Assembly (NCBI RefSeq): GCF_011745625.1
Contig: NW_027191463.1
Location: forward strand, 62,001 to 126,000
Direction of reading: 5' to 3'
DNA length: 64,000 nt
From: Cladosporium halotolerans
Taxonomy: Eukaryota
Shown piece after piece: positions 1-64,000 of the stretch. Below the pieces are notes generated by a model, which saw only the letters and a program-made list of their open reading frames with translations, had not been told where the DNA came from and did no database searches. The stretch's first letter is position 1; each line of letters starts with the position of its first letter. A program made the translations under genes and the position numbers.

Positions 1-3000
1 TCCAGCACCTTCCAGCGGAGCGTCTGGATTCGGTGGAGCGACAGACTTCAGCTTCCCCGCCGGCCAGAACCGAGGCGAGAACACCGCCCCTCGTGGCGGC
101 AGAGGAGGTGGATCTGCAGGCAGCGGACACGCTCGGAGACACTCACTTGCGCTTCCCGAAGCGAAGAAGGCTGCCGAGGCGGCTGAGGCGAAGAGGAAGA
201 CTAGTGGTTTCCAATTCCCTATCCCGAACGCCAGCGGCGCTTCTCCCAACCGCTCCGAGAGCCCTGCCAACCCGGCCGATGCGCAGCAGACGCCCCCAAG
301 CGCCTCTAGAGGCGGCATGGGCGGCCGTGGCCATGGCCGCAGCCAGAGCATGGCTGTCGGTGGCAGAGGTATGGGCAGCATGTCCAACACCGGCCGCGGT
401 GGCCCCTCCGGCTTTCAGTTCCCTCCTCCGCAGGCTACCAACGACGCTGGGGCCAACTCCCAGAACGACATCCTGCGTCGTGGAAGTGGCCACGGCAGGC
501 AAAGCTCTCGCAATTTCGACTCCAACTGGCGCCAGCCTCAGCCTCAGGCCCCTACCAACGAGCAGCAGGGTCAAAACATGGGCAACTTCAACATGAACCA
601 GCACACGACCGCCCAGCCGTTCCAGCCCGGCCATCGCCAGCGTGGCTCCATGCAGGCGCAGTCCGTCAGCTCTCTGGGCAACTTCCAGTACCAGCCGCAG
701 CCTCCGCTCATGCAGTTACCTCAGGGCCAGGTCCTCCTTCAGCAGCCTAATGTGTTTGCCGGTCAGCAGCTCAACGCTCTTCAGATGGCTCAGATCCAGG
801 CCTACCAGCAGGCCGGCATCCAGCCGAACTTGGCTACGATCACTGGCAGCCAGCACAACGCCCCGCAGATGGGCCCTGGCATGGGCCAGCAGCAACAGCA
901 GCGCAAGACACTCTTCACTCCTTACCTGCCGCAGGCAACGCTGCCCGCGCTCCTCGCCAACGGTCAGCTCGTCGCGGGTACTCTCCGTGTCAACAAGAAG
1001 AACCGCAGCGACGCCTACGTCACGACGGCTGACCTCGATGCGGACATCTTCATTTGCGGTAGCAAGGACCGCAACCGTGCTCTTGAGGGCGATCTCGTTG
1101 CTATTGAGCTTCTTGATGTCGATGAGGTCTGGGGCCAGAAGCGCGAGAAGGAAGAGAAGAAAAAGCGCAAGGATGTCTCTGATAGGAGCGGAAGCATCCA
1201 CGCTGTCAACGACGCTACCACCCAGCCCGAAAGCTCTTCCGCCGCTCAGGAGGGCGGCATTCGCCGCCGCGGCAGTCTGAAGCAGCGCCCGACCCAGAAG
1301 AAGAACGACGACGTCGAGGTCGAGGGTCAGAGCCTGCTCCTCATGGAGGAGGATGAGATCAACGATGATCAGAAGCCGCTCTACGCTGGTCATGTCGTTG
1401 CTGTCATCGAGCGTGTAGCTGGCCAGATGTTCTCCGGCTCACTCGGTCTGCTTCGCCCCAGCAGCCAGGCCACCAAGGAGAAGCAAGAGGCCGAGCGCCA
1501 GGCTCGCGAAGGTGGCAACGCCCGTCAGCAGGAGCGTCAGCAAGAGAGGCCCAAGATTGTCTGGTTCAAGCCAACCGACAAGCGTGTGCCTTTGATCGCC
1601 ATTCCGACCGAGCAGGCCCCCAAGGACTTCGTGGAGAAGCACCAGGAATACAGCAACAAGATCTTCGTCGCTTGCATCAAGCGCTGGCCCATCACTTCCC
1701 TCCATCCTTTCGGTACCTTGGTTGAGCAGCTTGGCGAGGCCGGTGAACTTAAGGTGGAGACCGATGCCTTGCTTCGCGACAACAACTTCGGCCCCGACGA
1801 GTTCTCCGATGCCGTCGTCAAGAACGTTGGCCACGATGAGTGGTCCGTTGCCAATGACGGTGAGGAGGCTCTTGCCAACCGTCGCGACTTCCGCGATGAG
1901 AACACCTTCACCATTGACCCCAACGGCAGCAAGGAGCTTGACGACGCTCTCCACCTGAAGGATCTTGGTGATGGCATCTACGAAATTGGTGTCCACGTTG
2001 CAGACGTGGCTCATTTCGTCAAGGCCAACTCTCTTGTCGACCGTGAGGCCAAGAAGCGTGGCACCGGAGTCTACTTGATGAATAGAACCGTCAACATGCT
2101 TCCGGCCAAGCTTTCTGCCGAGATTTGCTGCCTCCAGCCCGGCGAAGAGCGCTACACCGTCTCCGTCGTGTTCAAGGTCAATGCTTCTACTGGCCAAGTT
2201 TTCGAGGATGACACTTGGGTCGGCAAGAGTGTGATCAAGAGCACTGGCAAGCTTTCGTACGATGAGGTCGACGCCGTTATCGGCGGCAACGGCACCCACT
2301 CCCTTGACCAGAGCCGTGTGCAGGATATCAAGATTCTTAACGATGTCACTCAGCGCTTCCGTCAGGCTCGCTTTGGAGGCGAGGAGTCTTCGATCCCGCC
2401 GCTCCGCCTGCTGTACCAGCTTGACGACGAGAACGTTCCTGTAGAGCAGAACATCTTCGACTCCAGCCCATCCCACGAGATGATCGAGGAGCTCAGCCAC
2501 AAGACCAATGCCTTTGTCGCGGAGAAGATCCATGCTGCCATGCCTGAAAAGGCCCTCCTGCGCCGCCAGGCAGCTCCCAACCAGCGTCGTCTGAACCTGT
2601 TTGCAGAGCGCATGAACAACATCGGCTACGAAGTCGACATCTCCAGCAGCGCTGCTTTGCAGAACAGCCTCTTCCGCATTGAGGATGCCGATGTCAGAAA
2701 GGGCATGGAAACGCTCGTCGTCAAGGCCATGTCCCGTGCGAAGTACTTCATCCCGAGCAAGATCCCTGACAACACTCTTTCGCACTACGCCTTCAACGTG
2801 CCTCTGTACACGCACTTCACCAACCCCTCTCGTCGCTATGCAGACATTGTCGTCCACCGCCAGCTTGAGGCTGCCCTCTCTGACGGCGCCATTGAGTTTG
2901 CTGAGGACGCGGAGAACCTTTCGAAGACCGCCGAAAGCTGCAACACCAAGAAGGACTCGGCCTTTGCTGCTCAGGAGCAGAGTGTCCACATCGAATCTTG

Positions 3001-3750
3001 CCGCATGATGAACCGTACGATCCAGGAGTCCAACACTGACCTCATCAGCGTTGGCATTGTCGTTTGCGTGTACGAAAGCGCCTTCGATGTCCTCATCCCA
3101 GAATACGGCTTCGAGAAGCGCGTGCACTGCGATCAGCTGCCGCTCAAGAAGGCGGAATTCAACAAGGATACTCGTCTCCTAGAGCTCTACTGGGAGAAGG
3201 GTGTTCCTTCCGGCGCCTTCGTGCCGGAGGATGAACGTCCCAAGGCTGGTTCTGGTCGCGGCATGGGATCTGCCACTGCTGCGAAGTCGGCCGCCTCTGC
3301 CAAGGAAAGCCAGGAGGCTGAGCGCCGTGCTATGAACGCCGGCACCATCGATACCAACGACGTTGACGCCCTGTTCGACGATGACGATGACAACGCGTCC
3401 GATGCTACCGCTGAGCACTCCGGCGTCGCTCTGAATGGCGACCGTGCAACCCAGTCCGGCCCACCGAGCCCGACTCGCAACGGCCTTGTGCCGCAGCGTA
3501 GCCAGAGCGACAGCCGCATCAAGAACGCGTCCTCCAACAAGGACAAGTACCTTGACCTGTTCACCCTGCGCCAAGAGGGCAACAACTACATCCAGGATGT
3601 CCGTGAGATGACCCGTGTGCCGGTGCTGCTGAAGACCGACCTCACCAAGAGCCCACCGTAAGTTTCACGCTTTCCACTCTCCAAAATCTATCTGCTGACC
3701 TGCCTGACAGTTGCCTGACTATCCGCTCGCTCAACCCGTACGCGCTTTGA
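1..3750 (+). CDS. SSD1: Ssd1 RNase II/RNB-family RNA-binding protein (5' truncated by window)
   Basis: The frame is open from the window start and includes HARRHSLALPE (HxRxxS kinase motif), a Q-rich region, RKTLFTPYLPQ, and RNB motifs TIDP..ELDDA and YTHFTNPSRRYAD. Intron 3658-3710 (GTAAGT..CTGAC..CAG) gives the C-terminus PCLTIRSLNPYAL*. Confidence 0.95.
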
Positions 3751-4720
3751 GTGAAGCAACCGGCTTCCCTGATTCGTTCGACCGTGGAGCACATCCCTCC
3801 TGACTACCTTTGCCATACCACATCTGCACATGTGCCGAAATACTCAGCACAAAGTTCTAGGATACCGCTACAAACCACAGCAGGGCTCCGGCGCAGCGTA
3901 AAACCACGCCACCCCTCGACTATACCGCGCTCACCGCGCCACTGACCGAATACATTCATTAATACTGGGCATCTGGCTACGGACTTTGCTCTCGTGGAAA
4001 CGAGAACAACATCAACGCTTCTGAGCCATGATAAAGCGACACCCCTGGCGGCTTCTCGAGGCATGGCCAGTGTACGTTTTAGAGATTGAAGGGGCAGATC
4101 TTCCGAGACGATGGGGACTTGAAGACAGGATGAGGTAGGCTAGCGAGGAGATTTTAGAGAGATCAGGAGGTAGGATGAGATCGATTTCGCAGAATTGTTA
4201 TCCGGGGTCTGTCTATTTAGTAATGCTGTGTTATTGAAATGGTTTTTCTTCTTCATTTCGTGCTTGTTCTTGCTACCCAAATTGATGCTCTGGTTCTTTG
4301 AAGCGAGTTGCAAAAGCGTTTTTGAGTGCGTTGCTCGATATCTTCGCTAGATTACGATTACGATATGTATCTTATGATCGGAATAAACGCTACCGTGGTG
4401 ATGAATCGACAGGTCAATGCAATACATACTTCCATCGATAGCCCTAAGCGCCTGCTGTTTCTGTTCCCCGCCTGACTTTCGGCTCCTTCGTTCATCGATC
4501 CGCCCTCCTGCGTTCGTAGAACGACGACGCAAGCTCGTTGCTGCTTGCCGGCCTTGGAGAACCGAACAAGAAAGTATAAGAACACGGCAGACCACACGGC
4601 CCAGGGCAACGCTCCTGCATCGGCAACAGCTCAACGCAATCCCATCCCTCAAACCACCGAACCTCCGCCCACCATTCACACCTAGCAACAAAACCCTCCC
4701 CAACACCATGACCGACCACC

Positions 4721-5259
4721 ATGCCCACCCCCGCCCTCCTGCACTTCACCTCCCGCCTCCTCAACCGCATGGCACCTGCCCGACGGCCTCAACTGCTCCT
4801 CGCACGTCCCGGACCTCGCGCCGCGGTACCAGCACGCCAGCGACGGCCGCTTCCTCGCTTTGTACACGCTCAACGACGTTGGCTTCTGCGAGGGCGAAGC
4901 TTTGGGGAAGCTGACGAGGTATTCGAGGTTTAGTGATGTGCTGGGCGAGGATGTTGTGGGGGTTGGGGTGGGTGGGGAGTTGGGAGGCTGCTGGTGGGGA
5001 GGGGCTTGCGGGGGCGGTGGTTTGTGTTTGGGTTGATCGGGATTGGGAGTGGTGTGCGAAGAGGCATAAGGCGCTGGTTGGGGAGGGGAAGGGGTTTTGT
5101 TAGAGGATGACGGCGTGGAGGAGGGTTGGTGGTGAGCAGCCGGAGCTGCTGGTTGTTGAGGAGTGGGACTGTGGCCAGGGGAGATTGACGGGGAGGGGTT
5201 GGGGGAGGGGGTGCTTTAAAAGCGATATTTGGGGGTTGATTCAGGCGCAGGGGACTTAG
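4721..5259 (+). pseudogene. Probable decayed gene resembling fungal tandem EthD-like (dimeric alpha/beta barrel) proteins
   Basis: Protein-like segments lie in three different frames: MPTPALLHFTSRL / AWHLPDGL..RYQ..FLALYTLND / WCAKRHKALV..GFC*R..LLVVEEWD. There is an in-frame TAG at 5101. Family resemblance was judged by eye only. Confidence 0.35.
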
Positions 5260-5344
5260 GAGAGCAAGTTGTAGTGTTCAGGGGAGGGAGGGACGGCTTG
5301 TGCGGACAGAAGAGATGCCGTTGCGCATGATTTTGCTTAGCTTG

Positions 5345-6153
5345 CTAGTTGCTGGCACGCAGGGCGCCTTGTAGATGCAGAATGCCACTGATGACGCCGT
5401 CGACGATCTTGATTCTGTTTCCTTCTTCCTCTCCCAAGTGCTCGATGCAGGCTTCACGGACCGTCTTGTCCATGCCAGCCATACCGGCGCAGCCTAGGCA
5501 GATGGCTCGAGCTTTCTTGTCGAGGAGACGCTTGGTTGCGTTTTTCATGCGCTTGTCGACCTCTTCCTTTGGTGTGGTGTGCAGCTCGACGGCGTTCAAG
5601 CCTGTGGTTTCGGTGCCAGCGTACCTCGACGATGAGGCAGAGCCGAGGAGGTTAGTGACAGCATCCCCTAGAATCTCCTCCCACTGCTTGCCAGTGCTGA
5701 CAATACCGAACTTGTCATGCACATTCAGAGATTGCAGACAACTGGCGACTGACGCCTCGAAGATGCCCGTGACGGCTTTGCCGTGCATATTGCGTTCTGC
5801 GATCAAGCTTCGGAGTGCCGGCACGAGAGGGTGCTGTGAGTAGCAGCAGACCAGAAAACCTTGGCAATCGTTCAGATACGATGACGTTGAAAGTTCGGTC
5901 AAGCATTCGCGAGCGGATATTGCGGCGTCGTCTTCGTTGTTGATGGAGGGCACCCCTGCGGGTGCGGTGTAGTAAATGACTTCCAGCTCATCCTATGCGT
6001 TCCTCGTCAGGGCGAATGATATGTATACCAGATCGGGCACAACGTTACGTCTGTGTAGCCGAGTGAGTCAATGAGCGGCTTCAGGCCATTCGTCATGGCT
6101 CGAGTTGTGTTTGGGTTGATCACGAGGATCGAGCGTTTTGCGGGAGATGCCAT
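5345..6153 (-). CDS. Asp/Glu/hydantoin racemase family protein (Dcg1-like)
   Basis: Motifs ILVINPNTT..MT, PSINN, LVCCYS.HPLV, GIFEAS and ICLGCAGM; intron 5993-6048. Confidence 0.9.
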
Positions 6154-6770
6154 GACTCCTAGAGATGGTATAGCTGTCACGTTCTTCACTGAACGGACGA
6201 TTGGTACAATCGCTCTGGATTTCGTGCTTTGCTGCCTTTATTATTGGTATTTGGCGGGGCTTGGTTGGCACGTGGACTCCGGTGATGCGGGAGAAGATGC
6301 AAGCAGACGCGCAACGCTCCGTGCGGCAGACAGCTCATACGAACTGGCAGGTCCCTTGACGAATCAGCCCTACAAGGCTGGCGTTCAGCCCCCACTTTCT
6401 CAGGGATTACCGTTGCTTCCGGCCCGAGCGACGATCCTAAACGTCGCGACTGAGCCGCAGCAAGCGTCCACCTTACGCGTTGCCTGCGCCTCCTTCGCAG
6501 CCCATTGGAAAGGCAGCTCAATCCTTCAGACACCTCTGGCCGGCCTTGTTATCTCTATCGCCAGGGAAGTGCGGTACAACCATCTCCCGCCACTCCATTA
6601 ACCCGTCCGCCTACCTTCTACTTTCACCGACCGCGCCCAGATAAGCTCCACAGCAGTCTGGGGCGATACAGCAGACACCCCAGCCAGCACCACCGCGCAT
6701 CCTCATGCCGTCTTCCGACCCTTGAGCGACGGCGACCAGGAGTTCAACCACTCCTCGGAGCGCTGACTCC

Positions 6771-9700
6771 ATGGCCAACGGAGCCGAGGACTCACCGTCG
6801 CATCGTCGCAACCGGACCGCCCAAGGAATCCCCCTCCAAACACTGAACGCGGATGGCTTCCAGGATGCGAGCGATGCGGCGGACCATGGCCGACACCGGC
6901 GCACACTCAGCGATAGAGGAAGAGCATTGTTCAGAAGCAGTAGGCAGACATCGCCGGAACAACAGAGACGCTATGCGCCGATAGGGGAGGATTCTCCTAG
7001 CCCACCACAACAATCGGAGCGCATGCCGCTCTCGCCGCACTTATACGTATCTTCACCGTCGGGGGAGCAGTCAAGGATACCAGACGAGGACGACGAGGCG
7101 CCAATGTCTCCGGTGGCTGATAGAGGAGCCTTCCAATCCGCCATAGGCTTCGCAGGCCTGAGTTTCGCCGATACATCCCAATCACAGAACGATGCGGGAG
7201 ACTATATGGAGCATGCGCCTCCGAGAGCAGTAGGGCCACCTCGTGCTACACGTGACAGCCTCCCTCGACTGAGCACGTCCAGAAGTAGTACTGACGACAT
7301 GGTCTCTGTCACGCTGGACGATGGCCCTGCATTCTTCTCCCCCGGCGCAGCAGATGAAGATGATACACAACCTTTGACTGATACCGTACGGCTTCGGCCA
7401 TCAACGTTAGCGGCTCCGGTAACACCTCAGGGTTCTGCTCAAGGACGAAACCGGAGTCAGAGTACCACTCTCAGCGTACGATTTCCTTCTGGACAACGGA
7501 GTCGACGCAGTACCAGCGGCCCTCGGCTAGGGGATGATTTGCATAATTTGGAAGCGGGCGACGGATCTCCAAACTCCAGGCTTGGGACATCACCTTCCAG
7601 CCGGAAGCGATCTTTGTCGCCCGCGTCGTTGGAGTCCCCGTTTACACGTACTGGAAACATGCTACGGAATATGTCGCAGCGAGTCGTCAACTTGAGTCAC
7701 GAACCGGAACTCGTGGAACAAGCGATTAGACGGAAATCATCAGTCAAGGCCATTGACAAAGACCGCGATCTCCCACCTATCCCGGTGATACATCCTGACG
7801 GAGACATGGCGAACGATGCGGACGGCCCGAGTAAATCGCCTGCGAGTGAAAAGGCGCCATCTCCGGTTATGTCAGAAGCCGCTCCAATGGAAAGTCACAT
7901 GCACCACCATACTCCCGAACTCCCGCGAAGAGCAGATCCGAATCCTCTGAGAGGTAAATCGCTTTCCGTCTTCAGCAAGCACAGCAAGGTTCGACGAGCC
8001 CTACTCAGTGCGCTTGTGCACCCTTTCGTGGAGCCCTTCATTCTACTGCTGATTGTTGTCCAAACAATCGTTCTGGCAATCGATTCGGCGGGCAGCATCA
8101 GAGATCCAGACATTGACCAATCGCCAGGATGGGGACACAAGTGGAGCGACTACACCTTGTTTGCCATTTTCCTTGTGTACACCATCGAGACGATCGCGAA
8201 GATCATCGTGTCTGGTTTCATATTCAACCCGAGCGAGTACAGTACTATTGACCGCAGCATCGGCTTGGGAAAAGCCCTCAACAAAAAAGCCAATGAGCTC
8301 TTGACACCACACGCACGGCCTTCAATCCGTCACTCGAAGAGGCCTGTCGCGCCTCACGACATAGAACCGCCGTCCCTCCTGCGTGCCATGACAATGCATA
8401 CGTTTGACGAAGTACCGGGTGGCTCCCGGCAAGCGCAGAAGAAGCGATTAGCTCACAGAGCATATCTGCGCCACTCCTTCAACCGCCTCGACTTCGTCGC
8501 TGTTGTTTCCTTCTGGATATCATTCTTGCTCAACGCTCTGGATGTTGAATGGGGCCATCGACTATACGTCTTCAAGATGATGGCGTGCCTCCGAATCTTA
8601 CGACTCTTGAACATTACGAGCGGAACGTCTGTCATCTTGCGAAGTTTGAAGCGTGCTGCACCCTCACTGCTCAATATCGGCATTTTAATAGGATTCTTTT
8701 GGCTGCTTTTTGGCATCATTGGCGTGCAGAGCTTCAAATCCAGTCTAAGACGAACATGCGTGTGGGACGGCAACAATGCAGATCCACCTCAGGCGAACTA
8801 CACACTGGATGAGCAATATTGTGGTGGATGGTGGGCCCAAGATGGCACGAAGATGCCTTGGGTCTATGCAGATGGACAGCCAGGCGCAACCAAGCACAAG
8901 GGCTATCTGTGCCCCGTCGGATCATATTGTGTTGAGGGCGAGAATCCTTACAACAACACAGTCAGCTTCGACAACGTTGGCAACTCTTTGGAAGAAGTAT
9001 TTGTCATAATGACTTCCAACACTTTCACCGACATAATGTATTACCTGGCCGATACGGACTATCTGATAGCAGCGCTTTATTATGCTTTCGGCATCGTGAT
9101 TCTGTATCTCTGGCTTTTGAACCTGCTTGTTGCTGTCATATCGTCAGCTTTCCAGGTGATCAGAGAAGAGAGCAGGAGCAGTGCTTTCGGAGCTAGAGAA
9201 GAAGATCTTGCCGACGAAGGAACTAAGAGTGAATCGAAACAACAACGTCGTACCAGTGGGCTGAAGCGAGCTTACGAGAAGTCCAAATGGTTCTGGATTG
9301 CCATTATTGTCTACGGCTTGGTTGCACAAAGCATGCGGCACGACACAATGGGCGAATACACATCAGACTTCATCAATGTCTCTGAGCTCATCGTGACATT
9401 GATACTTGTGGGCGAAATCGCGTTCCGCCTAGCCAGCGATTGGCGAGACTTTCCTTTCCATCGACGGAATTGGGTCGATCTTGGGCTCGCAATCATCACC
9501 TTGGTCATCCAAATACCACCCATTCACAACTCTGGCACGCCATACGCTTGGCTCACGTTCTTCCAGATCGTCAGAATCTATCGAGTCGTGCTGGCGGTAC
9601 CAATTACGCGCGATTTGATCATGTTGGTCCTGCGACACGTGTCTGGTGTGCTCAACCTCATCTTGTTCGTGTTCCTCCTTACTTTCCTTGCGGCAATCTT

Positions 9701-12700
9701 CGCCACTCAGCTGTTCCGCGGTATAATCACCGACGACGAGGCGAGAGTCACATTTGGCACGGTCTTCAACTCATTCCTTGGGATGTACCAGATTCTGTCA
9801 ACAGAGGACTGGACCAGCATCTTGTATGCAGTTACAGAATCCAGTAGCCATTGGGGTACTGCATGGATCGGAGCCTTGTTCTTCATTTTGTGGTTCATCC
9901 TGGCCAACTTCATCACGCTGAACATGTTCATTGCTGTCATCCAGGAGAACTTCGACGTCAGCGAAGACCAGAAACGTCTACAGCAAGTCAGGATGTTCTT
10001 GCAACAGAAGGAGCAAGGTAGCTCTGCTAGCAGCACAATGAGCTTGTTCAGCATCTTCAAGTTTGGACAAGCACGACGTCAGGATCCCCTCGATTTTGGC
10101 AGTGCGGCCACGGAAATGCTGATGAAAGACGCTGTTGTACGCGATTTCCTTGACGAGGTTGAGCCAGATGAGAACGATCCACAACCCGCGCCGATGAAAC
10201 GGTTCTCCACGATGAATATTGGCACGACTAAGCCGGGCTTCTGGACGGCCATCTGGGACAAGACCGGAGGCCGCCTTTCCCGCGGCCCGCCAAATCCTTT
10301 TTATGCGAGGCTGCATCTCTCTAAGCCTTATGAAGAATTGGATCCCCGAAGTCTCGCCAAAGAAGTCGTTGCTGCTACTGAGGTGCGGAAGCAGACCCAG
10401 AGAGATTACCTCAAGCTGCATCCAAACTACAACAAGTCGCTCTTCATCTTCAAGCCGTACAACCCAATTCGCAAGCTCTGCCAGCGAATGGTCGGACCTG
10501 GACGTGGTCACGAGCGTATCGAGGGTGTTGCCCCAAATCCGACGGTGTGGTACGTGTTCTCGGCGTTTGTCTACTGTGCTATCGTCGGCATGGTATTGCT
10601 CGCCTGTGTCACAACGCCACTGTACCAGAAAGAATACTTTGAGCAGCCTGGGCGCGAGTTCAGTGTCAAGAACTGGTTCGTGTTCACCGATATCGGCTTT
10701 GCTGCGCTTTTCACTGTCGAGGCCATCATCAAGGTCATTGCGGATGGCGCTTTCTTCACGCCTAATGCCTACTTCCGCAGCTCATGGGGTTTCATTGACG
10801 GCATTGTGCTCTGCACTTTGTGGGCAAGTGTCATCACCTATCTCTCCGATCCCGGCAATGGATCGCGTGCTGTGGGTGCTTTCAAAGCTCTGAGAGCCTT
10901 GCGGCTCCTCAACGTCAGTGATAGTGCTAGGAACACCTTTCACTCTCTCATTGTCCTTGGAATCTGGAAGCTCACGTCTGCAGCGCTTGTTTCGTTGAGC
11001 TTGCTGATTCCGTTCGCCATCTATGGCTTGAATCTATTTGCCGGGCAAATGCAAAGCTGCAACGATGGTGGTGCAGGCATCACCAATCTGACTGATTGCG
11101 TCGGAGAATACACTAGCCAGCCTTACAACTGGGACGTACTTGTACCGCGAGCGGTCGGCAACGACTTCTACGACTTCGATAGCTTTGGCGGAGCGCTCTT
11201 CATTCTCTTCCAGATCGTGTCTCAAGAGGGCTGGGTGGATGTCATGTGGAGCGGCCAATCTGCCACGGGCGTTTTCACGCAACCGCAAGATTTCTCGACG
11301 CAAGGAAATGCGGTCTACTTCGTGATCTTCAACTTGCTTGGAGCGGTGTTCATTCTGACACTGTTTGTGTCCGTCTTCATGCGCAACTTCTCGGAACAGA
11401 CGGGTGTTGCTTTCCTGACTGCAGAGCAGAGGTCATGGTTGGAGTTGCGGAAATTGCTGCGCCAGGTCTCGCCGTCCAAGCGGCCATCGGCGAAGGAGAA
11501 ACGCGACACCTGGCAAGAATGGTGCTATCGTCGTGCTGTTACCAAGAACGGTCGGTGGCAGAAAGGCATTACTGCTTTGCTCGTGGTGCATTTGATCCTC
11601 CTGATGCTCGAATTCTACCCGGAGCCACAGGGCTGGAGTATGGCGAGAGACTACCTCTTTCTCCTCTTCACGCTGCTCTATATCGCCAACATCGTCATCC
11701 GAATCATCGGCTTGTCTTGGCTGCGCTTCAGAAGAAGCGCGTGGGATGTTTACTCTCTCTTTGCGGTGTCAGGCACCTTCATCACGACACTTATGCTTCT
11801 TTCCGACTTCAAAGATCGAACATTCATCCAGTTTCAGAAGCTGTTCTTGGTCTCGGTGGCGCTAATGATCATCCCGAGAAACAATCAACTCGACCAGCTC
11901 TTCAAGACCGGTGCTGCCAGTCTTGGATCAATCGTCAATCTGCTGGCGACTTGGTTCGTTTTCTTTCTCGTGTTTGCCATCGCGCTCACACAGACGTTCG
12001 GTCTCACGCGACTCGGAGACGAGACAAGCGCGAACGCCAATTTTCGCACGGTGCCAAAAGCCCTCATCCTGCTCTTTAGGACAAGTGTTGGAGAAGGCTG
12101 GAACGCCCTGATGGAAGACTTCGCCGCGATCGAGGCGCCCTTCTGCACCGTCGGCACCCGCTACTACGACGGAGACTGCGGCAGCGAAAAGTGGGCTCGC
12201 GCTCTGTTCATCTCCTGGAACATTCTGAGCATGTACATTTTCGTCAACTTGTTCATCTCGCTGATCTACGAGAACTTCTCGTACGTGTACCAGAGGAGTA
12301 GCGGGCTATCCATCATCAGCAGAGAGGAAATTCGTCGCTTCAAGCAAGCTTGGGCAGAGTTTGACCCTGTTGGCACCGGCTACATTTCCAAGGAAGCGTT
12401 CCCTCGTTTCCTTGGTGAACTTTCTGGCGTTTTCGAGATGAGGGTATACGATGGCGATTTCACGGTCGGCGCGTTCCTGGAAGAATGCCAAGTTGACAGT
12501 CCACTCCGTCGGACGAACTCCCTGCCGCTGGATGGTGCTATGAGTTACGAGCCCAGACAACTCGATCTCGCAAAACTGAACGCGAAGCTCAATGAGATAC
12601 CTGTGGATGAGATCCAGAGGCGGCGAGTTAGGATGAACACCTTTTATGAGGAGGTGCTTGTCTCTGCGGATCCGGATCGTGGAATCGCCTTTGGTACGCT

Positions 12701-13631
12701 GCTAATGATTTTGGCCCATTACAAGGTGATCAACGACAACAGAAGCTTGAAGCTCGAGGAGTTCTTGCGCCGGCGTGTTCGTCTCCAGCGTGTGGAGGAG
12801 GCTGTCAATCGAAACATCGTCGTCGGTTTCTTTGACACCCTTTACTGGTCCCGTCGCTTCCGTCGCGCGGTGGAGCGCAAGAAGTCAGCGCGCATGAACA
12901 CCGTGCCATCGTTTGGTGTCCCGGAGATCTTTGTTCAAGACGAAGCGGGCGACGATGTCACGCAGGCGAAGAAGTTCCACGTGCCTTCTGTCAGCATCAC
13001 ACAGGTCGACCCCAGCAACGACAACGAAGAAGGCCTCGGCGTGGGCCGCGCCCCGAGCGTTTCTGCATCGGACAATACCGGCAGGCCCTCGTCGTCGTGG
13101 TCTCGCGGCGACGCACGCACTCATCGTAGTAACTCCATCCAGACTACTCCCACGGGCTCGCCCACTCGCGGATCTCTCCAGAGCTCTCCGCAATTGTCAC
13201 CAGCGCACCCTGCCCCGTCTCCTTCGCAGGCTAGCATCCAACCCGACTGGCACTTCGCCGCTGCTCTCGAAAACGCCAACACGCCTCCGGCTAGCCCGTC
13301 CTTGACTGGCGACACCGGCATCGGCGGCAGAAGTAGAGCAAACAGTTCAATTAGCCAATCTGGCATGATGATGGATACCTTCGGCACAAGCGCGTGGGGC
13401 GAGAGTATGCGGCGCAGCGTCACGACGCGCAGGCAAACCATCGACAACAACAACCGGCGCCGCTCGTCTGCTAGGCAGCAGAGCTCGAGTCGCGCTTCGA
13501 GCGCACATCGCCGGCCGAGCGCTGGTCCGAGGCAGTATAGCTCTAGCAGCAGGCCGCCGAGCCCACAGAACCGACCAAGCATGCCCAGGCAATACAGCTC
13601 GAATAGCAGGCCGCCGAGTCCGCAGCAATGA
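6771..13631 (+). CDS. CCH1: Voltage-gated-type calcium channel Cch1
   Basis: 2286-aa single ORF with four 6-TM repeats and S4-like R/K segments (LRILRLL, FKALRALRLL). Pore residues are N/E/E/E (TSNTF, STEDW, SQEGW, VGEGW), followed by an EF-like FKQAWAEFDP. Confidence 0.97.
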   Translation: MANGAEDSPSHRRNRTAQGIPLQTLNADGFQDASDAADHGRHRRTLSDRGRALFRSSRQTSPEQQRRYAPIGEDSPSPPQQSERMPLSPHLYVSSPSGEQSRIPDEDDEAPMSPVADRGAFQSAIGFAGLSFADTSQSQNDAGDYMEHAPPRAVGPPRATRDSLPRLSTSRSSTDDMVSVTLDDGPAFFSPGAADEDDTQPLTDTVRLRPSTLAAPVTPQGSAQGRNRSQSTTLSVRFPSGQRSRRSTSGPRLGDDLHNLEAGDGSPNSRLGTSPSSRKRSLSPASLESPFTRTGNMLRNMSQRVVNLSHEPELVEQAIRRKSSVKAIDKDRDLPPIPVIHPDGDMANDADGPSKSPASEKAPSPVMSEAAPMESHMHHHTPELPRRADPNPLRGKSLSVFSKHSKVRRALLSALVHPFVEPFILLLIVVQTIVLAIDSAGSIRDPDIDQSPGWGHKWSDYTLFAIFLVYTIETIAKIIVSGFIFNPSEYSTIDRSIGLGKALNKKANELLTPHARPSIRHSKRPVAPHDIEPPSLLRAMTMHTFDEVPGGSRQAQKKRLAHRAYLRHSFNRLDFVAVVSFWISFLLNALDVEWGHRLYVFKMMACLRILRLLNITSGTSVILRSLKRAAPSLLNIGILIGFFWLLFGIIGVQSFKSSLRRTCVWDGNNADPPQANYTLDEQYCGGWWAQDGTKMPWVYADGQPGATKHKGYLCPVGSYCVEGENPYNNTVSFDNVGNSLEEVFVIMTSNTFTDIMYYLADTDYLIAALYYAFGIVILYLWLLNLLVAVISSAFQVIREESRSSAFGAREEDLADEGTKSESKQQRRTSGLKRAYEKSKWFWIAIIVYGLVAQSMRHDTMGEYTSDFINVSELIVTLILVGEIAFRLASDWRDFPFHRRNWVDLGLAIITLVIQIPPIHNSGTPYAWLTFFQIVRIYRVVLAVPITRDLIMLVLRHVSGVLNLILFVFLLTFLAAIFATQLFRGIITDDEARVTFGTVFNSFLGMYQILSTEDWTSILYAVTESSSHWGTAWIGALFFILWFILANFITLNMFIAVIQENFDVSEDQKRLQQVRMFLQQKEQGSSASSTMSLFSIFKFGQARRQDPLDFGSAATEMLMKDAVVRDFLDEVEPDENDPQPAPMKRFSTMNIGTTKPGFWTAIWDKTGGRLSRGPPNPFYARLHLSKPYEELDPRSLAKEVVAATEVRKQTQRDYLKLHPNYNKSLFIFKPYNPIRKLCQRMVGPGRGHERIEGVAPNPTVWYVFSAFVYCAIVGMVLLACVTTPLYQKEYFEQPGREFSVKNWFVFTDIGFAALFTVEAIIKVIADGAFFTPNAYFRSSWGFIDGIVLCTLWASVITYLSDPGNGSRAVGAFKALRALRLLNVSDSARNTFHSLIVLGIWKLTSAALVSLSLLIPFAIYGLNLFAGQMQSCNDGGAGITNLTDCVGEYTSQPYNWDVLVPRAVGNDFYDFDSFGGALFILFQIVSQEGWVDVMWSGQSATGVFTQPQDFSTQGNAVYFVIFNLLGAVFILTLFVSVFMRNFSEQTGVAFLTAEQRSWLELRKLLRQVSPSKRPSAKEKRDTWQEWCYRRAVTKNGRWQKGITALLVVHLILLMLEFYPEPQGWSMARDYLFLLFTLLYIANIVIRIIGLSWLRFRRSAWDVYSLFAVSGTFITTLMLLSDFKDRTFIQFQKLFLVSVALMIIPRNNQLDQLFKTGAASLGSIVNLLATWFVFFLVFAIALTQTFGLTRLGDETSANANFRTVPKALILLFRTSVGEGWNALMEDFAAIEAPFCTVGTRYYDGDCGSEKWARALFISWNILSMYIFVNLFISLIYENFSYVYQRSSGLSIISREEIRRFKQAWAEFDPVGTGYISKEAFPRFLGELSGVFEMRVYDGDFTVGAFLEECQVDSPLRRTNSLPLDGAMSYEPRQLDLAKLNAKLNEIPVDEIQRRRVRMNTFYEEVLVSADPDRGIAFGTLLMILAHYKVINDNRSLKLEEFLRRRVRLQRVEEAVNRNIVVGFFDTLYWSRRFRRAVERKKSARMNTVPSFGVPEIFVQDEAGDDVTQAKKFHVPSVSITQVDPSNDNEEGLGVGRAPSVSASDNTGRPSSSWSRGDARTHRSNSIQTTPTGSPTRGSLQSSPQLSPAHPAPSPSQASIQPDWHFAAALENANTPPASPSLTGDTGIGGRSRANSSISQSGMMMDTFGTSAWGESMRRSVTTRRQTIDNNNRRRSSARQQSSSRASSAHRRPSAGPRQYSSSSRPPSPQNRPSMPRQYSSNSRPPSPQQ

Positions 13632-15244
13632 TCGAGCTTCTCAGGTGGCCAGTGGAGGTCTAGGAACGCAGTGTTGAGGTGGCGTTTGGCAGATGCGCGT
13701 CTGGATTGGGTGATTTCTGTTCTTGCATGTTGAGCGTGAGCGTTGAGACACATGGCGTTTTGAATCATGGACGTTTTGAATGCTGGACGAAACATGGCGG
13801 CCTTTGACATGCGGCGAACGACGTACATGGCCTTTTCATTTGTTCTTCTCTTTTCTCGTTCTGCATAGCGCTGGCGTTTCGGTGTATATACGAAAGTACC
13901 CAACCTAATACACCTCATGGAGCACGATAATTCCCTGCAGCTTACTCCGCGCCACCTGTGAGACGGCCACGACTATGAGTATATGCACCTCTTGTGCTTG
14001 TGCTCCAGTGGTCGTGTGAGATTACCGATAAAGCTGTACTCATGTACAGTGCACGCATTTGGCTCATAATCAAACACAAATGATTGAAGAAGCACGTGTT
14101 TTTGGGCCTTATAGCAGGGTTGTTCAACAATCCATTTCCACGCAACTACCGCCGACGCTATTCATTTCCACCCATCTACCGCCAGCAAATCAATGCCAGG
14201 CTATAACCCGCGGGCATTATCGTCACAATCTGAGGCAAAGAGCAGGAGCCGGAATTCAAATGGGAAGATCGTCGCCGGCTCGCTTGCAGCAAGACGGACG
14301 AAGTCAACAATCAACTCGAGACCGCTCCCAGCACCTCTCCCGTCACCTGACGCAATTCCTCCGTCGCAGAGAGCTGGCATGTAAATTCAACGCCGCCACC
14401 CTGCCACGTACCATGGAGTCAATCGTCATGAATGCAAGACCCCTTTCCCCGTGATCTCCTTCGCTAGCGGCGTGGGTCGAGACCTAGCGCCAGCGCGCTG
14501 AAACATGGCGTTGGACTGCACGACCGAACCGCCAGCCGAAACGGGAAAGGAGCTGTTTGGAGGCATTTGTAGCAGGCCGTTTCGCGACTCCACCGCCTGC
14601 GTTTGCAGGATTGCCGGCAATCTTAGATGTACGCATCCCTGCTCAGGGTCTGATAGGGCACGGTGGAGGTGAGTGTACTGGGCTGATGGTAGATAATACC
14701 GGCGGTCCTTGTGGGATGTGAGCAATGTCGCGGCTGTATTCATCTCACTGTCTGCTCCTTGGCCAACGCGCACTCCACGGCGTTAACTCCGCCCATTGAT
14801 CTTGTCTCGGTTCAGCTCTGTCCTGGAGAACACAAGTGACACCTTTGTCTCGGTCTGCTCTACTGCTCTCACCGCTTCTGTCCAATTTCTGCGTCAAGAC
14901 CGGCGGGGGAGCAACGCTGCTGCTCGGCGACGGCTGGTATCGCCTTCGCGTGGGATCGACATCTGCCTGTATTGGGAGGCTGGACCTTGACGACATTTCT
15001 TGAAGAAGAGTGGCTGTTGCTCTACCATTGCCCTGGGATTGCGTTGCTGCTCCAACAACTACTTTAGCGGAGAACGTGGCACCGAGCCTACTTCATATCA
15101 AGTACTGCATTACTGCCGAACAATTCACTGGCTTTCTCACACAAAATCACTACCTTATACAGCAGTGGGGCAGCAATACCTATACACTGCTATCAAGCTA
15201 CCGCGGCTCACATCGCCCACACAACACACGACACGTCCGCCACC

Positions 15245-15652
15245 ATGCCCACCACCACCACCCGCCGTCTCTCGCCATCCAGATCCCTCCAAAAGCTCCG
15301 CACAGCTTTCTCACACTCGCCAACCCGCAGGACAGAGGATTCGCGCTCCCACTCGCCTCTCAGTCCGACCACCTCCGCCTCATCGTCATCACCATCCACA
15401 TCGCCCGCGCCCACCCAGCAAGGCGCTTTCCCGGGCTTCGCGGGCTTCACATTCGGGAACAGCTCGCCGGTGCTTTCGCCCTCGGACTTCGATTCGAGGC
15501 GTGTTATCAGGAGGAAGAAGTCGTGCGTTGAGATTGAGCAAGAAATGGAGAGGACGCTATTTGACGATGCGCTTGTAGGGCTCGTGGAGCCTAGGCCGAG
15601 TGTTGGGCCGGCGCTGGGTGGGATTGAGGAGGTTCTTTGTGGGGAGGTTTAG
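15245..15652 (+). CDS. Small Ser/Pro-rich hypothetical protein (135 aa)
   Basis: ATG in good context (CACCATG). Low-complexity N-terminus followed by an ordered C-terminal segment (RRKKSCVEIEQE..GLVEPRP..GIEEVL). Confidence 0.65.
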   Translation: MPTTTTRRLSPSRSLQKLRTAFSHSPTRRTEDSRSHSPLSPTTSASSSSPSTSPAPTQQGAFPGFAGFTFGNSSPVLSPSDFDSRRVIRRKKSCVEIEQEMERTLFDDALVGLVEPRPSVGPALGGIEEVLCGEV

Positions 15653-15875
15653 GCGTTCGATGAGATTCGCTAGGGTTGGACATTCATTCGGTTTGATGTT
15701 TCTTTTTGCGATGGCAGTTCCGGGGGGAAGGATTGAGCTTACGATACACAAGGGCCCCCGGTTTTGGGAAGGGTTGGGAAATGATATCCGCCGTCTGCAC
15801 TGTTCAGCGGCTTTCTTTTTAGTTCGGCATGTAGATATCTTTGAAAAATGTACAGGGCAGGCGTGCGAGCTTGCT

Positions 15876-17470
15876 TCATCTCACTTCATCTTCCACGCTG
15901 GTTTCATGGGGCTCTTCCAATGGTATGCTCTCCCAGCCTTGAGAGTGCGGCCTTGTGCGGTCCTTTCTGTCAAGACAGCGAGACATGTGTAGCAGGTGCC
16001 CTCTGCGAGCGCGCACAAAGTATGCGTACAGTAGTGCTGACAAGGCCACCGCCGCGGCAGACATGGCGGCAGGGTACTTGAATTGTTCGGGGCGGGGAAA
16101 CATGACCGTCGACAAGAAGGCGAGCATCTCGAACGTGTTTTGGAAGGAGGCTTCGAGGCTTGAGAAGGATCCGCGTACCTCAGGTTCGACTTCGTCTTGA
16201 ATGATGAGCTGAGCGCTGAGGTCGAATCCCCACAGACCCGTCCGACTGAGGATTACCGCCAGTACGAGAGCCAACGTCATACCGTCGGCCTGAGAGTCAG
16301 ACGCAGGAAGCCACAGAAGGGCACAAGAAAGCACGATGAAGACGAGCTCCGCGTTTAGGAACCAGATCCCGGAGCGGACTGCGCCAATGCGATTGTTCAG
16401 CCAGGGGCCCAGCCATGTGGCAGACATTTCGAAGATGGCGGCCACGCCACGGAACAGAGCGATGGTGGCACTGCTCAACCCTTGAGCGAGGAGGTAAGTT
16501 ATGAATTGCCCAGAAAACGACAGCGCTGTCAGATAGAGCAGCGCAAGCGCGAAAGACGGAAGGAACGATGGATGGCGAAAATACGACAGCAGGATGGTGG
16601 CTGTATCCAGGAAGCGCTCGCTCAAGTTTTTAGGAGAAGGGCTAGGTGCTTCATCGGATGTGACTTTTGCTACCCGCAGTGCCGGGATTGATCGGTAAAC
16701 ACGGGCGATAGCAAGATACTCAACCATCACGGAGACACTGCTCATAGTCCCCGTTACCAGTATAGCCAACTGCGTGGAGTTCGAGTCCACGAATGATATC
16801 GCCAAGGGACCAACCAGCTTGCAGAATAGATCAATGCGGCGCATCTGCGCGTTCATGGTGGCGAGCCCTGATTCATCTGAGCCAGCAACTACGACAACCC
16901 AGTCTCGTTCCACTGAGATGGTGTTGAGCACTGCGCTCAGCTTCTCGATACATGCCAAACTCGAAAGGATCAAAAGAGTAATCGTCTTCCCGGATGTTGA
17001 CTGAATCAAATGCGTGTAGATCGACATGAGTAAGAAGCCAACACAGGATACGACAACTGGCAGTCGTTGACCAACTGCAGGGTGTTAGTGAGGACCGGTA
17101 GACTTTGTTGGTTGCGGAGCATACGAATGGATTGCCGAACAACTCTAAGCCGATCTGCTCGATCTATGTAAGAGCCCAGCCATGGTGAGAAGAGTGCCGC
17201 CGAAGCTGCCCGTGCCAACGCGTAGACAGACGCTGGTAGAAGTGTTTGTGGGAATATGTGGGCGAGGAAGAGGAATGCGCCGAATTCAAACACGCGAGAG
17301 TTCCACGTTGAAAGTGCGTGCGAAACGTACAATCGCCTGGAAAGCCGTCGGATTTCGACATCTGTTTGCTGCGGTGAGGCAGTGGCGTCGGCATGTTGCA
17401 GCTGTTGACTTCGCATGCTGTTTGTTTCAGCAATCAGATATTCTTCGTCATGTTTGAGTGATTCTGGCAT
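15876..17470 (-). CDS. Ferroportin (SLC40/FPN1) family iron exporter
   Basis: Motifs LYVSHALSTWNSRVFEF, VERDWVVV, MNAQMRRIDLFCKL, LYLTALSFSGQ and SRTGLWGFDL; intron 17075-17124. Confidence 0.93.
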
Positions 17471-17859
17471 GATAAAAGAGACGAAACCACATCTGAAGTG
17501 ACGGCTTACAGCCCCCGAGAGACTCTGGTTGATCAAAGCAAAAGCGGATAAAAGGTGGTCTGAGGATCTCATCAAGGTACATGTCTCCAGCGGCTTGGGG
17601 CGCTAAGGTTAAGGTAAGCATCCGTCGGCACGGCCCGCCGACTCGCGCGGGAGGGCCAGGCGCGTCGACCTTGGGACTTTCATCAGAGCGTCGCGAACGT
17701 CTCTCACGCAAGCAACTTGCAAACGCACCATTTCACTTTCTTTTCTTTGGCTCCTCCACGCCTACTCCTTGCATTCGACACTTGATACCCGATCGCGCGT
17801 CTCTGAATTGCGCCGCGCTCCGTTACACTTCACCTCCACGAACAAGTCACCTCGTCACC

Positions 17860-20831
17860 ATGCCGCGCTACAAGCGCTCGGCAGAGGTGGCCCAGCTTGA
17901 TGCGCCGGATGAGCCACAGATGGCACCTGAGGCCGCCGAAACACTGAAAGAGCTGCGGAATATGTGGGAGTTCGCGAGTCTGATGCAGTACATTTTCCTC
18001 TTCGGCAATGCCGTCAAGATCGACGAGGACTTCGACATTGAAGTATGCCCCTCCGCCCTGACTCTCGCTACCCCGCCGGCCTTGCGATCGGAATATGAAT
18101 TCAAGAGATCCCTTGCTAATCTTGCAACAACAGGACCTCGAACATGAGTGCCTGCTCCCCCATCCGTCAGAAAAGCTCGCGCAAATTGGGCTTTCCATGC
18201 TTAAGACAGTCTCATCTCATAGAGGCCTCACGTGAGTGCACCGCTGACATATGCGTGAATCTCTCTGACATCTTGAAGTCCCGAAATCTTCGCCGAGTAT
18301 ACACGCCGACAGTATCTGGCAAAAGCTCCCTCGCGTAATCCTTTCGGTGAGGACGAGGAACCGACCAAATTCGACGACCTTGATGTCTTCACCAGAATAC
18401 GTGTTTTGCAGCAATTGAGTACATGGACATTCTTCAATGAAGCGCGGATACGCGATCGCATGCCAGAAGACGAAGACCATCTGAGCTGGCGCATCGATCC
18501 AATCGGGTGGGATAAGGACGATCGATCATACTATGTTCTCGACGACAATCGATTATACCGTCGCTCAGACGCAGCACCGCCTCCGCCGCTACCGGCACCA
18601 AAGCCTAAACCGAAGCCAAAGGCGAAGAAGCCTCCTAAGCCGAAGAGCAGAGGCACGAGGTCCTCGAAGCGTTTCAAGGCAGAGTCTGAGCCGGAAGATG
18701 AAGACGAGGAAATGGCCGACGCCGAAGCAGGCGCACAAGACGACGTGGTTGTTGCACATGCCGGAGACGCGACCAACGCAGAAGGGGACTTCGGCTTCAC
18801 GAATAATACTTGGGAGTGCATTGCCATCACTCTGGCGGACTATCAGGAGTTCTTGTCAACCATCTTCCGCTCACGCGATCCGAACGAGAAGCAACTGCGA
18901 CAGAGTATCGAGAGCGACGTGCTTCCGATTCTGGAGAAACGCGCTGAAGCGGTACGCCAAAAGCAGCTGAAGAAGCAGCGAGAGCTAGAGAACCTCCAGA
19001 AGATGTCAGGCGCAAAGCGATCGAGCCGTCTCGCCGTCAAAGCCGATAAAGAGCGTGAAGAGCGCGAGGCTCGCGAAGCGGAAGAGAAGAAACAACGCGA
19101 ACTTCGCATGGCGCATGAAGAACAAGATAGGCAGCGCAGGATCGAAGAGGTGAGACACTCCATGTTCCATGACAAGCAGCAAATCTAACATGAATCCAGG
19201 GCCACGAATCCCGCAGAATGACCCGCGAACAGCGCCTGAAAGAGCGTGAGACCAAGCGTATTCTCCAAGAGGAAGAGCTTGCCAGGCTCGAGCGGGAAGG
19301 CGAGCGGGAGGCTTCACAGGACATGAACGATGCCGACAACATCAAACGCCAGTCTGGGCGCCAACTGAAGTCGCAGAAGGAACAACTACAGAAAGATCTC
19401 CAAGAGCTACAAGATGAGGAAGGTGATTGGTACTTCGACTGCGCCGTATGCGGGCTGCATGGCGAGAACTTTGACGACGGCACCCATTCCATGGCCTGCG
19501 ATCGTTGCAATGTATGGCAGCACAGCAAGTGTCACGGCGTTACGCCTGCACAAGCGGGCAGCGACGATTTCGCTTTCGTGTGCCATGCCTGCAAGAAGAA
19601 GGAAGAAGATGCTAAGAAACCTAAGATTCCATCACTGAAGCTGGGCAAGAGGTCAAGTGGCAGCCCTGAGGCTCAAAGAGGCGATGACAGGCCGCCATCC
19701 TCGAGTGCACCCCGAGACAGCGGCCTGCCACCTCATGTTCAGCGCCAGCTTGACGGCGATCAAGCTCCTTCGCGATACCCTCCGCCCCAGCAAGCATATT
19801 ACCCCAACTTGTCTCATGGTGCAACAATGCCGCCGGGAATGCCGCAGCCCCCACATCAGGCGTACTATCCCGTACCTACACACTCGGCACAGCCTAGACC
19901 ACCGCAGCAACAGTGGCAAGGCAGCCCTCTACCTCCACCTCGAAGGCCATCCCAATCTGGTCATGGCGGCTCGCCGTCGCCTGTTCCTGAAGGCGGTGCA
20001 CCAGCTCATCATCCTCATCAATATCAGCATCAGTACGCCCATCAAAATGCCGTCCAGGCAAGTGGTGGACATCCTGGTTATCACCCACCTGCAACTGAGT
20101 ACGGCCGTAGCCCGCAGTCCAGCAGACAGGCATATCCGATGAGCTCTCCACCGCCGCAACAATATCCCAACCTGTACACCCAACAACCCAGCTTGCAAAG
20201 ATATTCACCTCCACAACCAGCGCGCCAGCCCGAACAACCTCCTCACAGGCCCAGCTCCGCACACTTAATGAACGGCTTTCAGTCACCAGCGAAGCGCGCT
20301 CCACCCTCCTCTCCTGGCCCGCTTCCCACACAGCCAACACCTCAGCCGCGCCAATCACCTCTCTTGCACAGCCCATTGACGTCCTTCCCGCCTCCTTCGA
20401 ATGGATACGCCTACAATGCTGGACACTCACCCACCAAATCCTCACCTCCCGCTCAGCCTCGGCCCCTCCCACGACCCTCGTCACAGTCAATGGCGCAATC
20501 TCCCTTACAAGCTACTCCATCGAACGGACACGGCTACCCTTCACCATTGCACCATTTCCAAACACCCACCAATAACGGTACCGCTCAGCCTGCTCCTGCT
20601 TCCGCGACAGCGAACGGGGTTGCTGCGGATGGCATGTCCGGGCCCTGGCCCGAAAGTACTAAAGCCATCCCGCAAAAGCATGACCAGAACCCAACCCAGC
20701 AGCCGTTGCCTCCTTCCATGGTTTCAAGCACGCCAGGTAACGGGGCCAGTATACTTCCTCCGAACCTTGCCCCTAGCCCTGTTCAAGTTGCGCAGGGAGA
20801 GAAGGGTAGTGTGCCGGTCAAGAAGGAATGA
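17860..20831 (+). CDS. PHD-finger chromatin protein with DDT/WHIM-like N-terminus and Pro-rich tail
   Basis: LRNMWEFASLMQY, WRIDPIGWD..YYVLDDNRLY, and a PHD finger CAVCG..CDRCNVWQHSKC..FVCHAC. Three short introns near 18043-18133, 18232-18278 and 19150-19199. Confidence 0.85.
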
Positions 20832-21336
20832 TGGCTATTCGACTTCGGACATATCAAGCAATGGATTGAACGTTGTAGTACGCTCGGCAATTTTGGTTAG
20901 ATACCCTTGTAGCAACAGACAGCACAGACTATTGGAGACAGCATTGAACCTCCTGAAAGTGCCTGTACGAATTGACATCCAACACTTGAAATGTCAAATC
21001 TCGCCTCGACCGAGCAAATGAGTGAGATAGCATAGCCCTGTGTCTGTTTTGCGAGGCCAGTATCCAGACATTTGTTTCTTGATTTGGACAACCGATCAAA
21101 TGCTTACTGATGTTTCTCGTGACGTAATTCGTAATGAGACACATTCTTGTTATTACATTAGGCAGTACCTAGATAGAAAACCAATCACAGTGCATGCGTC
21201 CATTCCCCAAAGTCACGTGATTGCGCGTGCAACAAGCGCGTCGTCTCGCGCGCTTCGAGATCTCGAAGTCCGACGATCGCAACTCTCGCAAGATCGTTCC
21301 CAGAAAGCCACAAACTCGTACCTCACACCGTGCAAG

Positions 21337-23652
21337 ATGCCACCCAAGCGGAAACGTACCAACATCGAGAAAGCACGTCACTACCTGTCCGGAGGTAGCG
21401 TGCTTAGAGAAGACTCAGACGATGAGCTCGGCCTTGAGGATCACCCCTGGGACTTTATTTACTCCAGCGACGACAAAGCTCTCGCCGGCACCCCAGCAGT
21501 AGAAAATGGCTCGAAGAACATCATCGGCGCCCGAATGGGTGACTTTGAATGCTACATTGGCGACACAGTCCTGCTGAAGGCCCCGGCGGGAAATGAGGCT
21601 TGGGTCGCAATTATCTATGATCTTTCTGAAGGCGAGCTCGAGGATGACGACGGAGAGATGGTCTTGCAAAAGAAGGCGACCATGATGTGGTTTTCCTCGG
21701 AGAAAGAAATTAGAGGCAAGAGCAAGCGTACGGATTATCTGCCCAATGAGCTGTACATCACCGCGAATTTTGACGAGAATCCTTTGACAACAATCAATGG
21801 AAAAGCGAAGGTGATGTCCGAAAAGGAATTCGTGGCTCAATATCCAAGCGGAAAGGTTTCGAAGAATTCCAAGGACTATGGCAAGGTCTTCGTCTGTCGG
21901 AGGGGCGCGAACATCAAGACAGCGACGTACACCGAGGAGTTCATATGGGAAGACGTGTTCAAGAGCAGAAAGGAGGATTTGGATACTATCAGCGACCTGG
22001 TGGAGAGACAGACTGTCAAGACTCGTCGGCGCAAGCCTACAAAGAAGAGAGAGGAGAACGAGTATGGGTTGGAGGACATTGACGAAGAAGGTGGGGATGA
22101 TCCTGCGACACCTCGAAAGCGTCGGAAGGTGACCTCTGCCACACCCACTCCATCTAAGGCGAAGCAAAGAACACCCAGGAAGTTCACGACTCCAACACAC
22201 AAACGAATTGTCACCAAGAAGCCTCTAGAATTCACGCCGCTCGGTACGAGAATGCTCTCACCCTCACAGCTGAATGCATCGCCGTATCAGCTTGCCCGCT
22301 CCACGCTTCATGTCTCGGCTGTGCCCCATGCACTACCTTGTCGCGAGGAGGAATTTGATACAGTGCAATCACACTTGGAGGTTGCTATTACAGCCGGCAC
22401 TGGTGCGTGTATTTACATCTCAGGCACGCCTGGTACCGGAAAGACAGCAACAGTCAGAGAAGTGGTGGCATCCCTGCAAACAGCCGTAGCGGATGAGCAG
22501 TTGGATGACTTCTATTTCGTGGAAATCAATGGCATGAAAGTCACAGACCCCCATCAGTCATACAGCTTACTATGGGAGGCGCTGAAAGGTGATCGTGTCA
22601 GTTCAGCACACGCTTTGGAGCTTCTGGAACGAGAGTTCACGACGCCATCACCGCGCCGTGTGCCTTGCGTGGTACTGATGGACGAGCTTGATCAGCTTGT
22701 GACTCGCAATCAGGGCGTCATGTACAATTTCTTCAATTGGCCACAGCTTCGGCATAGTCGACTAATCGTACTAGCCGTCGCAAACACTATGGACTTGCCA
22801 GAGCGAACACTCAGCAACAAGATCAGCTCTCGATTGGGTCTTACTCGTATCACCTTCCCGGGCTATACCCACACTCAACTCATGGCCATCATCCAATCGC
22901 GACTTGAAGGTGTCGGTCAGGTCATTGTCGAGCCCGACGCGGTGCAATTTGCAAGTCGAAAAGTCGCAGCAGTCTCTGGTGACGCGCGACGTGCCCTCGA
23001 CATATGTCGACGCGCAGTGGAAATCGCAGAGCAGGAGAGCGTGGAGGCCGAGAAGGAAAAGGAAAATGCGGCACCTGATACTCCAAGTAAGACGCCAGCG
23101 AGACAGAAGCCTCTGCCTCTTGGTCCGGCGCAGAAGAAAGGCATTGTCAACATCGCAACTATCAGACGTGCCATCACCGAAGCAACTTCAACTCCGATGG
23201 CTGCATACCTCCGCTCGTTGCCTCTAGCGAGCAAACTTTTCCTGGGTGCCTTGCTCGCCCGCTTGAGGCGGACAGGTATCACAGAATCTACTCTTGCCGA
23301 CATCTCCAACGAAGCACGACGAATGGGCGCAATGTCTCAGTCGAAGCCTCTCGAGCAATACCTCCTGACCCCAGACGCCACGCCTCCACAGCGAGCAGAA
23401 GAGGATGCACCAGGAGCCGTACAAACACCGTCCAAGCGTGGACGCCCGGCTCTCAAGAAGGAAATTGAGAAGGCGGCAAGGGTAATGGGTCTTGGTGGTG
23501 CTGCAGTCGAGCTGGCCGAAGCCGGCATAATAGGCGTCGAAAGCAGGCATGGAGATCGTGTTGGCAGAGTCAGGCTCGGAGTTGGTGAAGAAGAGGTCAG
23601 GAACGCTCTTAGAGAGGATGAAGAGAGCAGGGGACTGGGCTTCAACGCGTGA
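21337..23652 (+). CDS. ORC1: Origin recognition complex subunit 1 (BAH + AAA+)
   Basis: BAH-like N-terminus, LPCREEEF, Walker A GTPGTGKT, Walker B LMDELD, ANTMDLPER, SGDARRALD. First ATG at 21337. Confidence 0.96.
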   Translation: MPPKRKRTNIEKARHYLSGGSVLREDSDDELGLEDHPWDFIYSSDDKALAGTPAVENGSKNIIGARMGDFECYIGDTVLLKAPAGNEAWVAIIYDLSEGELEDDDGEMVLQKKATMMWFSSEKEIRGKSKRTDYLPNELYITANFDENPLTTINGKAKVMSEKEFVAQYPSGKVSKNSKDYGKVFVCRRGANIKTATYTEEFIWEDVFKSRKEDLDTISDLVERQTVKTRRRKPTKKREENEYGLEDIDEEGGDDPATPRKRRKVTSATPTPSKAKQRTPRKFTTPTHKRIVTKKPLEFTPLGTRMLSPSQLNASPYQLARSTLHVSAVPHALPCREEEFDTVQSHLEVAITAGTGACIYISGTPGTGKTATVREVVASLQTAVADEQLDDFYFVEINGMKVTDPHQSYSLLWEALKGDRVSSAHALELLEREFTTPSPRRVPCVVLMDELDQLVTRNQGVMYNFFNWPQLRHSRLIVLAVANTMDLPERTLSNKISSRLGLTRITFPGYTHTQLMAIIQSRLEGVGQVIVEPDAVQFASRKVAAVSGDARRALDICRRAVEIAEQESVEAEKEKENAAPDTPSKTPARQKPLPLGPAQKKGIVNIATIRRAITEATSTPMAAYLRSLPLASKLFLGALLARLRRTGITESTLADISNEARRMGAMSQSKPLEQYLLTPDATPPQRAEEDAPGAVQTPSKRGRPALKKEIEKAARVMGLGGAAVELAEAGIIGVESRHGDRVGRVRLGVGEEEVRNALREDEESRGLGFNA

Positions 23653-23724
23653 CCGATAAAAGCGAACAATGAGTGCAATGATACCCTGGCAAAAGGCCGA
23701 ATGACATTTCATCTACGCTAATGC

Positions 23725-24870
23725 TTACGAATGGCCAATGATCGCCTTCGGAGCGTACGGTTCTTCGAGATATTTCTCTTCTTCCTCGGTCAATGTCTTC
23801 CCACGAGCCTCCAGCGCCTCGTCCATCCGCTCGACGCTCGAAAATCCAATAATCGGCGAGCTGGTTCTCTTGTTGATCCATGCCAGTGCCACATGGCTCA
23901 TCTTCCACCCCTTCTTATCCGCTAGCTCCTGCACCCTCTTCACAATCTCCTGGTCAGCCTGGCTCAACTCTCCGCTATTCTTCTTCTCTCCCTCGCTCCT
24001 CAGCGTGCTGCCAAACACCTCCAGCGGTCTCGCCAAATGTCCTCGACTCAGTGGCGCCCAAGGAATCAGTCCCACGCCCGTCGCGACGCAGAAGGCGTTC
24101 ATCTCCCGCTCCTCCTCGCGATACAGCAAGTTGTAGTGGTTCTGCATGCTGACGAACTTGGTCCATCCATTCTTCTCAGCGCAGTGCTGCATCAGCGAGA
24201 ATTGCCACGCCCACATGCTGCTCGCGCCGATGTAGTGCACTTTGCCTGCGCGAACGAGGTCGTGCAGAGCCTGCATCGTCTCTTCGATCGGCGTGTGCGG
24301 GTCAAAGCGGTGGATCTGTAGCAAGTCGAGGTACTCGAGCTGCAGGCGGGCGAGGGAGGCATTGACGGCTTCGAAGATGGCGGTGCGGGAGAGGCCTGGG
24401 AGTCATTTGGGTCAACAGGGACTTCTTCATGCGTGATATATGGTCTGTGACTTACCACCGCGGTTCACGTAGTCTTTCGACTCGGCAATTTTCTGCCCGT
24501 ACATGATGCCACGGACGCTGGGATCCTCGCCAACATAGCCGTAGCACTTGCTCAAGATGACAATCTTATTGCGCGGGATCTGGTACTTCTTGATCGCCTT
24601 GCCGATGATCTCCTCGCTCACGCCGTTGCTGTACACGTTCGCTGTGTCCCATGTGTTCAGGCCGCGATCGTAGGCTGCCTTCAGAAGAGGCAGTGCTTTA
24701 TCCTCTTCGATTACCCATGGTTGCCACGACGCGTCGCCGAAGGACATGGCGCCGAAGATGGGCACCGAGACCCGTAGGCCGCTCTTGCCTAGGCGTTTGT
24801 AGCTCGCTTTCGTCTCTGCGATAGAGCGAAGGACGGGGTCTTGCGCCGTGGAGCCATTAGGGGCAGACAT
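23725..24870 (-). CDS. Aldo-keto reductase (aryl-alcohol dehydrogenase/YajO-like)
   Basis: [49 protein letters not shown]; intron 24396-24455. Confidence 0.93.
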
Positions 24871-25412
24871 CTTGATCGGCTACTTTGGGCTAATATTTGT
24901 GGAGAGAAACGCAGATAGTGATACCGATTTAGAGGAGGTCACACCTACGCCTGTCTGTGGGGATCAAATGGCCTTTTATATTACGAGGACTACACATTAC
25001 GGCGGCACGGCATGCCGTGATGTTGTTTTGCTTGACGATCCGATTGCGTATGAGGGGCCATGATGAGGGGTTAAGCCCTTTAACGCCGGGGAATGGCTTG
25101 CCTATTCGGATTTTAGGCTATAGCCATGTTTCCACCACTTGCACGCAAGCCAGTCTATCAGTATCTTGCTTTCAAATCTTTCAAATCTTTCGTGATAGCC
25201 GTTTCAGGACACTGCTCGTCGAGTGGTTGCCATCACCGAGCTGGACGATAAGCACCACCACTCGCAAACAGGGGTAAGAAATTCCCATTTGGTGGGAAAG
25301 AAAAAGCTTTCATGTCGTTTGTAGAACAGCAAATGATTTTCGTGAGATTCTTAATCTAGCATAATAGAGATTACAGCGTCTTGAGGGCGTGAACTGATGA
25401 CATGACCAGCCA

Positions 25413-26339
25413 TCACTCCTCGCTCTTGACCCAAGCATCAAGCCACCTTACCGCCTGGAAGTAGGCGCCCTCCTGCGCAAAGGCCTTCTGCTTGACAGTG
25501 AGGTTGGTCCGGACGGCAAAGCCATGCTCAGCGTTGGAGTAGAGAGTCGTCTGGTAAGTCTTGTTGCCCTCGAAGAAGATTTCTTCGATGTTCGTGCGGT
25601 TCTCAGGCGTGCTGCTCTCGTCGAGATCGCCGAAGGCAATGCTAATGGGCGCTGCGATGGCCTCCCACTCCGCTGCTTGGGTGTTGGAAGGATGGGCGGC
25701 GAACCCGGCTTTGATGGCCTTTCCCGCTGCAAGGTACCTCGCGACGTAGCGTCCGCCGAAGCAGTAGCCGACCGAGCCGATCCTTGAGGTGTTGTACGTG
25801 GTCTGGATGGCGTTGATCGTCGTGTCCAGAATGGACTCAATCTCGGCCATGGGGTGGCGCTTTTGCCAGTCTGGAAGGCTGTAGTTCGAGGCAGGGTCTG
25901 AGAGGGCGTCTGCTGGAACAGGGTCGCCGCGAAAGAGGTCAGGCATCACGACCAAATAGCCGGCTTTGGCGATGCTATCTGCCAGACTGAAACGTATGGT
26001 ATGAGTGTGAGTCTGTACGAGCGTGGGATTGTAAGTTACTAACAGCTTGTTGTTGATCAATGCATTGCCAAAGATGTCTGTCATGTACAGTACGGCTGCC
26101 TTTGCGTGGTGACCTGGTGGGTATGAAACGTAGCCAGTCTCTGAAAGGCAGTGTTAATAACAGCACCATTGTCTGCACAATCCAGAGAGCGTACCATTGC
26201 CAAGGGAAACATCCTGTCCGGCCGCAGTGCCGTTGTTGAAGACAGCACCAGCGTGCTCAGCCTTCAGGCTGAGTCCATTGACAGCCCTGCAGCTGCTTGC
26301 AAGAAGCGTCACTGCCGTCCACGTGAATTGAAGTCTCAT
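25413..26339 (-). CDS. Dienelactone hydrolase family protein with predicted signal peptide
   Basis: TDIFG, PDLFRGD, nucleophile GYCFG, AHPS, HGFAVR. Exon 1 encodes MRLQFTWTAVTLLASSCRA; two short introns. Confidence 0.88.
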
Positions 26340-27206
26340 GTCGCGATAGATTGACTTGTGTATAGGGAGAAATCGTCAATGGAATGAATAGAGGTGTCGC
26401 TGGGATCCAAGAAGTCTGGAGGTAGCGGCGATCTCTGGGTATACATGCTCGTCCGGACTTTATCTCTGGGCACCTCCGGGATCTGCAGTCGATGTTTCAT
26501 GCCAAGTAGACAGATGCAGGACTAGACTGTGCGGAACCGTAGGTGGCGCCCATCCTTGCACGTGGGTTGCGGTTCTTCCTGCTTCACCTTTACTTCCTCA
26601 CCATCCAGGTCTGCAGTCAGACACTTTAGACCTGGCCCGACACCGCCGCCCTTCGTCTTGGCTGCATGTCGATCGGGAAGAGTTCAGCCATGTGGCGCGC
26701 GGCAGAGGAAGAGAACTTCTAGAATCGATAAGGCACAGATGCCGCATTGCGATGGAGGTGCTTCCCAGACCAGTCGCATATACGAAGGCAGGCAGTGGCG
26801 TGTCAGCACAAGGCGCCAGACCTCGGAGCATTGCTGCTGTTGATTTGGGACGTTGATCGCCCTAATCAAGCTGATACAATACCTCAAGATTTCGTGACGT
26901 ACAAGACGACGGCATCGGCAGATGGTGCCTTGCTCCATTCCGTGCCCTGATCAGCAGAGATCGGCGCGGAGAAAAGTACCGCGCCTCTCGCGATTTTACA
27001 AATGATGGAAGTGCCACTTGAGATCGACTTGATTTGGTCAAGGTCGGGTGCAGCACCAATTTATCTTTTGTTATAATATTACCTAGCTGTCTTTTTTCGC
27101 TTCATGGGTTGAGAGCAAATAGGGTGGTGGTGGAAGGGCGTGATATAACATGATTGTGAATTTAATTGCAGCGATTGACATCATCGAACGTCCAGTTCAA
27201 CCCACG

Positions 27207-27334
27207 AGCTGAGTGGCGCAGCGGAAGCGTAAGTTATTACTCCCGCAGTATAGTGTCATCTCTACACATTCTAACATCTCTCAGGCGCCGGGCTCATAAC
27301 CCGGAGGGCAATGGATCGAAACCATTCTCAGCTA
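27207..27334 (+). tRNA. Initiator tRNA-Met (CAT) split by a 56-nt GT-AG intron in the D-stem (exons 27207-27228 and 27285-27334)
   Basis: The joined exons give 72 nt: AGCTGAGTGGCGCAGCGGAAGC|GCGCCGGGCTCATAACCCGGAGGGCAATGGATCGAAACCATTCTCAGCTA. Acceptor stem AGCTGAG/CTCAGCT (A1-U72), D-stem GCGC/GCGC, anticodon arm CCGGG-CTCATAA-CCCGG, T-arm AATGG-ATCGAAA-CCATT (A54, A60). Confidence 0.93.
27229..27284 (+). other. Spliceosomal-type intron within tRNA-iMet
   Basis: 5' GTAAGT, branch site TTCTAAC (CTAAC at 27271-27275), 3' TCTCTCAG. Its size and signals match the mRNA introns in this window. Confidence 0.88.
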
Positions 27335-27335
27335 C

Positions 27336-27346
27336 TTTTTTTTTTT
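27336..27346 (+). terminator. RNA polymerase III oligo-T terminator (T11)
   Basis: Run of 11 T starting 2 nt after the tRNA discriminator A. Confidence 0.85.
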
Positions 27347-27682
27347 CTTTTGCCCTTCCAGTCTTAACCAGGAAAGGGCAGGACGTCTTGAAATTGTTCC
27401 CCATTTTTGCCTGCAAATTCGACAGAAAGGAACCATCCCGATTCAACCGTGACTGTCGAATGCACCTTACAACCGTGCCAGGCTCTGCACACGTTTGTTC
27501 CACTAACTCGACTATCTCCTGAGGCTTGACCAAGCTCCTCTGCACGTACACATGGACGACACGGAAACATGATTTTGAGAATCCCAACATCAAGTTTCCA
27601 ATCCGACGTTGGCTACAGTATTTCTCGAGGGACTAACGGTTAAAATGAGAGTGAGAGTAGAAAGTGCAATTGAACTCGCATT

Positions 27683-29040
27683 CTACTCATACGTGTAGCA
27701 GAACAGCTCGCCCTCAGTGTTCAAAGCCTCGCGCAAGGTTATCGGCGGCGCGATGGCTCCGAGATCGATCTGGAAGTCGAGAGTCACATTCTCGCCGCCA
27801 AAGTCGAGGTAGTGCACTGGACCGCCAATGTCGGTAAGCCTATTTTCGAGATCCTTTTGCTGCCACTTCCAGAAAACGTAATCAATCATTGTGTGGTGCA
27901 TGTAGAAGAGAGGTTCTGGGAGAAGTTAGCAAGCTTTCTACAACAACTGGACCAATCGATATACTCACCACCGGGGCTGTTGGCAGCGTCTCCAGCCTGG
28001 CCGAGCATGCCGCCGACGCCAAAGTGGCCACCTGCGTGGATCGCCGGGATAGCGAAAGATGGTCCACCCTCAAGCTGGCGAGCGAACTTGGTGTAGTTAG
28101 GCTGGTCGAGGACCAATTGCACCTGCTTGGGATCCGCATCCTCGTGCAGGACAGCTTGATCTTTAGTCAGCACAATCCTCTTGGAATCACGCATTGTTGC
28201 GAGACACGTACCTGGAAGGAAGTCACGGCGAAGGCAGGATGAGCCATTCTTCTCACCAATGTTCACATGGAAGTTGGGCACCGTAAACGGACCATCTTGG
28301 ACGCATCCACCTCCCGAGCGGCCCCAAGCCCTGAACGGACCCTCCACCTCTTCTGGCAGCTCGACGTACTTGCCATTGCCACCGAAACCCACAGTCGGAG
28401 AGAAGACATCAGTGTCATAGATGGCAACGGACAGGTTGTTGTTGGGCTGTGCATCGAGAGACCAGTTCCAGTATCTATGAGCTGTCAGCATCTGTATCAA
28501 CAGAACCAGACCGGAGCTGACTTACGGCTGGCTGCCCTTGTATCCACAAACGTCCCGGAGAGTCCTCTCGTACTCGTGCATCATGTAACGATGCCATGAC
28601 GCAAAGTGGCCAACGAAATGAATGTTTGGAGTTTGAAGGTTGTGCACCGCGTGGAAGTCATCGTAACGATTGATCGGGTTAAGATCACTGTTGTTGGCAA
28701 ACTGCTCTTTCGTGATGGCCGGTTGGTGTTGGAGACAGAGAACTGCGTCGATGTAGTCCTTCTTCTCAACATCGGTCAAGGCTCGCCTGGGTGTCAAGTG
28801 TCAGTGTTTCTCCTCGCCTGACAATACCTTGGATGCTACGCACCATTCCTTCCTGACGCGAGGGTTCTCGCAGGCTCCAGTACCTTTTGGGGGAGGGTAC
28901 GGAGTTGGTGCCTCGGACTCACAAGGCTCGCTTTCTTCCTGCGGAGACCTAGACAGCAGCGAGTTGGACGCTCCAGCAGGAGCCGCAATGATGTTGCAGG
29001 CCGAAGTCAGGACGACCGCTGCAGTAACGAATGAGTGCAT
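27683..29040 (-). CDS. Secreted short tyrosinase/polyphenol oxidase (type-3 copper)
   Basis: Signal peptide; RKEWRAL; CuA RYDDFHAVH..IH..F..WHR; PYWNW; CuB IHAGGH..SPGEPLFYMHH. Four introns; ends LFCYTYE with no C-terminal shielding domain. Confidence 0.92.
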
Positions 29041-30530
29041 AGCGAATGTTGTGGCTTGCCAGATTGCTGTTGGTGGAGATGGACTTCTCTGATCGTCGAA
29101 GGGACTTCGAACGATATTTATAAAAACAATGCTATGGCATCTCTAAAGTGGCCCATGGACGGGGCAATTGCCACGGACATTCTACATCGGCAGTGCTCCG
29201 ACGGCAGAAGGACTACTCTAGAGGACATGGGTGTATGCCGCCTGCTACTCTACCAGGATTTTCAAATAGCATCGCAATAGATTGGCTCTAGCAAGGAAGA
29301 GGCCGGATCTTGGACAAGGGAGGATGAAGCGAAGGATGATTTAAAGTAGGTTTGTTTATTTTGTGCCGTCCTTCAGGCCTCGGCCGATTGGCCGAGCGGG
29401 CTGCGCCCCCGCCTCGCAACGCTTCCGAGCTGCAGGTCAGCGGCGTTCAGGGACCGTCTCTTCAACCTCGACGTGACCAGGGATCTATACCCACTTAGAT
29501 GGAAGAATTGCATCCGTTGACAAGCACGCAGGCCATCTGGCCCAGTATTTGCGGCGTAGACGAACTCTTGCCAAGCATTAGGATCGTTGTTTCGGCGCGA
29601 GTCGAGGGGGTCACAGAAACTTGCCATTCTTGTGTTGGTTCCTACTCGGAGCGAAACCACCGCTTGTCCATGAATTTGTAGGGCAGAGGCTCTCAGGGCA
29701 GAAAGCCAGGCTTGAGAGTCAAACGTCGAAGGTAGCAGTCTGCTGTGCTTTCTATGACCGGAGAATAAATCGGCTCTCTGAACGGGTGGAAGATCACTTT
29801 CTGAGACTCTTCCTGAGTCGGGCCTCGTGGATCGCTTCGGCCTCTTCCGATCATGCTTCCCATGGATTCGAGAATAATACATCCACAAGAAGATGCCTGA
29901 ACCGAATTATTACTTTCGGCAACGCTAGCTTTGGACAGGGACAATTCAGCCGGATCAGGCTTGCCTCTCTGCCATTGGGGAAAGCACGGCATCGACATGG
30001 ATCTGTTACCAATGAGATCCTTCATTACTCTGCCTGGTTTGCCACAAGTTGACCTTGATACCCAAGTGCAAGGATGAGAGCGTCTAGGTCTCCGGTACAC
30101 TAGACCCTTGTTGCTTACTTGCTGTGGTTACATTCACTACAGTATATGCAAGTACAAGTTGCGAAGCTTTGAAATCTGGGTAGGTGGGATTTATGGCACT
30201 TCAAAATTGTTTGCCATCCGAAATCCTTTCCTACCCGTAGTGCCTGATGATGCTGGATGAATTGTGTATATCTCTCACTTACTAGGCCGATTCCTGCGAT
30301 CAAGCATGCTGCATATTGCGGCGTTGAGACACGGGGCACTTCCCTGTTAGACCCTCAGTCGCTGATTACAGAAAGACTTGGCTGCTGTCTTCGGGATCCT
30401 CAGTCGCGCAGGTTCGGCATCGACCAATGTCCAGCGTTACCACGATGATTCGTATGCTCCAGGTGGCTCCTGACTACCTCCAATATCTTTGTGCATCTCT
30501 TTCTGACCGCTTCATCGCGCAACTTTCTAC

Positions 30531-32021
30531 ATGGAGACCTATCCAAATATCTCGTACGCTACGATACCAGGTCCGCCATTCGTCAACAGGGTGCTGACAA
30601 CAAGCCAATAATAGAACAGGCAATGGATCCAAACAGCCTATATTTCTTGCGGTCACTGGCGCTTTGCTCCTTACTTCATCGTGTATAGTGTCTGCGAGGT
30701 TCGGAGCCCCATTCACTTGGTGTTCCCACCCAGAGCGATTAACCATTGTCGCAGATACTACTGTCGGACAGTCTATGCGAAACAGCTCGGACTCGATGAC
30801 TACTTCATCGCCATCGCGCTGATTGTGGTCATTGCTCTTGGAATATTTAATGGATTTCAGATCAGTTGGGGAGCAGGGTTTGCACGCCTTCAGATGTACA
30901 AAGGAACGCTGACTTTCTGACTTGATGGCAGGAGAAGACGAGACCCAGGGGATTACCCGATGACTGCGTATATTCACACCCTGATTTATTGGTATGCTTA
31001 TCAGATCTTCTACCCTTTGTCTCTGGCGATCACGAAATGCTCGTTCCTGGCGCTCTACCGGCGGGTATTTCCTCCTCCTAACATGGTATGCAGTTGCAAG
31101 CTTTTACGTGCATGTCTCCTTGGTCTAGCTGAATTCGCTGCCAGAATCGGGTGTTCTTTTGGGCTACAGCCGCACTCATCGTGGTCTACACTATGATTAT
31201 CATGTTCGTGAATGTATACGAAATCCATCCCCGACAATGCAAGGCTGCTGCTGACGTGGCCAGGCTTTTGAGTGCGCCAATCCTTCAGATGCATGGGCTC
31301 CCACGTTCCCTTCGCCCAACTGTAATGATCTGAAAGGGTCGTATTACTCCATGGCGGGCATCAACATCTTCACAGACTTGCTGGTGTTGATCTTACCAAT
31401 AAAGCCAGCAATGCAACTAAACGCCAGCCGTCGGAAGAGATGTCAGGCTACCTCACTCTGTCGTAAGATACCAAGTATACTGAATAATACTGACAGCTAT
31501 CAGATGCTGTCATTGGTATTTTCATGATCGGAGGCTTCGCTGTGATAGCCTCTGTGATCCGAATCCATGCTCTCTGGGCGTACTTCAATTCCGAGAATCC
31601 GGGTTATGATGCCATTGGCGTAAGTCTGACCGCTCAGTCTTGTGGACCAATACATACTGACCGTGATCAGGTACTGCTTTGGGGCCAAATCGAGATCAAC
31701 GTGGGAATCATCTGCGCCTCGATCGCGTCTTTGCGCCCACTCTTCAAATCCGCATTCTCCGGCTCGCAGTCCCGTTCCAAGTCCAGCGGTCTTCAATACC
31801 ATGCCGGTCAGCATTATGCTCTGGGCTCTCGGCAATACGGCGAGGGGATTGATCTGGCGACGGGAGATTCCAAGACGCGTGTGAACACGAAGATCGAGGC
31901 GGAGCTGCGGGACATGGATAACGATAGCCAGGAGCTGATATTGGACAAAGAAGAAGGGATAATGCGGACAATTGAAACGCAGATCACATCGGAGCAAGTA
32001 CAAGCGAGGGGCTCTCACTGA
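30531..32021 (+). CDS. PTH11-like / fungal rhodopsin-domain integral membrane protein (no CFEM)
   Basis: Spliced product METYPNISYATIPGNGSKQPIF..SARYYCR..LGLDDYFI, TKCSFLALYRRVF, INIFTDLLVLILPI, WGQIEINVGIICAS..LRPLF; about six short introns. Confidence 0.85.
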
Positions 32022-33292
32022 AGAATGTCGAGGCGGTAGGTGTTCAGGCTGTTCGATACTCTCAGCGCTTCCCCAGAGGTTCATTGGGTTGAGGCTCTTC
32101 GGGGAAAAAAGGCTCTACAGGTCTGTCGCGGAGGATAGTACGCCAAGACAATTCAAAAGAACAGAGAATATAAGGATCGATATTGGGTTGTCTGAAGCCC
32201 ATCATAGAGGTTGCCGGCTTGGATGCAGGTAAATTGTACCATCGGTCTCATCCACACGGTAACAAGCATGCACAAGCTCGCTACGGTCGACGCAAGGCGC
32301 TTTTCAGCAGTCCGTTAGGGTGATATGCGCCACCCACTCAACTTCTATTTTGAACGGCTGCACAAAATACCATCGTTTGGAAAGCCACGTCTGCATCACG
32401 GAAGCCTCACCCGATATTGTCTGACTAGCGCAGAAATACAGTATAGATGCATAGTGCTCCTGTAGATCGAACTCTGTCAAACTCTCTATTGATTAAAAAT
32501 GGAGACAAACCTGGTTGTCCGATCGTTGTCCCGGTGTACTTGGGCGCTTCCTGTGCAACATAGCCCCCTGCATGTAAGACAAGAGAGGCGCTTCCGGCAC
32601 CATGGCTTTGTCGCACCAAGAGTAAGAATTGCCATGTACGATCGCCGTCTCTTCCACTCTGCCGGGAGAATGCACGCGGTCTTCGTGCGAAGATCATGAC
32701 GATCCCGCGGTTCTCATCAAGCTTCCAAGACATATACAGATTGCGAACTTCCCGATTCCATGACCCGTCATACGATCTTACACGAGTATGCAGGTGCTGT
32801 TCACTATTGAGATCTTCTTCCACCCGTTCGTCATCTCCCTTCACCGCTCTTACATCTGGGAATGGCTTGGGTAGTACACCTTCGCTTAACGACGTTTCGA
32901 CGTTTCAATGGTCAACGCGAGTCCTTGCATCGCCATGCACTGAACGCTCACTTCCATGCACCTTCTGTTTACCGCCTCCAGTACTGACGCGGTATAGTCG
33001 CCAACTTCTTGCGCTTAAGCCCGATAGAACACGCCATAGGTGCATGCATTTCTCGCTTCGCGCGTTGCGCATCCTATGTCGGCAATCTTCAGGCGATACC
33101 CATATGCAGGGCGCGTTCGGGTGCCCGCACGTTCTCTGCGCGTGTTATCGCATTGCGGTCATTGTTAAGCGACCCATGATGCGACACCGGCGAAGGAACC
33201 CTCGCTGTCGAATCTTCGAGCTCATTCGCACCTTCCTCAAGCGGGCTTTGAACATGCACCAGATGTGACGAGATCACGCAAAGAGTTGATTG

Positions 33293-34935
33293 ATGACCAT
33301 GGGAAAAACATTCTTTACCCAGTGGGAGCTATGGCAGAAGCTTGTGTTCGTGAGTACTCGCCCGCTCCAATTCCAAAACAGGTGTGCTAACGCGAGTAGA
33401 TACTCGGTTGCGGCATCGCTCTCACAATATGCCTAGGCGGCACAAAGCTAGCATACACCCATTGGCAGCTGCGAAGATTCTCGGTCGTCGCTGAGAAGGA
33501 GAGGAAAGAGCAAGCTCTACACCGAGAAATGAGCCAGAGACGACGTGGACCCGGGGTGCCCCGCGCAGACGAGGTACCTTTCGGCATCCGGGCACTCGAG
33601 CGAGGCGTCGAGGTCGAAGGTGTCTGGGTGTCTCGAGGGAACACCCCGGAGCCTTCGATCCGCCATGAAAGCTCGGCTTCGTCTATTTGGGACTTCATAC
33701 GGAAAAAGGCATCGCAGCAAGATGTTGAAAGGCAAGACCCAGAGGTGACCCCTGAGCGAGGTCGCTCGAACCCGAATCTTGCAGTCAGCATGCCGAGGCC
33801 CATAAGCCTTGTGTCTCAAAGAGCGTCACGCACAGAGGATCCCGAAAACCAACTAACTCGAGACTCGTCGCCAAGAGTTCGCTTGGACAAACCCTCGAGA
33901 AGCCAACACCCTCCACCTTCTTTCGCTAAATACAGCGGCAATCCATCTCTGCATCGATTCTCGCCGAGTGTGCAGACTTTCGAAGGCATCGAAGCTGTGT
34001 ACCGGGCGTCCACCTACCTCAACTCGGAGTCTCGACGTGGAGGAAGTAGTAGCAGCGAGTCATACACCCAATCCAGCAATGGTAGTAGCAGTAACGACTC
34101 GAACCCAATATCTTCTGCTGCACCAAAACTGCTTACCCACAAATCGAAAGCTCGACCACGCCACCATTCCGCAGATTTCGAGCTGCTCAACAGTCATCGC
34201 AGATGTCAGGCTGCCGAGATTGGCCAGTTCACCCCTCGCAAAAGGAAGCCAACATGGAGCGCAGAAGTAGTGGGCTACATGAGTGACGGTGTCCCGTCTT
34301 CGGGATCCGAAGATGCCGGATACTCTGAGCCTCGGCCGGCGCAGGCGGCAGCGGTGTCAGCGCCATCATCCCTCAAAAACGACCCTTCGCCACCAAGGAT
34401 TGCGGCACTCCCTGCAGCAGTACGGCGCTCAAGCTTACCGAATGTGACATCCTTTGCGCAGTTCTTGCAGACTGCTCCGGCACTGCCACAGTCTGCTAGC
34501 CCACAGTCGCTGGAAGAAGAGTTGCAGAGGCATCGAAAAAGAGACGTCAAGGCCCCTATAACAATGACGGCAACACCCCCCATACAAGAAACCGCATCAA
34601 GTGTGAAGCCAGAAGACGTAGTAGCTGGAGCAGTCCAACCTTCTTTCGAAAAGACACGGCGTCCCTCGCAAGTGATCCGAGGTCACGGAACGGGGTTCGA
34701 GATCTTGAAGCCAGGCTCTTTAGATCCGTTGCTGCCTGAACCGTCACCCTCGCCGTCTCCTGAGCGGAAGCACCGAGTTCCTCCAGTCAGTCTGCATAAC
34801 TATGCTCGGTCGAGGTCGAGATCCAGCAGCTTGGGAAGCACGGGCAGGAAGTTGCAAAAGAAGCGTCGGCTAAGCATTGCTTCTGAGACTAGCCTTGAAG
34901 GCAACCGGGAAAGGCGGCGTAGTGCAATAGAATGA
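33293..34935 (+). CDS. Conserved fungal single-TM protein with disordered Ser/Pro-rich tail
   Basis: Exon 1 MTMGKTFFTQWELWQKLVF, an intron (GTGAGT..GCTAAC..TAG), a TM segment, then EVPFGIRALERGVEVEGVWVSR. Confidence 0.75.
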
Positions 34936-35285
34936 TAGAATGCTAAATTGGCCTTTGACGATACATTCCCAACGATCCGATGTCACACGGATACGTACCA
35001 CAAATGTACGAGACTCGCATATTTGCCCTTCTAAATTAGGCAATCGTATCATGCCGCGGCTTCCCACGCGCAGATCGATGCCGAACCATCCACCTCAGCC
35101 GCGGCAAGACCCGTGCGCTGCGGACGACCGCCGCAAGGGAGGGCTAGACTCGTTTGGAGAGAGGTACGCAAGTGACCTGCAGGGCCTGTCGGGCGCCCTC
35201 CGAACACCTCGAGCCCTCCCCTCTTCTTCCCCAGAGTACATCACCCCATCACTAAAACTTCATTGCGCTTCATTCGCTCAGCGCA

Positions 35286-36917
35286 ATGTCGTTCTCCATC
35301 CCCGCGGAGCCGAATCCCTTCGACGACCCTGCCGGCGCCGAACAAGCCGCGAACCTCCAGGCCGTCCTCACCGTCGACCGGAATGCCACTCTCACGCTAG
35401 GAACTGACGCCCTGATCGTGCTGGACGAGGGCCTCGTGCACCGCCGGGAGCCACGGAATTGCTGCGGCCTTCTCCCCCAACTCAGCAAGACCACGCGGGC
35501 AATCCCTTTCTACAATGTTCTCTGGGCGACGCTGGAGGATTTCGAAGTCACGGTGCAGTTTGCGCAGCCGACGGGGAAGAAGGGGTGCACGGTCGGACAT
35601 GTACACTATACATTGACGGACAAGAGCATGTACGCGCACGCGAAGTCGTGGGTGGAGGCGCTGCTGGATCGCGCGTACCCGTCGGGCGTGAAGCGGCGTA
35701 AGAAGATGAAGGTGCTGGTCAATCCGTTCGGAGGGCAGGGGTACGCGCAGAAGATGTGGTCGCGGGAGGTTGAGCCTATTTTCGCGGCGGCAAAATGTGA
35801 CATTGATGTGGAAAAGACGGCGTACCGGGGCCATGCGGTTGAGATTGCTGAGAAGATTGATGTGGACGCTTACGACGCAATTGCGTGCGCGAGTGGAGAT
35901 GGACTGCCGCATGAGGTTTTCAACGGGCTGGCAAAGCAGAAAGATGCTAAGAGGGCTTTGAAGAAGGTGGCTGTCGTGCAAATCCCGTGCGGGTCGGGCA
36001 ATGCGATGAGTTTGAACTTGAACGGAACGGATTCGCCTTCGCTGGCCGCGGTGGCAATCGTAAAGGGCATCCGATCTTCTCTGGATCTGGTCGCCATCAC
36101 TCAGGGAAGCCAGAGATATTACAGCTTCCTGTCCCAGGCTGTCGGCATCATTGCCGAATGCGATCTGGGCACCGATAGTCTACGATGGATGGGACCTCTG
36201 CGATTCACTTGGGGCTTCCTTGTCCGCCTAATGGGTCAGACGGTATACCCTGCCGAACTGAGTTTCGCCCTGGAGACAGACGACAAGCATGCAATCCAGG
36301 AAAACCATCGCCGCTTCCTGAGCGAACATACGGCCTCGACAGCCAAGAAGCTCTCCCAAGGCTCATTGTCTGCCTCGGAGGTGTCCGTAGCGGCCGGCAC
36401 TTCGAACGATGGCGAAGGCCTCCCTGCGCTTCGCTACGGCAGTGTCAAGGACGCTCTTCCCTCCAACTTCCAGACACACGACATGCCGACCCTAGGAAAC
36501 TTTTACACGGGAAACATGGCTTACATGTCTCCCGACACGCCTTTCTTCCCGGTCGCCCTTCCTGCTGATGGAAAGATGGATCTGATCACGATCGACGGCC
36601 TCGTCCCACGACTCACAGCTTTACGGATGCTTACGAACGTCGAACATGGCACTCTGATGAACTTCCCTGAAGTGAACTACCGCAAGGTCAGCGGCTACCG
36701 CATCACACCTCGTCTGACAGAGAAGCCAAGCAAAGGCTTGAAGTCGAAGATAGGACGCTGGTTGGGTGGTGCGGGCAAAGAGAAGGAGGGCTACATCGCC
36801 ATTGATGGCGAGCGAGTGCCGTATGAGCCCTTCCAGGCGGAGGTTATGGAAGGTTTGGGAACTGTGCTGAGCAAGAGAGGGGGCGTGTATGAGTTCGACG
36901 GACCACCTGCGGCTTGA
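35286..36917 (+). CDS. Sphingoid long-chain base kinase (Lcb4/5-like, DAGKc domain)
   Basis: VLVNPFGGQG, SGDGLPHEVFNGL, IPCGSGNAM, DLGTDSLRWMG..RFT, IDGE. Confidence 0.93.
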   Translation: MSFSIPAEPNPFDDPAGAEQAANLQAVLTVDRNATLTLGTDALIVLDEGLVHRREPRNCCGLLPQLSKTTRAIPFYNVLWATLEDFEVTVQFAQPTGKKGCTVGHVHYTLTDKSMYAHAKSWVEALLDRAYPSGVKRRKKMKVLVNPFGGQGYAQKMWSREVEPIFAAAKCDIDVEKTAYRGHAVEIAEKIDVDAYDAIACASGDGLPHEVFNGLAKQKDAKRALKKVAVVQIPCGSGNAMSLNLNGTDSPSLAAVAIVKGIRSSLDLVAITQGSQRYYSFLSQAVGIIAECDLGTDSLRWMGPLRFTWGFLVRLMGQTVYPAELSFALETDDKHAIQENHRRFLSEHTASTAKKLSQGSLSASEVSVAAGTSNDGEGLPALRYGSVKDALPSNFQTHDMPTLGNFYTGNMAYMSPDTPFFPVALPADGKMDLITIDGLVPRLTALRMLTNVEHGTLMNFPEVNYRKVSGYRITPRLTEKPSKGLKSKIGRWLGGAGKEKEGYIAIDGERVPYEPFQAEVMEGLGTVLSKRGGVYEFDGPPAA

Positions 36918-37177
36918 TCTAGTATGCAGTCAAAGCCAAGGAGTGAGATGGGTGGACGGTCTCTTGCTTGCTTTTGCGGCGTTCTTGGAAAACTTTTCGC
37001 GGAATGATACCCCCAAAATTATCTTACCTAACTACATGTGCCGGCCTAGAGGAGAGAATGGCGGACATTGCATTTGCGTTATTAGGCATGTATGCTGGGA
37101 TAATTTAAGACTTTGCTTTGATGTGCAAGTTGTTGTGATCGATTTGTTCAGAGCGAACTCCATGACATCTTACTAGC

Positions 37178-38856
37178 CTACAGCATCAACACGTCAACAT
37201 TCTTCGCCACCGCCTCCAGCTTCGGCCACGTCTCGGCAACAGCTTCTCTGATCTTCTCGACCGGCATCGGCACGCTCGCCATGACCTGCTGATAAGCCTC
37301 CGCGACGACTTTGCCAAAAGGCGACTCCCACCCATAGCTCTTGTCAATATTGTCGTGAAGCTCCAGCATAAAGCCCAGGAACACAATCTGCAGATCGAGG
37401 CCTCCCTTCCTTGTTTCCTCATAGATCTCCCGCGTGGACGGGTTCCCGCACAAAGCCTTCGTGACATTCGCCATCATCCAGCAATCAATGACCCGGTCCG
37501 AGTAGAACGGCTGCGGGAACAGCGCCGGCGAGCACTCGAAGTGCTTCTTCGCGCCGATGCGCCACGCGCGGTACACCTCGCCTGCCGAGAGGTAGCGCAC
37601 GAGTAGCTGGCGGAGCAAGTGCGGCACCGGCTGGCGCGTGTACGACCACATGCCGGAGTTGAGGCAGAGCTTGAGCGCGTCCTTGATCTCGTCCTCGCTC
37701 GCGGCGTCGTTGCCCTTCTGATAGTCGAAAGTCGTGCCGGAGACGGCGAAAGCTTCGGCTTGGATGGCGGAGACACGGCGTTGGGCTTCAGCGGGGGTCG
37801 CGGGGACGAAGAACTTGTGCAGCTGCTTTTCGTGCCGTTTGACGAGGTTGTCGGCCAACGTAATGAACTCGGGTTTGAGTTGATCGGCGGGCTTGAGGAG
37901 TTTGTCTTCCGCGTGCGTGGCGCCTTTGCGGCATTTGGGGCAGCGGCAGCTGAAGAGGTATTGGTCGTTGAGCTCAGCTTGGCGGACGCTGAAGGGGTTG
38001 CTGGTGTCGACGTATTTGATGAAGAGCTCGTCGCCTTTCTTGATCGGTTTGAGGGCGCGGAGCAGGAGCTGAGGTTGATTGAAGAAGACAATGAGGTTGG
38101 GATCGCAGCTGTGGTTTGCACTACAGACGATGTTGTCAAAGCCTATGCCAAGAGAGATATCGTCTAATGCACTTGTGAGAGCAATAGTGTTGCAGATAAT
38201 CTGTAGTAGTTAGAGCGAGAATGCAAGTCTGTTGCATGAATCCAACTTACGTTGAAGAAAAAGGCCTTGGTCACTGACTGGGAATCAATCTTTCCAAGAT
38301 CAGGCTCACCGCAGTATTTCCATGCGCCAAATGCAAGCATGTTGAAGTCCTCCCATTTCTTTTCCTGATGCAGCTGGATCCATTCCAGCGCTTTGCTATC
38401 TACGGCAGGCTTGAATTGCAATATATCAAGCAGTGCCTCATCCTTGCCCTCAGGGTCTGCCTTCAGCCTTCCGAGCAGCTTGATAGCAGCGCGTACGCCA
38501 TGGGGGAGATCAGGTCGACCTGGAACGGAGATGATTTTGCATTCATGCTTGTGTTCCCGCTTCCAAGCTTTGCTCTGGCAGGTTTTAGAGCAGTACCTCA
38601 CTTTTCGGCAGCCGGTGCAGGCTTTTGTGTCGACGTGAACTTCCGGAAGACCGAGTCTAGCTGCCTGCTCGCGTTCAAATTCAGACGATCCCTTGTGGAA
38701 GCACCAAGCACAGGAATCTTGCAATCTTGCTTCGTCTAATTCTGCAACCGCGGGTCGTGCGATGGTGTGAACAACATCGCCCGGCTTGAAGTTTTTGACT
38801 GAAAACAGTCCTCGACCTGCCTCTTCAATGTCCGATTTCCGAATTTCGACGTTCAT
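37178..38856 (-). CDS. SET and MYND domain (SMYD-like) methyltransferase
   Basis: GRGLF, MYND CAWC..CTGC..YCSKTCQ..W..HKHEC, ANHSCDPN, GDELFIKY, C..CPKC; intron 38201-38250. Confidence 0.9.
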
Positions 38857-39824
38857 TTCCTTTGTATTCAAATTAGTCCTGGCGTTGTCAATTTAGGTGA
38901 AGTTGAAGGAGATGAATTGCTTGGCGCGGCAGGGTCTGAAGACTGCGCATCTCTCCGAGCTGCTGTGCACTCGAGCCAACGAACGAAGATTACCTACTTG
39001 TTCTGCACTCCAAGCAGAAATGGAACATCACATTGATCGATATTTCCGCGGTGCTTTAGACTACTCAGTTTCTGGCTTTTATATGCGACAGATTTGTACA
39101 ATGCTGTGGCACCCCGACTCAAACGCGTCTGCCACACCTGCGCTTTCTCCAGGGCTGAAGGGCCGACTGTCAGTCTAGCAGCTGATAGGATTCCTTCAGT
39201 ACTCAAGGAAGATCTGTGCACGCAGTTTGAAACATCAACAGCGCGATATGACTCGTGGCAAGGGGAGAGCCATGAGCAGCCCGCTCGACCACACAAAGTA
39301 CATATCTAAATACCGCAATGCCCGTCAGCCTAATCATACGATTAATAGACGAACGCTATTGCTTTTGTCCCTTTTCGCTTCTCCATAGAAAGTATGAAAT
39401 ACTACCTTACTAGAGGGAGCACTTGTGTGAGTCGGGTCACATCTTCAAGAATGCAGGATTGAAAGTCTCGATACGTTTTGCCTTTGTGATCGCGTTTCGA
39501 CTGTGCGAACTCTCTGAGATGAAGTCGTCGCCGTGGTCGACCAACAAAGCATATACAAACCGTGACGGCTCGCGAAGTGCACGGACCTCTTTTGGGTTGA
39601 AGCTCGTGTACGAGCGAGCGAACCAGATTTCGGATCCTTCCCGGAACCCTCGGTTCGCTGGGTTTCTTCAGCAGGCACCCATTTGGTCTAATGATCGAAA
39701 GCACCATGTCCGGCGTACATCTTTCATCTACACCTCGGACCTCTTACACTGTCATGCGCGAGGCTCGCTTACAACGACTGGATGTAGCCTCGGCCTATGG
39801 TTAGTCACCAGCTCCTCAGCGGTC

Positions 39825-41421
39825 ATGGGTGACCGACGAGTGGTCCAGCGCAGGTATGCGCCGAAAGTCAGGAGCGGATGCGTTACTTGCAAGTCAGTAT
39901 CAATTGTCTTTGAAGTGAGGGGCTGGTTGCCCTAGCTAACGGCTATACAGGATACGCCGCGTTAAATGCGACGAAGCGAAGCCTTTCTGTGGACGATGCA
40001 CTAGCACTGGTCGCAAGTGCGATGGATATGTACCCAACCCAGATCCGCACGGGAAGCTTCTTGTACGACTACAGGAAGCTCCGTCTAAATCACTGGCTTA
40101 TGGACCCTCATACGACGCTCTAGAGAAAAGGACCTTCGAGTTCTTCCGCATCAGAACTGCACCATGCCTGTCGGGGCGTTTCCACGATCCGGTGTGGCAA
40201 CGGCTTGTGTTGCAAGCATCTCACACCGAGCCTGTAGTCCGACATGCAGTCAACGCCCTCGGGGCATTACACGAAGAACGCTGCTTACGAGCAGAGGCTT
40301 CTGTCACTGGCGTTGAAGTCGGCCTCGTGCAAACATTCTTCCCCAATCGCCAGTACGCCAGAGCATTGAGCGGGCTTCAACAGCTTCTTGGCTCCAAATC
40401 AGCATCGACCAACACCATTCTTCTTTGTGCACTCCTTTGTGTTCATTTTGAGGCTATGCAAGAAAGATTTCTACCTGCCTTGACGCACGCAGAGAATGCG
40501 ATGCGATTGCTGGACCCAGCCCAAGCTCCAACCACGGAAATAGTCGATCCCGCCTTGGTCCGCGCATTCATCCGCATCGACCTACAAGGCTCGTTTTACA
40601 TCGGTGTACGAATGCCGAGCTTAGCATTCATAACTTCGACCTCCGACAATGAGCTCCCTGAATCTTTCACGGATCTCTACCAAGCGCGGGATTTCGTCAC
40701 AACCTGGGCGTGCCGACTGTTCAGCTTTTTGCGCATGACGGCAGACAAGCATAAATTCGTCACGCCAGGCTTCTTGCCACTGGAGGCCATCGCTGAGGCG
40801 CAAAAGCTGGAACAGACCTTCATCGACCTCGACCGTCTCCTCTGGTCTTTCATGCAGAAGTCGAATCTCAAACTCAACTTCCGCGAACACCACGTCCTCG
40901 CCATGCTTCGTGCTCTTACTATCGAAAATCGCATCGTCACGGCCGGCTGCCTCTACACCGAAGCCTCCATTTACGACCGCTTCTTGCCGGAGTTCGAGCA
41001 GTTGCTTTCCATCTGTCGATTCGTGCTCGAAGCTGAAGACCCGGCCGACCGCTTACTCTCAGTCAGCCTGGACGAAGGCCTGTTGCGTGCGTTGTTTTTC
41101 ATCGTCACGCACTGTCGCGACTCGCGGACCCGGCACAGTGCCCTGGCGCTCTTAAAGCAGTTGCCGGCCAGACAGGGTGCCTGGCACGTCGATGCGATGA
41201 CGAAGTCTGCAGACTGTGCTGTCAGGATGGAAGAGGCCGGATGTGGGAAGGAGAGCCCTCGGTGCGAGGACATCCCCGAGTGGCGGCGGGTCCACAGTGA
41301 GGGGTTTGACGCGTGGGTGCTGGCGGCGCCGAGGCGGAACAAGGTCGTTGCGAAATTCAGGCTTAGGCCGAATGGCATGGATGGAGAATGGGCTGACGTC
41401 GAGGAGGAAATCGAATGGTGA
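39825..41421 (+). CDS. Zn(II)2Cys6 transcription factor
   Basis: KVRSGCVTCK|IRRVKCDEAKPFCGRCTSTGRKCDGY across an intron, followed by a fungal TF regulatory region (WQRLVLQASH.EP.VRHA). An alternative 3' end at 41606 is possible. Confidence 0.92.
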
Positions 41422-42404
41422 GTATCCCCTTCGAATTTTCTTATTTCAACGGTCTACTGACACTGACTCCCTTAACCAGTCGAGAGAGCACTGCAGTGCC
41501 ACTCACCTCGGACGACCGAAGACGGTATCTACAACTCTCTTCTGATATTACAACCATTCCGTACCGCATGGTGCCAGAGTCGGAGCGGGTGAACAAGTGG
41601 CCATGAAAGCTGACTTGGTTTCCCGCACAGCGTCCAGATGGCGAAGTCGAAACACTCCATGTGTCGCCATGAAGAAAAATTGCTGCCTTATGGCCTGGCT
41701 TGTCGCGATTGCACTGAGCTCTTGGGCTTGAAACCTCGACGGCCTGTAGAGTCCGGATGAATGACCACTGGGTGAATGAGCGGAGCCGCTGATAGCATCA
41801 CCTTGCGGAGACAGGGACTGTGAGAACATGAACACGATGACTAGCTGACTACATCGACTTTTGCGATGGGTTGAGCTTGGGTCGAGCAATGAGGCACGCC
41901 TGTGGAGTCTGGCGTACAGATGGAGACAACAGCAACATCTTTCAATGCTTTATCGAGTTTTGGGGAACGAATTTAGAAGATACCAATCGCGCATATACCT
42001 TTTCAGAATCGATCAAGTCAATGGCAATCGTTACTGGTACACAAGCTATAGATACTTGAACTGTGGCTGGCCAGCGTGGCGCATGCATGGTGGATGTCGT
42101 GCAGCCTTGGCGGTGCATCGCCGCGCCCTGCCTTCTCCAGTTTGGGTCCACTCTTCGACATCCAGCGAAACCCACTCCCCGTGTTCTGGTGCTTTCCAAT
42201 GCCAAGGGCACTCCCAGATAACGTGCATCGATGGTCATCCCTGTAGAAGGGCGCGAACACTCATACGCGCTCAGCACACCTCGACATGGTATAAGTTAAA
42301 GCTTGAGATCTCCTCTAGTCTTCACCAAATTCACCAAACACATACCCATCAATTCAAACCATCGAAAACTCAAGCCTTCATCTATCAAACATTGAAAAAA
42401 CAAA

Positions 42405-43166
42405 ATGACTTCCCAAATCAACTGGCCCTCCATCAAAGCCCTCAGCTTCGACATCTACGGCACGCTCACCGACTGGGAATCCGGCATCTACAACGCCGCG
42501 CGCGCCTCCGCCCTCGGCCCCCACCTGCCCGACCGCGCCGCCACGCTCTCCGGCATCGACGCCCACGACGTCGCCGTCCAGGCCGAAAACCCAACCATGC
42601 TGCAATCCGACGTGATCGCCGAAGGCTTCCGGCGCTTCGCGCGCGACCTCGGCGTCGTGGACGCCGGCAAGCTGAGCCAGGAGGACGTCGACGCGGCGGC
42701 GAGGGAGTACGGCGCGAAGATCGGCGAGTATCCTGCTTTTGAGGATACGGTCGAGGCGATCCGGGGTCTGGGGAAGAGGTTCAAGCTCGTGCCGCTGTCG
42801 AATGTGGACCGGGCGTCGTTTGGGCGGACTCTGCAGGGGCCGCTGGAGGGGTGTCGGTTTGATGCCGTTTATACGGCGCAGGATGTTGGGAGCTATAAGC
42901 CTGATTTGAGGAATTTCCGGTACCTGCTTGAGCATGTTAAGGGTGATTTTGGGGTGGAGAAGGGCGAGTTGGTGCATGTGGCGCAGAGTCTGTTTCACGA
43001 TCATAGGCCTGCGAAGCAGATGGAGATTCAGAGTGTTTGGGTTGATAGGAAGGGGTTGATTGGGGAGAAGAAGCACGGGAGGTCGGAGGAGGAAGGCTAT
43101 GAGTTGAGGGTCGAGACGCTGGGCGAGTTGGCTGCTATTGTTGAAGAGGCGTTTGCGAAGGCGTAA
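42405..43166 (+). CDS. HAD-superfamily haloacid dehalogenase type II-like hydrolase
   Basis: FDIYGTLTDWE, LSNVD, YTAQDVGSYKPD, HVAQSLFHD; TATAAG upstream at about 42290. Confidence 0.92.
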   Translation: MTSQINWPSIKALSFDIYGTLTDWESGIYNAARASALGPHLPDRAATLSGIDAHDVAVQAENPTMLQSDVIAEGFRRFARDLGVVDAGKLSQEDVDAAAREYGAKIGEYPAFEDTVEAIRGLGKRFKLVPLSNVDRASFGRTLQGPLEGCRFDAVYTAQDVGSYKPDLRNFRYLLEHVKGDFGVEKGELVHVAQSLFHDHRPAKQMEIQSVWVDRKGLIGEKKHGRSEEEGYELRVETLGELAAIVEEAFAKA

Positions 43167-43628
43167 ATGGTCTCATTCGGCGATCAGATGCTCCGTTCTT
43201 AGCGAGAAGATTTTCAGATCGATTGACGAAGGAATTGAACGATGAATATGTGGTTTCCATGCACCCTTACTGAGATTTCTACTATCGAATGGATTCACGA
43301 GAAACATTTGGGGGTCAATTGAAAGTGAATATCGTACAGAGAGGAGCCACAGCGAATGCTCGCCCGCAGCACGGACGCCAGCCAGCTTGACGTCGCTCCA
43401 AGCGCGCAACCGCAATTCTCAAGCTGTAGCAGCAGCTCGAGCACCACAGCACGATACCCCACCATAGAAACAAACCTCACCAAACACCCACGCGCCGTCT
43501 TCCACACCAGACCCGTCAACTTCCAAACTCGACCCTCGCTACCGCCCCCAAACTCCCGCCCAAAAACCCAGCCAGGCGCATCCGCGCCGCGGCTCCCAAA
43601 CCCACCACCAAACGCGCAACCAGCAACA

Positions 43629-43989
43629 ATGTCCCTCAACGCCTACGTAAACAGTACACCTCCCCTCCATCCCTTCCCCTTCCGAAAGCCCAAACCCCCA
43701 ACTAACCCCCGTCCCAGAAAAAGTCCTCATCCTCACCGTCGACGGCCGCACGCTGACCGGCACGCTCGTCTCCTGCGACCAAGTGACGAACCTCGTGCTC
43801 TCGGACACGATCGAGCGCATCATCCGCGAGCCCGGCGACGACGAGCCGAGCGCCGAGCAGCCGCACGGGCTCTACTTGGTGCGAGGCGACAATGTCGTCG
43901 TCTGCGGGCTGGTGGACGAGGAGCTGGACAAGAGCATCGACTGGGCGAAGGTGCGGGGGGAGGTGATTGGGAGCACGAAGCATGTTTGA
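43629..43989 (+). CDS. LSM8: U6 snRNA-associated Sm-like protein Lsm8
   Basis: MSLNAYVNK|KVLILTVDGRTLTGTLVSCDQVTNLVL..GLYLVRGDNVVVCGLVDEELD; intron 43654-43717. Confidence 0.92.
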
Positions 43990-44571
43990 GAGAGATGTGC
44001 AATGGGGTTTGGTATTGTGGTTTGCTGGCTGGATGTATGCGTGGGCTAGGGACGGCGATGGAGGGACAGGCTCAATACTGTGATGCTGCTGGGCGAGAGG
44101 GCAGGGGAAAGAGAGAAGAAAAGGCGAGACGCCCGGACAGGTGCCGGTGCGCCAGGCCCGCCAGCATCAATGAGAAGAGCACTGCGGATATGACCGCGAA
44201 CGCAAGGACACATGTGCGAGAGCATGGAAGAGCCGCCGATCCTCAAGCACATCTGGCCGAACGAAAGACACGACGCAACTGGAGCAGGCAAGAGACACGC
44301 GTATGTCAAATATGCTCGCAAAAAAACATCACCAGGGCTAACCGGGGACCGTCCACGCGTAGCTAGCTTAGAGAAATGTATACCCAGCAAAAGAAGATCG
44401 TACGGCCGCGACACTGCGGGCTGTACTCGTTCAATCGTTCATTTCTAGCAAAGAAAAAAAGTGGCCTTCAGCACGATGACAAGCAAGTTGCTTTCTGTCG
44501 CGTAAAGCGGCTTTCGCAAACCACCACCACGCCATGCTTTCCGAGCCATTACGAAGCCCCATTTCTGGCGA

Positions 44572-46511
44572 TCAAAAACTCTGCCTTCCCACCATCCTCC
44601 TCGGCAACAGCGCAATGCCCAGCACAGCGCCCAACGTAACACCCCCAGCCAAATACAGCACCCTCTGCGCACCCCTCGGATCCGAAGCAATGCCTCCCGC
44701 CGGCAAGAGCGTCTGCGCCGTGAGCGGCGCGATGATGCCGAACAAGCGGCCCCAGAAAGACGCGAGACCCGAGCCCGTGCCGCGGACGGGCGCGGGGAAG
44801 ACCTCGGGCGTCCAGCCGTAAAGGACGGCGTTGAACATGGATTGGAAGAAACTGTTGGAGAAGGGGCGGTTAGGGATGGGTGGGGTTGGTTTGGGGGGAG
44901 GGGCAGGGGGACGCTTACTATTCCATCATGTTGAGGCCGATGTTGGCGGGTTGGGTGTTGACGGCGGAGAAGACGAAGATGGAGACGGCCATGAGGGCGG
45001 CGGAGATGAGCATGGTCATTTGCCGGCCGAGGACGGGGACCCTGTACATCATTGACCCGAGGACGACGGCGACGATGCCGGGGGTGTAGATTGAGAGGTA
45101 GTTTTTGTACGTCGATTCGATTGAGAGGCCGAGGGCGCCGTTTTTGGCGGCGAAGATTGCTGGGAGGTATGTGCCTGTAGTGGCTGTTAGCGCATGAATG
45201 GTATGTGCGGAAACAATGCAAACACTCACCAGCCAGAGTGAAGCCCCAGAAATCACAGATGTAGATCAACCAGACGAGCAACGTCAGGCGAGTAATCTGC
45301 CAACCCTTGAAAAGCATTCCGTAGCGCACGAACTCAATCTTGACTTTGGCCATGAACGGAAGGTCGCGCTGCTTATTGCCAGAGCCGATCAGATGAGTAG
45401 CGCTCTTAGTCGAATCATCCTCGGCGGTCAAAGCCTCGAAGTCTTGCAGCGTGATGCCACACTCGCGCTTGTTGACTTTGGCAACGTGCTGGAGGACTTC
45501 AATCGCTTTCTGGTCCTGGCCGCGGTATACAAGGAATTTGGGGGACTCCTTGAAGTTGAATATAACGAAACGCAGGAAGAAGATAAAGAGGGTGATCGCG
45601 CCAAGAGTAAACATCAGGTAGCGCCAGCCCATGTTGTCCGATCTGCTGCAGCATGGCTCGCCTGGCGGGGTGATATTGCAGGATTGGAGTGCAAAGCTTC
45701 CGTCGGGATTGGTGACAGTGAAGTCCGGGTCGCACGAGTATCTCGGAATGAAGCCATAGGCGATGGCACAGCAGATGGTGACACCGATCGGTTGGAAGAT
45801 GGAGAGAAGCGCGAGCATAAATCGCTTGTTCTGTGGGATGAACTCCAGGCAGATCGTCGTGTCAATTGGGATGTTTCCGCCGATACCGAACCCATTGAAG
45901 GCAGTCACAACCAGGAACGCGGTATACGTGCTACAGCCGCCTAGTCCGAGGCCAAAGGCTGCGCTGATGAAGCACGTGAGATTGAACGCCCACTGACGAC
46001 CTGTTGACTGTCAGTTCACATATTGCGAAATGCGCGCCTGGGCATGACTTCAGAGTACCGACCGATGATATCGACCAGAAATCCCCACACGAATGCGCCT
46101 GCGGTGAGACCGGAGGAAAAGGCGACCTTTGAAACTCGTTAGATGTTTGGTTTCCAAGTGTGAGAGGGATCGGTGACTAACCGAGATGTTGCCACTTTGA
46201 TCGCCAGGGAAGCCAAGCTCCTGTTGCAGCGGGCTCAAGATGAGGCCAAACGCCTGGGCCCAGATCAAGTCGATGAAATACCCGAGACCACAAAGGCCCC
46301 AGATGTACCACTGGTATCTGCCGAAGCCATTGCGGTCGATCTCATTGTTGATCAAGACGCACTTTTTTTCGAAGAGCGACAAGCCTTCTAGCTCTTCGGG
46401 CGCAGCGCCACCGGTGCTGCCACTGGCGGCGGCGTGTTCGTAGTCCGGCGGAATCGGCGAGTGCTCGTCGCGAGCCTCATCAGCCTCTTTTCTGAAGGGT
46501 GAAAAGCCCAT
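44572..46511 (-). CDS. MFS transporter (SV2-like/sugar-porter-related)
   Basis: GFGRYQW, DIIGR, GGNIPID..LEFIP, GWRYL, ESPKFL, LYGWTPEVFPAPVRGT; four introns. Confidence 0.9.
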
Positions 46512-47597
46512 TGTGGTCGCACGGCGTGTCGGGTTGTCAGACGGGTGGGTGCAGGTGTCACGCGGGGCTCGTGTAGGAAGGAACTCCGGGCGAGGTCCTG
46601 CGCGGCGACGCGCGAGGCAAAAAGGAAAGAAGTCTTGTGCGAAGGAGAGGTTAAGGATGACCTAGCGCATAGTGCGTGTGAGTAGTGGCATGGCTCGGCT
46701 GGCCACGTGCCGCAGGGTCTTGACGATTGCCCATCTTCACCAGCTATTTCGCCCTGCCCGCCGCCGCGATAATGCAGGCCTGCCATAATCAAGACGTCAA
46801 CGTCCATCCACCGGGATGATAGCGCCAGATAGGCTCGCCGCTAGCCGCTTTCGGCCTGGCAGCTCAAACATCCTGGCCAAGTCGCGGGAGGAGTTGAAGA
46901 AATGTTTTCACCTTCTCCACGAAGGGCCCTACTTCTGATCAACACAGCGATTCACTTGCAAGGATCAAACATTATTCCGTAAACAAATCAATGCCGTATC
47001 TTTGGCTGACATGTGCTTCATTCGGATCTCAGCTCCGCTTATAGTAACGAAGTCTATCTCTCCGCTCGGCGCACGGTCACAAGATGGCGTGGAGCCAATC
47101 GCTCGCCCCGATGCAGATCTTGGACATCGACCCCACTCTCGCGCGCTCAAACTATCCATCACTTTGCCACCATCATCCGCCATGATTGTTTTACCGCACG
47201 AGTCATGCATCAATGATACTGATGGCTGGGCAACTGGGTGTCGACTCTGACTTCTCACACTAATCATTTGCCGCACCCAATGCCTTGTACGCCAAGGTAT
47301 GTGATGGCGCGTAGACAGATGGCAAAGCATCGCGCAGGGCTGAGGCTCCTCAAGCTCATAGGCAAGAGGCGCGAAAGCCTCAGGCGAATTGACTTTTCTA
47401 GGATTTTTAGATGAACATGGGCGAGAGCAGGGAAGCAGGCGAAGACACCAAGGCGCAAGGATGTCGGCCTCTCTTGGCTGTCCTTGGATGCGGAGATGCC
47501 TGCAATAGACGCCATCTCTGGAAATACTCATAATAACGACAACGTCCTTTATTCCTAAATTCCGCCACCTATCAGAACCAATACAAAACCGTCCAGC

Positions 47598-48065
47598 ATG
47601 CTTCTCTCCTCATCCCGCCCAAAAACCACATCCCACACCAACAATCCCCCCTCCACCTTACCCGGCCCCTCCCAAACCGACAACATCCTCCTCATCTGGT
47701 CCAACCTCCAGACCCCCCTCGCCCGCTTCCTCCTCTGGTTCAATCTGCCTCTCTTCTGGACAACAGTCGTCCTCCTCGTCTCCGAAGTCCCCTTCCCCTG
47801 GCTTTTCGACGTCCTTCCGTGGTCAGAGTTCACTGACCTCATCGTCATAATCGTTTTCCTCGACGTCTGGATGCTGTTGACCCTCACGGTGGGGCTCACG
47901 GGCGCGTTAGGGTACGAAGCGTATTGGAATCCGTACCTTCGTGCGCCGTCACTTAAGGGACTAGTGGGTTGGGAGGAGGAGGCGGAGATGGCGAGGGTGG
48001 GGAGGGTGGGTGGGAGGAAGTTGTTTGGCGCGGTGTGGTTGATTGATGGAGGGTTTCGGATCTGA
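47598..48065 (+). CDS. Small hypothetical membrane protein (155 aa)
   Basis: ATG-initiated ORF with two to three hydrophobic segments; no recognisable motif. Confidence 0.45.
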   Translation: MLLSSSRPKTTSHTNNPPSTLPGPSQTDNILLIWSNLQTPLARFLLWFNLPLFWTTVVLLVSEVPFPWLFDVLPWSEFTDLIVIIVFLDVWMLLTLTVGLTGALGYEAYWNPYLRAPSLKGLVGWEEEAEMARVGRVGGRKLFGAVWLIDGGFRI

Positions 48066-48361
48066 GGGACGCGGGTGTTGGGCGCTTTCATGGCACATCC
48101 TAAGAGCGATGGCTTTGGGTCGTAGGCAGGGGACGCTCGGGAGGTTTGGGCGGCTCGTGGGGCTCGATTCCGTGGGTTGGTGGGTGGGTGGGTGGGTTTC
48201 CTCGCGCGATCGGATTCGTCTAGGATCGGAAGGATGACTTTCGTTGACGAGCTCCTTCGATCAGCTGGTCTTCTGATGTTGAGCGGACACCCCGGCGTGT
48301 GTGTTGTGTCTTAGGGCTATGGCTGAAATGAAGGCATAGGTGGTGCGAACGTGCCTTTCGC

Positions 48362-50058
48362 TCAGCTGCTGAACACCTCACTTGCTCCTCCGTTTGACGA
48401 GTTCGCTCTACGTAACCGGCACTTCAATTCGTATGGCTTCTGCAATGGCCCTGCCGACTTGGGAATGCGTTCGTGTCTGGCGGCGGCTGACTCCGGCGCC
48501 AGCTCGATCTTGTCGTATCGCTGGACGAAGCGGGCTAGGATATAGCCCAGCTCCGTCATGGCGTAGGACTCTGTGAGAACAAGTCAGCGACTGCAGCGCA
48601 AGGCAGAAGGTGAGGTCTCGTGAACTCACGTCCGATGCAGTTGCGGCGCCCGGCGGAGAAGGGCGAATACATAACGCCTTCCTTCGGAAATCTCGACTGG
48701 TCTTCCCATCGCTCGGGCTTGAATTCCAAGGCGTCGTCTCCCCAGAGACCTTTGCGCTGATGCATCGCGTGGACGTGAATCAGGACAATCTGGCCTTTGC
48801 GGAGAGCGACGGGTTGGGATCCATCCGGACCGCCGCCGACAGGCAATACCGTATCTCTCGTGGCCTGCCTTGAATTGATCGGCACTGGCGAGTAGAGCCG
48901 CAGAGCCTCTTGCGAGACGTAGTTCAAGTAGTGACAACTTTTCAGACGGGCTGGGTCTCTGACCGACGGGTCGCCAGGAGGGAACGCTCCGAGAACAATG
49001 GACCGGAGCTTGTCGAAGACATGCGGGTGCTGGCCTAGCAGCAAGAGAGTCCAGTGGAGCGTTGTGCCCTGCGCATCTCTGCCGGCGTTAAACACAGAAA
49101 GCGCCTGGTCCTTGAGCTCCGTGGGATCGCGCGTTTGCTCGACAAGCGCGGACAGGAGATCGTATTTCGCGCCTTCTCTCGCATGATCACCGCCGAGCGC
49201 CTTCTGAATGTACTTATCCGGCATGCTTCGGAAGATGTCGCGGCTCGCCCTGAACGCCTTGGTGTCCAGGATCCACCCGGGCACCTGGAAGCGCAGGCGG
49301 AGATTGATGTATTCCGAGACGCGGTCATACGCGTCGGCGAACTCTGCGCCTCCGATGCGCTCCGCGTGGCTCGGCTGCTGAGGCCCGCGCTCCGAGATGT
49401 TCTTCTCGAGGAAGGCCTTTTGCGAGCCAATGCTCTCGCCGAACAGGAAGTCGGAAGCGATGTCTGTGACAAGGCGGTAGATGAAAGGCGAGATCTCGCC
49501 GCTGGTCGTCCATCCATCGGCCTCGACGCCTTTCTGCTCAATGGCTGTCCAGAAGTTCTCAAGCTCGAGCTCGACCGAATCGAGATTGTTGAGCAACGTC
49601 TTGGTGAACTGTGGCCTGAGCATGGATCGAGAGTGTTCCCATTCTGCTCCGTTGGTCGTGAAAATGCTCACTCCGGTGACTGGCCTGAATGCTTTCCTCC
49701 TGGTCTCTGACACTTGGTAGTCTCGGAAATTGGTGATATATATGGCCTTGCAATTCTGCGGGTCCGCTGTCTCGATGAGTTTACTGCCGCCGGGCAAAGT
49801 ACGTTCGAGGGTCGGATGATCCTGGACGGGTGGGAGGATGAGGTCTTCTAATATGTCCTCGTTCCGCTTTCGAGCAATGAGAATTCTGTACATTCGGTGC
49901 AGGCCCCAGGGAACAGGCCCATCATCATTGTAGGCTGGTGAACAGCCGTGAGATTTCTCGAACAGGCGGAAACGACGCTCTCGCTCTGCAGACGCACATA
50001 CGCGGTAAAGGAGGTAGCAAAAGAGCGTAGGGAATAAGGCGTTCAAAAACAAGGACAT
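48362..50058 (-). CDS. Cytochrome P450, CYP52-clan-like (alkane/fatty-acid hydroxylase type)
   Basis: SIFTTNG.EWEHSRSMLRPQF, AGRD, EALRLY.PVP.NSR.A.RDTVLP.GGGPDG, PERW, heme motif FSAGRRNCIG; intron 48571-48629. Confidence 0.92.
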
Positions 50059-50467
50059 TGGGGAATCTCACCTCATGCGAAGGTGTTGCACGTCTGGGAA
50101 AGGTACGGTAACTGAACTTTTTTATATTTGTACCCTTATCCTTGCGATGACGTGGATGGAAACTGTAGCTCTATTCGCTGATCAAAAAGTAGATCGCGCA
50201 CAAAGAAAAGCAGTCGATGGGCCCTCCGCCTGACTAGGGCTGGTGGGTCCCGATGGTGGAGTGGTTCAACGCGTCGATCATTTCAATACTGTAGAATGAG
50301 CTCGGACCGAGTGCCCATCATTAGGAAGTTCACTGACATCATGCGTTGCTTCAGTCTTTACGGTCCTCGCGGATGCACGTATCTGTGTTTGGCCATATTT
50401 ATTCCAGACTGGTAATCTCCTGCAAGTGGACGACGATGCAGTATCTGTGTCTATTCGATACATGTTG

Positions 50468-52246
50468 CTACACTACTTTCCTGACCTGTACCGATGGGCC
50501 AGACACGCTGGCGCCAGCGTAGGATACATAGGTACGATCTGCGCATCGGCCACTCTTCGCGGAAGCGCAGCAACCTTCTGGACCCGGTGCCAAACGCATG
50601 TCGTATGTGTATAGTGTCCTTGCAACCGTAAGGTTGAGTTCCATCTCTGCCAGGCCCCTTCCCACACAGATTCGAGGACCTTCACTGAATGGCTTGAAGG
50701 CCTCCTTGGCTTTCTTGTAGCTCTCCGTCTCAGTGTCGAGCCATCGCTCCGGCTTAAAGGTGTTAGGCTCGGGGAAGCATTCCCCGTTGCGGTGCAATGC
50801 GTACAATGTACTTGCAACGTCGATGCCGCCGGGCATGAACGTGCCGCCAATGAACGCGCCTTCAGCAGGTATCCTGCGCGGAAGCGGCAAAGCTACAGGC
50901 GGGACCATACGCAAAGTTTCATCGATGCAAGCTCTCAGATAAGAACATCCCTTCAAGGTGTCGCCCATGCGGATGTCGTCGAGTGAGCTGAAAGTCGAGC
51001 GGATTTCTGCAGTTGCTTTTTCCAACACTTGGGGATTGTGCAGCATGTAAAAGAAGATTGAGCTCATCGTTGGTCCGGTTGTTGTAGTACCTGGCAATCA
51101 CTTGTAAGCTTCCTGTGTTGGAAATTGTGTCTGAGTCGGGATCAAACGAGCAGCCCTGCATGCAACTTACCAACTCCAAGCATAACAAAAGCTTCCAACC
51201 ACATGTCCTTACCCCTGAACTCGCGATCTTTCTTCCCACGATGAGATGTCATCATAGAGTCGAACAAGTCTCGAGAAACTTCATTGATACCTTGCCTCCT
51301 GCGCTCAAACGTTCTATCGGTTGCCCACTTCCCAAGGGTCAGGATGCCCTTACGTGCCACGGCAAGCATGATTCGATCGAGCTTCAATTTATAGATCCAA
51401 GGTTGCATTGCGCACTGCTATCGTCAGCATTCATTTCGCGCTCAGAAGCTGGGCATACTTACAGCTACAGCGCGCTGTCCGGCGAAGTCCATCACAGAAG
51501 GTATCCAATGGTGAGTCTCCGATTTGAGCAGAGCAGGGTCATCGCCGAAAGTGAGGCCCATCGCGATATCGGTTGCAAGGTGAGTGCATTTCTCACCTAG
51601 GTCATGACTGGCGGACCACAATGCATCCGGCCTCTCGCCTGCATCCGGGTTCGCGAGCGGCTGCACCAGATTTGAAAGGAAAGTTGAGATGACGCCAACC
51701 ACCCGCTCCTCAGACCGCTGCATCATCGAGCCATTCCAGGTCGCAAGATGAGGTTGTCTTTTGGTATTGACAGTCTCTTTCTCAATTGCCGATATGGTGT
51801 TGGGGTCATGGCTGGCACTAACGGCGGCGTATCGTTCGCTTTTGAGCAGCTTGCTAGGGCCTGCGTACAGGTCATGATAACTCGAAGGTTGGTTGAAGAC
51901 GACAAATTCCGGACCAATCCTCACGACGGGACCTGCGTTTCGGTGTTAACTTCAGGTTGCTATGCAGAAGGTGCTCGTGGCGATGGTACGGACCATATGC
52001 ATTGTGCCACTTATTGATTTGATAATGCAAATTGCCCTTGAGCGCAAAGTAGGAAATGTACCAGTCGGTTATGGCGGCTAGCGGAGGTCCAGGAATTGCA
52101 GACAATGGATGGAGGCGTCGTGATGCGTAAGTCTTCCAAAATGCCTATAGGTGGTAAGTGAACCGCATCGTCAACGAGACCTAGACTACACATACGTAAG
52201 CGACGGTAACGACAGTGGTTGCCAAAATAAGCGTAAGCCACTGCAT
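50468..52246 (-). CDS. Cytochrome P450 (benzoate/trichothecene hydroxylase-like clan)
   Basis: N-terminal anchor MQWLTLILATTVVTVAY, HPLSAIPGP, YGPVVRIGP, ETLR, PERW, heme motif FSEGPRICVG; four introns. Confidence 0.88.
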
Positions 52247-53300
52247 ACCGTTGGAATCGAAGGAGATGTGGGAACAACGACTCTGTGGGGTACGAATGCG
52301 GCGCAGACGGCAATTTGGAAACGATCCTCCGTTCAAGACCAGCCCAATACCATGAATGTGCGGATGGATCTCGATCTTATGTAGCGAGCGAAATCACTGG
52401 GACGAAAATCGCAGGTATGGTGATGTCGGCAAACGCCGTGCGAGGGCTCAACGGGTCTAGTGCTAATGTCGGCAGATCGAGATAAGCAGATTCAGTATAT
52501 ATCACAGAGCTAGAGGTCCGATGATACCGCCACGGACACGCCAGTCTAACGCTATCCTGGTAATCGCATACTTGATAGACTTTGGAAAGCCGGCATCATG
52601 TTACAAAGACCGTATCATCTGTCTCATCTCACTCAACAACACTGTTTGGACGTGCACTCTGTACTGCGTTGATACTGAAAGCATGGGACCGACCACTACG
52701 TCTTCGCCGATCCGGAGGTCAACGGCGGGGCCATGCTCGTGCTGGGAGGTGCAGCGAACGAATGATGTGGTGAAGGGAAGTCCAATTCTTACGAATGACT
52801 TATGGACCTACTGCTCTTAGCCGATGCGCCGGGCCGTCTTTTAGCGGCAATTACGACATCTATATCTCACCCAAGTCTCCAAGGTAGACATTTCGATTGG
52901 ACAATCAACAAGAACTGCCAGGATTGTGCTTAACGTCTGCCCTTAGAAGCTGAGTCGCGGTCAGCGTCACGGGAGACAAAGCGATCAGTGGCCCGCCGAC
53001 GTGGGTCCCTATCGGAGCTCCATCGCTGATCAACGGCACATGTCAGCGGGCGGCAGAGACTAAGTGTGCGGCAACCCTATTCGTACAAGAGTGTTTCGAC
53101 TGGGAATCACGGCTTGCATCATGTCGATTCAATTCGTAAAAGTGCCGCAATGCTTCTACGATCGCCTTTGCCCCTTTCTTACTTGGCAAGGCTCAGCCAC
53201 GTTCACTGCGCCCTCCATGACCCGAGCCAAATGTGATCAATTCGTTCAGCGGTCAAAGGTGTTTGAAGCGGTGTCCATTTCATGATACTTCGTTCAAGAG

Positions 53301-53956
53301 ATGTCTGACCTCGAAACGAAGCAGGCTAAGCGCGATGCTGCGTTGCTCAAGAGGATGCGGAGTCATCTCCAATCAAAAGACCTGATAAGTCGTGTGGGTT
53401 CATCTGGTTTTCCGTGTCAATACACAATGAGAAAATACTGACTTAGAACGCGGCCGCACAGCACGATCCCAACCAATATCTGCAACGATGGTTTGCAGAA
53501 ACCACGCTCGTGTCCGCCTCCAGCGGGCAGAACAGCGACGGCAGCCTCGACTGGCGATTTCCGGTGCAAAAAGAGTATCTGAACTTTGTTCATCAACTCG
53601 CGGGAGGTGCACAGGCTGCACTGCATGATGTCTGTACCGGATGGACTCTGTTCACCGTCGCGAAGCCTGGCTACTGGGAATCCTTTGGCTCTTCAAGGAC
53701 GCTGAACATGTCATATTTGAAGATAGCAAAAGAAGGCGAAATCCTTCGTCTGAGAACAAAGGTCACACTCCCCGGGACTGAGCCGACATTACGTCGGTAG
53801 TCGTTTGCTCCCGCTGACAGAATATTATAGATCGTTAGCATTGGCTCACGTGTGGCTATGATCAGAGGCGAGCTCTCTCGGGAGAGCGATGGCCAACTAA
53901 TCAGTACAAGTGAGCATCACATGCATAACAATGATGTGTCCAGGCCGAAGTTGTAA
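53301..53956 (+). CDS. PaaI/ACOT13-like hotdog-fold thioesterase
   Basis: Spliced product contains YLN..QLAGGAQAALHD, GSSRTLNMSYL, G..VAMIRGEL..DGQLISTSEH; two introns. Confidence 0.8.
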
Positions 53957-54753
53957 ACCTCCGAATGGGGTTGCCTTTCGATGAACAAGGTGAAGGTCAG
54001 ATGGGAGGCGGCCGAGGCCAAAAGTCTGCGAAATCGCCAGCAGGATCGTGCCGGGAGATGGGAGAGATCGATCAGTTGGAAATTAGTTTGTCCCAACAAT
54101 TTGGGACACCGCATAGCCGTGTAAACGAACCGCATCAACCGCCCGCGTGGAGAAGTCAATCGTCCAGATGATGCATCTGTTAACAAGGAAGCAAAAGCTG
54201 GGATGTTTTGGGGTTCTGTTGCGCATGTGTACTGTAGTGCATCGATCTGGGCATATGAAGTTGGTCTAATCATGTCCGTCTTGCCAGGGAGTGACTAGAT
54301 CCCGCGATTCGGAGTAGCGGTTCGCAAACGTAAAGCTTGCTGTGACTGCTTTTCGCCTCAGCAGTGATCGCCAATACACCTGCCAGCGAGTAGTGTCATA
54401 TCTTACGTAGGCGCCGCGCAGCTACAATCACTGGGTCGCAAAGTGTCGTTCGTATTCTTGCTTGGCTTTCATGACATTTCAGCTGGGATAAAACGTTCAA
54501 TGGTGAGTGGATACATCACACCGATAACCAGGAAACCTGAGGTTAGCGTTCAGGACTTATGGAAGAGGAATACCGCTTCTCATTAAACTCTACATTACAC
54601 GAGTAAATACAATATCTTGGAAATCTAGTGGCCACCTAAGGTGCCCCAACACCATGCGGAGTCTAGGCCCGATTCAGAACTTCGTCAAATCATTACCAGA
54701 ACGCCGAATACTCGCCTACGAAGAGGGATATGGAAACAGGTCCTCCATCGCCC

Positions 54754-56634
54754 CTAGAGATCTTTCCGTGCATGCTTGGAGTAGTTGCGACGGAGCATTG
54801 GGCCATACTGTAGAAGCAGAAGGGTCAGCACTCGGCACACAACAGAAGGCAGGAAACAAAAGCGTACCTTGATAAGCACGAAAGGAATAGGGATGAAAGC
54901 AATGCTGATGAACGCGAGCGTGCTGCTGGCCCAGCCGACGCCGAGGTCATTGTACATAGCTGTCGCGAAGAGGGGGAAGCCTAGGAAGGTAACCGTCAGC
55001 GATGTCTTCCAAAGTCAAGCCAATCGAACAAGTAACTCACCAGCGCCAAACGCGGACCTCATGAAATCGTTACCCGCAAGCACAGACGCCGCGTACTCCG
55101 GGTACGCATCGGGAAGGTAGTTGAGGATGCTGTTGAACAGCAAGAACGTGCCGATCGCGAACCACGAGCTGCCGATGATCGGCATGATCCAGTGGACCGA
55201 CGCGCGCGAGCTCCAGCCGAACCAGAAGAGGCAGATGGGGATGCAGAAGGCGCCGAACATGCAGGGGTAGAGGCGCTTTTCCGGCTGCAGCTCGCCATTC
55301 TCGTCGAACTGGGGCTCTAGGAATTTGTGCAGGTAGATGAAGTAGGGCGGGATAATGATGAGGGCGCCGACGAGGATGCCGAGGTAGGCAGTGCCTTCGA
55401 GGCCGAGGCTGAACCCGTAGATCTGGATGAAGACGATGACGAAGGACTCGAACCAGATATACAGCAGGCCGTAGATGAGGGCGATATAGAGGTTGAGGAA
55501 GAATACCATCGGCTCCGTGAAGTTGAGCGTGAAGGGGCGCACGAGCGACATCATGACGACGTCTTTACCGGTCATGTTCTGCGCCATCAACTCGGGTTCG
55601 CAGATGAGCTTGTTGTTCCCAGTGAGTTCGCGCAGACGCATGGTGCGGCGGAGGAGAATGTTGTTGGCAGATGTCTCGGGGAAAAAGAAGAAGAGCAGGA
55701 CCAGGCAGAAGGCGCTGAGCCACATCAACTCCCAGATGGGCCAAGTCCATGGCGCTGTGAACCCGCCTCCCAGAGGAGCGGCCTCCACGGCGAATCCACC
55801 AATCAGGGGACCAAGAGTCGGACCGCAAATCGCAGAGATGCCCCAGATTGACATAGCATACGCGCGTTTGGCTGGGCGGTAAATGTCCGCGAGAGATGCA
55901 CCGCCGGTAGCCAGGACAGGCGAGCCAAAGAAGCCTGTGAGGAAGCGGAACGCGAGGAGCATGCCAAAGTTGCTCGCCAGTGCTGTAGGCGCCTGGAGCG
56001 CAACAAAGATGGCCAGAGTGACCAGATACACCGGGTTACGCCCGATGTGCGGGATCTCACTCATTGGCGAAAAGATCATGGGTCCGATACCGTAGCCTGC
56101 AACGAAAAGGCAGAGGCCGAGAGTCGCCGCGACACGACCAACACCAAAGATGCTCATGACACTCTCTGTTCCGGCGGAGTAGATAGATGAACCGATGTAC
56201 ACGGACGTGGTCAAAAGGCAGATTTCGAACGTGACGAAGACCTTCTTGCCCGTTGTCCAGTTCTGCGGGTTTTCCGGGTCGTTAGGACCATACCATGTCA
56301 CAAGGTTGATGTCTCTGCCCTTCTCAGAGTCGACCTTCACGCCACTGGCCTCGTTATATCCGTCGCCGACCTGCGTCCTGGAAGACGCCTCTGAGTCTTC
56401 TCTGCCGGTCTTTGCCTGCTCGTCTCTCGTCCGCATGCCGCCCAAGCCCTGGACTTCCTCGCCATCCTCGGGCGGTTGAGTGGTACCGTGGTGGGCGAGA
56501 TTGGCTGATTTCTTCTCGTCGATAAACTGTTTCCAGAGTTCCGGGTCCTCCTCTTCCGCATATTTGAAGTATCGCTTGCCGGACACGAGGCGCACAATCT
56601 GCCCGAAGGCAGTGTCGCGCATGAGTCCCTTCAT
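54754..56634 (-). CDS. MFS drug:H+ antiporter (DHA1; Flr1/Caf5-like)
   Basis: WYGPNDPENPQNW, PMSEIPHIGRNPVY, LATGGASLAD, PETS, PEKRL, YAASVLAGND; two 3' introns. Confidence 0.93.
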
Positions 56635-57532
56635 GCTGAATGCGACAGGCTGTGTAGTATGGGCAATGAACAAGCACGTGTGAGGTAGTCGCAAGCAGTC
56701 AAAGAACCGCGACCGAACAAGGAGACGGGGGGTACTTATTACAGAAAGGATATGAAATGATGCACCGAACGCGACGCGAAAGGACTCCCAAAGCGACTAC
56801 ATTCGGTCCATCAGACGGCCCTCCGCGGCGTCTCGCGAAGTATTCGTTCAGACAGCGTCATGGATTCAGTGGCCAATGCGGCCATGTGTGGGAGCAGAAG
56901 GTCAGGGCGGAAGCCCGAACGCCCGAAGCATCCGGGCGATCAGTGAAGGGCACGGTGGTCGTCGCAGAGATGGGCGGGATGCGATTTGCTGATGGCCGAT
57001 TTACGAAGGAGCCCAGATCTGAGATCGTCATCGACGTGCCAACGTTTGCTTGTCGGTGCTTCGCGGGTGGGGCCTGTGACGCGCTTCTTTCGACGTCCAA
57101 GTAGATCGTAAGGCTGGGCTCGGATGGGGTAGCATCCACTTCCGATGTTTACAGAGTGTGGTGGACAGCGGATTTGACAGTATATTGTCCGTTTTAATAA
57201 GCCATCTCCATAGTGTTTGGCGCAACTCGATTAACTCAAATGGTGTTCATCGAACAGCTTCTGGTCAAAGTTCATGAACAATCTGGACGTTGTAGACACT
57301 GGAATCAGGAAAACCATTAATCGGCTACAACGACGACAAGCAGCAGTATCAATATCCCAATATACTGGACGAAAGATGACAGAGTTCGGTCACATGAATT
57401 TATGGCTTTCCAAGTCGATTGATGATTCACTATCATGGCAAGGGGGACAGAGCACTTTGAAGGATGACCCGCGTAGGGTTAGGGTTGGGGTTAGATTATC
57501 ATTCCATACAAGAGTACATAGCGATCACCTTT

Positions 57533-60145
57533 TCATGCGAGTTCTTCGTAATCGTCATCATTCCAAGCGTCGTAAATGGACTTCTCTTCAGCGCTGGCTT
57601 CCTGTCCAGAGAAGAGACCTTGTCTCTCAGACAATCCTTTCACAGGCGTCCCTTCAACCAGCGCCTTCATCGGCGCCTTGTCCTTCAGGTTCCCCATCAC
57701 GGGCGTCTCCCCCACTCCAAAGCTGACCTTTCGCACCTTCAGTGGCGTCGAAGCTACCGGCGCTTTCGACTTACGTCGTGCCGAAGGCGATTCGCACAGG
57801 CTGACTGGCGCTGCGCGGAAAGCCGTTGGGCTGACATCAGCGAACCTGCTGCCACGAGAGGGAGTCTCCGCGATGCCAGCGGCACGTTGTTCTATGCCTG
57901 TCATCTGATGCGAGGTCTGAGGTATTGCCGGCGTGCCGTCTATGCGCGCCAGAGGGGGAGCAACGCCGTAGCGACTAGACGATGAAGGGACCATTGACGG
58001 CTGAGCGCTATGGGTGCTTGCTGGGACGAACTGAGCTGTCGGGCCTGATTTGACACGTTTCGGGGTAGCCGCTACATGCACGCCCTGCGTTCTGGAGGAG
58101 CGAGAGGACTTCGCCAGCGTTTGTGCGAATCGCTCATCGGCCCTCGCAGCAACTTCCTTGGTCGCCATCGGGCGGTTGGGTTTCCGGGCGTTGTTAATGG
58201 CCTCCCGGACCTGTGCTTCCGTCTCCCTCTTCTTTCGAAGCTTCTCCGCTGCCGCAGCAGAATTGGCGTTCAGATCTACCTGTCGATGTGTGGATGAGAG
58301 TGACTTTAGAAGGTCTTCGCGAGGCCTGCGAGCTGCTTGTGGCGGTGCTGCAGGTATAGCGGAGAGAAGAGGCTGTGAGTCCTCGCGCTTGATAAGCGCA
58401 GAGTCCGTGGCTGAGCGATGCAGGCCGGGCATTTGTTTCGTAGTGTGATTCAGAGTCTCCGTAGTGACTCGAGAAAGCGGCTTTCGGGGCTGCTTCTCTG
58501 GCCGCGAGCGTAAGGCTGGCTCGCCGGGTTTGCTTCGTGAAGAAGTTGATTTGCGCTTCTCCGGCGACGGTGGACTTGGCCCTCCCAGTTTCTTGTTCAC
58601 AAGCGCCGCTTCTTTTGGCAAGCGTGACATGAAGAAAGGTACGATGATCTCGACACAGAAGTCCCGCAGATCGTTGCTCTGTCCTTTGCCTTCTGCTGTA
58701 TTGCCGTCGTTGACGCGACTGCTGGCAGGCGTGTGTGCTTCCAAAGATTGCCAGATGCACAATCGGTCGAGCAGAGTTTCCAGAAGCGAGTGCAAGTCTT
58801 GAGGTTTCTTGCTCTTACGCTTTGGCATCTCGGTCGCTGTCTGTGTCTCCGTCTCCTGGGTCTCGATGTTTTGAGACTCTATAGCAAGATCAGAAACCTT
58901 ATTAGGTTGCTGATCTGTATTGGTGAGAGTTGTCTCTAGAAATATCGTCTCAAGGATCATGATAACCTGCAGATAAGTTTCCCGCGCCCTCAAGCCGGGA
59001 ATACGTCGACGCAGAGCAGTATCGATGTTTTCGGGAGACGTCGTGCTGCCAGAGGGTTCTTCTCCGCGCCACCACTTTTCGAGGTATTCCGGTTCATTCG
59101 TGAACAGACCAGCCTTGTCACGCTTGGGCTTGAACTTCCTCTTTCGACGACTCTTGCTTCCCTTGTCATCCTGAATAGGCGCGATCACGGGTAGGTCTTT
59201 GACGACGGCTGGAACCTGATCGCGATACTTCTTGTCCATCACAGTGGCCGTAAGAATAGAATTCCGCAGGAACTCAACCAGCTGCGAAGCCTGCGGAGAG
59301 TCTTCGGTCCCACTGGTAAACGCAGATCTGGCGCGTGAAAGTGGTCCTTTCGCGAAGTATGCGAGAGAGGTCCTGGAGAGGTACAAAGCGTCGAGATACT
59401 GTTTCGCAAGTTCTTCCAAAGGATCCAGGACAGTATTCTCTCCGGATTTGGCATCCGCGTTCGAATTATGAGGCAAAGGTTCCGCATTGCCCTCTGCCGA
59501 GTCACCGATCTCTTGCAAGTCATCCTTGACAGGCCTTGTGCCAGGGACAGGCGGAGGGGCTTGGGACTGCACCGACAATCGCAGAATCCCAGATACCCGC
59601 GATGGGCTTTGCGAATCCGCTGACGGAAGCGATACTGCAGCACGCGACCACCACGGTGACGTACCGGTTTGCTCGTCCAGCTTTCGCTTCACAAACCGCT
59701 CAGGCTTTGCACTGTTGACCTTGGACAGCCGAAACATTGTATCCTTCGTAACCCATTTCCCTAGGCGACAAAGTGCATACACGCGCTTTGCCGCACGCTC
59801 GACCGCATACAGGCGACCCTCCTCCCTCTGCTCAGCCACAAGAACGTGTCCATCATCTCCATCTTCATGACTCGACTCGAGTATCGGAATCCGCGCGGTG
59901 AAGAGTCGGCTACCCGAGCCCTCTGAGTCCAGGAAAGCTAGCGGCAATTGCTGACGCCGCAGCAAACATAGTGGTGTGAAAGAGGCTGTCTTCGCAAAAG
60001 GATCATCTCCGGTAGGTCGTACGGCGAAAGGTCTTGCGTCGATCTCGCTAGGCAACCCGGTCTCCGCTTCTTCGTCTCGTTTCCGCTTCTTTGCGCTCAG
60101 TCGATTTGCGGATTCAAGGATAGGCGAGGCACTAAGTAATGACAT
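57533..60145 (-). CDS. SLD3: DNA replication initiation factor Sld3
   Basis: QYLDALYLSRTSLAYFAKGPLSRAR, RETYLQVIMILE, LLDRLCIWQ, FCVEIIVPFF..RLP; C-terminus rich in S/T-P CDK sites. Confidence 0.88.
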   Translation of the reverse strand: MSLLSASPILESANRLSAKKRKRDEEAETGLPSEIDARPFAVRPTGDDPFAKTASFTPLCLLRRQQLPLAFLDSEGSGSRLFTARIPILESSHEDGDDGHVLVAEQREEGRLYAVERAAKRVYALCRLGKWVTKDTMFRLSKVNSAKPERFVKRKLDEQTGTSPWWSRAAVSLPSADSQSPSRVSGILRLSVQSQAPPPVPGTRPVKDDLQEIGDSAEGNAEPLPHNSNADAKSGENTVLDPLEELAKQYLDALYLSRTSLAYFAKGPLSRARSAFTSGTEDSPQASQLVEFLRNSILTATVMDKKYRDQVPAVVKDLPVIAPIQDDKGSKSRRKRKFKPKRDKAGLFTNEPEYLEKWWRGEEPSGSTTSPENIDTALRRRIPGLRARETYLQVIMILETIFLETTLTNTDQQPNKVSDLAIESQNIETQETETQTATEMPKRKSKKPQDLHSLLETLLDRLCIWQSLEAHTPASSRVNDGNTAEGKGQSNDLRDFCVEIIVPFFMSRLPKEAALVNKKLGGPSPPSPEKRKSTSSRSKPGEPALRSRPEKQPRKPLSRVTTETLNHTTKQMPGLHRSATDSALIKREDSQPLLSAIPAAPPQAARRPREDLLKSLSSTHRQVDLNANSAAAAEKLRKKRETEAQVREAINNARKPNRPMATKEVAARADERFAQTLAKSSRSSRTQGVHVAATPKRVKSGPTAQFVPASTHSAQPSMVPSSSSRYGVAPPLARIDGTPAIPQTSHQMTGIEQRAAGIAETPSRGSRFADVSPTAFRAAPVSLCESPSARRKSKAPVASTPLKVRKVSFGVGETPVMGNLKDKAPMKALVEGTPVKGLSERQGLFSGQEASAEEKSIYDAWNDDDYEELA

Positions 60146-60243
60146 GCTCGCACTATAATAGTCGCCGCAGTCGTAGCAATAGCATGGCTAAATATGCATT
60201 GGAAGCGGTGTGGTATGAGAGGAGTGATATGAGGCCGAGTTGG

Positions 60244-60304
60244 GCGCGTGGACGTGTTTGAGGTGCATCGACGATGTACGCGCTTTGGCTTCAGCTTCAC
60301 GCGT
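60244..60304. promoter_or_regulatory. MCB-like elements upstream of SLD3
   Basis: ACGCGT at 60299-60304 plus GCGCGT (60244) and ACGCGC (60278), 100-160 bp upstream of the start codon. Confidence 0.5.
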
Positions 60305-60539
60305 TCGTGAGCTGCGAGCAAGCGCCCCCGCCTGCGGGAGGAGGCGATGAATGACCTCACCTTGACCAACAACACCCTCATACGTACAGAAACCCTCTCA
60401 TGAAGATGCAAGCACCGAAACCTCACCGGGATTGGCGGTTGGCAGGCTAATGTCTATCCACCTCCACACAGTAAGCCATTGTCTTCCACTTAGCGCCTCT
60501 TTAGCCATTTCATGACATCTCATACGTCCCCGATCTGCC

Positions 60540-61295
60540 ATGCCACCTCAAACATCACCCGTGCCGGCGTTCTTCCGTCTACCAATTGAACTACGCCAGC
60601 ATATATACGATTACCTACTCCAACTCGATACTCCCGGGCAGGGCAGCCATCCACTTCCCGGCGTCGGCATCACTTCCGTCACCCACGCACCTCCATGTCT
60701 GAGCCTCCTGCTTCTACATCCGACAGTGACCGCAGAACTGCTCGACCGATTCTACTCACAAGCTACTCTGAAGACCGTTATCAGCCATGCCTTCAACTTC
60801 TTTCGAACCGATCCGGAGCTTCGCCAGCTGGAAGCCTCGTATGCCCTCAGAAGAATGCAGAATATTGAAGTGGTGTTCTTCCAGGACATCCTCCTTCTCA
60901 AGGATTACCCTAGTTTCGGCCTAGAGGCTTTCTGCTCCGAGATCCAGAGACGAGCCGATCGAGCCTGTGATGTGCTACTGAAAGCTTCCGAGCTGAGACA
61001 TGTCACAATCTCGTGGATTGACACCACTCGAATCCCCGGCTGGGCTGAGAAGGCACGCATACTCGAGCCGCTGCGCAAGCTACACGGCAAGGTCGACATT
61101 ACACTTGGCGAAGTCAAGGTCAGTGGCGATCAAGACATGGAAACCAAGGACCTGCACGCATTCAAGACGGCCATTGAATCAGCGCTCGGATTTCCAATCG
61201 CAATGTCTCAGGGCTACGAAACAGAACCAAATGCTCAACCAAGCGACTTACGAATGCTCGCTTTCGACGCCAGGCAACAGCGATTGACGAACTAG
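60540..61295 (+). CDS. Hypothetical protein with F-box-like N-terminal motif
   Basis: FFRLPIELRQHIYDYLL at the N-terminus; 251-aa ORF. Confidence 0.75.
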   Translation: MPPQTSPVPAFFRLPIELRQHIYDYLLQLDTPGQGSHPLPGVGITSVTHAPPCLSLLLLHPTVTAELLDRFYSQATLKTVISHAFNFFRTDPELRQLEASYALRRMQNIEVVFFQDILLLKDYPSFGLEAFCSEIQRRADRACDVLLKASELRHVTISWIDTTRIPGWAEKARILEPLRKLHGKVDITLGEVKVSGDQDMETKDLHAFKTAIESALGFPIAMSQGYETEPNAQPSDLRMLAFDARQQRLTN

Positions 61296-61808
61296 ACAGC
61301 CATAGCCTAACATCTAGAGAGCGACAAAAGCGATCGATTCCATCTCCACAAAAGCACACCAACAGAACCCCACCCTCAATCTCAACTCCCCGCCGAACCC
61401 CTCCTCAAACCCTCCCACCCCTCCCTTTCCCTCCACGCCTCCCTCGCAACCTCCATCCTCCTCTCATCCACAATCCTCAAACACCACCCACAGACCGGCT
61501 GAAACCCCTCCCACCCAACCTCCCTCACCACAACCCCACAGTCAACAGCCATCGCTGTTAGGGAAGAATCACTCCTGCCGTCGTTGGACGAAGCAAAGTA
61601 CAACGCACTGTCCGAGGAGACGAGAACCTCACTCACAAAAGACACAGCAAGCTACGTAACGCAGTCAAGCTGAAATGATGAGATGACATGCAATTCGTAT
61701 CCCCTCCCCCTCCAACTCTAGGTATCTATCCTAGCCATGCATAGGGTATATTCATATATCGCTCTTTCCTTCCAGGCCTTCTTTTCTTTTCCCTTTCCAC
61801 GATCTACC

Positions 61809-64000
61809 TTAATTCCCAAACTGCTCCCCGATCTCCTCCGGCGCCAGCGTCTCGACGAAAGCCCTGCGGATGAAAGTCCGCCACGTCTCGTTCTCCTTGC
61901 ACTTCTTGTGCTTCTTGCCGCCGCGGTGCTTCTTCTTCTTCTTGTGCTTTTTCTTGTTGTTGCCCTTCTTTTTCTGCGCGGCGAGCTCGTCGTCGTCGTC
62001 ATCCTCATCCTCAGCATCGACATCAGACTCCCCGAACACCTCGTTCTTCGCCTTCGGCTCGCAAGCCGCAATCTCCCTCGCCAACCCCACCATGCTCGGG
62101 ATCGTCAGGTCCGGCAGGTCGTAGACCCCGTCGCCCCTCGTGTCGTAGTGCAGCTCGAACTTGAATTTCTTCGGGTCCGGCGTGTGCTCCCTGTCGTGCG
62201 GCTTCTTGCCCTTGTGCTTGCCTTCGTTCCACTTGGAATCGTCGACGCTGTCGTCCTCGCCGCTCGCCGCGCTCGACGAGGGGCCGAAGTCGTTGTTGAT
62301 GTGCGTCAGGTTGGCGAGGTACTGCCTGTAGCCGAGGAGGGTGAGGGTCTGCGGGGAGTAGGCGGGGCCGGGGGGAGAGGATTTGGAGGGCGGGGAGGGG
62401 ACGGTGAATTTTTGCCCTTTGCGCTTTTTGCGGAGGAGGGTGGGCGAGGAGGAGTCGTCGTCGGACTGATCGTCGAGCTCGAATGACGGGCCGTCAACAG
62501 CGGCGTCCAATTCGGAGTCCAGCTCTTTGTAGCGCTGCGCGATCGCCAGGGCGTCGAAGGGCTTGTGGGTGCTCAGGCCGGAGACGTTGTACTCGTAGAC
62601 TCTGACGACGGGCAGGAGGTTGGGCACGACGCTGGCGCTGGCGAAGGAGACGGAGTAGCGCTCTGCGAACTCGCCGCCGATTTCCTTGAGGTATTTCTTT
62701 TCTTTCTCTTTGCGCTTCTGCTTTTTGCTCTTGCCGCCTTTCTTGTCTTTGCCGCCCTTTTTGAAGGTCTGCTCGAGCAGGTCGTCGACTTCCCACTCGG
62801 GCCTTTGGTCGTCGCTGCTCGACATCAGCTGCTCGAAAGCAGCCTTCCGCTTGAGCGACTTGGGAGGCTTAGGGATCTCCGAGAACTGCCTCCTTAGATC
62901 CGTAAAGTAACTCGGCGAAACCTCCACGTGCATCTCGTCGTCCGGAATCTCCCTGAACGTACCCTCCTCCAGCTCAGCGATCTTCATGCGTCCATTCTGC
63001 GTGTCGTCCTCGATCGCGTGGAAATCCTGCAACATAAAGTGATCGTAGTTCATGTGCCCCCACATGCTGGAGATGACGACGTCGCGGTACTGCTGCATCC
63101 ACAGCGTGTACTTCTGCCAGCAGGTCTCGTCCCACTGCGTCTTCGCATCCGTGCGCGCGGGCGGCACGTGTCCGATCATGATGGCCTTCATGCCGCGGTC
63201 GCGCAGGAACTGCAATTGGATGCGCAGCCACTCCATATGGCGGTAGCCGGGCTCTGACTTCGCAGCGCAGCCGTCGACGGCAGCGTTCGACTGGAAGAAG
63301 TACATGGTGTTGAGGCTGAAGACGGCGAGGTGGTTCGGAATGACTTCGACCGAGAACCAGCCGCCTTGCTCGAAGGAGTGCTTTTGTACTTCCGGGATGA
63401 ACTGCCGCCAGACATCGAGGAAGGCGCGCGTCCAGCGGTTCGGGCCCTTGGTCATGATGTTGTGCGGCAGGATGTCGTTGTTGCCGATGTTCGGGACGAT
63501 GGGCACGATGTAGTCGTTGTACGGGTCCGGGTCCTCCTCGTCGCCGTTGTGCTTGCCGAACACCTCTGCCAGCTTGCTCACCATGAACTCGTTCAGACCG
63601 ACCACTTGCTCCGCCGTGCGGGGCAGCTTCTCGTCGTTGTCGTGTCGCGCCGAGTCGCCCGTCCATATCACGAAGTCCACCTCGTCCTTCAGCTCTTGCC
63701 CGATCCATTCCATTGTCTTATTGATCAGCGCGATCGGGCTGTCGCAATCGCTGACCTCGGCGCCGTAGACGCCGGCGGGGCCTTGTCCATGATGGCAGGC
63801 ATTGTCTTCACTCGTCGATGAATATACTTTGTAGAACCGATCGGGGTGAAAATCTGCTTCGGATCAGAGACTGCGCTTGGAAAGGCATTTCTTGTCCGCG
63901 CGAGGGAATGTACCTGTGATGTGCAGAAAACGGCCGTGGAGCGGGCGCTGCTTCGACGACTGCCCCGCACCGCGACCCAATGGAATGATATTTACGTCCT
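61809..64000 (-). CDS. PPN1: Endopolyphosphatase Ppn1 (metallophosphoesterase; 5' end beyond window)
   Basis: GRFLHITD|FHPD (intron 63854-63913), WTGDSARHD, GNND, GHVPP, WGHMNYDHF. Confidence 0.93.

Follow-up and report, generated by a model that had tools for sequence, protein, structure and literature searches.

A predicted spliceosome-type intron in the D-stem of an initiator tRNA-Met gene of Cladosporium halotolerans, with same-site inserts at five further loci

Introduction

Introns are removed by two machineries, the spliceosome for the introns of mRNAs and some non-coding RNAs, and a protein endonuclease with a ligase for those of tRNAs (PMC10275265, PMC10680797). Canonical nuclear tRNA introns lie at position 37/38, where they are cut by SEN/TSEN, and in fungi the exons are joined by Trl1 (PMC10275265, PMC10680797). 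Nucleomorphs (Guillardia theta) and Cyanidioschyzon merolae have tRNA genes with introns at other positions, the D-arm included (PMC4090602, PMC3978253). The nucleomorph inserts are 3-24 nt long and their removal was confirmed by RT-PCR, with the route of removal not established, while in C. merolae bulge-helix-bulge (BHB) motifs are the critical determinant for the endonuclease (PMC4090602, PMC3978253); away from 37/38, the endonuclease requires this motif (PMC4090602). On the side of the spliceosome, the single U6 gene of Schizosaccharomyces pombe, transcribed by Pol III, has an intron that the spliceosome removes, and many fungal U6 genes have introns whose sequence is not conserved beyond their canonical signals, although the splicing of most of these still awaits experimental validation (PMC5855946). 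In Rhodotorula hasegawae, spliceosomal introns also interrupt the genes for the U1, U2, and U5 snRNAs (cited in PMC5855946).

Here we describe a tRNA gene that resembles each of these systems in part. It lies in 64,000 nt of Cladosporium halotolerans DNA (assembly GCF_011745625.1, contig NW_027191463.1, positions 62,001-126,000, forward strand), a stretch that we call the window. As in the U6 genes of S. pombe and other fungi, a small non-coding RNA gene, apparently of the Pol III type, carries canonical 5' splice, branch, and 3' splice sites, and, as for most fungal U6 introns, splicing is predicted from the sequence. The gene differs from U6 in that its host is a tRNA, a class that has a dedicated protein-only splicing pathway. 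U6, unlike a tRNA, is part of the spliceosome's catalytic core, a location that offers its introns a ready origin by reverse splicing; we know of no comparable proximity to the spliceosome for a tRNA. With the R. hasegawae snRNA genes it shares an mRNA-type intron in a conserved part of a fungal small structural RNA gene, but those RNAs are components of the spliceosome. The U1, U2, and U5 snRNA genes are, moreover, Pol II genes. Like the nucleomorph and C. merolae tRNA genes, it is interrupted outside position 37/38, in the D-arm; unlike in C. merolae, it shows no BHB motif, and what is conserved is instead GT, a branch site, and AG. Like canonical tRNA introns, the insert interrupts a nuclear tRNA gene and would have to be removed for a working tRNA, but it differs from them in its position (23/24), its signals, and the machinery presumed to remove it. 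Spliceosomal introns are also known from the nuclear rRNA genes of lichen-forming ascomycetes; there, too, a structural RNA gene of Pezizomycotina that Pol II does not transcribe has introns of the mRNA type, but the host RNA is another one, an rRNA made by Pol I.

A full-text literature that lacks most subscription journals yielded neither a spliceosomal or mRNA-type intron in any tRNA gene nor any intron in a fungal initiator tRNA gene, and the original prediction, which knew of no described spliceosome-spliced tRNA, holds within that coverage. The available sections of two reviews of tRNA, from 2014 (PMC4090602) and 2023, also mention no spliceosomal tRNA intron, and the 2023 review sets the two splicing systems apart with no exception named there. 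The split initiator gene thus appears to be new, while small RNA genes with introns of the mRNA type, U6 among them, are already known.

Results

Anatomy of the split gene

The gene occupies positions 27207-27334 of the plus strand and consists of a 22-nt exon 1, a 56-nt insert, and a 50-nt exon 2 (Table 1). Exon 1 opens with the 5' acceptor strand and positions 8-9, continues through the 5' strand of the D-stem and the D-loop, and stops two bases into the 3' strand of that stem; it is identical from position 7 on in 6/6 homologues of the alignment described below. Exon 2 begins with the last two bases of the D-stem and continues through the anticodon arm, the variable loop, the T-arm, and the 3' acceptor strand to a discriminator A. 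The exons were joined by a script from their coordinates and the product was run through ARAGORN, which returned a 72-nt tRNA-Met(cat) with all stems paired. The break, between Sprinzl positions 23 and 24 (numbered with position 17 absent), interrupts the D-stem in its 3' strand. Each side of the junction has a G, and shifting the insert by one base later gives an identical product; the exact placement of the junction is fixed by the GT-AG reading alone. The locus is a lone plus-strand gene between two minus-strand genes, one encoding a dienelactone hydrolase-like and the other a tyrosinase-like protein. The anatomy of the gene agrees with the original prediction: its coordinates and letters for the exons, the insert, GTAAGT, CTAAC, and CAG match the window sequence, exact removal of the insert does restore a paired 72-nt cloverleaf, and the placement between tRNA positions 23 and 24 is that of the ARAGORN cloverleaf.

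Table 1. Features read in the split initiator tRNA-Met gene, in window coordinates.
Feature	Position	Strand	Basis or remark
Exon 1 of initiator tRNA-Met	27207..27228	+	window letters; ARAGORN cloverleaf on joined exons
A-box-like element (TGGCGCAGCGG) inside exon 1	27214..27224	+	identical in 6/6 homologues
mRNA-type intron, 56 nt, between tRNA positions 23 and 24	27229..27284	+	
5' splice site GTAAGT	27229..27234	+	window letters
Branch-site motif CTAAC	27271..27275	+	9 nt separate the motif from the intron end
Presumed branch A	27274	+	10 nt before the intron end
3' splice site CAG	27282..27284	+	window letters
Exon 2	27285..27334	+	window letters; ARAGORN on joined exons; stem pairing in the alignment
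Anticodon CAT	27295..27297	+	within exon 2
B-box-like element (GGATCGAAACC); doubles as a T-loop of the initiator type (A54, A60)	27313..27323	+	ATCGAAA identical in the 5 homologues reaching it
Pol III terminator-like run of 11 T	27336..27346	+	begins 2 nt after the gene

The joined molecule has the features of an initiator. ARAGORN assigns a CAU anticodon in a standard 7-nt loop, as tRNA-Met(cat), to the window gene and to 4/4 complete homologues after joining, and the acceptor stem ends in A1:U72 in all five sequences that reach position 72 (alignment pair 1-128). Three G:C pairs close the loop end of the anticodon stem in 5/5 sequences (columns 85-87 with 95-97), and the T-loop reads ATCGAAA, with A54 and A60 (AUCGAAA in place of TPsiCRA), in the window gene and the 4/4 complete homologues. 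All four hallmarks claimed beforehand (A1-U72, CAT, the three G-C pairs, and A54/A60) are therefore present. By these sequence hallmarks we take the gene to be a nuclear gene for the cytoplasmic initiator tRNA-Met, with a predicted role in initiation.

Chance control and visibility to tRNA finders

As a control for chance, each GTNNGY...YAG candidate of 38-150 nt was removed in turn from both strands of the window and ARAGORN was run on each product. A tRNA across the joint was obtained from 1 of the 2456 removals in the 64 kb, and this was the removal of 27229-27284. The uncut gene is poorly visible to the programs commonly used. A standard ARAGORN run on the window reported 0 tRNA genes, and when introns were allowed the program miscalled the gene as a tRNA-Ser(gct), placing a 53-nt intron in the anticodon loop. 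The Rfam tRNA model scored 20.2 bits, compared with its gathering score of 29, and covered exon 2 alone. The guess that standard finders would miss or truncate the gene was borne out, and, since the finders miss or misname the split form, annotations of these fungi may omit the initiator gene or list a false tRNA-Ser instead.

Inserts at the same site in other fungi

Public metagenome contigs were scanned with a pattern made of the last bases of exon 1 and then GTNNGT, which returned at least 119 loci. Among the 119 matches listed, five (L005, L053, L054, L092, and L112) have an insert of 48-53 nt at the same site. The remaining matches among those listed are mostly chance occurrences in bacterial DNA, and at least 11 belong to other eukaryotes and are normal initiator genes with no intron, the pattern matching within their D and anticodon stems. 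L112 is incomplete at a contig end, so that the complete genes are the window gene and the other four, and ARAGORN found tRNA-Met(cat) in 4/4 of these complete metagenome loci after joining and in 0/4 unjoined. The exons of L092 and L112 equal those of the window gene, and L005, L053, and L054 differ from it in the acceptor and T stems. Two further searches gave no additional split genes: all 21 matches of a 23-nt exon-2 word in genome contigs were bacterial tRNA-Met genes sharing the anticodon arm, with no fungal DNA among them, which makes this search uninformative, and the exon-1-plus-donor pattern had 2 chance matches in viral contigs, with no tRNA.

Genes for Sld3, a P450, a PHD protein, and an RNB protein of the Ssd1 type mark the window as fungal nuclear DNA. 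For the Ssd1-like protein, the named relatives with the best scores, at 76-80% identity, are Dothideomycetes, including Cryoendolithus, Meristemomyces, Zasmidium, Dothistroma, and Zymoseptoria. Next to the split gene in L054 is a gene for a PI-PLC-like protein, and in L053 one for a kynurenine-formamidase-like protein, both of which are closest to named Helotiales, of the class Leotiomycetes. By these proteins, the split gene is present in at least two classes of filamentous ascomycetes, Dothideomycetes and Leotiomycetes, which meet only at the base of leotiomyceta. Because the same site is interrupted in both, the intron is probably old and would predate the split between them. The same-site inserts in the 5 further loci are new comparative data that extend the reading of the window gene, which is strongly supported at the level of sequence.

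Conservation of the exons and divergence of the intron

The six genes (the window gene, L005, L053, L054, L092, and L112) were aligned. The joined cloverleaf is paired in 109/109 cells of this alignment, and seven pairs, three in the acceptor stem and four in the T stem, are altered on both sides. When the 3' partners were slid by 1-3 columns as a control, only 18-44% of the cells paired. From the complete pairing, the seven compensatory pairs, and the low values of the slid controls, it follows that selection acts on the joined tRNA and not on the interrupted molecule. The complete exons are identical at 57-72 of their 72 positions, while the intron interiors are unalignable, with identities from 2/26 to 13/31 between lineages and 20/31 in the close pair L092/L112.

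Within the introns, which are 48-56 nt long across the six genes, the splice signals are retained. The donor is GTAAGT in 5/6 and GTATGT in 1/6; in the five metagenome loci its conservation is independent only in part, because the search pattern imposed GT..GT (donor positions 1, 2, 5, and 6) and left positions 3 and 4 free. The branch motif and the acceptor were both outside the search pattern. The former is CTAAC in 5/6 and CTAAT in 1/6, with the branch A 9-12 nt from the intron end in 6/6, and the latter is YAG in 6/6 (three CAG and three TAG). A branch motif with YAG arose by chance in 30-53 of 20000 shuffles per intron. Conserved splice signals around a diverging interior, for which the original prediction had proposed to look, were thus found in 6/6 genes, with the donor GT..GT partly imposed. 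Among the six there is also no orthologue that keeps the insert and loses GT, CTAAC, or AG, given the imposed GT..GT of the metagenome loci and the CTAAT in one.

This pattern bears on whether the gene is dead or bypassed, with intron-less genes elsewhere supplying the initiator tRNA. Inserts in the D- and T-arms of eukaryotic tRNA genes have mostly been taken as pseudogenes (PMC4090602), and a set of 284 curated tRNA models of the filamentous ascomycete Aspergillus niger NRRL3 contains six identical intron-less initiator-type genes (PMC6108506, supplementary table 1), from which it is clear that intron-less initiator genes exist in a related class. These genes are similar to the window gene in their 72-nt length, A1..U72, anticodon arm, and ATCGAAA T-loop, but besides lacking the intron they have another D-arm, acceptor stem, and T stem (PMC6108506). 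The D-arm of the window gene is absent from the 284 models (PMC6108506), and the four finders behind the table would be expected to miss a split gene; for this reason the table is silent on the split form and demonstrates neither its presence nor its absence. Since the A. niger genes are six in number, intron-less, and different in their D-arm, the split gene may be a minor or specialised paralogue. For a dead gene, on the other hand, 109/109 paired cells and seven compensatory pairs across two fungal classes are unexpected, as are a donor, branch site, and acceptor that keep the 9-12 nt branch spacing while the interior randomises, and a terminator kept within 18 nt of the gene in 5/5 loci. 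The conservation pattern argues against the pseudogene view for this gene, and we consider a dead or bypassed gene unlikely.

Likeness to mRNA introns and lack of an endonuclease motif

For comparison, mRNA introns were sought in the window as short GT..AG inserts that interrupt long open frames. This strict search gave 11 candidates with a median length of 60 nt (range 45-97), GTRAGT-like donors, and CTRAC/CTGAT 6-25 nt before YAG, and the tRNA insert, at 56 nt, fits them in length and signals. The description of the insert as having a U2-type donor, a branch site, and CAG like the mRNA introns of the window is therefore in line with the 11 strict candidates. A more permissive heuristic, which gave 187 candidates lying mostly within ORFs, was replaced by the strict search.

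The insert could also be a real intron that SEN endonuclease and tRNA ligase excise at a non-canonical site, as eukaryotic endonucleases can cut at such sites in nucleomorphs and C. merolae when a BHB motif is given (PMC4090602, PMC3978253). The insert lies at 23/24, off the canonical SEN/TSEN position 37/38. We examined all registers of 3-nt bulges around both junctions in the five complete genes, and in none of the registers tried did any of the five form the 4/4 central helix of a BHB motif; the best central helix has 3/4 pairs in one gene and 2/4 in the other four, and the conserved start of the intron cannot pair with the conserved start of exon 2. The interiors have no structure or sequence in common, and excision by the endonuclease would leave the conserved GTAWGT, the CTAAY at 9-12 nt, and the YAG unexplained. 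We regard this route as very unlikely.

A self-splicing or mobile element, such as a group I or II intron or the footprint of a transposon, found no supporting point, and we give it a negligible chance. No Rfam intron family matched the insert, even at E up to 10, and the six interiors lack any common sequence. Self-splicing introns of groups I and II need a catalytic fold of some hundred nucleotides or more, and the inserts, at 48-56 nt, are far below that size.

Features of Pol III transcription

Two elements within the exons resemble the A box and the B box of type-2 Pol III promoters and are invariant in the homologues. They are ~88 nt apart with the intron between them. In 5/5 loci that have a 3' flank, the gene is followed by a run of five or more T that begins 2-18 nt downstream. 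Within the six introns, T runs reach a length of three at most, but runs of four or more T are also rare in the mRNA-intron candidates (1/11), so that their absence from the tRNA introns is weak evidence for Pol III. Taken by its sequence features, the gene looks like an ordinary Pol III type-2 tRNA gene, which suggests transcription by Pol III. Among public sequencing runs, DNA runs contained 0.42-0.97 of the sampled words and six RNA runs only 0.04-0.07, shares that cannot be taken as a sign of expression.

Splicing by the spliceosome normally goes together with Pol II transcription, and a lone plus-strand gene between two minus-strand genes leaves room for an unannotated transcript. The spliceosome might then act on a Pol II transcript, either a non-coding host RNA or a read-through, from which RNase P and RNase Z free the tRNA, and the Pol III features would not be what drives expression. 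However, the A and B boxes are intact, the T runs follow the gene as closely as in ordinary tRNA genes in 5/5 loci, and the flanks of the split loci differ between lineages, without conservation. The U6 gene of S. pombe, furthermore, shows that a Pol III transcript can be spliced (PMC5855946). A Pol II origin of the spliced transcript seems to us quite unlikely.

Discussion

The reading that we prefer, to which we give a probability of roughly 65%, is that an initiator tRNA gene of a Dothideomycete, transcribed by Pol III, contains a functional and ancient intron of the spliceosomal type. The gene has the anatomy of an exactly interrupted tRNA, conserves its exons and splice signals around a diverged interior, and lacks a tRNA-endonuclease motif, and we infer that Pol III transcribes it, that the intron is removed, and that the spliceosome does this. 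In the mechanism that we propose, a precursor would be transcribed with the intron inside, U1 would pair with GUAAGU and U2 with the CUAAC branch site, and the spliceosome would then excise the intron as a lariat and ligate the exons, which would complete the D-stem. Trimming of the ends, addition of CCA, and modification could come afterwards or in parallel. Among the points against this reading, the first exon, 22 nt plus a leader, is very short for a spliceosomal substrate, and the transcript, if made by Pol III, would have no cap.

The signals of an mRNA intron, together with the same split kept in distant moulds, suggest that the spliceosome helps to mature a tRNA. Maturation of the initiator would then need the spliceosome, and the supply of the initiator would be tied to splicing. 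It is conceivable, though doubtful, that the canonical initiator tRNA genes across much of the filamentous ascomycetes (leotiomyceta) carry this ancient spliceosomal intron and that the spliceosome acts on them routinely. If that were true, these fungi would need pre-mRNA splicing capacity every time translation is initiated, and eukaryotes would have a second, unrecognised pathway of tRNA splicing, hidden because tRNA finders are blind to it. As for the gene described here, an essential tRNA whose D-arm has a conserved GT-AG intron would cross the divide between spliceosome and endonuclease, would join U6 as a second natural substrate of the spliceosome made by Pol III, and would tie the supply of initiator tRNA to the splicing capacity of the cell.

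Predicted fold of the unspliced initiator tRNA precursor

In the unspliced precursor, the D-stem lacks its GC, and the two opening bases of the intron, GU, can take its place (window 27216-27230); this also holds for L092 and L054, two metagenome loci with an insert at the same site of the initiator gene. Because of this substitution, a D-arm-like hairpin with a terminal G-U pair is retained in the predicted precursor folds of L092 and L054. La, RNase P or modification enzymes might therefore still recognise the precursor as tRNA-like. The D-arm of the window gene is, we assume, the one common to yeast, plant and animal initiators. It differs from the D-arm that Aspergillus niger NRRL3 has in its six intron-less initiator-type tRNA-Met genes (PMC6108506, supplementary table 1).

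Flanks and neighbouring genes

Upstream of the gene, position -1 is A in all five metagenome loci with the insert (L005, L053, L054, L092 and L112) and G in the window (27206), and the upstream 20 nt are A/C-rich in most loci. In both loci whose neighbouring genes are closest to Helotiales, L053 and L054, the same RRM-protein gene adjoins the initiator gene; the end of the RRM gene that faces the initiator gene is the 5' end in L053 and the 3' end in L054. The encoded protein presumably resembles the splicing factor Tat-SF1/CUS2.

RRM-protein genes adjoining the initiator gene in the two Helotiales loci
Feature	Locus	Positions	Strand	Remarks
RRM-protein gene	L053	3-856	-	Pfam RRM_1; peptide stretch in common with L054
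RRM-protein gene	L054	1958-2500	-	Pfam RRM_1; peptide stretch in common with L053

Sequence words and automatic tRNA calls

An exact copy of the 23-nt word from the anticodon arm of the fungal initiator is present in 21 bacterial genomes (L120-L140), which belong to many phyla and carry it in tRNA-Met genes; short exon words of the initiator tRNA are therefore not fungus-specific. For the intergenic interval 26900-27650 of the window, the share of sampled words was 0.42-0.97 in DNA runs labelled with at least ten different organisms and 0.04-0.07 in six metatranscriptome or transcriptome runs; the small RNA shares are not taken as a sign of expression.

With introns allowed, ARAGORN miscalled the split initiator gene as a tRNA-Ser(gct) with a 53-nt intron (window 27207-27335). 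Another call under this setting, a tRNA-Thr(tgt) with a 2174-nt intron (window 27413-29678), is spurious. False tRNA-Ser genes of the first kind may be present at split initiator genes in the automatic annotations of such genomes.

Follow-up and report, generated by a model that had tools for sequence, protein, structure and literature searches.

The window, by which we mean the whole 64-kb stretch of DNA that was analysed, contains a split gene for initiator tRNA-Met on the plus strand at positions 27207-27334. Its two exons, of 22 and 50 nt, are separated by a 56-nt intron, and the whole lies in a non-coding interval flanked by two minus-strand genes. The features of the locus and its surroundings are given below in window coordinates. 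Counts out of eight take in the window and seven distinct full-length sequences of the same split gene from metagenome contigs, together representing eight distinct introns and four exon variants.

25413-26153, minus strand: dienelactone-hydrolase gene, on the upstream side of the tRNA locus
26392-26856, plus strand: open reading frame, a 154-codon stop-free frame with no Pfam match and an Arg/Pro/Ser/Cys-rich translation
27144-27148, plus strand: weak TATA-like element, located 63 nt before the 5' end of the tRNA; a possible TFIIIB/TBP site by presumed function
27207-27228, plus strand: exon 1, 22 nt (AGCTGAGTGGCGCAGCGGAAGC), providing the 5' strand of the acceptor stem, the 5' strand of the D stem, the D loop and the first two bases of the 3' strand of the D stem
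27214-27224, plus strand: A box TGGCGCAGCGG, tRNA positions 8-19, entirely within exon 1; invariant in 8/8 orthologs
27229-27284, plus strand: spliceosomal-type intron, 56 nt, between tRNA positions 23 and 24 in the 3' strand of the D stem
27229-27234, plus strand: 5' splice site GTAAGT (GTAAGT in 7/8 loci, GTATGT in 1/8)
27270-27275, plus strand: branch site TCTAAC, whose branch A, at 27274, precedes the 3' splice site by 10 nt (CTAAC in 6/8 loci, CTAAT in 2/8)
27282-27284, plus strand: 3' splice site CAG (CAG or TAG in 8/8 loci)
27285-27334, plus strand: exon 2, 50 nt, providing the last two D-stem bases, the anticodon arm, the variable loop, the T arm, the 3' strand of the acceptor stem and the discriminator A
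27295-27297, plus strand: anticodon CAT, in exon 2
27313-27323, plus strand: B box GGATCGAAACC, in exon 2, within a T arm that has the initiator-type A54 and A60
27336-27346, plus strand: run of eleven T (T11), probable Pol III terminator, one base (C, 27335) past the discriminator A
27683-28843, minus strand: tyrosinase gene converging on the tRNA gene; the end of its last coding exon is at about 27683
27916-27968, 28475-28525 and 28787-28843, minus strand: short GT..CTRAC..AG introns of the tyrosinase gene (heuristic assignments)

The tyrosinase stop codon is about 340 nt from T11. The open reading frame at 26392-26856 is probably a chance frame in G+C-rich DNA, in which case the tRNA would be preceded by about 1 kb without coding sequence. 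We found no convincing protein gene overlapping the tRNA locus on either strand, and no host protein gene for the intron.

When the two exons are joined by script, the result is a 72-nt tRNA-Met(CAT) that ARAGORN folds into a perfect cloverleaf, with all 21 stem pairs standard. Eukaryotic initiators are distinguished by an A1:U72 pair, by an anticodon stem with three G:C pairs at its foot, and by a T loop that contains A54 and A60. The marks that can be read from the sequence are A1:U72, the G29-31:C39-41 run and a GATCGAAA T loop. In 7/7 aligned orthologs there is no change in the pair of A at 27207 with T at 27333, in the anticodon stem (CCGGG/CCCGG) or in the T loop (ATCGAAA), and the core of the B box, GATCGAAAC, is likewise invariant. 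Positions 1-3 and 7-22 of exon 1 are identical across all orthologs. Judged by its cloverleaf, its CAT anticodon and these initiator marks, the split gene encodes a cytoplasmic initiator tRNA-Met. An earlier reading, made from the sequence alone, had assigned the A box to exon 1 and the B box to exon 2, had noted T11 after the gene, and had described an AT-rich 56-nt intron with no run longer than TT and stems free of mismatches. All of its coordinates are correct, the intron has 61% A+T and 19 T with a longest T run of 2, and the stems are perfect both in the window and in the orthologs described below.

The split locus is present in a single copy within the 64-kb window. A search for sequencing runs that share sequence with 25300-28700 listed 20, of which six were RNA runs with shares of 0.10-0.13, too small to say anything about expression. 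Neither ARAGORN in default mode nor Rfam at its gathering score called any tRNA in the window, and the Rfam tRNA model gave 21.6-27.8 bits for 6/7 of the orthologous loci, below the gathering score of 29. The split gene thus escapes the standard finders, and its absence from an annotation is uninformative.

Orthologs were collected by scanning metagenome contigs with a pattern combining the end of exon 1 with GTNNGT, which returned 34 loci. Nine of these are the same split gene with its intron at the same site (L003, L009, L010, L015, L020, L024, L026, L033 and L034). L020 ends at a contig edge and L033 is identical to L010, leaving seven distinct full-length sequences. The other 25 loci comprise seven unsplit initiator-type tRNAs, two tRNA-like 5' halves and 16 chance matches in unrelated sequence. 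The seven unsplit tRNAs belong to other eukaryotes, in which the anticodon stem happens to start with GTGTGT, GTGCGT or GTGGGT. As a control, the same pattern was run against 185,579 prokaryotic genomes; it returned 13 loci, with a tRNA second exon in 0/13.

Some loci outside the split family have an organisation of their own. In L023 (501-893), an unsplit initiator-type tRNA is followed 372 nt later by a second copy of its 5' part, which runs directly into the acceptor 3' end and so must have undergone an internal deletion. Both copies have a similar TATCCCGA..GATGTAAAAAGG motif in front of them, and other tRNA genes lie between the two; the locus looks like a repeated tRNA array from a non-fungal organism or a virus. 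L007 (15-80) and L032 (494-560) contain an exon 1-like tRNA 5' half (ATCAAAGTGGCGCAGCGGAAGC), then a hairpin with a CCTAA loop, and have no T arm or acceptor 3' strand; this element may be tRNA-derived, such as the head of a SINE. L008, L022 and L029 are A+T-rich contigs in which an unsplit initiator-type tRNA has further tRNA genes within about 100-150 nt. Unlike the fungal split loci, they have no oligo-T directly after the unsplit tRNA.

The analysis of covariation used an alignment of the seven full-length loci. The duplicate L033 and the incomplete L020 were excluded, as was the window, whose exons are identical to those of L015 and L024. All 147 of the 147 stem cells in this alignment pair. 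Compensatory changes on both sides of a pair occur in 7/21 pairs, three in the acceptor stem and four in the T stem. The covariation score is 0.413, compared with a mean of 0.107 for shuffled alignments (0/500 shuffles reach 0.413) and with at most 0.082 when the pairing partners are slid. Covariation of this kind in the orthologs places the gene beyond chance.

The loci come from well-separated fungi. The ORC1 homologue encoded in the window is 91% identical to a Cladosporium fusiforme protein, and its next named relatives are from other Dothideomycetes. L010/L033 and L026 share a divergently oriented neighbour, a gene for PI-specific phospholipase C, whose nearest named relatives are from Helotiales (Cadophora, Acephala and Mollisia; ~72%). 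With both Cladosporium-like and Helotiales-like lineages represented, the split gene has been kept in at least two classes of filamentous ascomycetes. The flanks and the intron interior have been randomised; among the window, L015 and L024 the flanks cannot otherwise be aligned.

The perfect stems, the compensatory changes and the conserved intron site are strong evidence for a live gene rather than a pseudogene, and for an old intron. The sequence-only reading had likewise judged the gene to be live, and this is borne out, with oligo-T also kept in 8/8 loci and no ortholog with degenerate stems among the seven aligned. A working gene would almost certainly need to have its intron removed. The gene might nevertheless be conserved only as a minor, regulated or slowly decaying copy, possibly never spliced, with unsplit paralogs supplying the initiator tRNA. 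Our scan pattern, which demands GTNNGT after exon 1, is blind to unsplit fungal copies, and the uninformative annotation record agrees with this explanation too, given that the standard finders miss the split gene. But a functionless gene would not keep 147/147 paired cells and seven compensated pairs, nor would one expect its splice signals and terminator to stay intact across two fungal classes in which the flanks and the intron interior have been randomised. We therefore consider such a minor copy improbable and retain the working gene as our preferred explanation.

By every sequence criterion the intron is spliceosomal (U2-type, GT-AG). Its length varies from 48 to 57 nt across the orthologs, always at the same site, and in 8/8 introns the distance from the branch A to the 3' splice site is 9-12 nt. 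Invariant intron columns are restricted to GTA.GT, CTAA and the terminal AG, with no conservation of the interior. For comparison, the nine most stringently picked mRNA introns of the window, taken from lists that were compiled by motif- and ORF-based heuristics and not from annotated introns, are 45-80 nt long and similar in appearance to the tRNA intron. One feature noted in the sequence-only reading, a (CT)n-like pyrimidine tract, is real in the window, where the intron tail is ATCTCTCAG, but it is not kept in the orthologs, whose tails past the branch point are A-rich.

We also considered whether the intron could be a member of a repeated family. Introner-like mobile introns of Dothideomycetes occur in many near-identical genomic copies. 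In a blastn search limited to the 64-kb window the intron matches only itself, and the introner reading has no support within this stretch. That distantly related fungi have the intron at the same position suggests a single insertion long ago.

If the spliceosome is not responsible, the intron would have to be removed by self-splicing or by the tRNA splicing endonuclease, cutting at a non-canonical site of the kind known from red algae and nucleomorphs. We rejected an intron of the tRNA-endonuclease (Sen/BHB) type: the intron is at position 23/24 and not 37/38, and the central 4-bp helix of a bulge-helix-bulge (BHB) motif forms only 0-2 of its 4 pairs in 8/8 loci. Conservation in the intron coincides exactly with the fungal 5' splice site, the branch site (its A 9-12 nt from the end) and the 3' AG, a pattern that speaks against the endonuclease and self-splicing alike. 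At 48-57 nt the introns are, moreover, far too short for a group I or group II intron. What can be said in favour of the endonuclease is that non-canonical tRNA introns, D arms included, do occur in some algae and archaea, as described in the available text of PMC3978253 and PMC4090602. Taken together, a non-spliceosomal route appears very improbable, and we continue with the spliceosomal one.

The sequence elements that bear on the choice of polymerase are the intragenic boxes, the downstream T run and the upstream flank. The A and B boxes are part of the D and T arms of the mature tRNA, so that they provide no independent evidence and do not discriminate between polymerases. They are 88 nt apart in the window and 80-89 nt apart in the orthologs. 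Judging by work in yeast, spacings of 80-89 nt are probably within the tolerance of TFIIIC. The T run is more telling. A run of at least five T (T5+) starts 2-18 nt downstream of the gene in 8/8 loci, whereas the loci's own flanks contain 15 such runs in 9742 nt, corresponding to a chance of about 0.027 per 18 nt for each locus. The window has 52 T5+ runs in 128 kb, counting both strands, and T11 is its sole T run of at least eight on either strand. The downstream oligo-T is beyond chance. At the level of sequence, both characteristics of a type 2 Pol III gene, intragenic A and B boxes and a downstream oligo-T, are present, and the conserved oligo-T suggests that Pol III is the likeliest polymerase.

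Internal T runs could interfere with transcription by Pol III, and the sequence-only reading had stated that the intron avoids them. The longest T run in the 8/8 introns is 2-3, and none contains a run of four or more (T4+). When the window intron is shuffled, the probability of a longest run of at most 2 is 0.14 and that of at most 3 is 0.60. Shuffling the interior of each intron gives probabilities of 0.43-0.91 for a longest run of at most 3, with a product over the eight of 0.068, to be read with the caveat that the introns are not all independent. Depletion across orthologous introns, which the earlier reading had proposed as a check, thus goes in the predicted direction but is not significant. 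The flanks contain 51 T4+ runs in 9742 nt, from which about two would be expected in 419 nt of introns, and the probability of finding none is about 0.13. Among the heuristically picked mRNA introns of the window, T4+ runs occur in 5/38, 16/68 and 15/88, depending on stringency (13-24%), and in 0/9 of the strictest list; 76-87% of these introns are thus as free of T4+ as the tRNA intron. The scarcity of T runs cannot be told from chance (P about 0.07-0.15), and selection against them is not demonstrated. The claim of avoidance has to be given up; what can be said is that the introns are compatible with read-through by Pol III.

The upstream flank is ambiguous. A TATA motif is found 44-63 nt upstream of the tRNA 5' end in 6/8 loci; L009 has none and L024 offers only 20 nt of upstream DNA. 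L010 and L026 have a common CCAAT-containing upstream block. The TATA-like motifs and the CCAAT block fit a TFIIIB site, and they would also fit a Pol II promoter. On closer inspection, L010 (430-493) and L026 (minus strand) have kept two upstream blocks while the intron interior has been scrambled: TATA[G/A]CAAGATAAGACTC at about -62, and AACCAATGGCTCAA[C/T]GGTC at about -31 to -12. The start of the PI-specific phospholipase C gene is about 310 nt away, upstream of the tRNA and on the opposite strand, and the blocks could be promoter elements for the tRNA or for the phospholipase C gene.

These observations raise the possibility that the gene is functional and spliced by the spliceosome, but transcribed by Pol II, either as a short non-coding transcript of its own or as part of a divergent or read-through transcript, and that RNase P and RNase Z excise the tRNA from the spliced RNA. 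The spliceosome is normally assisted by the cap and recruited co-transcriptionally with Pol II, which favours this possibility and counts against transcription by Pol III. The TATA-like motifs at 44-63 nt in 6/8 loci point the same way, as do the conserved blocks of L010 and L026, including AACCAATGGCTCAA, and the divergent phospholipase C start, which places a Pol II promoter region nearby. A T5+ run within 18 nt of the gene in 8/8 diverged loci is difficult to reconcile with Pol II, being a Pol III stop with no known use by Pol II, and the transcribed part contains no T4+ run. Nor is a common host transcript visible, given the unalignable flanks of the window, L015 and L024, and the window has no credible same-strand gene upstream. 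Transcription by Pol II therefore seems unlikely to us, and Pol III remains the polymerase of choice.

Finally, we examined how the precursor might fold before splicing. The sequence-only reading had held that the D arm cannot fold until the intron has been removed, and that splicing may have to precede processing by RNase P and RNase Z. In the predicted structures, GCGC (positions 10-13) pairs with the final GC of exon 1 and the initial GU of the intron, resulting in a surrogate D stem of four pairs, in which the GU takes the place of the GC that the intron has displaced. This surrogate stem is part of the minimum free energy (MFE) structure in 3/8 precursors, and the full cloverleaf containing it is within 0-3.3 kcal/mol of the MFE in 8/8. 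Forming the true D stem with the intron looped out would cost 5.3-8.9 kcal/mol. In MFE structures calculated with a 10-nt leader and a short trailer, the acceptor stem is kept in 6/8 and the T stem in 7/8. The acceptor and T arms, which are read by RNase P and RNase Z, are entirely exonic and would be available beforehand; together with the surrogate D stem, this means that splicing need not precede RNase P and RNase Z. The first statement of the earlier reading is thus contradicted by the predicted folds, and the second does not follow from them. In the window the surrogate D arm spans 27210-27232, and the arrangement is invariant in 8/8 loci, as are both pairing partners. As the surrogate stem buries the GU of the 5' splice site in a helix, U1 would have to compete with the fold.

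The explanation that we favour, with moderate confidence, is a working nuclear gene for initiator tRNA-Met in a Cladosporium-like Dothideomycete, containing an old intron of the spliceosomal type, transcribed by Pol III and freed of its intron by the spliceosome. We infer the polymerase, splicing itself and the order of the steps from the features described above, and envisage the following pathway. TFIIIC would bind the A box of exon 1 together with the B box of exon 2, over a distance of 88 bp. Pol III would start a few bases upstream of the gene, read through the 56-nt intron, which has no T4+ run, and stop in T11. The resulting transcript of about 150 nt would lack an m7G cap and could adopt a near-normal cloverleaf, with the GU of the intron completing the surrogate D stem. 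The spliceosome would then recognise GUAAGU, UCUAAC and CAG and take out the intron, just as it processes the U6 precursor that Pol III makes in fission yeast. The ends would be finished by RNase P, RNase Z and the CCA-adding enzyme, before or after splicing. Apart from the usual coupling of the spliceosome to Pol II and the cap, a point that counts against this pathway is that exon 1 and the leader together provide only about 30 nt. On balance, the tRNA probably depends on the spliceosome.

Whether this dependence is complete is a separate matter. We regard it as conceivable, though doubtful, that in a large part of the filamentous ascomycetes, including at least the Cladosporium-like Dothideomycetes and the Helotiales-like Leotiomycetes, every gene that supplies the initiator tRNA is split by a spliceosomal intron. 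If so, all translation initiation in these fungi would need the spliceosome to act on a Pol III transcript. The initiator would then be the first tRNA to depend on the spliceosome, and protein synthesis would be tied directly to splicing capacity; the 5' splice site hidden in the surrogate D stem could serve as a checkpoint for folding or quality.

The introns of tRNAs and those of mRNAs are taught as separate worlds, served by separate machines. A spliceosomal intron conserved in the one tRNA on which all proteins depend would mean that the spliceosome can serve a second class of Pol III transcripts, and would provide a natural substrate for studying splicing without Pol II and a cap. It would also account for the failure of the standard finders to detect the gene; fungal initiator tRNA genes may be mis-annotated as absent in many genomes. 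The gene would further be a dated example of an intron retained at one site for a very long time. As to why the initiator tRNA should be the host, we can only speculate. Initiator tRNA serves as the primer of some LTR retrotransposons, which brings it into contact with reverse transcriptase more often than other tRNAs, and this contact might be the reason.

To our knowledge, there are no fungal initiator tRNA genes with introns of the canonical kind. The canonical introns of eukaryotic tRNAs are at position 37/38 and are removed by the Sen endonuclease and tRNA ligase (PMC10275265 and PMC4090602, in their available text). Like these, the intron described here is situated between the A and B boxes of a nuclear tRNA gene and needs to be removed. 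It differs in its position (23/24), its length (48-57 nt) and its GTAAGT, CTAAC and YAG signals, and in having neither an anticodon-intron helix nor a BHB. Non-canonical and multiple tRNA introns, as well as permuted tRNA genes, are described for Cyanidioschyzon merolae, nucleomorphs and Archaea in the available text of PMC3978253 and PMC4090602. The likeness is that the interruptions are outside the anticodon loop, D arms included, and that standard tRNA finders miss both. Those systems use a BHB and the tRNA endonuclease, whereas the split initiator gene has no BHB and carries spliceosomal signals.

Our search of the literature, which covered sources other than subscription journals and supplements, retrieved no report of a spliceosomal intron in a tRNA gene, and word look-ups in PMC6619189 and PMC6108506 did not bring one up either. 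The roster of non-coding RNAs with spliceosomal introns in the available text of PMC5855946 (U1, U2, U5, U6 and rRNA) includes no tRNA. In the corresponding text of PMC10275265 the string "spliceosom" occurs once, in a contrast with tRNA splicing, and in that of PMC4090602 it is absent. A spliceosomal intron in a tRNA gene has probably not been described before.

Spliceosomal introns are known from other non-coding genes of fungi, namely those for U1, U2 and U5 of Rhodotorula hasegawae and the rDNA of ascomycetes (available text of PMC5855946). These cases resemble ours in that the introns reside in fungal genes without a protein product. They differ in that snRNAs other than U6 are made by Pol II and rRNA by Pol I, and here the host is a tRNA.

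The closest parallel is U6, and the comparison with intron-bearing fungal U6 drawn in the sequence-only reading is apt, the tRNA intron having the marks of a spliceosomal intron and none of an endonuclease intron. Many fungal U6 genes have mRNA-type introns that are conserved only at the splice signals, and the sole U6 gene of S. pombe is transcribed by Pol III, has its B block within the intron and is spliced by the spliceosome (PMC5855946, in the part of its text available, which cites Tani and Ohshima 1989, 1991 and Canzler et al. 2016 for work on U6 introns). The split tRNA gene shares with these the short GT..branch..AG intron in a gene for a structured RNA, the intragenic Pol III blocks and the oligo-T stop. 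As with U6, the transcript of the tRNA gene would lack an m7G cap and yet is expected to be spliced by the spliceosome. There are also two differences to the U6 genes. U6 is a component of the spliceosome and the tRNA is not, so that the origin proposed for U6 introns, reverse splicing into an RNA of the catalytic centre, is not obviously applicable. Moreover, the B block of the S. pombe gene is intronic, whereas both promoter blocks of the split tRNA gene are in its exons.
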